A stretch of 64,000 nt of DNA from the human T2T-CHM13v2.0 reference genome, Homo sapiens, in the NCBI RefSeq assembly GCF_009914755.1, contig NC_060929.1. The stretch is one strand, 5' to 3'. Below the pieces are notes generated by a model. It was not told the DNA's origin. It did no database searches and saw only the letters and a list, made by a program, of their open reading frames with translations. Position 1 is the first letter of the stretch. Each line of letters begins with the position of its first letter. Below are positions 1 through 64,000 of this stretch, piece after piece. The translations under genes and the position numbers were made by a program.

Positions 1-350
1 ATTCCCCTCATAAATATCTACCCAAGAGAAACAAGGCTTGTATGTGAATGTTTGCAAGGGTATTATTCATATAGCTCAAAACTGGAAACAATCCAAATGT
101 CCATCAACTGATGAATAAAAACCAAAATGTTGAATATTCAACAATGGATTGCTATTCAGCAACAAAAATTAATAAACTACTGATACATGCTCCAACATGA
201 ATGAACCTCAGAAACATGCTCAATGATAGAAGCCAGACACTAAAGACTATATGTTGTATAATTCCATTTATATATACTTTCCAGCAGAGGTAAATGTATA
301 GACAGAGACAAAAAGCATATCAGTGCTTGCAGGAGCTGGGTGTTACTGGA
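1..350 (+). mobile_element. Old L1 (L1M) 3'-end fragment
   Basis: Matches recalled L1 3' motif (aaactggaaacaatccaaatgtccatcaactgatgaat ... gaacctcagaaacatgct). Confidence 0.75.
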
Positions 351-1664
351 GTTGATTTACCTTATCAACAGCACACTCAATTGAGGTGGTCTATGAATGT
401 CTGCTGCTAAAGTTCTTAGAGGTTCCCTGGTCACCTCCTTTCCTAATATTTGTGCAATTCTTCCTGCAAATCTGTTAGGTACCTTAGTCTTGTAATATAT
501 TTTGTTTTCTTTTGTGTAGTCAAAGACTGTTAAGGTTTCTAAACATGCCTTAGTCACATCCCAAATCAAGATTTGGTTGTACAATTATTTCTTCCACTCC
601 ATGAAATACCCTGGCCATCATTGTGTACACTTTTTTTCAGTTTAAGTTAGAGTCATTTCTTTAGTAGTAGAAAGTAATGCCAATGATAAGGTTCCAGAGC
701 TAGCCCACTAGAGACATCATGAATTGAGAGTTCTGGATCCTGAAAGGCAAAGGTCACGTGGTTTAGCACAGGAGGAGACTAAGAGTTTCTGCTTCAGTTT
801 TGGAAGAGTACTACTCCAAAACACATTACACATGTGCATGCACACACACACACGCACACTTATGTATGCACAGTTCTCACTCTTTTTCTGATTATTTCTA
901 GGACAACCTATTTAGCTTTCTTCTTAAGAATATAATCAGCACTCCTCTTTCAAACATAAGACTACTTACAGATCTTTCCTTACCTGAAATTACTCCTAAA
1001 TTATTCTCTACTGTCAAAATTTCCTTTCAGATTCCATAGAGTAGATTCATAGCAGATCCCACTCATTCAAAACCAAAACAAGAAGACTAACAGTCATCAA
1101 AGCCTCTTCTTGTAAGTACATCCCACACTTATCTTATATACTTTCCCAGCTCTAGCATTCTCTTCCTGTCCCTGTACACCCCAGAACTGCTCTCTCCAAA
1201 GTCACCTCCTGGTTCTCAGTCTAGTAAGTACCTAAAATCTATCATGTACATCTTTCTCTTGGTTTTTTCTGTTGCTGTATTTACTGGGGTTTACTTTTTT
1301 GAATTTTTGGTTTCTGGTTGGCTCTTATGGGCCTGAGCCTCCTTGTGAGGAGCTCTTTTTATTTTTTTCACTGAAACTTTGCCATCACTATTCCTATGAT
1401 GTTGTATTTGAAGGTGTTGGGTTAGCATGCAGATGAAATCAAGAGGCCTGGAGATAAAGAAATAGCTGAAAATTGGAGCCGTGAGAATGATTACAGAGTT
1501 TGGAAGCAGAACATGGCATGGAGGTTGGAATTTTAAAATGTATCTCAGAAGTCCATGGTAGAACAGTCACATTGGCCAGAGTGGCAGGGCTGGAACAGGC
1601 CCAGGTTTGGTAAGTTTCCCTGAGAGATTTATAGAGGGATACTGTTACCTCTTCTCCACACGAA

Positions 1665-1732
1665 AGAGTTTGAAACCAGCCTGGGCAGCATAGTGAGACC
1701 TCATCTCTATAACAACAACAACAAAAACAACA
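1665..1732 (+). mobile_element. Alu fragment (end of left arm) with (AAC)n tail
   Basis: gagtttgaaaccagcctgggcagcatagtgagacctcatctct followed by aacaacaac. Confidence 0.8.
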
Positions 1733-2156
1733 ATACCCCCTAGAGCCAAAACCTTTTTCTTCCTTTAAATTTTGTGACTATCCTCCCTCCCAGTTTTCCT
1801 TGGGGCTTGATTTTTTTTTTTTGGCTATTTGTTGTATTTGTCTGTTTAATGTTGTCCACAGCACTTTTCCTGCTACAAACATTCCTGGTGTATCTATATC
1901 TCCTCCCAATCTTAAGTCAAGTGCTATATCTTAGTTCTAGACATTTTTCCTAAATTTCATTTCAGAATGTTGTCCATAAGGGATCTCAATATTTTCTGCT
2001 CTTTCCTCCCAAAGCTGCTCTTCCTTCATATTTTTGGACCTAAATTATGACACTGTTTACTTAATTCTCCAAGACATAAATCTAAACTCCTCCTTCTGCT
2101 TTACTATTAAGAGTAGATTAAGTCCATTAAGAATACTGCTTTTACAACCTTCTAAA

Positions 2157-2338
2157 CCAGTGGTTCTCAACATGGGGTTTGCAGACCACAAGAAGGAGCT
2201 CACCTGGGAACTTGTTAGAAATTAAAATTTCAGGCCCCACTCCAGACTTATTGAACTAGAAACTCTGGGGATGGGACCAGCAATTTGTTGTAACATGCCC
2301 ACGGGCTGATTCTGATGCACACTAAAGTCTGAGAATTG
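2157..2338. mobile_element. MER5A-like hAT-Charlie DNA transposon
   Basis: cagtggttctcaa ... tgagaa termini; internal cacctgggaacttgttagaaat...caggccccac...gattctgatgca. Confidence 0.8.
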
Positions 2339-2654
2339 TTCAAAACTAGTTGTTAATCCGAGAGATCTATGGTTGGACTTCAGGAGGACCAGAAAGCATC
2401 AGTAATTGTAGCTAAAAGTGAGTTTATGTCCATATATATTTTTCTGAGTGGACAGCTTTTATTCCTTTTATCTTCAAATGAGTTCAGTGATTCTCAAATT
2501 TGGGGCTGTTCCTTGCTTTCCATTACTACCACCTCTTACCTTTGTTCATGACCTCATTATAGCTTATTCAGATTATTGCAATAACCTACCCAGTTTCTTT
2601 GCCTCTAGTCTGAACCCTTTCCAATGTATCTCCAGGTTGCAGTGACAGTCATCA

Positions 2655-2985
2655 CTTTCTTTCTTTCCTTCCTTCCTTCCTTTCTTTTTTGAGACAGGGT
2701 CTTACTCTGTCACTCAGGCTGGAGTGCAGTGGCACAATCACAACTCATTTTCACTGTAGCCTCGAACCCCCAGGCTCAAGCAGTCCTCCCGTCTCAGCCT
2801 CCCCAGTAGCTGGGACTACAAGCATGCACCACCATGCCTGGCTACTTTTTTGTTGTTATTGTTTGGTAGAAACGGGGTCTCTCCATGTTGCCCAGGCTGG
2901 TCTCAAACTTCTGGGCTCAAGCAATCCTCCTGCCCTAGTCTCCCCAAATCCTGGGATTACAGGCATATGCCACCGCACATAGCCA
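2655..2985 (-). mobile_element. Alu (AluJ-like)
   Basis: Antisense dimer with (TTCC)/T tail. Confidence 0.9.
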
Positions 2986-3387
2986 GTCATTTTAGAACAT
3001 GAATCTGATCAGGGTCACTCTTCAGCTCCGAGGTCTTCAGTGGCTCCCAGCTTATGATAAAGTAATCTCTACCATGACAAATAATACCCTTCATAAAGGC
3101 TTATTCCTTTGCATGCATCTCTAGTCATTTTCAGCCCAGCAATAACAGACTTTGAATCTTCTGTACCTCACTCGAGCTCTCTTTTACCTTAACCCTGCCT
3201 TTGCATATTCTACATGCTCAGTCTGGAATGCCCTTCACTGCTCCTCCTTCCCTCCTTGCCTGGGTAATTCCTATTTGTTCAATATTCAGCTTAAGCAATA
3301 TTTCTTCTGGGAAGTATTCCATTAGAACTAAGTTTAAGAGGCCCTCCTGTGTGCTCTGAATTCCTCCATGCTTATACCTATGGTAAT

Positions 3388-4832
3388 AATAATTCTCAAA
3401 CATTTTGGTCTTGAGTCCCTTTACATTCTTAAAGATTATTAAGGACTGTAAAATGCTTTTATTACTATCCACATTATAAATTAAACCTGAGAAATTTGGT
3501 ATTTTGAGATTCATTTAAAAATAATTATAAGCCCATTATGTTAATAGAAATGACGCATTTTTTTCTTAGAAACCGAGATTGAAGGCAAAATGATGCATTT
3601 TTATGATAAAATATTTTTCCAAAAAATTGGTGAGAAGAGTGGCATTGTTTTACATTTTTCAAACCTTTTTAATGTCTGCTTTAATAGAAGACAGCTGAAT
3701 TCTCCTATCTATGTATTCTTTATTTTTTTCCAACTTTTATTGTAGGTCCAGGGGTACATGTGAAGGTTTGTTACATAGATAAATTCATGTCATGGGGGTT
3801 TGTTGTACAGATTATTTCATCATCCAGGTATTAAGCCCAGTGCTCAATAATTTTTTCTGCTCCTCTCCCTCCTTCCACCCTCCACCCTCAAGTAGACCAC
3901 AGTGACTGACGTTTCCTTCTTTGTGATCATGAGTTTTCTGTGTATTCGATCTGTTGTGATATGTTTTGGTTGAAATATATGAGGGAAATCTGATCTCATA
4001 AAGATAAGGTGTTGGAAAAGGGAAAACTACTTTATAGCCTTTCCAGATAGTTCTAGATATTATTCTTTGATACGGTACCAAACTTACATGTGGTAGTTTC
4101 TTAGCCTTCATTGCAGTGTGGACTGAATCTGAAACCACATCAATTAAGCACTGAAATCCATCAATCTATCTTGCACATACCAGAGGCTTTTTGCCTTTGT
4201 AATGGCACCCACTGGCCATTTGAAAAATAGGTGTCCACTAAGTTGTAAAGATCACAAAAATGTTGACATATTTCATTATATAGTCAAAAATAAATTGTTA
4301 ATATAATGCTTCTTTTACTAGAAAAGTCTTTAAGTACTGGCAAGCTGTCAAGCTCAAGCTGGTGGATACAAGTGTAATAAAATTTGTATTTTTAGGTGAA
4401 AATTCAAAGAATTACACTAGTGCTTTTTCCGGAGACAACCATTTCACTTGGGCATGTAGCGGCAGTAGTTTCCATTTTTTCACACATATTCTTTAAAAGA
4501 CGTGTAAGCAAGGATGGATTTGAAAAAAAAATACAATTTTTAGTTATTTGTGAAGGACATTTTTAAAGTGAAACTAGCATACTTTAAAACCTTAAATGTT
4601 GTATGATGTGAAGAATACAAAATGCAACTACCAGTACAAGACTGGCGCCACTGCCTTGATTGCTGCTAAGGTGTCAGCAGTTTAATCTTTTACGTTACCA
4701 GTGCAAATGGCAACAAAGTGAAAAAGGTCAAGAAACTCTTAATATTATTACGAAAATCGTTTTGACCTTGCCAACTTACTGAAAAGGTCTCGGTACCCTT
4801 AGGGATCTGCGGAGGGCATTTTGGGAGCAGCT
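3388..4832. mobile_element. hAT DNA transposon (Arthur1-like), interrupted by an L1 3' fragment
   Basis: Left end ttctcaaacattttggtcttgagtccctttacattcttaaa and right end aaaggtctcggtacccttagggatctgcgg...gggagcagctg resemble the recalled Arthur1 termini. Confidence 0.6.
3720..3935 (-). mobile_element. L1 (L1PA/PB-type) 3'-end fragment
   Basis: aacttttattgtaggtccaggggtacatgtgaaggtttgttacatag ... ccaccctcaagtagacc. Confidence 0.8.
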
Positions 4833-5199
4833 GCCATGGACTCACTACTGTTGTCTCTCATTAGGTTGCAAGTTCTATGTGAACTGTCTTTAACTGTCTG
4901 TTACGTGCCCTTGCCTAATAGTGCCTGGGACATAGCACTCAATAAACATCAACACCTGTGGAACGAGGGAATTAAAAACAGGTTATAAACAACCCCTGCA
5001 CAGCCTTCATCTTACTGCCTCTTTCCTTAATTCAACCTGAACCTACGCATTTTGTAAAATTTTGTTTTTTTCACAATTAGGACGCCTGCCAACTTTTAAA
5101 AATAGTTGGAGTTGGGGTGCTGCCTGTATGTGATAAGGCTGCCCTATAGTTTGGTCAAGTGTTCTTCCGTGTTGTCCAAGAGTCATTCCTTCTTTACAG

Positions 5200-6330
5200 T
5201 CCCGCACCAGTAGGCCAGGCCGCTTGGTTTCCCAATCCGAGACCGGAAGGAACCGGGTAGACATGAGCACAAGACTCTCATCGACTTTTGGGGAAAACAA
5301 AAACACCGATAAAAATCCAGGCGGTGAAACGAGCAGCAACAGCCCCAGGGACCCGGGAGCTGGAGGCCGCAGCCGCGCGAGAACCGCCGGGTTGCCGGGG
5401 CGACGCTTCCGGCTGGCGCGCGCAGCCCCGGGAGCAGGGGAGTTGTGAAATGGGCGGCTAGATCTGCCCGGCGCTGTGAATTCGCCAGCGGGAGCGCGCT
5501 CGCGGCCGCGCGTTCTCCGCTTTCCCGGCTCCGTCGCTGACGCGTCGTAGACGTTGGGGAGCGGGAAGGCAACGGCAGCGGGATCGGGATGAACAGCGGC
5601 GGCGGCTTCGGTTTGGGCTTAGGCTTCGGCCTCACCCCCACGTCGGTGATTCAGGTGACGAATCTGTCGTCGGCGGTGACCAGCGAGCAGATGCGGACGC
5701 TTTTTTCCTTCCTAGGAGAAATCGAGGAGCTGCGGCTCTACCCCCCGGAGTAAGTGCTGGAGCTCGGCTGGGGGAGGGGCGCGGGCGCCATAGAGACCTC
5801 GGGAGCCGAGGCGTGGAGGAGAGCGCGGACGCGGGCGCGCGGTGCATGTCACGTGATCGCGCCGGCTTACCTTGGTGCCCATATTTGATTAGGGCACCCG
5901 GGTTCCGCCGTCCTGCTCTCCTTAGTCGGATTTGGGGGGTTAACTACTGCACGGAGCCCTTACCAAGGATTTAGAATGGTTGCCCTTTCTGTGCCTCCGG
6001 GACTTGTGTTCGCTGCTGGGTCTTCGAATTCCGTGCCCCCACCCTCTTATTTCCCCCCGAACTTAAGATGGCCGCAGGTGGGCCCGGAACAGCCCTCATG
6101 GCAAACGTCTCAGAGCGTTTTTCCACTCTGAAAATCGCGGAGACCGCGCCTGAGCCACAGTCCAGTTTTTAAGGCCTTGGTGTCAGGCCGTTTTGCTGAC
6201 GAGAAAGCCTGCTGCTGGTGACAAGATGGAACTGGGGCTGTGTTTGTTTCCCAGGACGGTCGCACAAACTTAGCATTTTGGTTTATCTAACCGAGCGCAT
6301 CCATGTTCCCAAAGATCATGTCTGTTAGCC
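5200..6330 (+). promoter_or_regulatory. SREK1: CpG-island promoter / exon 1 region of SREK1
   Basis: Sharp rise in GC and CpG against AT-rich flanks. CCAAT at 5232, ETS cores CCGGAAG (~5243) and CTTCCGG (~5406), CRE-like TGACGCGT (~5538), E-box GTCACGTGAT 5848-5857, YY1-like AAGATGGCCGC 6065-6075. No clear TATA box. Confidence 0.85.
5589..5749 (+). CDS. SREK1: SREK1 coding exon 1 (MNSGGGFGLGLGFGLTPTSVIQVTNLSSAVTSEQMRTLFSFLGEIEELRLYPP-D), N-terminal half of RRM1
   Basis: ATG at 5589; RNP2-like IQVTNL; donor GA|GTAAGT at 5750; 161 nt, phase 2. Confidence 0.96.
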
Positions 6331-8149
6331 CTTTTGACAGCAGATTAAATTTTCCTCCTGAAAGGTCACACTGTCCCAAAGCTTTCAGAAAAAGTGTAAG
6401 TCGGTGCAGGGTTATCCCTCCCGTATACATTTAAAGTCCAGATCTTGGCTGGCATTCACAGCTCGCGGCCACTTCCCAGATAGTGTATTTTGGAATGGTA
6501 AAATTTCCCTCGTACGATATTATTTAGAAAACTCGCAAGGGGTTTGTAGGTTGTTCACATTCTTGCACACAAACTTTTTTTCTTTTTTAATGGTAGATCT
6601 TACAGTATTAAGATCCTCCGTTTTTTGTTCATTATATCAAAATCCTTTGAGGGAAGGGGTAATTGTTACCCAAGATTTATTTCTTTAAAAAAATTTTGAT
6701 TTATTTCCTAGTGATGCATTTAGACCTATTTTTCTTTAGTTTTCTATCTCAGGTTATAACAGTGCTGTTGCATAACTATATAAAAGTTGTGTGGATATTT
6801 AAAATTTACTTTTTAAGTTTTTCTTCTCTGCTTTTTGTTTTGGAATATTTCATGCATACAGAAAAGTTGAAAGAGTAATACATTGAACATCCATGTTCCT
6901 TTTACGAGCATTTTGTCTGTTTTTGGCTACAGTTGATTATTAAAATTTCCCCAGTTATTTTAATAATGCTTTTTTGTCTGCTTTTGATCTAGTATGTAAT
7001 TAGATAACACTGTCTCCCTTGAATATGCCAAGTAATCCATGTATTAATAGTTATCTCCTTTAATCTAGGACAGTCCCGTCCCCTTTTAAAGATTCTAAAG
7101 TCGTGACATTGATATTTTGTTTTGTAGTTCATTTTGTCTTGTAATATGACTCATAATCTGAGTTTATATAGATGAGATATATAGATGAGGTATATAGAGA
7201 TATGTGTATATATATATCTTTATATTCGTGACGAGATTCAGGTAATACATTTTTGACGAGAATACTGCATAAGTGCACGCACGTACATTTTGATTGATTA
7301 ACCGTGGCATTATTGCTTTAATTATCTTAACTTTTGGAAATGCTTTCAGCCATCTCAATTTAAGTTCTCAGAACATTTCTTAATAGTTGAGAATAATTGA
7401 GAATTGTTTGGGGGAGTGCCGTATCCTGCAGGCATTGGAATCAATCAGTAAAATACTTTGTACATGAACCTTTGTAAATCTTGCTTTCAAGGCTGTGGTA
7501 ATAAGGTATCTCATAGGTAGAAGAAATATATTGGAGAATGTTCTTCATTATCAACATAATATTTATTTGGTTGAAACCTGGGTTTGGGTGACAACACATT
7601 GCCATAACTGACAGTAATGGGCCACTTTTTTGAAATCAGATGTTATTACTTGGAATTTAAAAGTCAAAGAGAATAAAAAGTTCTTCACTTAAACATATGG
7701 AAGATTACGGTAGTGTATTTCACAAACTGTAACACATTAAGCAAAATTGTTGCATACGTGTAATATATATAGGCCAGGCAAAATCCTTAACTAGTTTTTC
7801 CCTAAGTGCAATACTAGATCCCTCATTCATGTTTTGCAGCAATACTGACATGCTTTATTCACAGGTTTTCTGCTTCGTAATGAAGTTGTCATTGCCTGGT
7901 CCTTATATTAGAAGACGTGTTTGCAAATTTGGACTGAAATGGATACAAAATGCAATAGTAGTAGTTGTATTGAAAATATATTGTTTTGCAGTGTCACATA
8001 AATTATTTTATGACATCTTTAGAGTTGAGTAGAAATTTAAATTGTTTTAAAATTGGAAATATATTTATTTTCAAATACATATTTCCAGGTATATTGGAAA
8101 TACATTAATAGAATGTGAAAATAGTTTCTCATTAAAATTTTATGATTGA

Positions 8150-8277
8150 GCCAGGTGTGGTGGTGTGCACCTATAGTCCTAGCTACTCAGGAGGCTGAGG
8201 TGGGAGAACAGCTTGAGCCCAGGAGTTTGATTCCAACCTGAGTAACATATTGAGACCCCTATCTCTTAAAAAAAAAT
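8150..8277 (+). mobile_element. Alu monomer (FLAM-like)
   Basis: Single ~125-nt arm with A tail. Confidence 0.8.
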
Positions 8278-9005
8278 GACTTAAATGACTTAAGTTGCTA
8301 ATATGAAAATTCAGATTTTAAATTTAATTCTTTTGGCATGATGCAGTGGTTGAGTTTCATCTTTATCTTTTAAACGTTAAGAATTTTTTAAGGCTAGGGA
8401 ATTCTTGTGAACATTCACTGTAAGCATTAAGAATTCTTATTTGTAGTTTGTCATCCTTTTTTTGTGCTGCCAGTTGATAAATATGTAGAATTACTATTAA
8501 CTTTTTGCACAATAAATCAATCTCACAGCTTGTGAAACTTTCTTACACAAGTAAGAAATCCTTGTTGTTTTTTCAGTAAATTTTTCATTGAGGTTTAATG
8601 TACCTACAGAGAAGTGCACAGGTCGTAAGCGCAGGTTGATGAATCTTTACAAAGTAAACATACCTATATAACCAGCACACAGTCAGGATTATCTGCACCC
8701 TGTAAGTTCCCCGTGACCCCCTTCAAGTAACTAAAACCTGAAGGGTAAGCCTACCCTGATTTGTAACACTAGACATTTTTCCTGTGTTGATTTTTTTTGC
8801 TTGTTGATTTCCGTCACTTCTCTGGTCTTCTAAAGTTCTAAGAAAGAATGGAAAAATCTGTCAACTACTTAAGTTTATTTAGTTAAAAAAAATGTAACCA
8901 CTAAAGCCACTTTATAGAAAATAGAGAAAAGGAAACAGCACTTGTGATCCCACCACTCTATCAAAGCTTCTCTCCATTTCCCTGTAGTCCTTTTCACATG
9001 CGTTA

Positions 9006-9603
9006 ATAAATATTGGACATATTACCTCATTGGTTTTAAAAATAATTGTATAGTGCTATCATTATGTAATATATGTAATATAGCGTAATCAAAGGAATCA
9101 CACTGTTATTTTACTTTTTTCACTTTGTCATAAGCATTTTCCATATTGCTGTCTTATTTATAGTAATATTTAGAGATTAGTAATTTCTGAGTGTATTGTG
9201 TGTTTTTGAAATTCTATTGTTGGATATTTTGATTGCTTTTTTTGGTATTACAAATTAGTGGATTTTAGCTAGAAATTGGGAGGTGTGTCTTTTTGATTGT
9301 CAACAATGATTAGAGGGCCTGTTGGCATTTAGTGGGTAAATGTTAGCAACTTATAAGTAGTCTTAAACAGGATGAATTGTGCTAATCCATAGGGCCACTG
9401 AAGCCCAGTGAAGAAACCCTGTTATAAATAATGCACCAACTAATATTTTTGTACATGATACTGTATGCTTCGCTCATGTTTTGGCATATCTTTTTTGGTA
9501 GGTCCTCTGTCCTCTAAAGGATGTGTATTAATGTACTGATAAAATACTGGACATATTATTACCTCATTGGTTTTAAAAATATTGTATAGTGCTATCATTA
9601 TGT
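9006..9603 (+). repeat. ~62-nt direct repeat pair (9006-9067 and 9539-9603)
   Basis: ataaatattggacatattacctcattggttttaaaaataattgtatagtgctatcattatgt versus ataaaatactggacatattattacctcattggttttaaaaatattgtatagtgctatcattatgt. Confidence 0.95.
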
Positions 9604-9829
9604 TTAATAAAAGACAAAATAACCAGTTAGGGCCAAGAAATTTAATTGATGCCCAAAAAGTTGGTTCTTTGGTTTCTGCGTGTACTACCCACTGAAAAGT
9701 TTTAATTTTTTTTGAAAAATTGATAAGATTTTGTATTTTAAAAAACCAAAACTTTAAGTCAACGAATGAGGTCAAACTAAAATCTGCTAAATTTGGGTAC
9801 TGCTATTTTCTTCTTAAAATTTATTTCTA

Positions 9830-9973
9830 AAATTTTATTTATTTATTTAGTTAAGTAGAGACAGGATTTCACCATGTTGCGCAGGCTGGACTCAAACTCC
9901 TGGGCTTAAGCAGTCCGCCTGCTTTGGCATCCTAAAGTGCTGGGGTGACAGATGTGAGCCACTGTGCCTGGCC
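9830..9973 (-). mobile_element. Alu left monomer (FLAM_C-like)
   Basis: gtagagacaggatttcaccatgttg ... gagccactgtgcctggcc with (TTTA) tail. Confidence 0.85.
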
Positions 9974-10275
9974 TGCTAGTTTCTATAGATGCATACATTT
10001 AGACCAAATGGAATATGTCATCCCTTTTTATGTGTTTTTTTTTCCCCCAAGGTCTTCTTCTGTTGCCCAGGCTGGTCTTGAACTCTTGGGCACAAGCAAG
10101 TACACATTTGTTTGATGAGCTATCTGTTTGTTGGCTTGCTACTCTAATAATTTTAGTTTATAATGGTCAAAATAAAATAGTGTTACCTTGCCTGAAATTT
10201 TCAAATATTTGCATTTTTATAAAGTAAATGTAAGTTGGTCTTTATTTTAAGGAAGGTAATTGGAAATGAAGATTA

Positions 10276-10711
<436 letters not shown>

Positions 10712-11947
10712 TCAGATGTAGTTGCATTACAAACCAGACTCAGAATTCCTATTCCTGTGGATGTTTTAAGTTTGAAATGAAGTAGATTTCAACTAGGGGT
10801 ATTTGGAAATGTGGTTTTAGTTTTCAGTAGTGCTTACTTAACATTTACATTCCTTCACAAAAGGATCCGTCAGTTTAGGAAATGTTGCTTCAGAGATGAC
10901 TGTCAGGCTCTTGAAGATTTCAGAGGCAAAAGAGTTATTCCTGTTGGAATTGCTAGGGCTTTAGTAGGTTATTATAATCACAGATTGTTTTTGGTTAAAA
11001 AGGACAGAAACAGTGTTACCCAAGGTACATCGAGAAGAGACATTATTATTAAAAAGAAAGATTTCACTGCGTTGAAAAATAAAGATTGTAGTACAGCCAG
11101 GCCTCATGGGAACTAGTACTGGGAACCAGAAGGGTATCAGCAATCAAGATGACTATCTGCTTCTTTCTCTGCAGTGGTTATTATCAGTTCAGTTTGTTTC
11201 TATCTACTCCATTTCTTTGCATACCTATTATGTACTCATCATCTGGCTTACAGCTTGCTGTAAGTCACCTTCCAGCCCAATAGAGAGAACCTGATTGATT
11301 GATCTAGCTCATTTGGTCGAGCCTGACTTCCAAAATTAGAGGTTGCTGGTCAGCCAGGGAAATGGGCCCTTGAGACTGGTGACTAATCATTTATGGCTAG
11401 AGAAGCTTATAGGATCTTTTGAGGGTTTCACATGAGGAAACCGTGCTAAGGCCTGTGCCAAAGCAATATAGAATGTCTTGGTAGCACATGTAGGAGGCTG
11501 TACCTAATGATTGCGGTATCTTAAGATGGTTTACCAGAAGACTTGGAAATTTGAGCCTTGAAGAAGAGTGGAATTAGCATTCAAAATGGGAGTTAGCGAG
11601 GACATCGTAACCAAATGGAACAGCATATATGAAGACCCATATGTTTGTGATGTGTTGCTGGAACCACAGGTATCATTTTTGGGTGCATTTCCATGACGAG
11701 GCAAGAACAGAATAGTACCTTTAAGGAAATTTGATATGTGGAGTGACACAATGAAATTTAGTGTTTAGAAAGATCACTGTGGGAGCTTTGGTGGAAGACC
11801 ATTAATAAGGATTTGAGGTTGGGTGCTGTGTGATTTCTTAAAAGCTGTTAAGTAATCCACATGAGAAATGATGAGGGTCTGAATTAAGGCATTGGTAATG
11901 AGAATGATGAAAAAACTAATGTGACAAATATTTACAAGGTACTCTAA

Positions 11948-12352
<405 letters not shown>

Positions 12353-13013
12353 GACAAAATATTTTTTAGACTAAATTCGTGGGGGTGGGAACTTTACTCA
12401 TTGTGGTTATTCACTCTGGGATGAAGTTGATGAGTCCCAGCCATCTTTTGAATGTTGCCAGTCGTTGTGGTGGAGGAAAAGAGTCAAACAGTGGTTCTCA
12501 GAGCTTCTTCAGAATAGTGACACATGTCAGTTCTGCTCATATTTAACTGACCAAAGCAGGTTACATGGCCACACCTAACTTAAAGGAACAGAAAAATGGA
12601 ATTTTATTGTGTACCTAGAAAGAGCTTTGGAAGTAGTTGGTGGGCAGTGCTTAGGATGGTCACACTAGTGACTCCTAGGTTTCGGACTTGGGTAGTATGA
12701 TATCTTTTACTGAAATATGGAATGCAGGGGACAGAGGGCAAGACTGGTAAGGAAGGAGGTTGATGAATGTATTTTCAACTTACTTAGTGACCATCAAGGT
12801 GTAATATTCCAGCAGGCACTTGTACCTGGGAGTCTAGAGCTCACAAGAGGCCTGAATTGGTGATTTGGTCATGTAAAGGTGGTGAGTTAAGTCTGGATGT
12901 GCATACAGTTAACCTCAGTGTCAGTACACAAGTTGCTTTGACTTAGGTGTTGGGTTGGGTAAGGAGGGATTTTTGTTGAGGGCTGATGTGAATCCTGAAT
13001 TGGATGCCCTTAG

Positions 13014-13362
<349 letters not shown>

Positions 13363-14674
13363 GGTACATCTTTTATTTTCAACTTTAATTAGCCTTACTA
13401 ATTGTGTTAATAATGTAAATAGTTTTAAGTTCTAAATGCAGATTCATTTTATTATCACATTGTTTGGTTAATAGCATAAATATATATAAATTTAACCGTT
13501 ATTAATGTGGTTATTCTACGTTGTTTAAAGATGGTTTTGTTCCTGGACGTGAAGAATTACAAAGAAATCTGGATTTTTGGATTTTAAAAACGGCTAATGT
13601 TTGTGGAATTGCTAATTTAATAGTATGTCAGAATGGTTTAAAGATTCTTGATTAGTTGAATGATTACAGTTGCATGAAGTTTGGAATTAGATGATTAGAC
13701 ATTAGATGTTAACTTTGCGATTTACTAGTTCTGGAATTGTAGTCAGTTTTCTTTCCTGTTTTGTAAACAAAAGTAAATGACTATTAAGTCATATATTTTT
13801 CAAGTGATCTCTCTTTTTTTAGTGTGAAAAATCTTAAATGTTTCAAATAGATTTTAATATAAAATCTATGTTACAGATTACGTATGTACTTAGTTCGGTC
13901 TTTTTTTTCCTGCTAAAGACAATTACAGATTTTAATGAAAAGTAATTATGGATAGGCTGACAAAATGATTATCCATGAGGATAGTATATTTTCGAATCTA
14001 ACAGGATGTATTCATTTTAGGAAAAGTTCCTTTCATTTGTGCTTTGTCTGGTTCATTTTTAGTATCGGCCTGCCTGGATTAAACTGAATCAAGTAGGACC
14101 AGTTAGAGTCTTTGTTGCCTATAAAATATGTAAGATTTTGTTTGTAAAATCTTTTGTCTGGAAAATCATCACTGTCCAGCTCTGGTGTATGCAAAATACC
14201 TCAATTTAAATTCCATACTACCTGACTCTTTCTAAGACTGTTGTGAAGTTTTTTAGTGATGTAAATGCTTGGGAAACACATTTAGGAAGAGTTGGAATGA
14301 TGATAAAATTTGAAATCTTGAGGTTTGGAGCTTTTATAAAGGGATTTTTGCTTACATATGATACACTTTTTGAGTTAATTTTTGGGTTAAATTAGCTTTT
14401 TTTACATTCACTCGGATTAAGGATTGATTAATTTGAGTTCCAAGTTTTACAAGTAAGGCAGTAGGCCTGCCTGGATTGCCTTCTGTTGTGGTAGACAAAT
14501 CACCATTAAATGACTAAGTTTCACTGTTTTATGTGTTAATGATCCTTAATAACAAAAAGTTTTAAAGTCTTAATTTCGTAAGATTATGTAAAGGTTAAGA
14601 AAGAAATTTTAAGTGAAAATGATAAAACCAAGCAAATGTTTATTAGTTCAATTGTTTTTCTTTTTATCTTGCAG

Positions 14675-14808
14675 CAACGCACCTCTTGCTTTTTCCTCCA
14701 AAGTATGTTATGTTAAGTTTCGTGATCCATCAAGTGTTGGCGTGGCCCAGCATCTAACTAACACGGTTTTTATTGACAGAGCTCTGATAGTTGTTCCTTG
14801 TGCAGAAG
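14675..14808 (+). CDS. SREK1: SREK1 coding exon 2 (D-NAPLAFSSKVCYVKFRDPSSVGVAQHLTNTVFIDRALIVVPCAE-G), remainder of RRM1
   Basis: Polypyrimidine tract plus TTGCAG acceptor; frame continuous with exon 1; RNP1-like KVCYVKF; donor AAG|GTTGGT; 134 nt. Confidence 0.96.
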
Positions 14809-17800
14809 GTTGGTATCTCGCTTTTTTTCCTCTTATTTGAATTTCTGTCCTGTCTGTTATTGCCTTTAGCTTTCCTAGAGATTGGCAAGTAGACAGTACT
14901 CTTGGTGTGTGTGTGAAAGTAAGAATGAAATTTGGAGGAGGTAAACCTTTTTACCTAATAGTAATATTAAAATGGTTAATTTATGACATGTACATTTGAG
15001 GTTTTACAATTTAACATTCATTGGCTTCTGGTTTGCTTTGGCTTTCTGTAGTCAATTTGCAGATTGCAAAGAAAGCTTTCTGAAATTAAAAAATAATTGA
15101 TATGGGAAATTATTTTAAATGCATAAACAAGCATTTACCTTGTGTGTTCAATATTAATACTATTACAAATGAAAATAGTGTACACATTTTGGCAAATTGG
15201 GGTTAAGTGATATTTATAAGAAAATATTTGTAATTTATACTTTCAAGTACACTCTTAAGGTAATTTACCTTAATTGTTACTATGAGATCATTATTTTATA
15301 TTCAATGTAATTGTTTGCTTTGCAACTGGAATTTAATGTTTTCTTTTACTGGCCCCAAAAAGGGGCAGGAGGAGTGTTGGAAAAAAAGGAAAGCAATTTT
15401 CCAAAGCCTCCATGAAGGAAGTAGTTGTTGAAGATAGGAACAAAGGCCTTAAAGTATCCATTAAATTTTATGACCTAAACTGCTTTAAGAACTAATTATT
15501 ACTAATATTTTTTAGTAACTTCTGTTTACAGAGCCACTCACGTATAATAGACTGTGCTGAATTTTGACACTTCTGGTGTATAATTAACTTTTATTCAGAG
15601 CACTGACTAGCATGTGTACAGGATTTTAGAATTGGGTTATTATAAATTAAAATGTCTTAAAGTAGATTTTCTCTGGTGGATGATTGAAACTGTTTTAAAC
15701 ATAAAGGTTTATGGAAAACAGTTTGATGGGCTTTCATATGTAATTTTTAAAACCTCTTTTAGTGGCCAGGCTGACATTAAAATAATATATAATAAGCAGT
15801 TTGCTGCACTTTAAAGGTTTTATGCTTATTTCAGAATGCCTGTTCTGGGATGTCAAAAACATTACAGTCTAATACAGTGAGTACCAGGCTCGTATTTTTT
15901 AAGTCCCAGAATAGGACATTCTCAGTATTTTTCAGATAAATTTGGAAGTGTCTTTCCCATGCTTGGGGGTTAGAGTGGGTAGGGAAGATAAAAATGGATT
16001 AAAGTTAATTATTGGCCAAATGTATCTTTATCTGCTGATCTGTAAGGCTACAGTAAGCCCCAAATTGGTGAGGTGGGAAAGGAGCTGGTGAATGGTTTCG
16101 TTCTACAAACTTTGTAGTGAAATTTCATACTGAGAAACTGCATGGGAAAAAAGAAATCAGGTAAAAGGTTTATTAAACTGGAATATTAATTATATCAGAA
16201 AATTAATACCACCAATAACACTGGGTCTTTTATTGTGTTAGCTTATTACTGAATTGGAAGGAAGAATTTTATCAGTGTTGCTTGGTTGAAACCTGCTTTA
16301 TTCCCATAGAATCTTTCATATATCTGAGAAGCCCTACTGTATTTTGTTATAAATGTTCAAGATGATGGGCGTGTAGATGTCCCTTTTATTGTTTATTTTA
16401 CTTGATAGAGATGAATAAATGCACAGTCAGATGTACCTTTTTAGTGTTTTTAATATTACAACTTGGACAGTTTTACTGTTTTTGAACAGAAAAATTTAAG
16501 CATACTTTTATTGCAATTTAGTTATAAGTAAGTAAATATTTTGAAACACTAACCTACAGTTGGTATTGGTGAAACATTCAGATATACGTTTTTCATTAGT
16601 TGTATTAAATACGGCAGAGATGAATTTATGGAACCTCGAGAATTTCACAGTGAGCTGTTAAAATACTGATTATGCACTACAAGCAAAGAAATAGTGCATT
16701 ATTGTACTAAAAAAGATAGCAGAGTGAGTGTGAAATAACCAAAGAAAAGTATTCCAGTGGAGTAAGTTCTGTAAGAGGAGATGTGCTGTGGTGCTGTAAG
16801 CAAGCAGTGTTCTGTTGACCTCACTGAATGCATCCTTTCCTTGATGTTGAACAAACAGCATCATGACATAAGTGAGAAAAACCATAGAAAAAAATTTAAG
16901 AAGTTTTTTCAGTTTCTTTGAATTGCTGTTTTTTAGTGTAGACAGTAATGTGAGAAGATCCTAAGTTGTAAAAGTAACATTTGATGTGTAACAGTTTCAT
17001 GCATATTAAGCCTTAGCCTTTGTTAATAAAACATGCCATTTCAAAATAAAATATGCTTTCATTATACTTGTCCAAATATGACCTCTTTTTGTTGTTGCGT
17101 GCATTTCAGATTTCTTTTTATAAATGTTAACACGTAGAAAAAGATACGGTCAAACATAACAAGGGTGTCAGCCTAATCATCAGTCATAACTTTATGTCCA
17201 CATTTTCTGGTAGATGGATTTTGACTATTAATTTGGTTTTGTATGTTTTCTCTATGTGATATTTGTGCATTATTAGATGACTAGACTGGCCAAGGCAGAC
17301 CTGTTACACTTGCCTGAGTTAGGCATTGTTTGCCATGCCACTAAACCTGCCGTCAAGTGAAACCTTCATTGGGGAAATGAGATCGGAGTCTGAACCGCAG
17401 AAGATGGACGCCCTGTCTCTGTTTTTTATTGTTTTACTTTAATTTCATTTCTTTTTCTTTATTTTGTCCCTTTTTTTGTTTTTGTTTTTGTTTTTGTTTT
17501 GTTAAATCTCTTTCACTTTAACTTGTGAGCTGGTTTTCCCAGTTCTTTGTAAATGGTATTTCATTAAGGGTTCATAACGTGTTGCAAATTATATTGGGAG
17601 ATGATTAGTAGAGCTCAACCTTAAGATAAAGCAAATTTTCATGTGGTAAATTAGGATACAGTGTTGTGAAGCTCATTGTGAGTCTTAATTTGTGTGTATG
17701 GACTCATAAGGTACATTTTATTCTTGAAACATTAAAACACTGATAAGTATCTCAGGAACACTTTCTGATCTCAGCGCAACATTTTTCTAGTTTTTTTCCC

Positions 17801-20020
17801 CCCTAGTCTACATCTCTCATAAAAACTGATAGCTTCTAATTTTTGTCCTTCCCCCTGGAATTTTAGGCATACAAAATCATCAAGGAAAATAAGTAAATAT
17901 AACAATCTGGGAGTAAAGAAGAGCCTTTCATTTTTATGATGGTTATTTATCATATAACTTATTTCCTTGACTTATGAAGACTTTTTGTTGCCTATGTGGG
18001 GAATGGATATTTGAGAAACTTAAGTATTTGCATGTAGGTTTTTGTTAGCTTGAATTTTTTGTTGAATATTTTTCAGAGGTTACTAGCTTCTAAATGGATT
18101 CTGAGATTAGGACTATAATACTGTGAGAGATGTTTTCCTCAGTTGACTTTGAGGAGTATAGTTTGGGAAAAATGCTAAATGCTTATTTGTTTTATACTTT
18201 TATAAGCTCTGTTATTTGGAGGGTAAATTTGGTAGAATTCTATCTTGGAAATTAAGCAATGGAGCTTTTTCTTAAAGTACTTTTGCCATTACCTTTAGGT
18301 AATTAGAATAAGTATATAGAGTAATTAGAATGGTAATTGAAAGTTAATTTATTAAAAAATGTGCTTATAGTGGATTTATACATTTATAGTAGTATACTAT
18401 ATTTATAGTAGTATACTCTTTTGAAAGGCAGTGGGAGAGTTTGACAACCTACTGATACTTAAGCTGAAAGTGAAAGACTTCATAATACTAAGTAGTCAAC
18501 TTTTGGCCAGTGTTGAATACCCTTTTTGTTTGTATAGTCTTTCTACAATGTCTTCAATAGGTAGTTTTACTTATTAAAGGACAAGTAATATTAAATTTGG
18601 GACATTACTAGATTAGAACTCTGAGTTTCCTTAGGTGCATACATTAAGGTAGTGACGATGGAGTTTCTGCCTCAAAACCTCAATTTATCAAGAATGTTCA
18701 GGTTTTACAAACCTTTTGAGATAATACCAATTTATAACAGATAAAACAGGTGAAATCAATATAAATAGTATAGTGTATATGTGGGTATATATAAATACAT
18801 GTGTTAATACCAATAACTAATACATATAAAGCAGATTATTGTTATTTGATGTTTTCAGTAAGGCCTACCTGCCTTTTGTTGATGCATGTTAAGAAATCTG
18901 TTCTCCAGAATTTTCACTGAAATAATAAAGATAACTTTGTTTTTGAAAGTAATAAAGTAATATAAACTTAGATGCTGCAAAGGTAGAAAATAGTAGGTTT
19001 TATTTGCTTCCTATAAATAAGGCATAGCCATTATTTAAATCAAGTTTTAAATTCCAACTTGAGTTCCATCCATGTTTAAAGATATATTCAGATAATATTG
19101 TTTAGGGATTTATCTCTGCACATGTGGTTGTTTTAAATATTTTTACAACTGAAACCAGGCATGGTGCTTGTGGAAATTTACTGCATATGCTATATTTCAG
19201 TTTAGCATGATTTTGTGCATTGTCTTTTAAAACACTTTTGGAGAATTAATAATAGAAATGCTTTACCAGCTACCACATGAGTGTTCTTCTAAATATATCC
19301 ACATGTAGTCAACTATTTAAGAATTTTTTTTTTTTTTTTTTGCCTAAGGGGATAAGGAAAAATAATGTGAAAGTTGCAGTCCTTATCAGAAGTAATTGAT
19401 TAGAATTCAGCAATGAATATGCCAAATCGTACTTATTTCAGAGTAAGTTTTTCATTTTTTTAGGTTGTAGGGAGTTTTTTTCCTACTGAGTGTTATTAGA
19501 TTATTTTAATGTTACTATTGTTATTAGGCAATTAAAATGTTTTTAAGCAAGCTTTAAGGCATTAACCTCCCCCTTCAGATAAGTATACATAAATTGGTTC
19601 TAAAAGTTAATAAGAAGTTTTCTGAAACCAGGGAACTTTTTTTTTCCTGAAACATTTTTAGTAGTTTCCCAAGGCATATTTTTTGGAACTGAGTTCTTTT
19701 AGGCATCTCTGATGTTGGTGAGATGCTTTATTAACTGAATGGATGTAGGCTTCCTTTTACGTTGAAGTTGATTACATGGAGTAAGTTTTTGTTTTCTATT
19801 TGAAATTAAATGGAATCTGTTGGAGGGTTATCAAAATTGTTTGCATCACAAATAGGTAGTTTCAGTAACAGGATAGGGGCACTCATTAAGAAATTTCAAT
19901 TCGCACATATTTGTTTTTTCTTTTTCTTTTTTTTGACTAATTTGGTTATTTGCCATTTCTGGGGATTAAACTTTAAAAAATGTTCTTCTTTTCTGTATCT
20001 GATGTTCTGTGTGCTATTAG

Positions 20021-20144
20021 TGATGCAGCCAACACGAACGGTTGTCATGTGTAACACAACTTTCGATCACCGCGAAAACACCGTCCTGGGAAAGCGTCCA
20101 TGCTTGATATCGTTTGGTTCATGAACATTAAGTTTCCAGTACAG
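20021..20144 (+). other. SREK1: Candidate stop-containing cassette exon in intron 2 ('exon 2b')
   Basis: Pyrimidine tract and TTAG acceptor (AG 20019-20), donor CAG|GTGACC at 20145. Eight CpGs in ~85 nt inside an AT-rich intron. In-frame TGA at 20122-20124 when joined to exon 2. Confidence 0.65.
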
Positions 20145-20430
20145 GTGACCCATAGCTCAAAGTGTTAAATAATTGTCTACATTATTCAATTTTTAAAATA
20201 ATATTCCATTAATGAGATTGTTAATATTTGAAGTTTTGCTCACTTTTATTTTTCCTAGTAGAGCAGGATAAAAGGAAAGACTTAAGTTCTTATTTATTTC
20301 TTTATACAGATCTGATAGATAGATTCATTTATTATTATTATTTTTTAACTGCAAGGGTAATTGTAAAATCATAGTGTAAAGTTTGTGTGGTGTTTCTGCT
20401 TTTTGTAATGTTTGGAACTTGCCTCTGCAG

Positions 20431-20546
20431 GTAAAATCCCAGAGGAATCCAAAGCCCTCTCTTTATTGGCTCCTGCTCCAACCATGACAAGTCTGATGCC
20501 TGGTGCAGGATTGCTTCCAATACCGACCCCAAATCCTTTGACTACT
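20431..20546 (+). CDS. SREK1: SREK1 coding exon 3 (G-KIPEESKALSLLAPAPTMTSLMPGAGLLPIPTPNPLTT); contains Met117 (ATG 20484), start of a 508-aa form
   Basis: CTGCAG acceptor, ACT|GTAAGT donor, 116 nt, frame maintained. 624-116=508 aa matches the recalled SRrp508 length. Confidence 0.96.
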
Positions 20547-21012
20547 GTAAGTACTATAAGCTGGCTTATGAAAGAGGTGAATGTTCAACTGTGTGACCAG
20601 TTGAATAGAGAGCTTCAGATTATTTGCATTTGGATCTTCTTCTTTTTTTTTTTTTTAATAGAGAGGATTCGAAATCACTGCTTAAACTTTTTTTTTCACT
20701 TTATCAGTGACTTAACGCTGCGTTTTGGATTTACTCCTGAAGTAATAGGGGATTCATTTAAATTTGAGAACCCCAATAGATTATTCACTAGAAAATCAGT
20801 TATTAAAACTCAATATTTTAGATAGCATAGAGGATCTAGGTAACTGTATTTCTCAGTTAATGAGGATTAAATCCATTTAAAATACGTGAAATGATCCACA
20901 ACTTTGGTAATGGGAAAAAAACAGGTCTTTGTCTGATATTGAGAAAATGTAATAAGGTGAAAACATGGCAAAATATTTTTCCATTAACTATGCAGAATTA
21001 AATCATAATTTA

Positions 21013-21409
<397 letters not shown>

Positions 21410-21679
21410 TTAAAAGAAGTGCCATTTTTCTTCAAAAGACAACATAGAACAAAATACAAAGCTTGCCTTAATTGGAAGTTGAATCTAGCTTTGTGGTGTT
21501 GGATAGGAATTGAACTAAGAAATGAACTATGTGATTGTAGTTAATTTATCTAGATTGTAAGAGTGGTTTCTGAAATTTTGAAGTGCAAAATTTTAGATTT
21601 GTAGTTTTTACATAACATTGCTATGCTGAAGACCTGCATTCTGATTCTTGGGGGGAAATGTTTTTTAATTGAACTTATG

Positions 21680-21910
21680 TGTTCAAGGAACAGAATGGTG
21701 GTCAGTATGGTTGAAGCATAGTGAGTGAGGGTCATGAGTGTTTGAGATTGGAGGGGATAGATAGGACACAGATTATGGTAGGGCTTTTTAGACCATGGAA
21801 AGAGGGGTTTGAGTTTTATTCTTAAGGTAATTAGAAACCATTGATGGGTTTTAAGCAGGGATATGACATGATTTGACATGTTTTAAAAAGATCAGACTGG
21901 CTGCTGTGAT
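21680..21910 (-). mobile_element. L2 fragment
   Basis: ttttattcttaaggtaattagaaaccattgatgggttttaagcagggatatgacatgatttgac...ctggctgctgtg resembles the L2 3' region. Confidence 0.65.
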
Positions 21911-22448
21911 AAGTGACATTGATTTCATAAACTTCCGTTTTCACCATTAGCAAGTGCCATTACTTAACAGTTGTTAAAATCTTAGTTCTGTATCATATTT
22001 GTATATATAGTCATTAATGGTCAAAATGTTCTCTAATAGTATAAGTGGAAATGAAAAGAGTTGTGCTTTTTTCCTTGAAAGCTCTTTTCGTTCTGAAAAA
22101 TTTTTTCTGTTTTCAAATTCTGAGATCTTACATTTCTTCTAGTTTACATTCATATTAAAAATAATACGTTCCTTAATGCTGAAAGTAAAAACTGAATTTA
22201 GTGATGCTATAGAAAGATCATTCAAAGTTTTTTTGAAGGTTTTTGCCCTTTTCCTACCATGGCATAAGTAAGGGCTCAATATTTTAGATATATTTTCTTA
22301 GGTAAACTTTCAGCATGATAATAATAACCCATTTCTTAGGGTTGATATGAGGATTAAGTTACTACCTCAGTTAAATTCGATGCTATGATAATTGTTGACT
22401 GTTAGGAACTCATACTCATACTCATCTGTGTTTTTCAATGACCAAGGT

Positions 22449-23077
22449 ACAGTTGATTCTCATTCTTTGTGAATTCTGTATTTTTGAATTCACTTAGTAA
22501 GTAAAATTTTTTTGAAATCCCCACATCAACAGTTGGAGCACTTTTGTGGTCGTTCGTGGACATACACAGAGTGGTGAAAAATTGGGGTTTGTCTATTTGC
22601 ACGGAGGTCGAAATCTTCTTGTTTTGGCACTCAGGCAGTAAACAAGCACGCAGTCTGTTTAGTGCTATGTTCTTTGAATTGTTGTGCTTTTTGTTGGTGA
22701 TTTCACTGTTAAGATGGGCCCACAAGTGTAGTGCCAAACTGCTGTGTAGTGTTCCTAAGTACAGGGAGATTGTGAAGTGCCTCATGGAGAAAATATTAAA
22801 TACATGTATTAGATAAGCTTCATTCAGGCCTGAATTGTAGCGCTGCTGGCTGTAAGTTCAGTGTTAATGAATCGACAATATATAACAGCTAAGGTGTCTT
22901 TAAACAGAAGAACATATAAAATAAGGTTAAATATTTTACTAGTTAATGTAAATGTGACCAGAGGCTTGTAGGAACTTCACCCTGTATTTTCCCTAGGAAT
23001 AATGGTTCAATATTCAATAATTCATTGTTCACGGAAACTATAGAACATAGCTATGTCAGGTAATGAGAAACAGCCTG
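22449..23077 (-). mobile_element. TcMar-Tigger DNA transposon (MER82-like)
   Basis: Inverted termini cagttgattctcatt ... aatgagaaacagcctg; internal ccctaggaataatggttcaatattc. Confidence 0.7.
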
Positions 23078-23320
23078 TCTTTTAGGGTCAAGTTTAAAAG
23101 TGGCTAAAATATCCAGACAGTAAAATATATTTCAAATTACATTTAAAACTAATGTGACCTTACTTTAATAACTCAGACATATATATGACTGAAAGTTCGG
23201 AGTCCCTAGTCTCCTTTCATTCTTGTTGAGTTAGTTCATTCTTTTCAAGATTAGAGAATGGTATCTTTGGATACTAATAGAAAATATGTGTTCTGTGTGT
23301 TTTTTTTCTTCTTTCGATAG

Positions 23321-23485
23321 CTTGGTGTTTCACTTAGCAGTTTGGGAGCTATACCAGCAGCAGCACTAGACCCCAACATTGCAACACTTGGAGAGATACC
23401 ACAGCCACCACTTATGGGAAACGTGGATCCTTCCAAAATAGATGAAATTAGGAGAACGGTTTATGTTGGAAATCTGAATTCCCAG
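23321..23485 (+). CDS. SREK1: SREK1 coding exon 4 (LGVSLSSLGAIPAAALDPNIATLGEIPQPPLMGNVDPSKIDEIRRTVYVGNLNSQ)
   Basis: Acceptor TAG, donor CAG|GTAACT, 165 nt; RNP2 VYVGNL of RRM2. Confidence 0.97.
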
Positions 23486-23625
23486 GTAACTAATTAAAGA
23501 AGAAACAAAGCAGCAGTAGCCCTTATTCTTTTTCTCTTCTTAAAAATCATATCAGTGGATACAGTAATATTTATCTGATTTTTTAAATGGATATATTTTA
23601 TCAAAGTGTCACTTTGTTCCCTTAG

Positions 23626-23804
23626 ACAACGACAGCTGATCAACTACTTGAATTTTTTAAACAAGTTGGAGAAGTGAAGTTTGTGCGGATGGCAGGTGAT
23701 GAGACTCAGCCAACTCGGTTTGCTTTTGTGGAATTTGCAGACCAAAATTCTGTACCAAGGGCCCTTGCTTTTAATGGAGTTATGTTTGGAGACAGGCCAC
23801 TGAA
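23626..23804 (+). CDS. SREK1: SREK1 coding exon 5 (TTTADQLLEFFKQVGEVKFVRMAGDETQPTRFAFVEFADQNSVPRALAFNGVMFGDRPL-K), RRM2
   Basis: CTTAG acceptor, AA|GTAAGA donor, 179 nt; RNP1 RFAFVEF. Confidence 0.97.
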
Positions 23805-25003
23805 GTAAGAAATCCTAAACAAAGAAATTTTAATGATTTTGAAACATTTAAAGTATTTTTGATGTAATGAAGGCTTTTTTTTTCTTTTTAATAGTAATTG
23901 GCAATTTGTGGAAAGGAAGACTTTGTGTTAAGTATAAATGAAATACATGAGATACTTACCATTTTAGTCTTTAAATTCCTTTATTTAGAGACATTTATTT
24001 TCTCATTTTCTGTTTTCTAGGGTCTAATTCAGTGTTAACATTATTTATATACCCTGCATAACGGTTGTAGGTCTTTTTCCATAAACTTTAATAGTCAGGT
24101 TGGTTTTACATTATGACACTAGACTAATTGAGCAACTTAACAGGTGGGTTGAACTACAGTACTTCCAGTAACAACTGTGGTAAATTCAAAATCTACAGAA
24201 GGAAATTATAAGTGCCCAGAAATGTTTTAAACCAGAAATTTTGACTTTTGAGGTTTGCTTACATCCTTGTTTGTAAAACGTTGATAATGGCCTTCGAGAT
24301 ACTCCAGACCAGAAATTCTATTTCATGCAGATTGTTGAGGCATATATAGTTTTGCTTGAATTTCATAGATTGCTTTAGTTATACAATTTGATCAGGATTT
24401 TTCTGTTAAGGATAAGTTTTTAGTGGGTACTTGTCTTCCCAGTGTGGAAGGGGTAAAGCAAGACACATAATATCCATTCATGTGCATCAGAGAAGTCACT
24501 CTTACCTAGTAGAGGAAGAATTTTTTCAGATGCCTTGCACATTCAAAGCTATGTCTAACTCAGCCATGGTTCAGCGTTGGTTAAAATGGTGTACATAATA
24601 TGATGATATACAGGTAGCTTACCCTTCTTCTAGAGTGTACAGGATATCAGTAAGATCTTTTGATTTGAAAATAGAAATGATTCATTTTCATATTGGTATC
24701 AACATTTTAATTTATTTTAATTCTAAGCTATGGAAAAGCACTTCATCTAGTCTGTTTGAATTAAGTTAGCTAGGGTTCAATTTTTCTTTTCTCCCTGCTT
24801 TTGGTTGTATTCGCAAGGAATGATAGGAAGTGGGGATGAGAGATTAATCATGGTTTTGAGGTTGCTTTTGGTTATTCTGTATATCATTCTTACGTGCTTC
24901 TGAGATGTCCTCACGTTTATAAATATGTGTATCATATAAATGTTTGTTTCATGTTTTATAAAATGTGGTGTGTATTTGTGATATGCTAATATTTTTAATT
25001 TAG

Positions 25004-25134
25004 AATAAATCACTCCAACAATGCAATAGTAAAACCCCCTGAGATGACACCTCAGGCTGCAGCTAAGGAGTTAGAAGAAGTAATGAAGCGAGTACGAGAA
25101 GCTCAGTCATTTATCTCAGCAGCTATTGAACCAG
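25004..25134 (+). CDS. SREK1: SREK1 coding exon 6 (K-INHSNNAIVKPPEMTPQAAAKELEEVMKRVREAQSFISAAIEP-)
   Basis: TTTAG acceptor, CAG|GTAAGT donor, 131 nt, frame continuous. Confidence 0.97.
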
Positions 25135-25819
25135 GTAAGTACATAACGTTGTTACATAGGTCATAGTTTAAAGATCATAGACTCTTAGAACTGGAAGGAA
25201 TTTTAGAAATCATCTTGTTCAGTCACTTCATTTTACAAACAAGAAGACTGAAACTCAAGAAATAGTAAGTAGCATACTCATGTCAAAGAACAACTTAGCC
25301 CATATTTTATCTCTTTCTGTGATACTGAATTGAGGCACTTTAGTCTGAGCTAATCAGCTCTGTATTTTCATAGCAAAATCAGTGCTCACAAGTGATTTGC
25401 TGAAAGCAAAAATGTTATTGCAAGGCTAAAAAGAGTACATATATTTAAAACGTTACGACTCAGCAGGTTTACTTTTCCTCAACATTTTAATTTTAGAAGT
25501 AGAGAAGAGAGCCCGTGATTTAGAAAAAAATACAGATACTGTATTTTAGTAAGGTAAAAGAACATCTATTTAAACTTTTGTGTTGCTAATGAAAATAATT
25601 AAAAAACCCATTCTAAAAACATCTAGGTGGTTTACATTTGAGCAGATTTTCTAAATCAACACTTAGAATTTAAGCTTCAAATTCTAGCAGAATAAGTGGA
25701 GAAAGGACTTAAAATCACTGTCACAGGAATTACAGACATGTTGTAATCGTACGTTACGGCAGCAACAAAATATTACGAACAGCTGTTTATAATCATCTGG
25801 TTTATATGTACTGCTGCAG

Positions 25820-25912
25820 GGTGGCTGCACTCAACGAGTTTATGCAATGACTTTCTTGGATGTTTCTGAAGGAGGAGGATGTACAGAGAGTAGGCCCCTT
25901 GCACTATATGTG
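25820..25912 (+). other. SREK1: Candidate poison (NMD) exon in intron 6, encoding GWLHSTSLCNDFLGCF*
   Basis: CTGCAG acceptor (AG 25818-19); in-frame TGA 25867-25869; GAAGGAGGAGGA enhancer-like run; candidate donor GTG|GTACAT at 25913. It could instead be an upstream 3' splice site extending exon 7. Confidence 0.75.
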
Positions 25913-25994
25913 GTACATTCCACTTGTGCCTGATTATTAACTGGGATCTTTAATTGTTCTGAGCTTACACTGCAAAGTGATTTTTTCCTCCCAG

Positions 25995-26109
25995 AGTCTG
26001 GAAAGAGCAATGAAAGAAAAGGCGGTCGATCTCGTTCCCATACTCGCTCAAAATCCAGGTCTAGCTCAAAATCCCATTCTAGAAGGAAAAGATCACAATC
26101 AAAACACAG
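25995..26109 (+). CDS. SREK1: SREK1 coding exon 7 (E-SGKSNERKGGRSRSHTRSKSRSSSKSHSRRKRSQSKH-R), RS domain
   Basis: TTTTCCTCCCAG acceptor, CAG|GTGAGA donor, 115 nt; RS dipeptides. Confidence 0.97.
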
Positions 26110-27596
26110 GTGAGAATTTCTGCTGTCATATTTAAATTTTATTTTAGTTTTGTATTTAAAATATTAAGATTTTATGAGTTTTCGTCAAAATATCAGAAGT
26201 TAGAAATTTTAGTAGTGTACACCTGAAGTGTGGTTACCTTTAAATATTGTTCTAATTGTAATACTGTAGTTGAGAATGAAATTTTGTCTAATGATACTTA
26301 ATTTTTAAATATTTGAACTTATCTTTATTTTTAGAAGTTAGTTTTGTGTCTAAAGATACTCTATTCCAGATTTTTCTAAGAGTAAACTAGTCTTTATATA
26401 GAAGTGACAAAAGCTGTTTTCATTCTTCATATTGAGAAAAGGGAACATCCTTAGTGACCATGCTGAAAATAATTGCTCAAGTTGCAGCTTTTTTGTTTTG
26501 TTTTCCCAGTCTATTCCAAGTTTGGGGAGCACCACCCCAGATCTTTCACGCAATTCCCTATTTTCAGTACCACGTATCCAAAGGAACACTTTGAGTCCTT
26601 GGTATTGCTGGTGATAAGAGCCTCCTCTGCCCACTTTTGGACCTGAAACACAGGAGTAACTTGCAGTTTCAGCTTCAGTTTTAGTACTTTGCTTAAGCTC
26701 TGTTTATCTTATTTTTGATCATAGCTTTGTCCTTTTGATTTTCTTTATCTGTCATTTCTTTGTCTTTGGTATAAAGGGGACCTTAAAATGCAAATTTGGC
26801 AATACCATCCTAATTGGAAGTACCCTAAAGATCATTACTAAAGTTACAAATTTTGTTGTCTATTTTAAGGTACGGAGGGGGCTGTTTTTGAAATGTGAAA
26901 GTATGTATAGTGGATCCTAATTGCATGTTATGTGTACATACGTACTCCTATGTATGTCTTGAGAGAGCAGGGAGGGAAGAGTGTATCTGTGTATGTTGGG
27001 ATTTTAAAGAAGGAGAAAGGATTTGGGGGAGGGAAAAGGAACCAGTTTGTTGTACATTGTTTTACCAGCAGGCTCAGTTTACTTTGTTTTTGTGTGTGTG
27101 TGTGTTGATCAAGGAGATTCAAAGAATGAGGAAAAATAGGATGTTCTTTCTTAGATTCTAGTAAACAAGTATACACCAGATATACTAGTGTATACTTGTC
27201 TATTCTTAGTTTGCAAAATCTCCTTTGGAATATGGTTTTACTGCGTTTATCCAAGGACTTACAGTAAGACACTTTCAGAACCAAGTGAAGGAGGTTGTTT
27301 CACATACAAGAATAAGGCAGTGCAGCAGAGGCCAGAATCAGGAAAGGACAGTGGAACAGAAGCTGCAGTGATACTAGACTGTGGATATTTCCATATGTTG
27401 ACAGGATGTGGTGAGGGTAAAGGAGATCAAGGAAATAATAGAATTGGGCTGAAGAGTAATATTACAACTTCTTTTCTGAGGAAGACTGATGACCTGGATC
27501 TCATATTGTGTTGATTGTAAGAGAGAGCTAATGTCCAAGACTGGAACAAGACAAAACTTGATGATGAATAAAATTGTTGTTTCTTTGATCATCTAA

Positions 27597-27963
<367 letters not shown>

Positions 27964-29564
27964 GTATACATGTTCTTAACTGACATATATACATACATAC
28001 ATACTTTTGTCAGCATATTCTGTTTTTGTGCATGCATGTGGAAACATGTAGCCTTAAGTTCAAGAACAAATACAAAAGAGAGAATGAGTTATCTTTAAAT
28101 GAGAAAAAAAAAATTCCTTACCTAAAAACATTTAACTTAAAGATTCTGACCTGGAAGGATCCCACTATCCCCCAGAAATCAGGAAGGGAATGATAGGCCT
28201 TTCTTGACATTTCCTCCTCTGCTAGTGGGAGTTGTTGTCCTTGAATCTCACCCTGACCTATTAGACTTAGCATGAGCGTGGGTTGCAGGAACCCTTTAAC
28301 TTAAAGGCCCACCTTCTACTTTTTCACCATTTTCAAATGCTTCTAGAGCCATGCTTCCTACCTCCCAACCCTCCCCCACAGCCTTTCCCTGTTCCTTCCG
28401 CTTCTTATGGTTAGAGAGAGGAAGGGGTTTCTTGTCACTGTGACCTTGGCTAGGACTAGGGAGGTATGTTTCCATTTTATCCAAGTTTTGATGCCTGTTT
28501 TATTTATTGAGACATAGAAAAGATGGATAGTACTATAATTGTTATAATTTTAAGTAACCTTTATAGATTAGAACAGGAACTGTAAGACATTTTATAATAT
28601 TTTAATGGAAAACAACTGATTTACAAATGAACTTTGATGCAGCATAATGGTAAGTTGCTGGTTTTTTACAGTTTAATTTAAAAATAAGATTTTGCATTAT
28701 TCAGAATAATACAATTTCGCATTAAAAATGAGAGTTAATGATAAATCTTTAGTTAGATTAGATCTGCTCTTGACTACTTCTAGCATTCTTAATCAGAAAA
28801 CTACTAGTGGGTAAGATTGACGTGAAAATATTTAACGTCACAGTTAAAATGTAATAATTACTCTTAGTCACTGTCTTTTGACATCTCAATTGCAGGGTAA
28901 GGTTGGAAGCCAAGTGATCAGTGCTTTTTATTATTAACTTATTTATGAGAGTTATACTTAATTTTTAAAAATAAGTTTTGCTTAAGGTTGGTGGAAAGCA
29001 TTGCTTTGAGGAAAACAAAAGAATTATATTTTTAGCAAGGACAACTTAAAACAGAAATCTTATAGTAAGACTTTTTATTAAGTATGTAGAAGCAAAGGCA
29101 CTTTAAAAGATTACCCTATGTGGATATCTGTAAACGGACTAATAATGTTCTCAGTTTTGCAGTTTTGCCTTAACATCTACTCCTTAACTTTCATGGCTCT
29201 TAAGTACTAGTGATAAAGATTTCAGCAAGCTATGAATTATCTTCTTGTATTAAAAACATGGTATGTGATTTCTTATCTAGGGTCTTTGGAAAAAAATAAA
29301 ATAAAAAATAATGTGGTATGTTGAACCAAGTGAGGCTAAAAAAAAAAAATATGGAATGAAGACAATTGTATATTATTTTTACAGCCAAATAGTAGATGAG
29401 TAGTTTAAATGGAAATTAGCTATTGAAATTTTGATTTGTAATGTTGATTAGTATTTTAATCAGAATTTTGACTAACTGAAAAATGTGTTTAAAAACAAAA
29501 GATTTTGTTATTAATGAGGATTATTTGGAGGTTTTTCTGGTTTCAAAGCATACCACAAAACATG

Positions 29565-29889
<325 letters not shown>

Positions 29890-30074
29890 AACTATATTTC
29901 TTTTACTGATAATTGTTCTAAATTTATTAAAACATGACTATCAAGATGAGTTTTAGCTGTATAAAGGATACTTATAGAAGTTCATTCAGCTTCCTTGGAA
30001 TACGTACATAAGGATATAAAGTTTACATTTATGTTAACTTTTAATGATGATGACATTGAGAGTTAAGATTTTTA

Positions 30075-30310
30075 AACATTTATTTTGTGCTAGAGAATAC
30101 TACGCAGTTTTACATACATCATCAGTTGTAATCCTCATGACAGCCCTAAGAGATGCAGGTATGATTGCTACTCCACTTTATAGAGGAAGAAACTCAGGCT
30201 TGGAGAGGTTAAGTGACTAGCCAGAGTTCTCACAGGTAGCGTGTGGCAGAGCTGACTTTCAGAGCCAGATTGTCAGACTCCAAAGCTGTTGAGTCTAATC
30301 ACTTTGCTAT
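30075..30310 (-). mobile_element. MIR
   Basis: aatcctcatgacagccctaagagatg...gaagaaactcaggcttggagaggttaagtgact...cagactccaaagc. Confidence 0.8.
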
Positions 30311-30487
30311 TTAAGTTGTGTACATCTGTTTTGTTACAATTTAATAAGCAGTTAGGATACCTCGTTATGAAAAAAATCACATTCTCAAAAAACTTTTTCA
30401 GTGAGAAAGGGGGCCTAGTCCAAATTGGAATAACAGTTACTTTTCCTGCAATTAAACGTTTCCTGCAGTTAACAGTTTCTTTTCATA

Positions 30488-30731
30488 CAGGTTGAGACTC
30501 ACAAATTTGAAAATCTGAAATTCAAAAGGCTTCAAAACTTTTTGAGCGCTTTCGTGATGCTCAAAGGAAATGCTCACTGGAGCATTTTGGATTTTTCAGT
30601 TGTGTGTTTGGGATGCTCAACCAGTTTTATGCGTGTGTATATATAGAATGCAAATATTCGAAAATCTCCAAAAATGTGAAATTCAAAACACTTTTGGTTC
30701 CAAGCATTTCACATAAGGGATACTCAACTGG
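30488..30731. mobile_element. Tigger4a-like (MER46) MITE
   Basis: TA-caggttgag ... atactcaactgg-TA termini, ~240 nt. Confidence 0.8.
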
Positions 30732-31262
30732 TAGCTATGATTATAGTTACAGCTATAAAATCAAGGCATTGCAAATCCAATATTTGATTATATCTAGTTT
30801 TAACTTATGAGTAATGATTTTTATTTTCCTGTCACAGTGGCGCTGTCATTAGGACTGTGCTTCCTTTTATATATTCTTTTTGTTTGTTATGACAGACAGC
30901 ACACATTCACAGGAACTACTCAACCACGTAACCACTACTCCCTGTCATGATGTGTTATGACCAGATTACATGCAAGTCAACAGGGAAAAATCTTCTATAC
31001 TGATTTGAGGCATAAAATGACTAGCAAAAGCCACATCTGAAAATATACGAAATAACTGTTAAATTCTTTGTTTCTGTCTCTGTTCTAGACAATGAAATAT
31101 CCGGTAAAGTTTCCAGTAAATGTATTTCAGATTATGTAACTAAAGTATTATTTAAGAGAAATTTTTAAAATATTGTTAAATACTGTTAGGATAGATTTTA
31201 AATTTTCTTGTTTGAAAGATCGTAAATTAAGTTTTGATATTCTAACAATTTTTTTTCTTTAG

Positions 31263-31382
31263 GAGTAGATCCCATAATAGATCACGTTCAAGACAGAAAG
31301 ACAGACGTAGATCTAAGAGCCCACATAAAAAACGCTCTAAATCAAGGGAGAGACGGAAGTCAAGGAGTCGTTCGCATTCACG
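31263..31382 (+). CDS. SREK1: SREK1 coding exon 8 (R-SRSHNRSRSRQKDRRRSKSPHKKRSKSRERRKSRSRSHS-R), RS domain
   Basis: CTAAC branch-like motif, T tract and TAG acceptor; CG|GTGAGT donor; 120 nt. Confidence 0.97.
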
Positions 31383-31796
31383 GTGAGTTTTAGAGAAATT
31401 AACAATAATTTTTTTTTCCTCAGAGTTCTGTTAGTGCTAAGGGATAATATTTTAATTGGCTTCATTTGTTAAAAATCTGTTGTGGTTTAGGTTTTTAATG
31501 AGAGAAATTAAACCTTTTTTATTGTTTTAGTAATCTAGGATTAATATTGATTGCCAGTGATCTGAATCTGATGTCAGTGTGACTCATGAGGTTTCCAAAC
31601 TACTCAGTTCAGCTTGCGTAGTATGAATAGCTTTGTTTAGCAGCTTCTTGTACACCTGAGCTATATAAAAATGTATATGTAAATGTCTGTAGGTACTATA
31701 AATTGTCTTGTGTTGGTAATTGTTGAAGAGAGAGAGGTCTTTTTGGAGGAGGTAGAACTATTTTAGTTATGAATTTATTTATTTTTGTTTTTAAAG

Positions 31797-32159
31797 GGAC
31801 AAGAGAAAAGACACTCGAGAAAAGATCAAGGAAAAGGAAAGAGTGAAAGAGAAAGACAGGGAAAAGGAGAGAGAGAGGGAAAAGGAACGTGAAAAAGAAA
31901 AGGAACGGGGTAAAAACAAAGACCGGGACAAGGAACGGGAAAAGGACCGGGAAAAAGACAAGGAAAAGGACAGAGAGAGAGAACGGGAAAAAGAGCATGA
32001 GAAGGATCGAGACAAAGAGAAGGAAAAGGAACAGGACAAAGAAAAGGAACGAGAAAAAGACAGATCCAAAGAGATAGATGAAAAAAGAAAGAAGGATAAA
32101 AAATCCAGAACACCACCCAGGAGTTACAATGCATCGCGAAGATCTCGTAGTTCCAGCAG
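31797..32159 (+). CDS. SREK1: SREK1 coding exon 9, Glu/Lys-rich (EK) domain (R-DKRKDTREKIKEKERVKEKDREKERE...RRSRSSS-R)
   Basis: AAG acceptor, CAG|GTTTGA donor, 363 nt (phase 2-2, skippable in frame); EK/ER/DR repeats visible in the ORF track. Confidence 0.96.
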
Positions 32160-33605
32160 GTTTGATAATGCTTAAAATTTTTACAAAGGGATTTGCTGAT
32201 GACAATTGGAAACAAAATTTTTTACGGAGGGAGAAAAGGTTACTGTACGCAAGTGGAACCTGTAAAGTAATATAAGAACATTTTCTCCTAATTTCAGAGT
32301 AAACATTTCTCTAGCAGAGTGGGGAAAGAGATGATACTGGGCAACATTATTTGAAGAGTTTTAGCTATTCTTTGTAACCACTATTTTAATAGAATAATAA
32401 TAATTGTTATTTTCTTAGAGGGTGGGATGGCAGGGAAAGGTACTTTTTTTAAAAAGCACATTAAGAATTTGCGTCTTAGGCTTTTTCCTGAACTTTTTTT
32501 GAATGGTGTGATTAATTTTAATATGTAAAATGATTGCTGAAGTTGCAGTGTTAGCCCTCTTTGTCACCTAAGTTAATTTTTATCCTTATTTTGTTAAGTG
32601 CATAACATTTAAATTTTGGTCGTGTTTTATTTTGTCAGTTTTAAGGGTTAGAGTTTTTCCTTAGGACCGTGATTTCAGTTTATTAATAGCTTTACTACCA
32701 CCAGGTGGCAGCAAGTTGCCATAGTAACAGCTGTACAATGAGAACAACTTTTGAGATTTAAGATTATCTAAACCCACATCCTTTACTTCAGATGATACCA
32801 TGACTGTAAATGGAAGTTCCTAACTTATACTACACTATCTTAAAAATACTAAATATATATATTAGCAAATTTTTGAAGATTTTTAAAGATGGTTTTTTAA
32901 TAGAAAATAATTTGAGATAAAGGAATATATGTTTCCCATTTTTAAAACTTGTGCTTTAGTAGTTTATTTTTAATACCAGCCTTTGACTAGATAATAAAAG
33001 ATAATCGTAGACATTTATTGTGCACTTTACTGTATGCCAGACATGATGTCAGTAGACTTTTTCATGTCTCACCTTATTTAATCCTCACAACAGGCCTGGG
33101 AGAAGATTATTATCATCACTGTTTTAAAACATGAGGAAGCTGACGCTCTGTATGAGAAGTATAGTAGCCCTTTTCCTTTATTTTAGAGATTAAGTTTGAG
33201 AATTCTCTAGTACTTGTACTTACTTTTAAAAACTACCTCAGAAGCATAAAGTTGAAAGCAGTAGTATATGTTAAAACAAGGCTCAAAATAAACAGATCAC
33301 TGCTGGATTTCAGCACATTGAACCACAGATTGAAGAATTAATGTAACCTCCTTTGCTGTGGGTACTGGTTTGAGCCTTGTAACCACACCTTTACTGCAAA
33401 GTGATTTTATTGATTCTGTGTCACACATGCCTTTGTGTTTCTGTGATTGTTTAGACATTACCTTTCACAGCACCAAATACTATTTTCATTCCTTTTTAAT
33501 AACGAATTTACTTTTTTTGATGACATGGGAATGTTTAACTTTTTCTCGGGCCATTTTAAGTTGTTTGGTGTAGAGGAAAGTTCAAGTGTTCACATTCATT
33601 CCTAA

Positions 33606-33923
<318 letters not shown>

Positions 33924-34036
33924 TAACAACTGGGGCCTTGAGAATAAAAGATGACTGACATTAGTTTATAAAGGCAGCAGTTTGGAATGTTTCATGCTTT
34001 CAGAAGAGCTTGGTAAAGAGTTACAATTTCTTTGAA

Positions 34037-34347
34037 TTTTTTTTTTTTTTTTTTTTTTTTTAGACAGAGTGTCACTTTGTCACCCAGGCTAGAATGCAGT
34101 GGCACAATATCTGCTCACTGCAACCTCTGCCTCCTGGGTTCAGCGATTCTCCTGCCTTAGCTTCCTGAGTAGCTGGAATTACAGGCGTGTGCCACCACAC
34201 TCAACTGATTTTTGTATTTTATTTAATAGAGATGGGGTTTCACCATGTTGGCCAGGCTGGTCTCAAACTCCTGACCTCAGGTGATCCACCCGCCTCAGCC
34301 TCCCAAAGTGCTGGAATTACAGACGTGAGCCGCCACCGCCCCCAGCC
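34037..34347 (-). mobile_element. Alu (AluS-type)
   Basis: Full dimer, T tail, 17-nt TSD aagagttacaatttctt. Confidence 0.95.
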
Positions 34348-36157
34348 AAGAGTTACAATTTCTTGTCTTTTAGCATTTTTCTGCTTTTCAAATGTTCTGA
34401 TTTGTTTACTAAATGGAGAATATTTTAACTGTTCAAAAAATAGTTAATATTTTTATTTCTAACATTGTCTCCTAATTTATACTTTTAAAGAAAATGATAT
34501 TAAATAATTTTTTAATGCTTAAATTTACTGTCATTAAAGGTGATACCAAGAAAGGGAAGGAAAAAACAATATTTATTGAGCACCTACTCTGTGTCACACT
34601 CTATGCTTTGCACATTACAGATTTTATCCTAAATCCTCAACAACCTAATAAAACTTGAATTATTAATTGTCTTTATTTTTCAGTTGAAAAACAGATTAGG
34701 TTAAGTAATATGATCCTGGTTGTATAGCTGGGTAAGGTGTATAACTCAAATTTAAGTCTAAATCTCACCAACTTTAGTTGTTAATACAATTTCTTTCTCA
34801 AGTAATTGTCTAGATTGCTGTCTATGGAGACTTTCCTCTCATTATCGTCAGCTAGTAGGTATTAGACATCCACTTGTACATAGTGCTTTCTGAACAAATA
34901 AGTAAAAGAATTACACTGATAAAGGCAGAGCGATTTTGTGTAATCTTAAAGTCTGGAATACGCTGACATTCACATGCTTTGAAAAAAGTATTTTTGGTTC
35001 TTAGGCTGAGCTGTTAAGAGAATGTCATTGATGTAATCAAATAATGTATCTAATTTCCACATTAGAAGTGTAATTGTGGAGTGTCTTGGGAATAAAAGTG
35101 GGTAATGGAGGAGAGAGTCTTAGGTAGAGGTAGAATTGAGTTGTGTTCTCAGAGTTCTTGAGCTTTGTATTTTAATACATATTATATATACCGTGTGAGC
35201 ATTTTTTATTTTAGAAATGAAAAACTTAAATTATTTTATTAGTCTCTTAGAATCAGTTTCCTGAAATGGTAAGGATAACATGAATTCCAGAGGATTTGGT
35301 TTTTTAGCTATGTGGTCACTGATTATCAGAACTTGTGAGATAGATCATTGGGTATGTCCTCGTACCATATCCCTTAAATTATAGACCTAGTGAAGTTCAT
35401 TGTTTCTGAGTTGAAGTAGTTTAGAATATGTATCATTTGCTAATCTGATAAGCAAAATGGTTTTTAATAATAATAACGTAATCTATTTTATAATTATTCC
35501 TGTCATATTTACTTTTCAGATTGTAACTGTTTTGCTTACATCTAAGCAACTTGTACACTAAATTTTAAATTAATAGAACAACAGTAATGAAATGATAGGA
35601 GGTTGGAGGGAAAAGCAATTTCTCTCTAAAATGATAGTAATGTAAATGCTTTTTAAGTAGACATTGTTGATAATTGGGTATAGAAAGTTCACATTTTACA
35701 AGCCAGTTTATGTTTCAGTTTTTGAAAAGGGCCTGTTACTTTGTTATAATCCACAGTGGGGCAGCAAGGAGCTAGATACATGACAAAGGATTTGATAAGC
35801 AAAACTTGTTTTAGCTGCTGAGAAAATACACTTGAGAGAAGCAGAAACGCCACGCCATTAATATTTTTTCTACTGAAGAAATTGTTCAAATAAACGAGGT
35901 GAAAAGGAGGAGGTCTTCTACTCTTCCTAATATGAAGTCTTAGATGATGTTTTCATCAGTCTGTAAAATTTATGGTTCATAATTTGACCCACTCTAAAGT
36001 TAGGTAATTGAACATGCTCATAAAGGACATAAGTTTAAACTGGCCTCTAAAGAATACTGTTCATATGAGAATATCAAGGACCCTTTTGCTTTTGTATATT
36101 TGAATTGCCGTTTATTTCAATTGCTGTTTTTAAAAATGATGTGTTTTTGATTTTCAG

Positions 36158-36253
36158 GGAAAGGCGTAGGAGGAGGAGCAGGAGTTCTTCCAGATCGCCA
36201 AGAACATCAAAAACCATAAAAAGGAAATCTTCTAGATCTCCGTCCCCCAGGAG
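36158..36253 (+). CDS. SREK1: SREK1 coding exon 10 (R-ERRRRRSRSSSRSPRTSKTIKRKSSRSPSPR-S)
   Basis: TTTTCAG acceptor, GAG|GTAGGT donor, 96 nt. Confidence 0.96.
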
Positions 36254-36319
36254 GTAGGTTGGGAGCTTGTGCTAAAACTAAACAGGAGAAAGCAATAAAT
36301 ATTTTTTGAAATTTTAAAT

Positions 36320-38105
36320 TTCTCTCTTTATTTTTTAAACTTTATATTTTGAATGAATAATACATATGCATTATTCAGAAATTAAAGATAAAAGTTATGT
36401 ATCAGGAAGTCTTAATTTCCACTCTTGCCCATCTACACTGTTCCCAGAAGTAATGACTTCGTGAGGTTTTTTTGTATATGCTTCCAGTTTCATATACAGA
36501 TAACAAGATGAGAATGTATCATTTTTTTCTAATACAAGAAGCAACACAGAATACACACTGTTGTGCCCTTGGTTTTGTCATTTAACTACCAGGAAGTCTT
36601 TTTGTCACTTAACTTACCAGGTCAGAGAGAGCTTCTTCAATTCCTTTTTATAATTGCGTAGGCTTCCGTTGTATGGCCATACCTTAGTTTTTTAACTAGG
36701 CTACAGTAGAAGGGGTTTTTTGAATTTTTTTTACCATAAATTATGTAATGCTGTAATGAATAGCTTTGGACTTAAGTTGTTTTTAGTGTGCATGTGTGTA
36801 GGAAAAATCTCAAGAAATGGCATTGTTAAGTTAGATAATAAGCATGTTTGTAATTTTTGAGAGATATTTCCTAATTATCCTCTATAAGAGTTGGCAGCAG
36901 TTTGCACTCTTAATTATGAGAGAAGTGACCACTTCATAGATTTGAAAGCCATTTGTATTTCTTTTTCTGCGAATTGTCTGTATACTCTGCCCATTTTCCT
37001 GTTGGCCTTTTTGTTTCCTTTTCTATTTCCAAGAACTCTTTTATATTAGGGAGCTTATTGTTTAGTGATGTGATTATAAATAACATTCTCAGTTTGCTGT
37101 TTCTTTTAAAAAATTGTTTGTGAGACTTGATTTTACAAAGGTTTTTCATTTTTAAAATAACTTTCTCTTTTTCTTTTATGACTTCTTATGTGAGTCAAAA
37201 ACTGATAAAAGGCTTTTCCTATTCCAAGATTATGATAGAACTTTCCCATTGTTCCTTCTTGTACTTTTATGGTTTTATATTTTGCAGTTAAATCTCTGGT
37301 TAGAGTCTTATTCTTGTGTACAATATGGCAAATGGGTTCAGTTTTATTTTACAAATGCTTCCGTGTTGTTGCAGTACCATTTGTTAAAAACTCAATTTTT
37401 CTAACATTAGTTTGATATGTTGCCTTTGTCATGTGCTGTGTTTTTCTGTGTGTTTGGGTCTATTTCTGGGTCTTCTGTGCCCTTGGATTGGTTTGACTGG
37501 CCGTTCATGTGCCAGTGTCCCACCCTTTTAATTATTGAGATTATACCGTATTTTTAAGTATTTGGCAAGGCCTGTTCTCTATACCCCTCATTGCTTTTTT
37601 GAGTATAGTTAGCTTTCCTTTCAGTGGTTATTTTTCTGCTTGAACATGAGTCAGTTGTCTGCATTCCAGAAATAAAACCTATTGATGATTTGTGTTACAG
37701 TTGCATTCGATTTATAAATTAACTTAGGGAAAATTGATAAACAGGTTTATTAATAAAGATTCATGATGACAAGTCGTCTGTCCAGGAATATGGTGTATCT
37801 GATGAGATCGGGCATGCTCAGGGTGATATGGCTGTAGACAAGGAATGTGGTATATCTTATTAGGCCATCATTAGTGTTTTCAGAAATATTTCATCGTTTG
37901 TTTCATACAGGCTTTATGCATTTCTTAATTCCTAGAAATTTTTGTTGTTGTTGCTGTTGGAAATGAGGTATTTTCTTTCATTATGTTTAATTGGAGGTTA
38001 GGTTTGTACATAGGAAAGTTATTGATTTCTGTATATTTATTTTTTTAATCCCACTGCCTTACTAATTGGTTATGGTTTTTTAGGTGATTTTCTGTGATTT
38101 TCCAG
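36320..38105 (-). mobile_element. Highly diverged L1 (L1M) ORF2/3' region
   Basis: Degraded antisense L1 motifs (ttgcagtaccatttgttaaaaa; tttgggtctatttctggg; ttgcattcgatttataaattaacttaggg). Confidence 0.65.
37801..37839 (-). pseudogene. 5S rRNA 5'-fragment retropseudogene (nt 1-39), tailless
   Basis: Reverse complement gtctacagccatatcaccctgagcatgcccgatctcatc versus 5S GTCTACGGCCATACCACCCTGAACGCGCCCGATCTCGTC (33/39 identical; 4 of 6 changes at CpG). Flanked by the 17-nt TSD aggaat(a/g)tggt(g/a)tatct. Confidence 0.9.
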
Positions 38106-38725
38106 CAGAGGGGTCTTTTGTTTATTTGCTTATAGGTTTTTGGCTTTTGTGAGAATAACGGAAGGCTTAGGATACTATAGATGCAGGCCATGTTTGTATT
38201 TTTGAAACAAATACTTTACCCAGGAAAGTCAAAACTTTTCTCTTATGAACTGAAATTAGACAAAAAGATACATTCAGAAAATGTCACTCCTGTCTCCATT
38301 CCATCTGCCTTGTTCCCATTCACCCTGTGTAATTGACCAATCATTTGATTGTCTTTCCTTTGTTTCTCTTTGCGAAATGAGGCGGATACATATTCATTTG
38401 GTTTTATTTTCTCCTTATTGCAGTACATAAACAAATATTGAATATTCGAAAACTATTAAATAGGCTATGCCAAATAGTGTTTTATGAGAACATATGGTGG
38501 CCTCTGCCAAAATGACTTGTGTATCCTTAAGAAACTAACTGGGGTAAGGGTGGGGTAGGTCAGGTTGTAGGGCTCATTTATGTTACTTTGCAAACCAGCT
38601 TACTGTTGATGCTTATTAACAATGCATTATTTTAGATATCCAGTGTTAGAAAAGGATATTTTGTCAAGAATATAATAGATCTTACAATTTCTTAGAATTT
38701 AACTGACATATCAATATTCTTATAG

Positions 38726-38870
38726 CAGAAATAAGAAGGATAAAAAGAGAGAAAAAGAAAGGGACCACATCAGTGAAAGAAGAGAGAGAGAACGTTCAAC
38801 GTCTATGAGAAAGAGTTCTAATGATAGAGATGGGAAGGAGAAGTTGGAGAAGAACAGTACTTCACTTAAA
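38726..38870 (+). CDS. SREK1: SREK1 coding exon 11 (S-RNKKDKKREKERDHISERRERERSTSMRKSSNDRDGKEKLEKNSTSLK)
   Basis: TAGCAG tandem acceptor (start 38726 or 38729), AAA|GTAAGC donor, 145 nt. Confidence 0.95.
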
Positions 38871-39930
38871 GTAAGCAGCAGTCATTCGGTGTCTGGCACT
38901 TGAAATGGTTCTTTATTGCATACAAATGGTTTTAGACTGAAAGCTCTTTGGGGAACAGTGTCTTGTACATTGTTGGCATTTTATGGCATTTTAAAATATT
39001 TAAAATATTTAATTGGTAATTTAAAAAAACTAAATGTTGAAGAGATAAGAGCCAATTAAAACTAAAAAAACTAAGTTAAATCCTAACATGGCATGCAATA
39101 AGAAAAATTTAAGAAATCAACAGTAACAAATGTATTTGATTTTATGTAGATAGGATTTCTGCCTGATGCCATTTTCCTCAATTTATGTTTCAGCAAGTTT
39201 GAAAAGACTTTGTGTAGTTAACATTAGGTTTGTTGGGTTAGAATACCTAATGGAAAACCACATTCCACCAAGTGAGCTTTTTTGTCACTTGGATAAATAC
39301 TTCAAGTAGTTGTGAATTAAGTTACTTACACTGGTAAAGTATATTTGTATTTGGAAATTATGAATTTTGGAACATCTATCTTATAGTTTTATGTACTGTA
39401 ATACTGATAGACGATTATCATCATCATCAATAACATTGATAACATTTATTAAGCATTTACGATGTGCCGGGCACTGTTTGTTCTCATTTAACTCTTTTAA
39501 ATTGAGGGTAGAAATTGGAGTGCTCTTGAACAGCCTTTTCCAGGAGGCATAGTGACTTCCTTTTCCACATTTCCTTATTTTTGCTGCATTGGTTTGCAGA
39601 TTAAAAATCTATCCTGGCATCCTTGGAAATTATTTCACTCTTTCAATAGATCTGTCTCCGTTTTTCAAGTCTGTCAGCAACATTTATTGAGCACTTGCTT
39701 AAAATTTCTGTTCACCAATTCTAATTTAATTTCCATGGATTGTCCATCTTTTATGAGAACACAAAGGGGAAATTGATAGTGTTTGCATATTCATTTTGTG
39801 TGAAAACGTAATGAGAGAAAATCATACCCAGTTTTTTAAATTTGCAAAAGATAAAGTTTCACATTTTTGTCGTCATAGCAGGCAGTTCTTGAGGAAAATA
39901 TTAAATGCATACCTTAATTACTCATTGTAG

Positions 39931-40080
39931 GAGAAAGAGCACAATAAAGAACCAGATTCAAGTGTGAGCAAAGAAGTAGATGACAAGGATGCACCAAGGA
40001 CTGAGGAAAACAAAATACAGCACAATGGGAATTGTCAGCTGAATGAAGAAAACCTCTCTACCAAAACAGAAGCAGTATAG
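39931..40080 (+). CDS. SREK1: SREK1 final coding exon 12 (EKEHNKEPDSSVSKEVDDKDAPRTEENKIQHNGNCQLNEENLSTKTEAV*)
   Basis: TTGTAG acceptor; stop TAG 40078-40080; total spliced CDS 1875 nt = 624 aa plus stop. Confidence 0.96.
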   Translation, partial: EKEHNKEPDSSVSKEVDDKDAPRTEENKIQHNGNCQLNEENLSTKTEAV

Positions 40081-42073
40081 GACCGACAAGTGTACCTCTG
40101 CACTCAATGCTGGAATCAAATCCAAAGCTTTTAATTCTCTCAACAAGATGTAAACAGGAAAGAAATCTAGTTGAGCATGAAGATAGGATCTAACAGCTTT
40201 TCCAGTTGTTAGATGACTTTGTGGCCATCTTGTTATTGAGTAAGAAAATAAAGCATGGACATCATGAAAATAACAGATGTTACCCAAACTCATCTTCTAA
40301 AATCTGTGCATTTCCATGGTGGCTGACACACTTGTCATGTGGTCTGTTAGTGTTTGCCAAGAACCATTGCAAATAAATTGAACATCAAAGATCCAAGTTT
40401 GTACTATCCCTAAAGACTGGAGATAAGCATTGGAGGCTCTTTTAAAAAATGCTAGTTACTGAATTTTGTATTGTTTTACTTTTTTTTTTATTTCAATATA
40501 TACAGTTTGATGATGTGCTTGAAATTGGTGCAAATATATACACACCCTTGTAAGTGCAAAGTATGTAAGAAGTTTTAACATTTACTTCACAGGACTTGTG
40601 ATTGTGTTAAATTCTCACTATTGTGTTTTCTTTTGCTCACTGTTTAGGACAATTTTTCTTTAAAATAGTTTTGCAGATTAAAATTGCTTAAATAAGTGGA
40701 TTAAAAAACTGACAATGCATGCTACTGTTCTCTTTCAAAAGGAAGAGCAACCGTGTTGAATACTAATAATGATGAATTAGTATTCAGTGTTTAGAATCAT
40801 TGGGACTACCCACAAAGTGAGCATTTCTTTTTAAATTTTCTTGACATTTCCAAGCTTATTATGAATAATATTGCAGTGTGTCTTGTCAGCTGTAGGTGGC
40901 AAAGGTGCCCTTATAAAAAAGGAAACTGGCTTTTCAAAATGGGCTATGGGAGCACAAGCTGAAGCTTTAGTGCCTTCTACAATGTGGTATACTGTTTTCT
41001 AGAATTTTATATGTGCTAGTCATTCTCAATTCATATGGAATCTAGATGGATATTTCATGCATACCCATAGAGAAGTGTGTAAGTGATATGTCAGAAGAGC
41101 TTCTTACTGATTTCACCTAAAATGAGAAGGAAGTCCTGTTTTCAAGAATGACATTAGAGTCATGCAGCTTTGGGACCATCAGTTTTATACTGTGATAATT
41201 GAAAATGAAACATGTTCTTATTTTCCTTAAATTGAAGAAAACCCTTTAGTTGTCTACATTGGATGGCCTTATTACCTCTCAATCATCTTTTCATAAATGA
41301 TGTGCAGAAATTGTACTTAAGGACTTAGGAGTATATGGGAGGTTATTGGTTTTATGTTTAAGGATACGTTTACTTGAGTTTAAGATACAGGTCATCCATC
41401 ATTCTTAGGCTCACTTTTTACAGAAAGTATGCAAATAGTAAAGTGACAGCACTGCTAATGTTTTTCCCCAGTACTATAACTTGTGGTTTCTGAACTCATT
41501 ATTGTTGTATTTCCAAAAAAGTAATACCTTTTAATTAGTGTATTAAAAGTTAAGTATAATTATTTTAATGCAATCTAATACAATCAGATTACTCAGTTGC
41601 CTTACCTCATGGGAAGAGTTACTTTTTTAGATCTAAAAAGCTGAATAGCATGTTAGTTACTTGGTTTCAACTTGAGTTTTCTTTTAATGTTAATAAGATT
41701 GAAACTTTAGTATTTAGTGGGGAATGGAAAGAGTTGCCCTTGTTGCAAGTAATGAAGCCTGATTTGATTATGAAGCTGCTTAATCACTCTTCATGTGTTC
41801 AGAATTACTGTTTTTTTTGTTTGTTTTTCCTTTTTGTCACTGTGTACATTAAAATTTTGGAAGATGCTTTACTATGTAAAGTATAGATGGTCATTTTAAT
41901 CATTCAGCCACATACGGTTGGCTGGTAAACAGCTTATTCTGATACAAGAATGCTTGGGTGCATATGGAAAGATTGTGAAAGAGTGTGTCTTGCATCAACA
42001 GCTGTCTTATTTATGATATATAAGTAGAAATAGAGCAAATGTTGGAATCTGTTATTTTTAGTACCATGTCTTT

Positions 42074-42079
42074 AATAAA
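42074..42079 (+). terminator. Poly(A) signal (candidate major site)
   Basis: AATAAA followed ~20-30 nt downstream by the GT/T-rich element TGTTTGTTT. Confidence 0.6.
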
Positions 42080-43063
42080 GCTAAGTATTTTAGAGGAAAA
42101 TGTTTGTTTATGCATTTCAAAAAAGCATTTTAGTTTTATCCTGCTCATTTTAGTTGTCATAGAGATTGTTGTGACGTGGAGAGTGCATGTTTGTGTGGTG
42201 TCTATAAAACAAGTCATTTAAAGTATGAGTGTTTTCTTGTACTCTGGACCTATTACATGTTTCTTTATGTTGGTAATTAACATTTAATTTGGTTCTTGCT
42301 GCTAATTATTTTCTCTGCTGATATTTATTAAGCTTTAAAATAATCGTACTATAATCTTGAAACACTGATTTGTAAAAACTAAGAATGAGTAGGAATACAA
42401 GAGATCTGGAGGAACAAATCAGATTGTTATTAGGGTTTGACTTTTTTTTTACATGGGCTTATGGAAGCAAGGCATTCTAGGGTCTAGAGGGATGTGTGTG
42501 TGTGCTTGTGTGTCCATGTGTGCGCATGCGCACGTGTGTATCTGTTTGAGACATACTTTCTCTGTTCACTTAAAAGAGCTCATGTTTTCATTTGTTTATT
42601 CTTTTCTTTCAGGGTATTTTGTTTTTTTCTTTAAGACTTCTTTTTTTAAATCCCAGGTAGATGTTGTCAGATAAACTTGAGGTAAGGCCAAGAAGACAGA
42701 CATTTTATGCTTCATACTTTCTGTAATTATCTTTTGTAGCTTGATTACATAGAGTACCCTCTCTTCCTTAAGTTGTAGTTGCTATTTATCATTGTAGACA
42801 AATTCTGTTGCCTTTCAGCAACGTATGCTGAACTAGTATCATAAGATGGTGCATCAGTTCATAAGCTAGTGCATAAGTTTTGTGTCAAAACTTTTAAATC
42901 CTGAAGTTCTGCAGTTATCTTAGTTATTTTCTATCTAATTAGCTTATAATTGCAAACACTAGTCAGCTTGTGATCTCTGTGTTTCAAGTTCTTTTCTTCA
43001 CGAGGTTCAGTACCTGCTATGTTGATCTTTGGCAGTGCCAGAGGCTTAAATTTTGACCTGCTC

Positions 43064-43123
43064 AATTAAAAATAAACACTGGCGTTTATAATGAAAAGGT
43101 TTTTTTGTCGGGGGGGGGGGGGG
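43064..43123 (+). terminator. Poly(A) signal cluster ATTAAA+AATAAA with T7 tract and G14 run downstream
   Basis: ATTAAA 43064, AATAAA 43071, T tract 43100-43106, G14 43110-43123. Confidence 0.6.
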
Positions 43124-43769
43124 TCAAGAGAATTTATTTTGTGATAGTAATAATTTTCAAGACCTTCAGTCATTCCTATGTCTATGTTGCTATCTTTATT
43201 TTAAAACTTAGAACCCTGATCTAACTCCCTTCTCAAGTGAAGATACTGTGTAGATTCAAGAATTATAATGTAGAGTAATAGGCCTTTAAGTTTTTTTTTA
43301 ATCTGTTAGAAATAAAGAGCATGATTTAATTATTGTTGAATTAACAATTAAAATGAATCCCTTTGGAGGGATGGCATTGAATAACTTATAATTTCAGTGA
43401 ATCATTTACGTTTTCATTGGAAGACAGTATCTGATTTCAACTGGTGCGTTACGAAGTAGAGCCATTCCCACAAAGTAAATGTGCAGTGCCCATGTTTCTT
43501 GTTTAAATATTTTTTATTTTCACTACATATATATTATTTTCTCATGTTTATTTACTAATGTAATTTTCACTTAAAATTAGATGTTTATTTTCAAATTTTA
43601 AAAGCTAGTGCTCTTAAAAGAGCTAAATTATATTTCTGGAAGCAGGAGTTTAGTATAAATGTAATAAAATTTTAAAATAAAATTGACTTCCCTACTTAAT
43701 CTTGGGTTTGTGGGTGAGTTTGTTTTTAGTACACTCTTATTGGTGGTTTTGCCTGAAGAGTAATACATT

Positions 43770-44073
43770 ATTATTATTACTTTTCTTTTTGAGACAGGGT
43801 CTCACTCTGTCACTCAGGCTGGAGTGCAGTGACACGATCATGGCTCACTGCAATCTTGACCTTTCTCGGCATGGATGATCCTCTCACCTCAGCCTCTTGA
43901 ATAGCTGGGACCACAGACATGTGCCACCAAGCCCAGTTAATTTTAGAATTTTTTTTGTAGAGACAGGATCTTGCCATGTTGCCTAGACTGGTCTCAAACT
44001 CCTGGGCTCAAACAATCTGTCTGCCTCAGCCTTCTAAAGTGCTGAGATTACAGGTGTGAGGTACTGCACCTGG
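43770..44073 (-). mobile_element. Alu (AluJ-like) within the distal 3' UTR
   Basis: Antisense dimer; TSD-like aatac(a/g)ttatt. Confidence 0.9.
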
Positions 44074-45392
44074 CAATACGTTATTTTAAAAGTAAACGCT
44101 AAGCCATTTATGACTTTGGTTATATTCAGTCAGTTGGATTTAGTAACTAATAACTAGCTTTCTTCCATTCTAAGGTACTTTTATAGTTTCTAGCAATTAG
44201 TTTGTTACAATTAGCTTATATCAGATATAACAGTTCTTAATATAATGTTTATAAAAGGTTTTAAGTCTGTTGCCTGATTTTTAAATTTATATCTAGTTAA
44301 CATTTTAATTTTAAAATTGCCAACTTTTGGGAGATTTCACATATTTTACCTCTATATTTTATTTTTCCAGGATTGGTATGGAGGAGTAGTACCTTCTATT
44401 CTTGGTTTATTTTTATTTGCTAGACATAATTTCTTAACTACATATGTAAGTATAAATTCATAAAAATCACACTGAAAGAATAGGTTGATTTCAACCATTT
44501 TGAGGGTACTGGTAGGTAACACACTGTTGGGGAATAAACTAAAGAATTTCTGATTTCTACAATAGATTTAAGTATGAAATTTGAGTATACTGTGTAGCTG
44601 TGTAGATCAACTTAATGCTTAAAAAATTACCTCCTTAATGATTAGATTAATAGAACAGTGTTAGATTATCAAGGGAAGAGTTTGGAATGTAAACATAAAC
44701 ATGCTGCATAGGTGGTGGTTATTTGTGAGTAGGACTACTTTTAAATGGTACTAGTAAAGATTTATCAAACAATGCTGCTATTATGTTGCTATATTTTTAA
44801 TAAAATGAAAATCTTAAAATCTTGCCACTGTTGAGTAGTAATTTCACCTATTTCTGGAACAGTTATTTGCATATTTACATCTTATTTCTATAACTGAAAG
44901 GTGATAATAGGCTTTTCCAGGGTTCAAGATTACTACCAAAAATGGAAGGTTTTGCATACGGGGCAATCTTCGTGTTTTGTGGCAGTTAACTCCAGTCAAG
45001 GCTTTTCATATTAAACATTGTGCAGTATCCAAGTAAGTGATAGCTGCTCTCTGAATCTCCCTTCTCCCCAGCCGCCACAAATTCAGCTTCTTGCTAGGAT
45101 ATTTGTACAATGAAAACTATCACTTTGTCTTTTAACAACAGGTGGAATGCCTTCTCCCACTTATAAGAGGTGTAACTCTCCATTTGGTGAATGAGCTGTG
45201 TGCTCAGGGTGGTCACTTAGGTAAGACAGCCTATTAGCCTATTAGTCTAAAAAAAAAAATTACCTGTTAGATAAATTTAGAATCCTGCGTGACCTGATTG
45301 GCTTAGCTGGCCTAGAGATGTTGAGGCTATGTATATTGATTTATCTACATAGGCCATCTATCTTAGCTGCCTTCTGTGGCTAAAGGCCATGA

Positions 45393-45750
<358 letters not shown>

Positions 45751-46255
45751 TGCCATTTTGGTTTTCAGATGTGTTAAACTGCATGTGTAGGGGTGGGAGA
45801 GCAGAGGCCTTTAAAATGCACCCCTTGCCAGTAGTGGGTTTGTGTGTGTGGCGTTCTCCACAGGACTTCTTGAAAGCAATGCCAGCTTAGAGTAGGAGCT
45901 GCTTTGAACAGCAGACTTCTACCAAATCGTAATTACTTAAGGAGTATCATTATAGTAATTTAGTTTTTATAATTATCATTTTCTTACCTTGGGAAGAACA
46001 TCCTAAGATTTGCAGAAAAGTATCTCTTTTAAAAAGTATACTACCGTATTTAATGTAGGAATAACCACAATTGATGAGAGGTGGTAAATGGAATCAATTA
46101 TATAGGCATGACCTTCAGTACCATGTTTCCCTCTCTCCTGAGCTTCAGTCACCTTTTCAACTATCTGACACTAAGAACTCACTGAATATCAGCTATTACA
46201 ATACTGGGTATCTTACTAGCACCCTAAACTTATCTCATTCCAAATAAAACATTGA

Positions 46256-46645
<390 letters not shown>

Positions 46646-48159
46646 GCATACTTCATCTTCTGGCACTTTGCAGATACTGTATTTTTACAAATTAAAAGTT
46701 TGTGACAACCCTGCATCTGGCAAGTCTGTGGACACCATTTTTCCAGTAGCATGTGCTGACTTGGTGGCTCTGTCACGTTTTGGTAATTCTTGCAGTATTT
46801 CAAACTTTTTCTTACGGTGATCTGTGGTCATTGATCTTTGATCTTACCATTGTAATTGATTTGGGACTCCACAAACCGTGCCCATATAAGATAGCAAAGT
46901 AATAGAGAAACGTTTGTGTTCTGACTGCTCCACTAACTGGCAGTTCTCCTGTCTCCCCCTCTTCAGGTCTCCTATTCCCTGAAACAGCAATATCGAAATT
47001 AAGCCAATTGATAACCCTATCATGGCCTCTAAGTTTTCAAGGAAAGTACAAAATTTCATGTCTCTCACTTGAAAAGCTAAAAATGATAAAGCTTACTGAG
47101 GAAAGAATGTTGAAAGCCCAGATAGGCTGAAAGCTAAGCCTCTTGTACAATGCAGTTAGCCAGGCATGAAAGCCAAGTTATGAATTTAAAGAAGTTGAAG
47201 GAAATTAAAAGTACTACTTTGGTGAACACATGAATGATAAGAAAGCAAAACAGCCTTATTGCTGTTTTCGGTGGTCTGGATAGAAGACCAAACCAGCCAC
47301 AATATTTGTTTAAGCCAAAGCCTAATCTAGAGCAAAGCCTCAACTCTCTTCAATTCTGTGAGGGCTGAGAGGTGAGGAAGCTGCAGAAGAAAAGTTGGAA
47401 GCTAGCAGAAGTTAATTCATGAGGTTAAAGGAAAGAAGCTATCTCTAACAAAAGTGTAAGGTGAAGCAGCAAGTGCTGATGTAAGAAGCTGCAGCAAGTT
47501 ATCTAGAAGTAGATTTTCTGGAAGCCAAGGTCATTGTCGAAGGTGGCTACATGAAACAACAGATTTTCAACGTAGATGAAACAGCCTTATATTGGAAGAA
47601 GATGCCACCTGGGACTTCCGTAGCTAGAGAGAAGTTAATGCCTGGCTTCAGAGCTTCAAAGCATAGGCTGACTCCTATTAGGAGGTAGTGCAGCTGGTGA
47701 CTTTAGGTTGAAGCCAATGCTAATTTATCATTCTGAAAATCCTAGAGTCCTTAAGAATTGTGCTGAATGTATTCTGCCTGTGCTTTATAAACGGAACAAG
47801 GTCTAGATAACAACACATCTGTTCACAGCATGATTTACTATTTTAAATCCAGTTTTGAGACCTATTGCTAAAAAAACAAATTCCTTTCAGAATATTACTG
47901 TTCCTTGACAATCTCCTGGTTGCCCAAGAGCTCTGATGGAGATGTACAAGGAGATTAATGCTTTCATGCCTGTACAAACGATATTCATTCTGTAGCCCGT
48001 GGATCAAGGAGTAATTTTGACTTTCTAGTCTTATTATTTAAGAAATACATTTCATAAGGCTATAGCTGTCATAGATTGTGATTCCTCCGATGGATCTGGG
48101 CAAAGTACATTGGAAACCTAGAAAAGAGTTACCATTCCAGATGCCATTAACATTTGTTA

Positions 48160-48497
<338 letters not shown>

Positions 48498-49519
48498 AAG
48501 CAACATCAAGAGGAGCTTGGAAGTAGTTGCTTCCAGCCCTCATGGATGGCTTTGAGGGGCTTAAGACTTCAGTGAAGGACTTCACTGCAGATGTAGAAAT
48601 AGAGAACTAGAATTAAAAGTGGAACCTGAAGATGTGACTGAATTGCTGCAATCTCATGATAGAACTTGAAGAGATGAGGAGTTGCTTCTTATGGATGAGC
48701 AAAGAAAGTGGCTCCTTGAGATGTAATCTACTCCTGGTGAAGATGCTATGAATGCTGTTGAAATGACCACAAAGGATTTAGAATATTACTTAATTGATAA
48801 AGCAGTGGCAGGGTTTGAAAGGATTGACTCCAATTTTAAAAGTACTACATGGGTAAAATGCTGTCAGACAGCATCCCATGCTACAGAGAAATCTGTGAAA
48901 GGAAGAGTCAATCGATGTGGCAAACTTTATTATTTTAAGAAATTGCTACGTTTACCTCAGCCTTCACCAATCACAACCCTGATTAGCAGTTATCAACATC
49001 AAGGCAAGACCCTCTACCAGCAAAAAGATTATGACCCACTGAAGGCTTAGACAATCGCTAGCATTTTTTAAGCAGTATTTTAAATTAAGGTATGTACACT
49101 TTTTTAGATATAATGGTATTGCACACTCAATAGGCCATAGTTATAAAACATAACTTTTAAATGCACTGGGAAACCAAAGAATTTATGTGACTTGCTTTAT
49201 TGTGATACTCACCTTATTATGGTGGCCTGGAACTGAACCCCTAATATCCCTGAGAATGCCTGCAACTTCCATCTTGTTCCCACCCTCAGTCACATCTGCT
49301 AAGTCCTCCCAATTGTGCATTTCCTCTGAAATATCTTAAGTATGCCCTTGTATGATTTTAGTTACATGGAATAGAATCACTCTAGCAGAAAAGTAACTGT
49401 AGTATTAGAATTGTCATTTTCCTTTTAGTCTGCTTCTGTAGCCTACTAATTGGTCTTGCAACCCCAGACCTTTTTCAAATTCATTTCAACGTATGTTGCC
49501 ACTTGATTAAATGTATTTA

Positions 49520-50797
49520 AATTGGTCTGAGTTTTTTTGTAATTTCATTCTGGTTTTGGTATAAGGGGCATGCTTGCCTAATAGAATGAGTTGGAAAGTA
49601 ATTCCCTCCTCTTCACTTTTCTGAAGGAATTTGTGTCAAATTGTTAAGGTAGAATACCTCAAAAAAGCCAACCTGAGCCTGGAATAGTCTTTCACACTAC
49701 AAATTCAGTGTTAAAACTAGATTTAGAGTTATTCAAGCTATTTATTCTTAGGGTTTATTTGTTTTGTTTTGTTTTGTTTTAGAGTTGGGGTCTCACTATG
49801 TGGCCCAGGCTGGTCTCAAACTCCTGAGCTCAAGAGATCCTCCTCCTTCAGCCTCCTGAGTAGTTGGGACTACATGCACACATCCCCATGCTTGGCCCTT
49901 GTTTATTTATTCTTAAATGAGCATTGATGTTGTGTATCTTTAATGAAATTTGTCTATTTTATCTAAGTTGTCAACTTTATTGCCATGAAGTTATTCATAC
50001 TTCCTTACGACCTTTTAATACATATAAGATCTATACCGATGTCCTCTCTCACTCATAATATCGTTAACTTGTGTCTTCCTTCTTTTTATTCTGATCAGTC
50101 AAGCTAGAGGTTTATCAATTTATTTTCTCAAATCAGATTTCACTGTCATCAATTTTTCTTTTTTAGTTCACTGATTTCTGCTCTTCATTATTTATTTTCT
50201 TTTTCTTCTTTTGGATTTAGTTTGCCCTCTTTTTCTAGTTTAAGGTGTGAACAGGAGTCACTGACTTCAGACCTTTCTTTTTTAATATATGTATTTAGTG
50301 CTATACATTTCCTTCAAAGCACTACTTTAGCTGTATTCTAACAAATTTTGCTGTGTTGTATTTTCATTTTCATTGAGTTCAAAATACTTCATAATTTTCC
50401 CTTAGATTTTGTCTTTGATCCATGGGTTATTGAAATGTGTGTTAATTAGTGTCCAAATATTTGGGAATTTTCAAAGATCTTTCTGTAACTGATTTCTAAC
50501 TTAATTTCATCATGGTTAGGACACATCATTTGTATGATTTAATTCCTTTGAAATTGTCTGAGACATGTTTTATGGTCCACAAGTAATCCACTTTGGTGTT
50601 TTGCATGCACTTGAAAAGAATGTGCCTTGCTTTTGTTGAGTGAAGTAATCTGTAGTGCCAATTAGGTCATGTTCGTTGATAGTGGTGTTCAAGTCTTCTA
50701 TGTACTTAATAATTTGCAGTCTGCTTTTTCTGTCAATTCAAAGTCTTGAAATTTCCAACTGGATTGTGGATTGTTTTATTTCTTTTAGCTCTGTTTC
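49520..50797 (-). mobile_element. Old L1 ORF2 fragment (host element; resumes at ~61080), containing an Alu monomer at 49760-49897
   Basis: Antisense L1 ORF2 motifs (aatgagttggaaagt..ccctcctct; catgcacttgaaaagaatgtg). Confidence 0.7.
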
Positions 50798-51192
50798 TTT
50801 TTAATTTTTAATATTTGTGGGGTTCATAGTAGGTGTATATATTTGTGGGGCATATGAAATGTTTTGATATAGGCATACAGTGTGTAATAATCACATCAGA
50901 GTAAATGGGGTATCCATCACTTCAAGCATTTATCCTTTGTGTTACAAACAATCCAGATATACTCTTTTACTTATTTAAAAATGTACAATTAAATTATTAT
51001 TGACTATAGTAACTGTTGTGCTATCAAATACTAGATCTTATTCATTCTTTCTATTTTTTTTGTACCCATTAACCATCCCCGCAGTTCCCCTCTACCCACC
51101 TGATTACCCTTCCCAGCCTCTGGTAACCATCCTTCTACTTTCTGTCTCCATGAGTTCAATTGCTTTTATTTTTAGCTCCCACAAATAAGTGA

Positions 51193-51543
<351 letters not shown>

Positions 51544-51815
51544 TAATGACCTCCAGTTCCTTCTATGTTGTTACAAGTGACAGGATCTCATTCTTTTTTA
51601 TGGCTGAATAGTACTCCATTGTGTATATGTACCACATTTTCTTTATCCATTAGTCTCTTGATGAACATTTAGGTTGTTTCCAAATCTTGGCTATTGTGAA
51701 TAATGCTGCAATAAACATGGGAATGCAGATATCTCTTTGATGTACTGATTTCTTTTCTTTTGGGTACATACCTAGCAGTGGGATTGCTGGATCGTATCAT
51801 AGCTCTATTTTTAGG

Positions 51816-52116
<301 letters not shown>

Positions 52117-52348
52117 TAGTTTTTTGAGGAACCTCCACACTATTCTCCGTAGTGATTGTACTAATTTAAACTTCCACCAGCAGTGTATGAGGATTCCCGT
52201 TTCTCCACATCCTTGCAATTTGTAACTGCCTGTCTTTTGGATAAAAGCCATTTTAACTGGGGTGAGATGAAATCTCATTGTAGGTTTGATTTGCATTTCT
52301 CTGATGATCATTGATGTTGAGTACTTTCCTTTCTTTCTTTTTTTCTTT

Positions 52349-52915
52349 TTTATTACATCACAGTTCTGTAGCTCAGAGTTAAAGAAGGCTTGCCTGGGTT
52401 CTCTGCTTAAGGTCCCACAAGGCTGAAGTCAAGATGTCAGACAAGGTAGGCTCTTATCTGGAGGCTCTGGGGATGAATCCAGTTCCATGCCCATTCAGAT
52501 TTGGGACAGATTTTGATTCCCATATCCTTCCTAGTTGTCAGCTGAGAACTGTTTTCAGCTTCTAAAGGTTACTCATATTCTTCTCAAATTCCCGTCTTCC
52601 ATTTTTGAGCCAACAGCTTACATCAGATTCTTCTCTTGCTTAGAATCTGTCTGACTTCCTTTTCTGCCACTGGCCAGAGCAAATTCTCTTTTAATGGGGG
52701 CATGTGATTCAATTGGTCCCAACTGGATAGTCTCTTCTTTCATTATCCCAAAGTCAACTGATTTAGTAATATTAATTACATCTAAAAAAATTCCCTTTTT
52801 GTCATGTAACATAACATAATCATGGGAATGGAACTAATCATATTCATAATTCGAAGAGAGGAGAATATACAAAGGCAAGGGTCATTGGGGGGTCATTCTT
52901 AGAATTCTGCCTTCC
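52349..52915 (-). mobile_element. MaLR (MLT1-like) LTR, lacking its 3' end
   Basis: tcacagttctgtag...ggctgaagtcaagatgtcag...ctggaggctctgggg...gggggtcattcttagaattctgcct. Confidence 0.75.
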
Positions 52916-53029
52916 CCAAGTGAGGAAGTGGGAGGACTCAAGTGACTCTTGAGATTTATGGTTAAGGTATTTGGGTGGATGGTGGGGCCACTCAGTGAGG
53001 TAGGGAAATCCAGGGCAAGAAGTAGAGTC

Positions 53030-53200
53030 GGTCATTCATTCATTCATTCATTCATTGACAGGATCTTTCTCTGTCACCCAGGCAGAAGGGCAGTGGCATG
53101 ATCCTAGCTCATGGCACCTTCAAACTCTGGGGCTCAAGTGATCCTTTTGCTTCAGCCTCCCAAGTAGCTGGGACTACAAGCGTGTCCCACCACACCTGGC
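53030..53200 (-). mobile_element. Alu right-arm monomer with (TTCA)n tail, within an L2 fragment (~52920-53570)
   Basis: Single arm; flanks contain the L2 motif ctggagctcagaagagaggtctgggctagagatacagatttgggagt. Confidence 0.75.
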
Positions 53201-56200
53201 TATGGGGTTTAGATGTGTTGAACTTCGGGTACCTTGCTACATCTAAGTGGAGACTCCAGAAGGTAGTGGTAGATACAGACCTGGAGCTCAGAAGAGAGGT
53301 CTGGGCTAGAGATACAGATTTGGGAGTAATCTTCAAACAATGATAGTTAAAATCAGGCAAGTAGATGAGCTCACCAAGGGTGCATGTGAGAAACTGTCCA
53401 AGGAAAAGACCCTGTAGACATTTGCATTAAATGGATGGGTAGGAATAGGAGCCTGGGAATTGTTAGAGAGAACCATGGAGAACTAGATGACGATGCGTCA
53501 AGAGAACACTAAAAGGCAGTTGTGGGCAGCTGCGTCAAATGAAGCATACAGGGTCTGTTTCAAATAAAGATTTAGGATAGTAAATCAACCAAATCCAGAT
53601 GATTCGAATAGTCCTTTTTGCTGGGAACAGAAAGCAAAATGTTGAGCACCTTTTCATACACCCGTTTGTCATTTGTATGTCTTCTTTTGAGAAATGTCTG
53701 TTCAGATCTTCTGCCCATTTTTAAATTGGATTATTAGATTTCTTTTTCCTGTAGAGTTGTTTGAGCTCCTTGTATATTCTGGTTATAAATCCCTTGTCAG
53801 ATGGATAGTTTGCAAATATCTTCTCCCATTCTGTGGGTAGTCTCTTCACTTTGTTGATTGTTTCGTTTGCAGGCAGATGCTTTTTAACTTGATAATTACA
53901 TTTGTCCATCTTTGCTTTGGTTGCCTGTGCTTGTGAGGTATTACTCAATAAATCTTTGCCCACTCCAATGTCCTGGAGAGGTTCTCCAGTGTTTTCTTTT
54001 AGTAGTTTCATAGTTTGAGATTTCAGATTTAAGTTTTTGTTTTGATTTTTGTATGTGGTGAGAGGTAGGGGTCTAGTTTTATTCTTACCCAGTTTTCCTA
54101 GCACCATTTAATGAGGGCCTATCCTTTCCTGAGTGTATGTTTTAGGCACCTTTGTCAAAAATGAATTCACTGTAGGTGTATAGATTTGCTTGTGGGTTCT
54201 CTATTCTGTTCCATTGGTCTGTGAGTCTGTCTTTATGCCAGTACCATACTATTTTGGTTACTGTAGGTCTGTAGTGTTAATTTGAAGTCAGGTAATATGA
54301 TTCTTCCAGCTTTGTTCTTTTTGCTCAGGATAGCTTTGGCTATTCTGTGTCTTTTGTGATTCCATATAAACTTTAGGATTTTTTTTTATTTCTGTGAAGA
54401 CTGTCATTGGTATTTTGATAGGGATTGCATTAAATCTGTAGATTGCTTTGGGCAGTATGGACATTTTAACAATATTGATTCTTCCAATCCATGAACATGA
54501 GGTATCTTTTCATCTTTTTGTGTGTCTTCAATTTCTTTGATCAGTGTTATATAGCTTTCATTGTACAGATCTTTCATTTCTTTGGTTAATTCCTATGTAT
54601 TTTATTTTATTTATAGCTATTATAATGGGGTTACATTCTTGATTTTTTTCAGATTGTTCACTATTGGCATATAGAAATGCTACTGATTTTTTAATGTTGA
54701 TTTTGTATTCTGCAACTTTACTGAATTTGTCTATCAGCTTTAATAGTTTTTCAGTGGAGTCTAAGTTTTTTCAAACTTAAGGTCATATCATTTACAAAGA
54801 AGGATAATTGGACTTCCTCTTTTTGAATTTAGATGCCCTTTCTTTCTTTCCTTTGTCTGATTGTTCTAGCTAGAACTTCCAGTACTATGTTGAATACCAG
54901 TGGTGAAAGTGGGCATCCTTGTCATGTTCCAGATTGTAAAGGAAAGGCTTTCAGTTTTCCCCCATTCAGTATGATACTAGCTGTGGGTCTGTTGTACATG
55001 GCTTTTATTATGTTGAGGTATGTTCTTTCTATATGTAGCTTTTTGAGTTTTTTTTGTTTTATCATAAAAGGATGTTGAATTTGTTATCAAATACATCTTC
55101 AGCATCAATTGAAATGATCATATAGTTTTTGTCTTTATTCTGTTGATATAATGTATTACATTGATTTGCATATGTCAAACCATTCTTGCATCCCTAGAAT
55201 AAATCCCACTTCGTCATGATGAATGATCTTTTTAATGTGTTGCTGAATTTGGTTTGCTAGTATTTTATTGAGGATTTTTATATCAATGTTTGTCAGGGAC
55301 ATTGGCCTGTGGTTTCTTTTTTTATGTGTCTTTGTCTAGTTTTGGTATCAAGGTGATACTGGTCTCATAGAATTAATTTGGAAGTATTCCTTCCTCCTTT
55401 ATTTTTTGGAATAGTTTGAGTAGGATTGGTGTTAGTTCTTTAAATGTTTGGCAAAATTCAGCAGCAAAACCACTGGGTCCCAGGCTATTCTTTGCTGGGA
55501 GACTTTTTATTATGGCTTCAATCACATTATTTGTTATTGGTCTGTTTGGGGTTTGGATTTCTTCATGGTTCAATCTTGGTAGATTATATGTGTCTAGGAA
55601 TTTATCAATTTCTTCTAGGTTTTTCAGTTTATTGGCATATTGTTGCTTATAGTAGCCTCTAATGATCCTTTGAATTTCTGTGGTATCAGTTATAATGTCT
55701 CCTTTTTCATCTTTGATTTTATTTACTTGGCTATTCTCTCTTTTTTTCTTAGCCTGGCTAAAGATTTGTTCATTTTATTTATCTTTTCAAAAAACCAACT
55801 TTTTGTTTCATTGATATTTTGTATTATTTTGTTTCAATCTCATATCTGCTCTGATCTTTATTATTTCTTTTCTTCTACCAACTTTGGGTTTGATTTGTTC
55901 TTGGTTTTCTAGTACTTTAAGATTGTTAGATCATTTATTTGAAGTTTTTCTACTTTCTTGATATAGGCACTTATAGGTATAAACTTCCTTCTTAGTACTG
56001 CTTTTGCTGTATCCCATAGGTTTTGGTATGTTGTGTTTCATTTGTTTCAATAAATTTTTCAATTTCCTTCTTAATATCTTCATTGACTCACTGGTCATTC
56101 AGGAGCATATTGTTTAATTTCCATGTATTTGTATAGTTTCCAGAATTATTCTTGTTATTGATTTCTAGTTTTGTTCCACTGTGGTCAGAGAAGGTACTTG

Positions 56201-57378
56201 ATATTATTTCAATTTTTTGAATGTTTTAAGATTTGTTTTGTGGCCTAACATATGTTCTATCCTTGAGAATGATCCATGTGCTAAGGAGAAGAATGTGTAT
56301 TCTGCAGCTATTGGATGAAATGTTAAGTAAATAACTATTAGGTTCATTTGGTCTATAGAACAGATAAATTCCAATGTTTCTTTATTGATTTTCTGACTGA
56401 ATGATGTGTCCAATGCTGAAAGTGGGGTATTGAAGTATCCAGCTATTATTGTTTTGGGTCTATCTCTCTTTAGCTCTAATAATATTTGCTGAACTGGGTG
56501 CTCCCAAATTGGGTGCATATATATTTACAATCGTTGTATCCCCTTCCTGAATTGACCCCTTTATCACTATATAATGACCTTCTCTGTCTCTTATTATAGC
56601 TTTTGTCTTGAAATCTATTTTGTCTGATATAGGTATAGCTATTCCTGTTCTTTTTTGGTTTCCATTTGTGTGGAATATCTTTTTCCATCCCTTTTTATTC
56701 AGTATATGTCTTTATTGGTGAAGTGTGTTTCTTGTAGGCAACAGATTATTAAGGTCATGTTTTTTATCCATTCAGCCACTTTATATCTTTTGATTTTGCT
56801 TTCTGGTTGTTTTGCGGTCTTCTCCTTCCTGTCTTCATTTTAGTGAAGGTGATTTTCTCTGGTGCTTTTTATTTGTGTATTCGTTGTATGTTTTTAGATT
56901 TGATGTTACCATGAAACTTGCAAATACTATCTTATAACTCATTGTTTTAAACTGATGACAACTTGATGCTGGTTGCATAAACAAACAAGCAAAAAGAAAA
57001 CTAATAAAAACTACACTTTAACTTCATCTCCCCCTTTTTAAGCTTTTTGTTGTTTCTGTTTATATCTTATACTGCCTATGTCTTGAAAAGTTGTTGTAGT
57101 TATTGTTTTTGATTGGCTCATCTTTTCATTTTTCTCCTTAAAATATGAACTGTTTACACACCACAATTATAATGTTATAATATTCTGTTTTTCTGTGTAC
57201 TTACTGAGTTTTGTACCTTCAGATGATTTCTTATTGCTCATTAACATTCTTTTCTTTCAGATTGAACTCCCTTTAGCATTTCTTATAAGGCAGGTCTGAT
57301 GTTGATTAAATCCCTCAGCTTTTGTTTGTCTTGGAAAGTCTTTGTTTCTCATTCACGTTTGAAGGGTATTTCCACTGA

Positions 57379-57893
<515 letters not shown>

Positions 57894-58170
57894 AGGTAGG
57901 TCTTCTTTAGGTTAAATCTGCTTGGTGTTCTAAAACCTTCTTGTACTTGAATGTTGATATCCTTCTTTAGGTTTGGGAAGTTCTCTTTTATTATCCCTTT
58001 GGATGAACTTTCTACTCCTATCTCACTCTACCTCCACTTTATGGTCAATAACTCTTAGATTTGCCCTTTCAAGGCTATTTCCTAGATCTCATAGGTGTGC
58101 TTCATTCTTTTTTTATTCTTTTTTCTTTTGTCTCCTCTGTGTATTTTCAAACAGCATGTCTTCAAGCTAA

Positions 58171-58532
<362 letters not shown>

Positions 58533-60779
58533 TGTTACTCACATTTTTCAACTCCAGAATTTCTGCTTGATTCTTTTTTAATTGTTTCAATCTCTTTGTT
58601 AAATGTATCTGATAGGATTCTAAATTCCTTCTCTGTGTTATCTCAGATTGCTTTGAGTTTCCTCAGAACAGCTATTTTGAATTCTCTGTCTGAATAAACA
58701 CATATCTCTGTTTCCCCAGGATTGGTTCCTTGTGCTTTATTTAGTTCATTTGACGAGGTCATGTTTTCCCAGATGGTCCTGATACTTATGAATGTTCATC
58801 AGTGTTTGGCCATTGAAGAGTTAGGTGTTTATTGTATCTTTGCAGTCTGAGCTTGTTTGCACCTGTTCTTCTTGAGAAGGCCTTCCAGGTATTTGAAGGG
58901 ACTTTGGTGTCGGTATCTAAGCCATATCTATGGTAGGGCACACCTCAAGCCCAGTAATGCTGTGGTTCTTGGAGACTTGTAGGGGTTCTGCCTTGGTGGT
59001 TTTGGATAAGATATGGAAGAATTCTCTGGATTACCAAGCAGTGACTCTTGTTCTCTTCCCTTACTTTCTTCCAAAGAAATGGAATCTTTTTCTCTCTGTG
59101 CTGAGCTGCCTAGAGCTAGGGGAGGGGTGACACAAGCACCCCTGTGGCCACCACTACTGGGACTGTGCTGAGTCAGACCTGAAGCCAGCACAGCATGGGG
59201 TCTTGCTCAAGTCCTGCTGTAACTACTACCTGGCTACTGTTTGCATTTGCTCAAGGCCCTAGGGTTCTTACCACCTACGATCAGTAGGTGGTAAAGCCAG
59301 CCAGGTTTGTGCCCTTGCCTTTAGGGCAGCAACTTCCCTCAGGCCCTGGGTGGGTCCACAGATAGTGTCAGGGAGCCAGGACCAGGAGTCAGAAACCTTA
59401 GAAATCTATGTGGTGCTCTATTCTACTGTGGCTGAGCTGGCACTGAAACCACACGACAAAGTCCTTCCCACTCTTCCCTCTCCTTTCCCCAGGCAGAGGA
59501 GTCTTTCCCCATGTCAACCATCATCACAGGCCCACAAGGAGCAGTGCCAGGCTACTGCCAACGTCCACTTAAGGATCAAGGACACTTTTAGGCAGTTTGT
59601 GGTGAAGGCTACGAGTCCTGAATCTCTCCCTTCAGGGCAGTGGCTCCCCTCTGGCCCAGGGTAGGTCTAGAAATGCTGTCTAAGAGCCAAGGCTTGGAAT
59701 CAGGGATCCCAAGAGGCTGTTTGGTGCTCTACTGTGGCCAAACTGGTATCTAAGCTGCAAGACAAAGTCCCCTTTACTCTTCTCTCTGCTTTTCTCAAGC
59801 AGAAGGAGCCTCTCCTTGTAGCCACCACAGCTGTGAATGTGCTGGGTCACACCTGAAGCCAGCACATCTCAGAGTCTCACCCAAAGCTTACAACACTGCT
59901 GAGTATTCAGGGCCCAAGAGCTCTTTAGTTAGCAGGTGATGAATCCTGCCAGGACTGTGTCTTTCCCTTCAAGACAGTGGGTTCCCTTCTGGTCTAGGGT
60001 GTATCTGGAAATGTCATTTAGGAGATAGGGCCTGGGATGGGGCCCTCACAACTCTGCCTGGTGCCTATCCTACTGTGGCTGAGCTGGTATCCAAGTTGCA
60101 AGACATAGTCCTCTTTACTTTCCCCTATTCCCAAGCAGAGGGAAGGGGCGTCTTTTAGAGCTGTGAGCTGCACTGCCTGGGGTTGGGGGAGGGGTGGTGG
60201 AAGCACTCCATTAGCTGCCTCAGCTGGTGTCTCTCTAGGTCACATGCCCCTCAAGTCTACTAGCTCTGAGCCCAACACAGCACTAGGACATACAGTCCTT
60301 GTGGCCTAGACTGCCTTTCAAGTTTATTTAGAGCACTTTAGCCCATGGTGGTCAGGTTTGCTGACACTCAGGTTTTGACCACTGGGATGGGTGATTCCCC
60401 TCTGGCTAGGGCTTGTCTAAATGCTCCCTCTGTGGGTGTCCACTGAGTTCTGTCTGGCGTTGGCAGCACTGAGTTCCAATGCAAAGTCCCACAATTGCTG
60501 TACTCTCCCTCCTCCAAGCATACAGATTTCCTCTGCACAGTACATGTCTGCTGCTGGGGGATGGGAGAGGGGTAGCATGGCAATTCAGGACTGTCTTTTC
60601 TACCCTCTTCAGTGTCTCTTTCAGTGATATTAAGTTAAAACTAGGTACTGTGATCACTCACTTGATTTTTGTTTCTTATGAAGATGTTTTTTGTGTAAAT
60701 AATTGTTAAATTTGATGTTCCTGTGGGGAGGATGATCAGTGGAGGATTTTATTCAGCCATATTGCTCTGCTTCCCTCCC

Positions 60780-61079
60780 TTTTTGTTTTTTGTTTTTGAT
60801 ATGGGGTCCTGCTCTGTCACCTGGGCCGTAGTGCAGTGGTGTGATCATAGTTTACTGCAGCCTTAAACTCCTAGCCTCAAGTGATCTTCTTGCCTCATCA
60901 TCCTGAGTAGGTAGGACCACAGGTGCATGCCACCATGCCCAGCTAGTAAAAAAAAAAATTGTAATAGATAAGATCTTACTATGTTGCCCAGGCTGGTCTT
61001 GAACTCCTGGCCTCAAGCAATTCTCTGACATCAGCCTCCTGCATAGGTGGGATTACAGGCATGAGCTACCATCCCCAAC
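60780..61079 (-). mobile_element. Alu (AluJ-like) abutting the L1 5' end
   Basis: Diverged antisense dimer whose tail touches the L1 5' terminus. Confidence 0.9.
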
Positions 61080-63950
61080 TTAGTTCTGTTTTTGTTTTAT
61101 GTATTTTGAATCTCTGTTATTAGGTTCATAAATGTTTCAGATTGTTATGTCTTCATATTAAACTGACCCTTTAATCATTATTAAATTACCCTTTTTATTT
61201 CTGATATTTTTGTTTTAAAATCTTTCTGAAATTAATACTAGCATTGCAATTACAATTTGTTTCTTGTTTTTTTTTTGTATCAGCATTGTATAATCTTTTC
61301 CTATCCTTTTACTTCAAACTTCTTTGTGTTTTCATATTTACAGTGCACTTCTTGTGCGCAGTGTATAGTTTGATGTTGGCTTTTTATCCAGCCTGACAAC
61401 CTCTGCCTTTTAGTTGGAGTGTTTAAGCCAGTTGTGTTGAATGTGATTATTGAGATCACTGGATTTAAATGTGCCACCTTGCTATTGTCCTCTATTTATC
61501 TCTTCTATTTTTGTTTCCTTTTTCCTCTTTGTCTTCTTTTGAACTAATTGAATATTTTTAAAACTCCATTTTATCTTCTCTGTTGGCTTATTAGCTAACA
61601 TTTTTTGTTTTAATTTTTAAATAGTTTTAGGGTTTTGTGTGTGTGTCTGTGAAGTGAGTGTATTTTTAAAGTTATCACAGTCTACTTTTATGTAATATTA
61701 TACCATTTCATATATAGTATAAGAACGTTACAATAATATTTATTGATTTTTAAACTCCCAAATTTGTGCTAATTTTCTCCTGCATTTTACTTAATGTATG
61801 TGTTGAAATCCCCACAATATGGTGTTATTTTTGCTTTAAACAGTCAGTTTGATTAAAAAAATAAAAAATTCCTCATATTTACCCATAGATTTACAATTCA
61901 TGGTACTTTTCACTTCTTTGTGTCAATTCAGATTTCTACTTCACGCTATTTCTCTCCTGCCTGAAGACATCCTTTAGCATTTCTTACAGTGCAGGTCTGC
62001 TGAGGATGGATTCTTTCACCTTGTTAAAAGAAAAAACCTTAGACAAATTACATTTAATAGAGTTTAATTGAGCAAAGAATGATTCAAGAATTGGGCAGCA
62101 CCTGAAACAGAATAGGTTCAGAGAGACTCTAGCACAGCCATACGGTAGGAGAAAATTTATGGACAGAAGAGGGAAAGTGATGTGCAGAAAACAGAAATGA
62201 GGTACAAAAACAGCCAGATTGGTTACAGCCCTGCATTTAGCTTATTTGAACACAGTTTGAACAGTTGGCTGCCTTTGATTGGCTGGAACTCAGTGATTGG
62301 CTCATGAGTAGGTTATACATCCCGTTAGGTTAGAGTTCACTGTGTACAGAGAAACTGTTAGGCCAAACTTAACATGTGTAAAGAGGCAGCTTTAGGCTAA
62401 TGTTAACAACCTTTTGCATGCTGAACAAGTTTTTGTGTCAACTTATTTTTTAAAGATATTTTTGCTGGCTATAGAATTATACATTAATTTTTTTTTCTTC
62501 TCTTAGTTCTTTAAAGATGTGCTACCACTGAACTCTGGTTTACTTTGTTTCCAACAAGGTGTCTGCCATCATTCTTGTTCCTCTACATAGAATGTGGCTT
62601 TTTTTCTGTAGCCACTTTTAAGATCTCTTTTCTCATTGGTTTAAATCAATTTGACTGTGATGTGTTTGGTGTAGGTTTATTCATGTTTATTGTGCTTGTT
62701 GTTCTTTGAGCTTCTTTAGTCTGTGTTTAGAGTTTTTGTTAAATTTGGAAATTTTCTAATCATTATTTCTTCAAATATGTTTTCTTTCTCCTCCCTCCCC
62801 ACTTCATGGTCTCCAATTATATGTATTTTAGTCACTTGAGGTTGTCCCACAACTTGCTGATGCTTTGTTCAATTTTTTCATTGTTTCATTTTGGATAATT
62901 CTGTTTCTGTATTTCTGAGTTTACTAGTATTACGTAGTTTCTAATCTGCTGTTAATCTCATCTAGTGTATCTTAAAAAAACCCTCAGATATTGTATTTTG
63001 TAATTCTCTGGGTTCAATTTAAGTCGTTTTAACATCTTCCATGTTTCTGTTTTCCAAGCTTAAATGTAAAGTAATTTCAGCATGTAAAAATAATTTAGAA
63101 TTTTACCTTGTTGGGTGCTGATTATTTTGGTATTCTGTAGATATTCTTGATCTTTGTTCTTAGACGCACTTCAGTTACTTGGGAACAATTTCTTTCAAAG
63201 CTTGATTTTTAAGCTTTGTTGGAGATCAGCCTTTTCTCCAGAGATAATTTTGAGCATTCCTGAAGCAATATCCTTCTGAGTACTTGATGCCCTGGGAATG
63301 TTACTCCCTCCACTGCTTTCCACCAGGCTCTTAGAAACACAAACGATTTTCTCCTTGTTTGAGCTCTAGGGATTTTTTTTTTTAATCATTCAGATGTTTT
63401 TTCCTGGCCCTTGGTTGGTTTCTCCCTATACATATGTTGATCATTACTTAGCTGAAGACACAAATAGACCTACCTACAGATCTTCAAAGCTTTTTCTCTG
63501 TGCACCTCTTTTCTCCACACTCTGTCCTGCCATCTTGGCCTCAGTGGACTCCCAGCTTCATCAACTCAACTCAGACCACTGGGTTTGGCTTCCCTCTACT
63601 TGAGCCTGTACACTTTTTCAAGGCAGTAAGCTGGGGCACTCATAGGGCTTACATCCTTTGTTAATAAGGGATCACTAACCTGCACTGCCTGATGTCCAAT
63701 GTCTGAACTCCCCCCGCCCACCACCCCCCACACACGTGCACATACACATATACATATCTAGTTTTTTGTTGTTTCAGGTGGGATGGTAAACACAGTTCCT
63801 GTTATTAAATTTTGGCCCAAAGTAGAAGTCCAGTGTCATAATTTTTTGCCTGTCTTTTTTGGCTGTATAGTTTTTGCTGATAATATATTTTAGTTACTAC
63901 AAAAAAATTGACCATGTAAACACATTGCTAAGGTCCCTCCCAGAATTTTG
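61080..63950 (-). mobile_element. Continuation of old L1 (L1M) host, 5' part, highly diverged
   Basis: atgtattttgaatctctgttattaggt; ccagcctgacaacctctgccttttagttgg; gatatttttgctggctatagaatt. Confidence 0.6.
62022..62408 (-). mobile_element. Solo ERV1 LTR (MER57-like)
   Basis: TGTTAA...TTAACA termini, 4-nt TSD ACCT (62018-21 and 62409-12); reverse-complement start tgttaacattagcctaaagctgcctc resembles MER57. Confidence 0.8.
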
Positions 63951-64000
63951 GAAGGGGTTGGTACAAATGAGGGGTTTCTGAAACTTAAACATTATTAGCT

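What the first reader, a model, noticed from the sequence alone, without database searches (positions are those of the whole stretch)
20021..20487. Double AUGA stop/start relay created by the intron-2 cassette exon, leading to Met117
Seen: if exon 2b (20021-20144) is included, the main ORF stops at TGA 20122-24, giving a 132-aa RRM1-only protein ending VMQPTRTVVMCNTTFDHRENTVLGKRPCLISFGS. That stop overlaps an ATG at 20121 (tcATGA). This ATG opens a 26-codon ORF across the 2b/exon 3 junction (MNIKFPVQ|VKSQRNPKPSLYWLLLQP*). Its stop (20485-87) overlaps the Met117 ATG (20484-86, accATGA, A at -3) that starts the 508-aa RRM1-less form. Established: AUGA overlaps mediate termination-reinitiation in some viral mRNAs, and reinitiation can blunt NMD. 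Inference: this apparent poison exon may be a translational switch that splits SREK1 into RRM1 and a 508-aa protein, rather than simply destroying the mRNA. Caveats: the exon boundaries are my inference, and each overlap alone has appreciable chance probability.
Basis: partly seen in the sequence, partly recalled or inferred. Interest (0 to 1): 0.8.

Follow-up and report, generated by a model that had tools for sequence, protein, structure and literature searches.

The report
SREK1 poison exon with stop-start overlaps

Summary
Every sequence statement in the finding holds. Exon 2b (20021-20144, ag|..|gt, 124 nt) shifts the frame and stops at TGA 20122-24, giving 132 aa. ATG 20121 overlaps that stop and opens a 26-codon frame. 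That frame ends at TGA 20485-87, which overlaps the Met117 ATG (508 aa).

Exon 2b is annotated in RefSeq (hub table). It is conserved at nucleotide level with its intron flanks from primates to birds, reptiles and a frog. It is the only non-repeat, non-coding CpG-dense spot in the gene body. This is the signature of an NMD-coupled poison exon of a splicing regulator.

The double ATGA arises in 1.5-5.9% of dinucleotide shuffles. Met117 is limited to the mammals, birds and gecko found; frogs, coelacanth, sturgeon and teleosts lack it, although a frog has the exon. So the exon predates the relay's destination.

No TURBS-like stem or stable fold is present. Only a UGGGA core lies 29 nt upstream (4% by chance). 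Met117 is also the first AUG, 73 nt after the stop, so ordinary reinitiation would reach it without the relay.

The relay is unproven and unnecessary. No vertebrate DNA, RNA-seq or Ribo-seq could be examined.

The parts
14675..14808 (+). SREK1 exon 2, the end of the RRM1 coding part. It leaves the frame in phase 1 at the junction.
   Evidence: Hub RefSeq table; translation; RRM_1 at residues 23-86 of the 132-aa form P0006.
19942..20020 (+). Conserved intron flank upstream of exon 2b (polypyrimidine tract and 3' splice site).
   Evidence: Read in frame 0, the 27 residues ending at the 3'ss are identical in all 4 unnamed unspliced ORFs that cover it (P0003, P0004, P0005, P0015). P0005 carries the same tail substitutions as the named bird and reptile sequences.
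20021..20144 (+). Exon 2b: a 124-nt cassette exon (1 mod 3) that shifts the frame. It is the poison exon.
   Evidence: Hub RefSeq table (exon of other transcripts); (ag/gt, PTC). (8 CpG, observed/expected 1.22 versus 0.21 for intron 2). (tail 31-33 of 33 residues identical in 12 of 14 non-self hits).
20087..20091 (+). UGGGA, identical to the core of TURBS motif 1, 29 nt upstream of the first ATGA.
   Evidence: present; found in 4.1% of 20,000 shuffles of the 80 nt upstream. (core motif as stated in PMC3035654). Not retained in the frog model, judging from its residues.
20100..20102 (+). A second ATG in the relay frame, 7 codons upstream of ATG 20121.
   Evidence: Present in the frog model but Val in the distant ORF P0189.
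20121..20124 (+). First ATGA: ATG 20121-23 overlapping the premature stop TGA 20122-24.
   Evidence: The stop position (protein ends ...ISFGS) is shared by 12 of 14 non-self hits. The ATG followed by A is implied by the relay-frame residues of frog P0016 and of P0189.
20121..20144 (+). Relay ORF, first 8 codons (in exon 2b).
20145..20165 (+). Conserved 5' splice-site flank downstream of exon 2b.
   Evidence: 6 of 7 residues are identical between the human read-through translation and P0189.
20431..20487 (+). Relay ORF, last 18 codons plus its stop, in the +1 frame of exon 3.
20484..20487 (+). Second ATGA: the Met117 ATG (A at -3) overlapping the relay ORF stop TGA 20485-87. It starts the 508-aa ORF.
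   Evidence: Met-Thr is present in 124 and Met-Ala in 1 of the proteins in hand that cover the site; 42 non-amniote proteins have no Met here.
20431..20546 (+). SREK1 exon 3, the linker between RRM1 and RRM2.
   Evidence: Hub RefSeq table; (RRM2 at 184-252 of the full-length orthologue P0051).
6047..6395 (+). Annotated alternative first exon. Transcripts that start here lack the main ATG, so Met117 opens their longest ORF.
   Evidence: Hub RefSeq table; (7 upstream ATGs, all with ORFs of 3-44 codons, then Met117 with 508 aa).

Best explanation
Exon 2b is a conserved, alternatively included poison exon of the SR-related splicing regulator SREK1. Its inclusion shifts the frame and places a stop 136 nt upstream of the exon 3/4 junction, with further junctions beyond. 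The 2b+ mRNA is therefore expected to be an NMD substrate. The exon most likely serves homeostatic or cross-regulatory control of SREK1 output, as poison exons do in SR protein genes. Its conservation is at nucleotide level and includes both intron flanks, which points to binding sites for splicing regulators. The two ATGA overlaps are real but are by-products. The first needs only an A before the TGA. The second follows from Met117 being followed by Thr (ACN). The frame match follows from the exon length. Any Met117 product from 2b+ mRNA would more simply come from ordinary post-termination scanning to the first downstream AUG, 73 nt away. The 508-aa ORF can also be read from transcripts that use the alternative first exon. 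Shown here: anatomy, annotation, conservation, chance rates, absence of TURBS-type structure. Inferred: NMD sensitivity, regulatory purpose, and that the relay is not used.
For:: exon, PTC and ORFs verified. Hub table: exon annotated, together with intron-retaining variants (14675-20546, 14858-20144); the PTC lies 20 nt before the 2b/3 junction and 136 nt before the 3/4 junction; 12 of 14 non-self hits share the tail (31-33 of 33 residues) and the same end; named sources include a primate, turtles, a crocodile and birds. 9 of the 14 show the exon 2 -> 2b junction. The upstream 79 nt of intron translate identically in 4 of 4 unspliced ORFs; a more distant ORF keeps the 3'ss region, the last third of the exon and the 5'ss flank. 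CpG observed/expected is 1.22 in the exon and 0.21 in the intron; the other clusters of 6 or more CpG per 124 nt overlap masked repeats or coding exons, apart from a 3-position marginal one at about 27716; a double ATGA arises in 1.5-5.9% of shuffles. Met117 is absent from all 42 non-amniote proteins that cover the site, while frog P0016 has the exon; no stable fold (z = +1.29; 186 of 200 shuffles fold at least as well) and no 2*/2-type stem (-5.2 kcal/mol; 99.3% of 1000 shuffles are at least as stable). Met117 is the first ATG after the PTC, and alternative-first-exon transcripts also give the 508-aa ORF.
Against: Met117-Thr118, and therefore the second ATGA, is kept in 124 of 125 amniote proteins examined, although the whole linker is equally conserved there. 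The ATG-plus-A at the stop is retained in the 2 of 2 distant sequences whose relay frame can be read. A UGGGA core sits at a TURBS-like distance (p about 0.04). The 73-nt spacer is close to the published optimum for restart. NMD sensitivity of the 2b+ mRNA was not measured here, and 8 literature searches found no description of it.
Confidence: 0.65

Rival explanations
1. Direct, selected reinitiation. In amniotes the poison exon doubles as a bicistronic switch. Ribosomes that terminate at 20122-24 keep their 40S subunit, scan 73 nt and restart at Met117. This yields a 132-aa RRM1-only protein and a 508-aa RRM1-less protein, and it clears downstream EJCs so that part of the mRNA escapes NMD. 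The relay ORF plays no role.
For:: Met117 is the first ATG after the PTC and has A at -3; the spacer is 73 nt. PMC6614817: restart after PTCs up to 126 codons from the AUG, at 6-243 nt, with an optimum around 78-90 nt, and with protection from NMD. PMC10275272 section 10: reinitiation and NMD are alternative fates. Met117 is fixed in 125 of 125 amniote proteins. The alias SRrp508 exists in print (search listing only).
Against: 132 codons is beyond the tested range, and restart efficiency falls with ORF length. Met117 is absent in 42 of 42 non-amniote proteins although the exon is older. The Met lies in a linker that is conserved throughout, so its conservation is not specific. The 508-aa ORF can also come from alternative-first-exon transcripts. 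No protein or footprint data were seen.
Confidence: 0.17
2. Termination at 20122-24 is coupled to restart at the overlapping ATG 20121. The 26-codon ORF carries the ribosome across the junction to a second coupled stop/start at 20484-87, which delivers it to Met117.
For:: both overlaps and the open frame exist. The geometry (AUG two nucleotides into the P/A sites) is the same as the AUGA of feline calicivirus; a UGGGA core lies 29 nt upstream of the first ATGA (4.1% by chance); the first ATGA is retained in frog and in P0189. The second step follows a short ORF, which favours restart.
Against: The chance rate is 1.5-5.9%. The first step follows a 132-codon ORF, where viral systems need a TURBS. 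The 2*/2 stem is absent, there is no stable fold, and no Rfam family matches. There is no UGGGA before the second ATGA. UGGGA is not retained in frog. The relay multiplies two inefficient steps where one would do. In the frog model frame 0 does not stop at this TGA, and Met117 and the second TGA are absent. One bird has Met-Ala, so no TGA there.
Confidence: 0.05
3. The relay-frame ORFs (ATG 20100 and ATG 20121) act as a barrier rather than a bridge. Like internal upstream ORFs, they capture scanning or restarting subunits and end on top of the Met117 AUG. This lowers production of the truncated protein from 2b+ mRNA.
For: PMC11933307 (abstract): short internal ORFs immediately upstream of an internal AUG repress N-terminally truncated proteoforms; exon 2b adds four ATGs; two open the frame that overlaps Met117 and none opens the Met117 frame.
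Against: ATG 20121 has a poor context (T at -3). ATG 20100 is not conserved in P0189. Few ribosomes should reach these ATGs by scanning, because two in-frame ATGs lie upstream in exon 1. No functional data were seen.
Confidence: 0.08
4. The 132-aa RRM1-only protein with its 34-residue tail is itself the selected product, and the tail is conserved because it is a functional peptide.
For:: the tail has 31-33 of 33 residues identical from primate to birds and the same stop position in 12 of 14 hits; the product keeps an RRM_1 match (residues 23-86).
Against: The intron flanks, which are not translated, are just as conserved. The frog model shifts the frame within the tail. P0015 ends early. The mRNA is expected to be an NMD substrate.
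Confidence: 0.05

Closest known systems
Highly conserved or ultraconserved poison cassette exons of SR and SR-related splicing-factor genes (alternative splicing coupled to NMD)
   Same: It is a cassette exon in a splicing-regulator gene. It shifts the frame and brings in a premature stop upstream of many junctions. Nucleotide-level conservation includes the intron flanks across amniotes and a frog. It resists folding, as reported for ultraconserved transcript segments (title and abstract of PMC3064809, listing; that paper does not name this gene).
   Different: It lies early in the gene, between the two RRMs, and is followed 73 nt later by an in-frame AUG that is the first AUG after the stop. 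NMD sensitivity and autoregulation were not tested here and were not found in print for this exon. That SR genes carry such exons is drawn from abstracts and from recall.
Premature-stop-dependent reinitiation at a downstream AUG (p53 delta-N forms, TPI, ATRX; 'scenario 3' of PMC10275272)
   Same: A stop inside the main ORF is followed by an in-frame AUG within the published working distance (73 nt versus 6-243 nt). The expected outcome is an N-truncated protein and relief from NMD.
   Different: Here the stop would be supplied by regulated splicing, not by mutation. The upstream ORF is 132 codons, slightly beyond the longest tested (126). Nothing was measured for SREK1.
Viral TURBS-dependent termination-reinitiation (calicivirus VP1/VP2 AUGA, influenza B M1/BM2 UAAUG)
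   Same: The stop and start share nucleotides (AUGA) after a long ORF. A UGGGA core lies about 30 nt upstream.
   Different: There is no complementary 2*/2 pair and no supported fold. The motif is expected by chance in 4% of shuffles and is not kept in frog. There is no second motif for the second overlap. The downstream ORF is only 26 codons and has no evident product.
Internal upstream ORFs that repress N-terminally truncated proteoforms (TRIP6/nTRIP6; PMC11933307)
   Same: A short out-of-frame ORF lies inside the coding region and ends at the internal AUG.
   Different: In that case the internal ORF is reached by leaky scanning on the normal mRNA. Here it exists only when the cassette exon is included. 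Only the abstract was read.

Membership tests
NMD-coupled poison cassette exon | An alternative exon with usable splice sites, seen in transcripts | tested here: met
   ag|..|gt with a long pyrimidine tract. Listed in the hub RefSeq table. The exon 2 -> 2b junction is present in 9 of 14 non-self proteins. The 2b -> exon 3 junction is present in frog model P0016.
NMD-coupled poison cassette exon | Inclusion creates a stop more than 50-55 nt upstream of a downstream exon junction | tested here: met
   The stop lies 20 nt before the 2b/3 junction but 136 nt before the 3/4 junction, and eight more junctions follow. The 50-55-nt rule is as quoted in abstracts.
NMD-coupled poison cassette exon | The inclusion isoform rises when NMD is blocked | not testable with these tools
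   No expression data were available. No statement was found in print.
NMD-coupled poison cassette exon | Strong non-coding-type conservation that includes the intron flanks | tested here: met
   (via translated ORFs). (CpG retention). A direct DNA alignment was not possible.
TURBS-type termination-reinitiation signal | Stop and restart codons overlap or lie within about 20 nt of each other | tested here: met
   ATGA at 20121-24 and at 20484-87. Criterion.
TURBS-type termination-reinitiation signal | Motif 1 (core UGGGA, 6-9 nt complementary to the 18S rRNA helix 26 loop) within 45-80 nt upstream | tested here: inconclusive
   The core is present at 20087-91 for the first overlap only, and occurs in 4.1% of shuffles. 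Extended complementarity to 18S rRNA was not checked. The motif is not kept in frog.
TURBS-type termination-reinitiation signal | Complementary motifs 2* and 2 flanking motif 1 | tested here: not met
   The best duplex between the flanks is -5.2 kcal/mol, against a shuffle mean of -10.8, and 99.3% of 1000 shuffles are at least as stable. Whole-exon fold z = +1.29. Caveat: the influenza B element is described as largely single-stranded.
TURBS-type termination-reinitiation signal | The downstream product depends on translation through the upstream element | not testable with these tools
   This needs reporters.
PTC-dependent downstream reinitiation | An AUG downstream of the stop within the working distance, with no intervening AUG | tested here: met
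   73 nt, and it is the first ATG. Published range 6-243 nt.
PTC-dependent downstream reinitiation | An upstream ORF short enough for factor retention | tested here: inconclusive
   132 codons here, against a demonstrated maximum of 126, and efficiency falls with length.
PTC-dependent downstream reinitiation | An N-truncated product and mRNA stabilisation are observed | not testable with these tools
   No proteomic or Ribo-seq data were available. Searches found nothing for this gene.

The most novel reading that the evidence does not exclude
In amniotes the conserved SREK1 poison exon is not only a decay switch but a programmed bicistronic switch. Ribosomes that stop at the exon's TGA restart at Met117, either directly after 73 nt or by way of the AUGA-linked 26-codon ORF helped by the upstream UGGGA. 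One spliced mRNA would then yield an RRM1-only 132-aa protein and an RRM1-less 508-aa regulator, and would partly escape NMD. Met117 would have been recruited onto an older exon in the amniote stem.
Probability: 0.15. Interest if true: 0.65.

Novelty: new member of a known kind. Interest (0 to 1): 0.3.

Why it matters
If the ordinary reading is right, this adds a well-delimited, deeply conserved poison exon of SREK1 to the known class. It also warns that stop/start overlaps around such exons arise by chance at the per-cent level. If reinitiation at Met117 were real, poison exons could act as protein-isoform switches as well as decay triggers. That would change how inclusion of such exons is read in expression studies and in splice-switching therapies. 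It would also explain where an RRM1-less SREK1 form comes from. The question can be settled with a handful of silent point mutations in a minigene.

Tried and rejected
- Rfam scan of 14000-21000 gave only a sub-threshold MIR1886 match at 17373-17454 (29 bits against a gathering score of 62). Nothing matched at the exon.
- tRNA scan of 19500-20700 found none.
- The earlier-findings tool was not open.
It was repeated with a 40-aa contiguous window stretch.
- An exhaustive representative search with the relay-frame genomic peptide gave 2 hits. One is an unrelated repetitive protein (P0188). The other is informative (P0189).
- Four collection scans for exon 2b or exon 3 DNA from other vertebrates (genome contigs twice, viral contigs twice) found nothing. 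The relay frame could therefore not be checked at DNA level in other amniotes.
- Eight literature searches found no paper that describes this exon, its NMD sensitivity or reinitiation in SREK1. The passages naming SREK1 that were read concern other matters. The supplements of PMC11357089 name SREK1 only for another splicing event.
- The papers on rat SRrp86 are not held, and the human SRrp508 paper was not seen. What those cDNAs contained is therefore recalled only and was not used as evidence.
- I rejected the idea that the frog model alone disproves the first overlap. It is a single automatic gene model, and its one-nucleotide difference could be an assembly error.

Full report
**Observation**

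I rebuilt the spliced mRNAs from the window (using the sequence read). The twelve annotated coding exons give a 624-aa protein.

Inserting 20021-20144 between exons 2 and 3 has these effects:
- The insert has an ag acceptor after a long pyrimidine tract and a CAG|gt donor, and is 124 nt long.
- ATG 20121-23 shares three bases with that stop. It opens a 26-codon ORF that crosses the 2b/exon-3 junction and ends at TGA 20485-87.
- That stop shares three bases with ATG 20484-86 (A at -3), which opens a 508-aa ORF in the main frame.

Every coordinate and length in the finding is correct.

The exon is not conjecture. It is listed in the hub's RefSeq table among the exons of other transcripts. Nine database proteins from other species carry exactly the exon 2 -> 2b junction.

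A second ATG at 20100 opens the same relay frame seven codons earlier. In the spliced 2b+ mRNA there is no ATG at all between the stop and Met117.

**Is it more than chance?**

An ATGA overlap needs only an A before a TGA stop, or an A after an ATG. In this window 24.4% of 1328 TGAs are preceded by A and 28.4% of 1140 ATGs are followed by A. The main start codon at 5589 is itself an ATGA.

The two frames coincide automatically because the exon length is 1 mod 3.

In 20,000 dinucleotide-preserving shuffles of exon 2b with the real exon 3 kept, 5.9% gave a complete double ATGA relay. With both exons shuffled the rate was 1.5%. Poison exons number in the hundreds or more, so several such cases are expected by chance. 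The pattern alone does not argue for function.

**What the exon is**

A protein search used a 40-aa contiguous stretch covering the tail (the 33-aa tail alone was too short). It returned 15 proteins with E <= 0.01 among 17 candidates. One is the window's own ORF.

Of the other 14:
- 12 carry the tail with 31-33 of 33 residues identical and end at the same residue. Their named sources include a squirrel monkey, turtles, a crocodile, a tinamou, raptors and a flycatcher.
- One unnamed ORF (P0015) ends earlier.
- One frog gene model (P0016) reads on in another frame.

Four unnamed ORFs are unspliced read-throughs. In all four the 27 residues translated from the intron immediately upstream of the exon are identical to the human translation. 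One of the four has the bird/reptile-type tail.

An exhaustive search with the relay-frame genomic peptide found one further, more distant ORF (P0189). It keeps the 3' splice-site region (8 of 8 residues), the last third of the exon, and 6 of 7 residues translated from the 5' splice-site flank. The middle of the exon has diverged.

Conservation therefore lies at nucleotide level and covers untranslated flanks.

Other observations fit this:
- The exon holds 8 CpGs in 124 nt (observed/expected 1.22), against 0.21 for the whole intron. The other clusters of 6 or more CpGs per 124 nt in 8000-44000 coincide with masked repeats or coding exons, apart from a marginal three-position one near 27716.
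- The exon has no stable fold (z = +1.29; 186 of 200 shuffles fold at least as well).
- It matches no Rfam family and no tRNA.

The stop lies 20 nt before the 2b/3 junction, 136 nt before the 3/4 junction, and ahead of eight further junctions. By the usual rule the 2b+ mRNA should be an NMD target.

All this is the signature of the conserved poison exons described for SR and related splicing factors (abstracts listed). SREK1 has two RRM matches, at residues 23-86 and 184-252, and Met117 lies in the linker between them.

I found no paper that describes this particular exon. Genome-wide lists in supplements that I could not see may include it (closed; one search showed only another SREK1 event).

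**Age of the parts**

A search with exon 3 found 597 proteins with E <= 0.01 among 626 candidates, and the best 120 were listed. All 120 have Met-Thr at positions 117-118. Nearly all are mammals, with a few birds.

A further search seeded from the frog protein found 636 proteins with E <= 1e-10 among 3563 candidates, again with the best 120 listed. It added anurans, coelacanth, sturgeon, teleosts, a gecko and more birds.

Over all proteins in hand that cover the site and fit the extraction pattern (rows that did not fit were left out):
- 124 have Met-Thr (123 by pattern plus the gecko).
- One bird has Met-Ala, so no overlapping TGA.
- 42 have no Met: 36 Leu-Ser and 1 Phe-Ser in frogs, and Val or Ile in coelacanth, sturgeon and teleosts.

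The frog model nevertheless contains the exon, the same 2b -> exon 3 junction, and the ATG-plus-A at the position of the human stop. In the frog the relay frame runs on past position 117, with no TGA and Leu in place of Met. Frame 0 merges into the relay frame through a segment one nucleotide longer than in human.

So the exon and its first ATGA predate Met117. The exon's conservation cannot be explained by a relay that ends at Met117.

Caveat: this rests on one automatic frog model for the exon, and the one-nucleotide difference might be an assembly error. The absence of Met117 in frogs rests on 37 independent proteins.

**Could the relay work?**

Reviews and primary papers (PMC10275272 passages and sections 9-10; PMC6393290 introduction; PMC3035654 passages) state the following. 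Restart at an overlapping AUGA or UAAUG after a long ORF is known from caliciviruses, influenza B and some other viruses. There it depends on an upstream element of 45-80 nt. That element has a motif 1 (core UGGGA, pairing with 18S rRNA helix 26) and a complementary pair of motifs, 2* and 2.

I tested for these features:
- A UGGGA lies at 20087-91, 29 nt before the first ATGA. It occurs in 4.1% of shuffles of the 80 upstream nucleotides. This was a single planned test, so it is a weak lead.
- The flanks show no complementarity. The best duplex is -5.2 kcal/mol against a shuffle mean of -10.8, and 99.3% of 1000 shuffles are at least as stable.
- The motif is not retained in the frog, judging from its residues.
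- There is none before the second ATGA.

The first step of the relay would therefore have to occur after a 132-codon ORF without the element that viruses need.

**A simpler route**

Cohen et al. (PMC6614817; abstract and sections 3 and 18) showed the following in human cells:
- Premature stops up to 126 codons from the start allow restart at AUGs 6-243 nt downstream.
- The classical optimum spacing is about 78-90 nt.
- Such restart protects the mRNA from NMD.

Here the spacer is 73 nt and Met117 is the first AUG. If any ribosome restarts after the poison-exon stop, ordinary forward scanning will take it to Met117.

The relay adds a second inefficient step and no evident advantage. If anything, short internal ORFs that end on an internal AUG are reported to repress it (PMC11933307, abstract).

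The 508-aa ORF also does not need exon 2b. Transcripts that start at the annotated alternative first exon 6047-6395 lack the main ATG, carry seven short upstream ORFs, and have Met117 as the start of their longest ORF.

**Verdict**

The thing itself is an annotated, deeply conserved poison cassette exon of SREK1, most likely serving NMD-coupled control of the gene (confidence about 0.65).

My estimates for the alternatives are:
- Met117 is a selected restart site in amniotes, reached directly: about 0.17.
- The relay-frame ORFs act as a barrier: about 0.08.
- The specific double AUGA relay: about 0.05.
- The 132-aa protein is the selected product: about 0.05.

**What could not be done**

- No vertebrate DNA was reachable. 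Four scans found nothing.
- No RNA-seq, Ribo-seq or proteomic data were available.
- The original cDNA papers for the short form were not held.

The decisive tests are a DNA alignment scored for relay-frame stops at synonymous sites, initiation-site profiling, and a few silent point mutations in a minigene.

Noticed in passing
window 6047-6395: The annotated alternative first exon carries five ATGs with short ORFs. Spliced to exon 2, it makes Met117 the start of the longest ORF (508 aa). This is a route to the RRM1-less form that does not involve the poison exon.
   Followed up: partly
window 14705-14757: Exon 2 holds two out-of-frame ATGs with ORFs of 3 and 15 codons. In the normal mRNA the next ATG after them is Met117. 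Leaky scanning past the exon-1 ATGs, followed by short-ORF reinitiation, could therefore also reach Met117 without exon 2b.
   Followed up: no
window 5589-5592: The main SREK1 start codon is itself an ATGA, with G at -3. This shows how common the tetranucleotide is at start codons in this gene.
   Followed up: no
window 17373-17454: There is a sub-threshold Rfam match to the MIR1886 precursor family (29.1 bits against a gathering score of 62, E = 0.015) inside intron 2. It is probably chance.
   Followed up: no
proteins P0138-P0172 (anuran SREK1), between the exon 3 and exon 4 equivalents: Frogs carry an extra segment of about 11 residues (VLRREK...) plus a longer Pro/Ala-rich linker that amniotes lack. 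One Pelobates isoform omits the segment, so it looks like a lineage-specific alternative exon.
   Followed up: no
protein P0178 (Cricetulus), exon 2/3 junction: Five extra residues sit at the exon 2/3 junction, consistent with use of an upstream in-frame acceptor just before exon 3.
   Followed up: no
window 14675-20546 and 14858-20144 (hub table): RefSeq lists transcripts that retain the intron on one or both sides of exon 2b. This suggests that the introns flanking the poison exon are slowly or incompletely removed.
   Followed up: no
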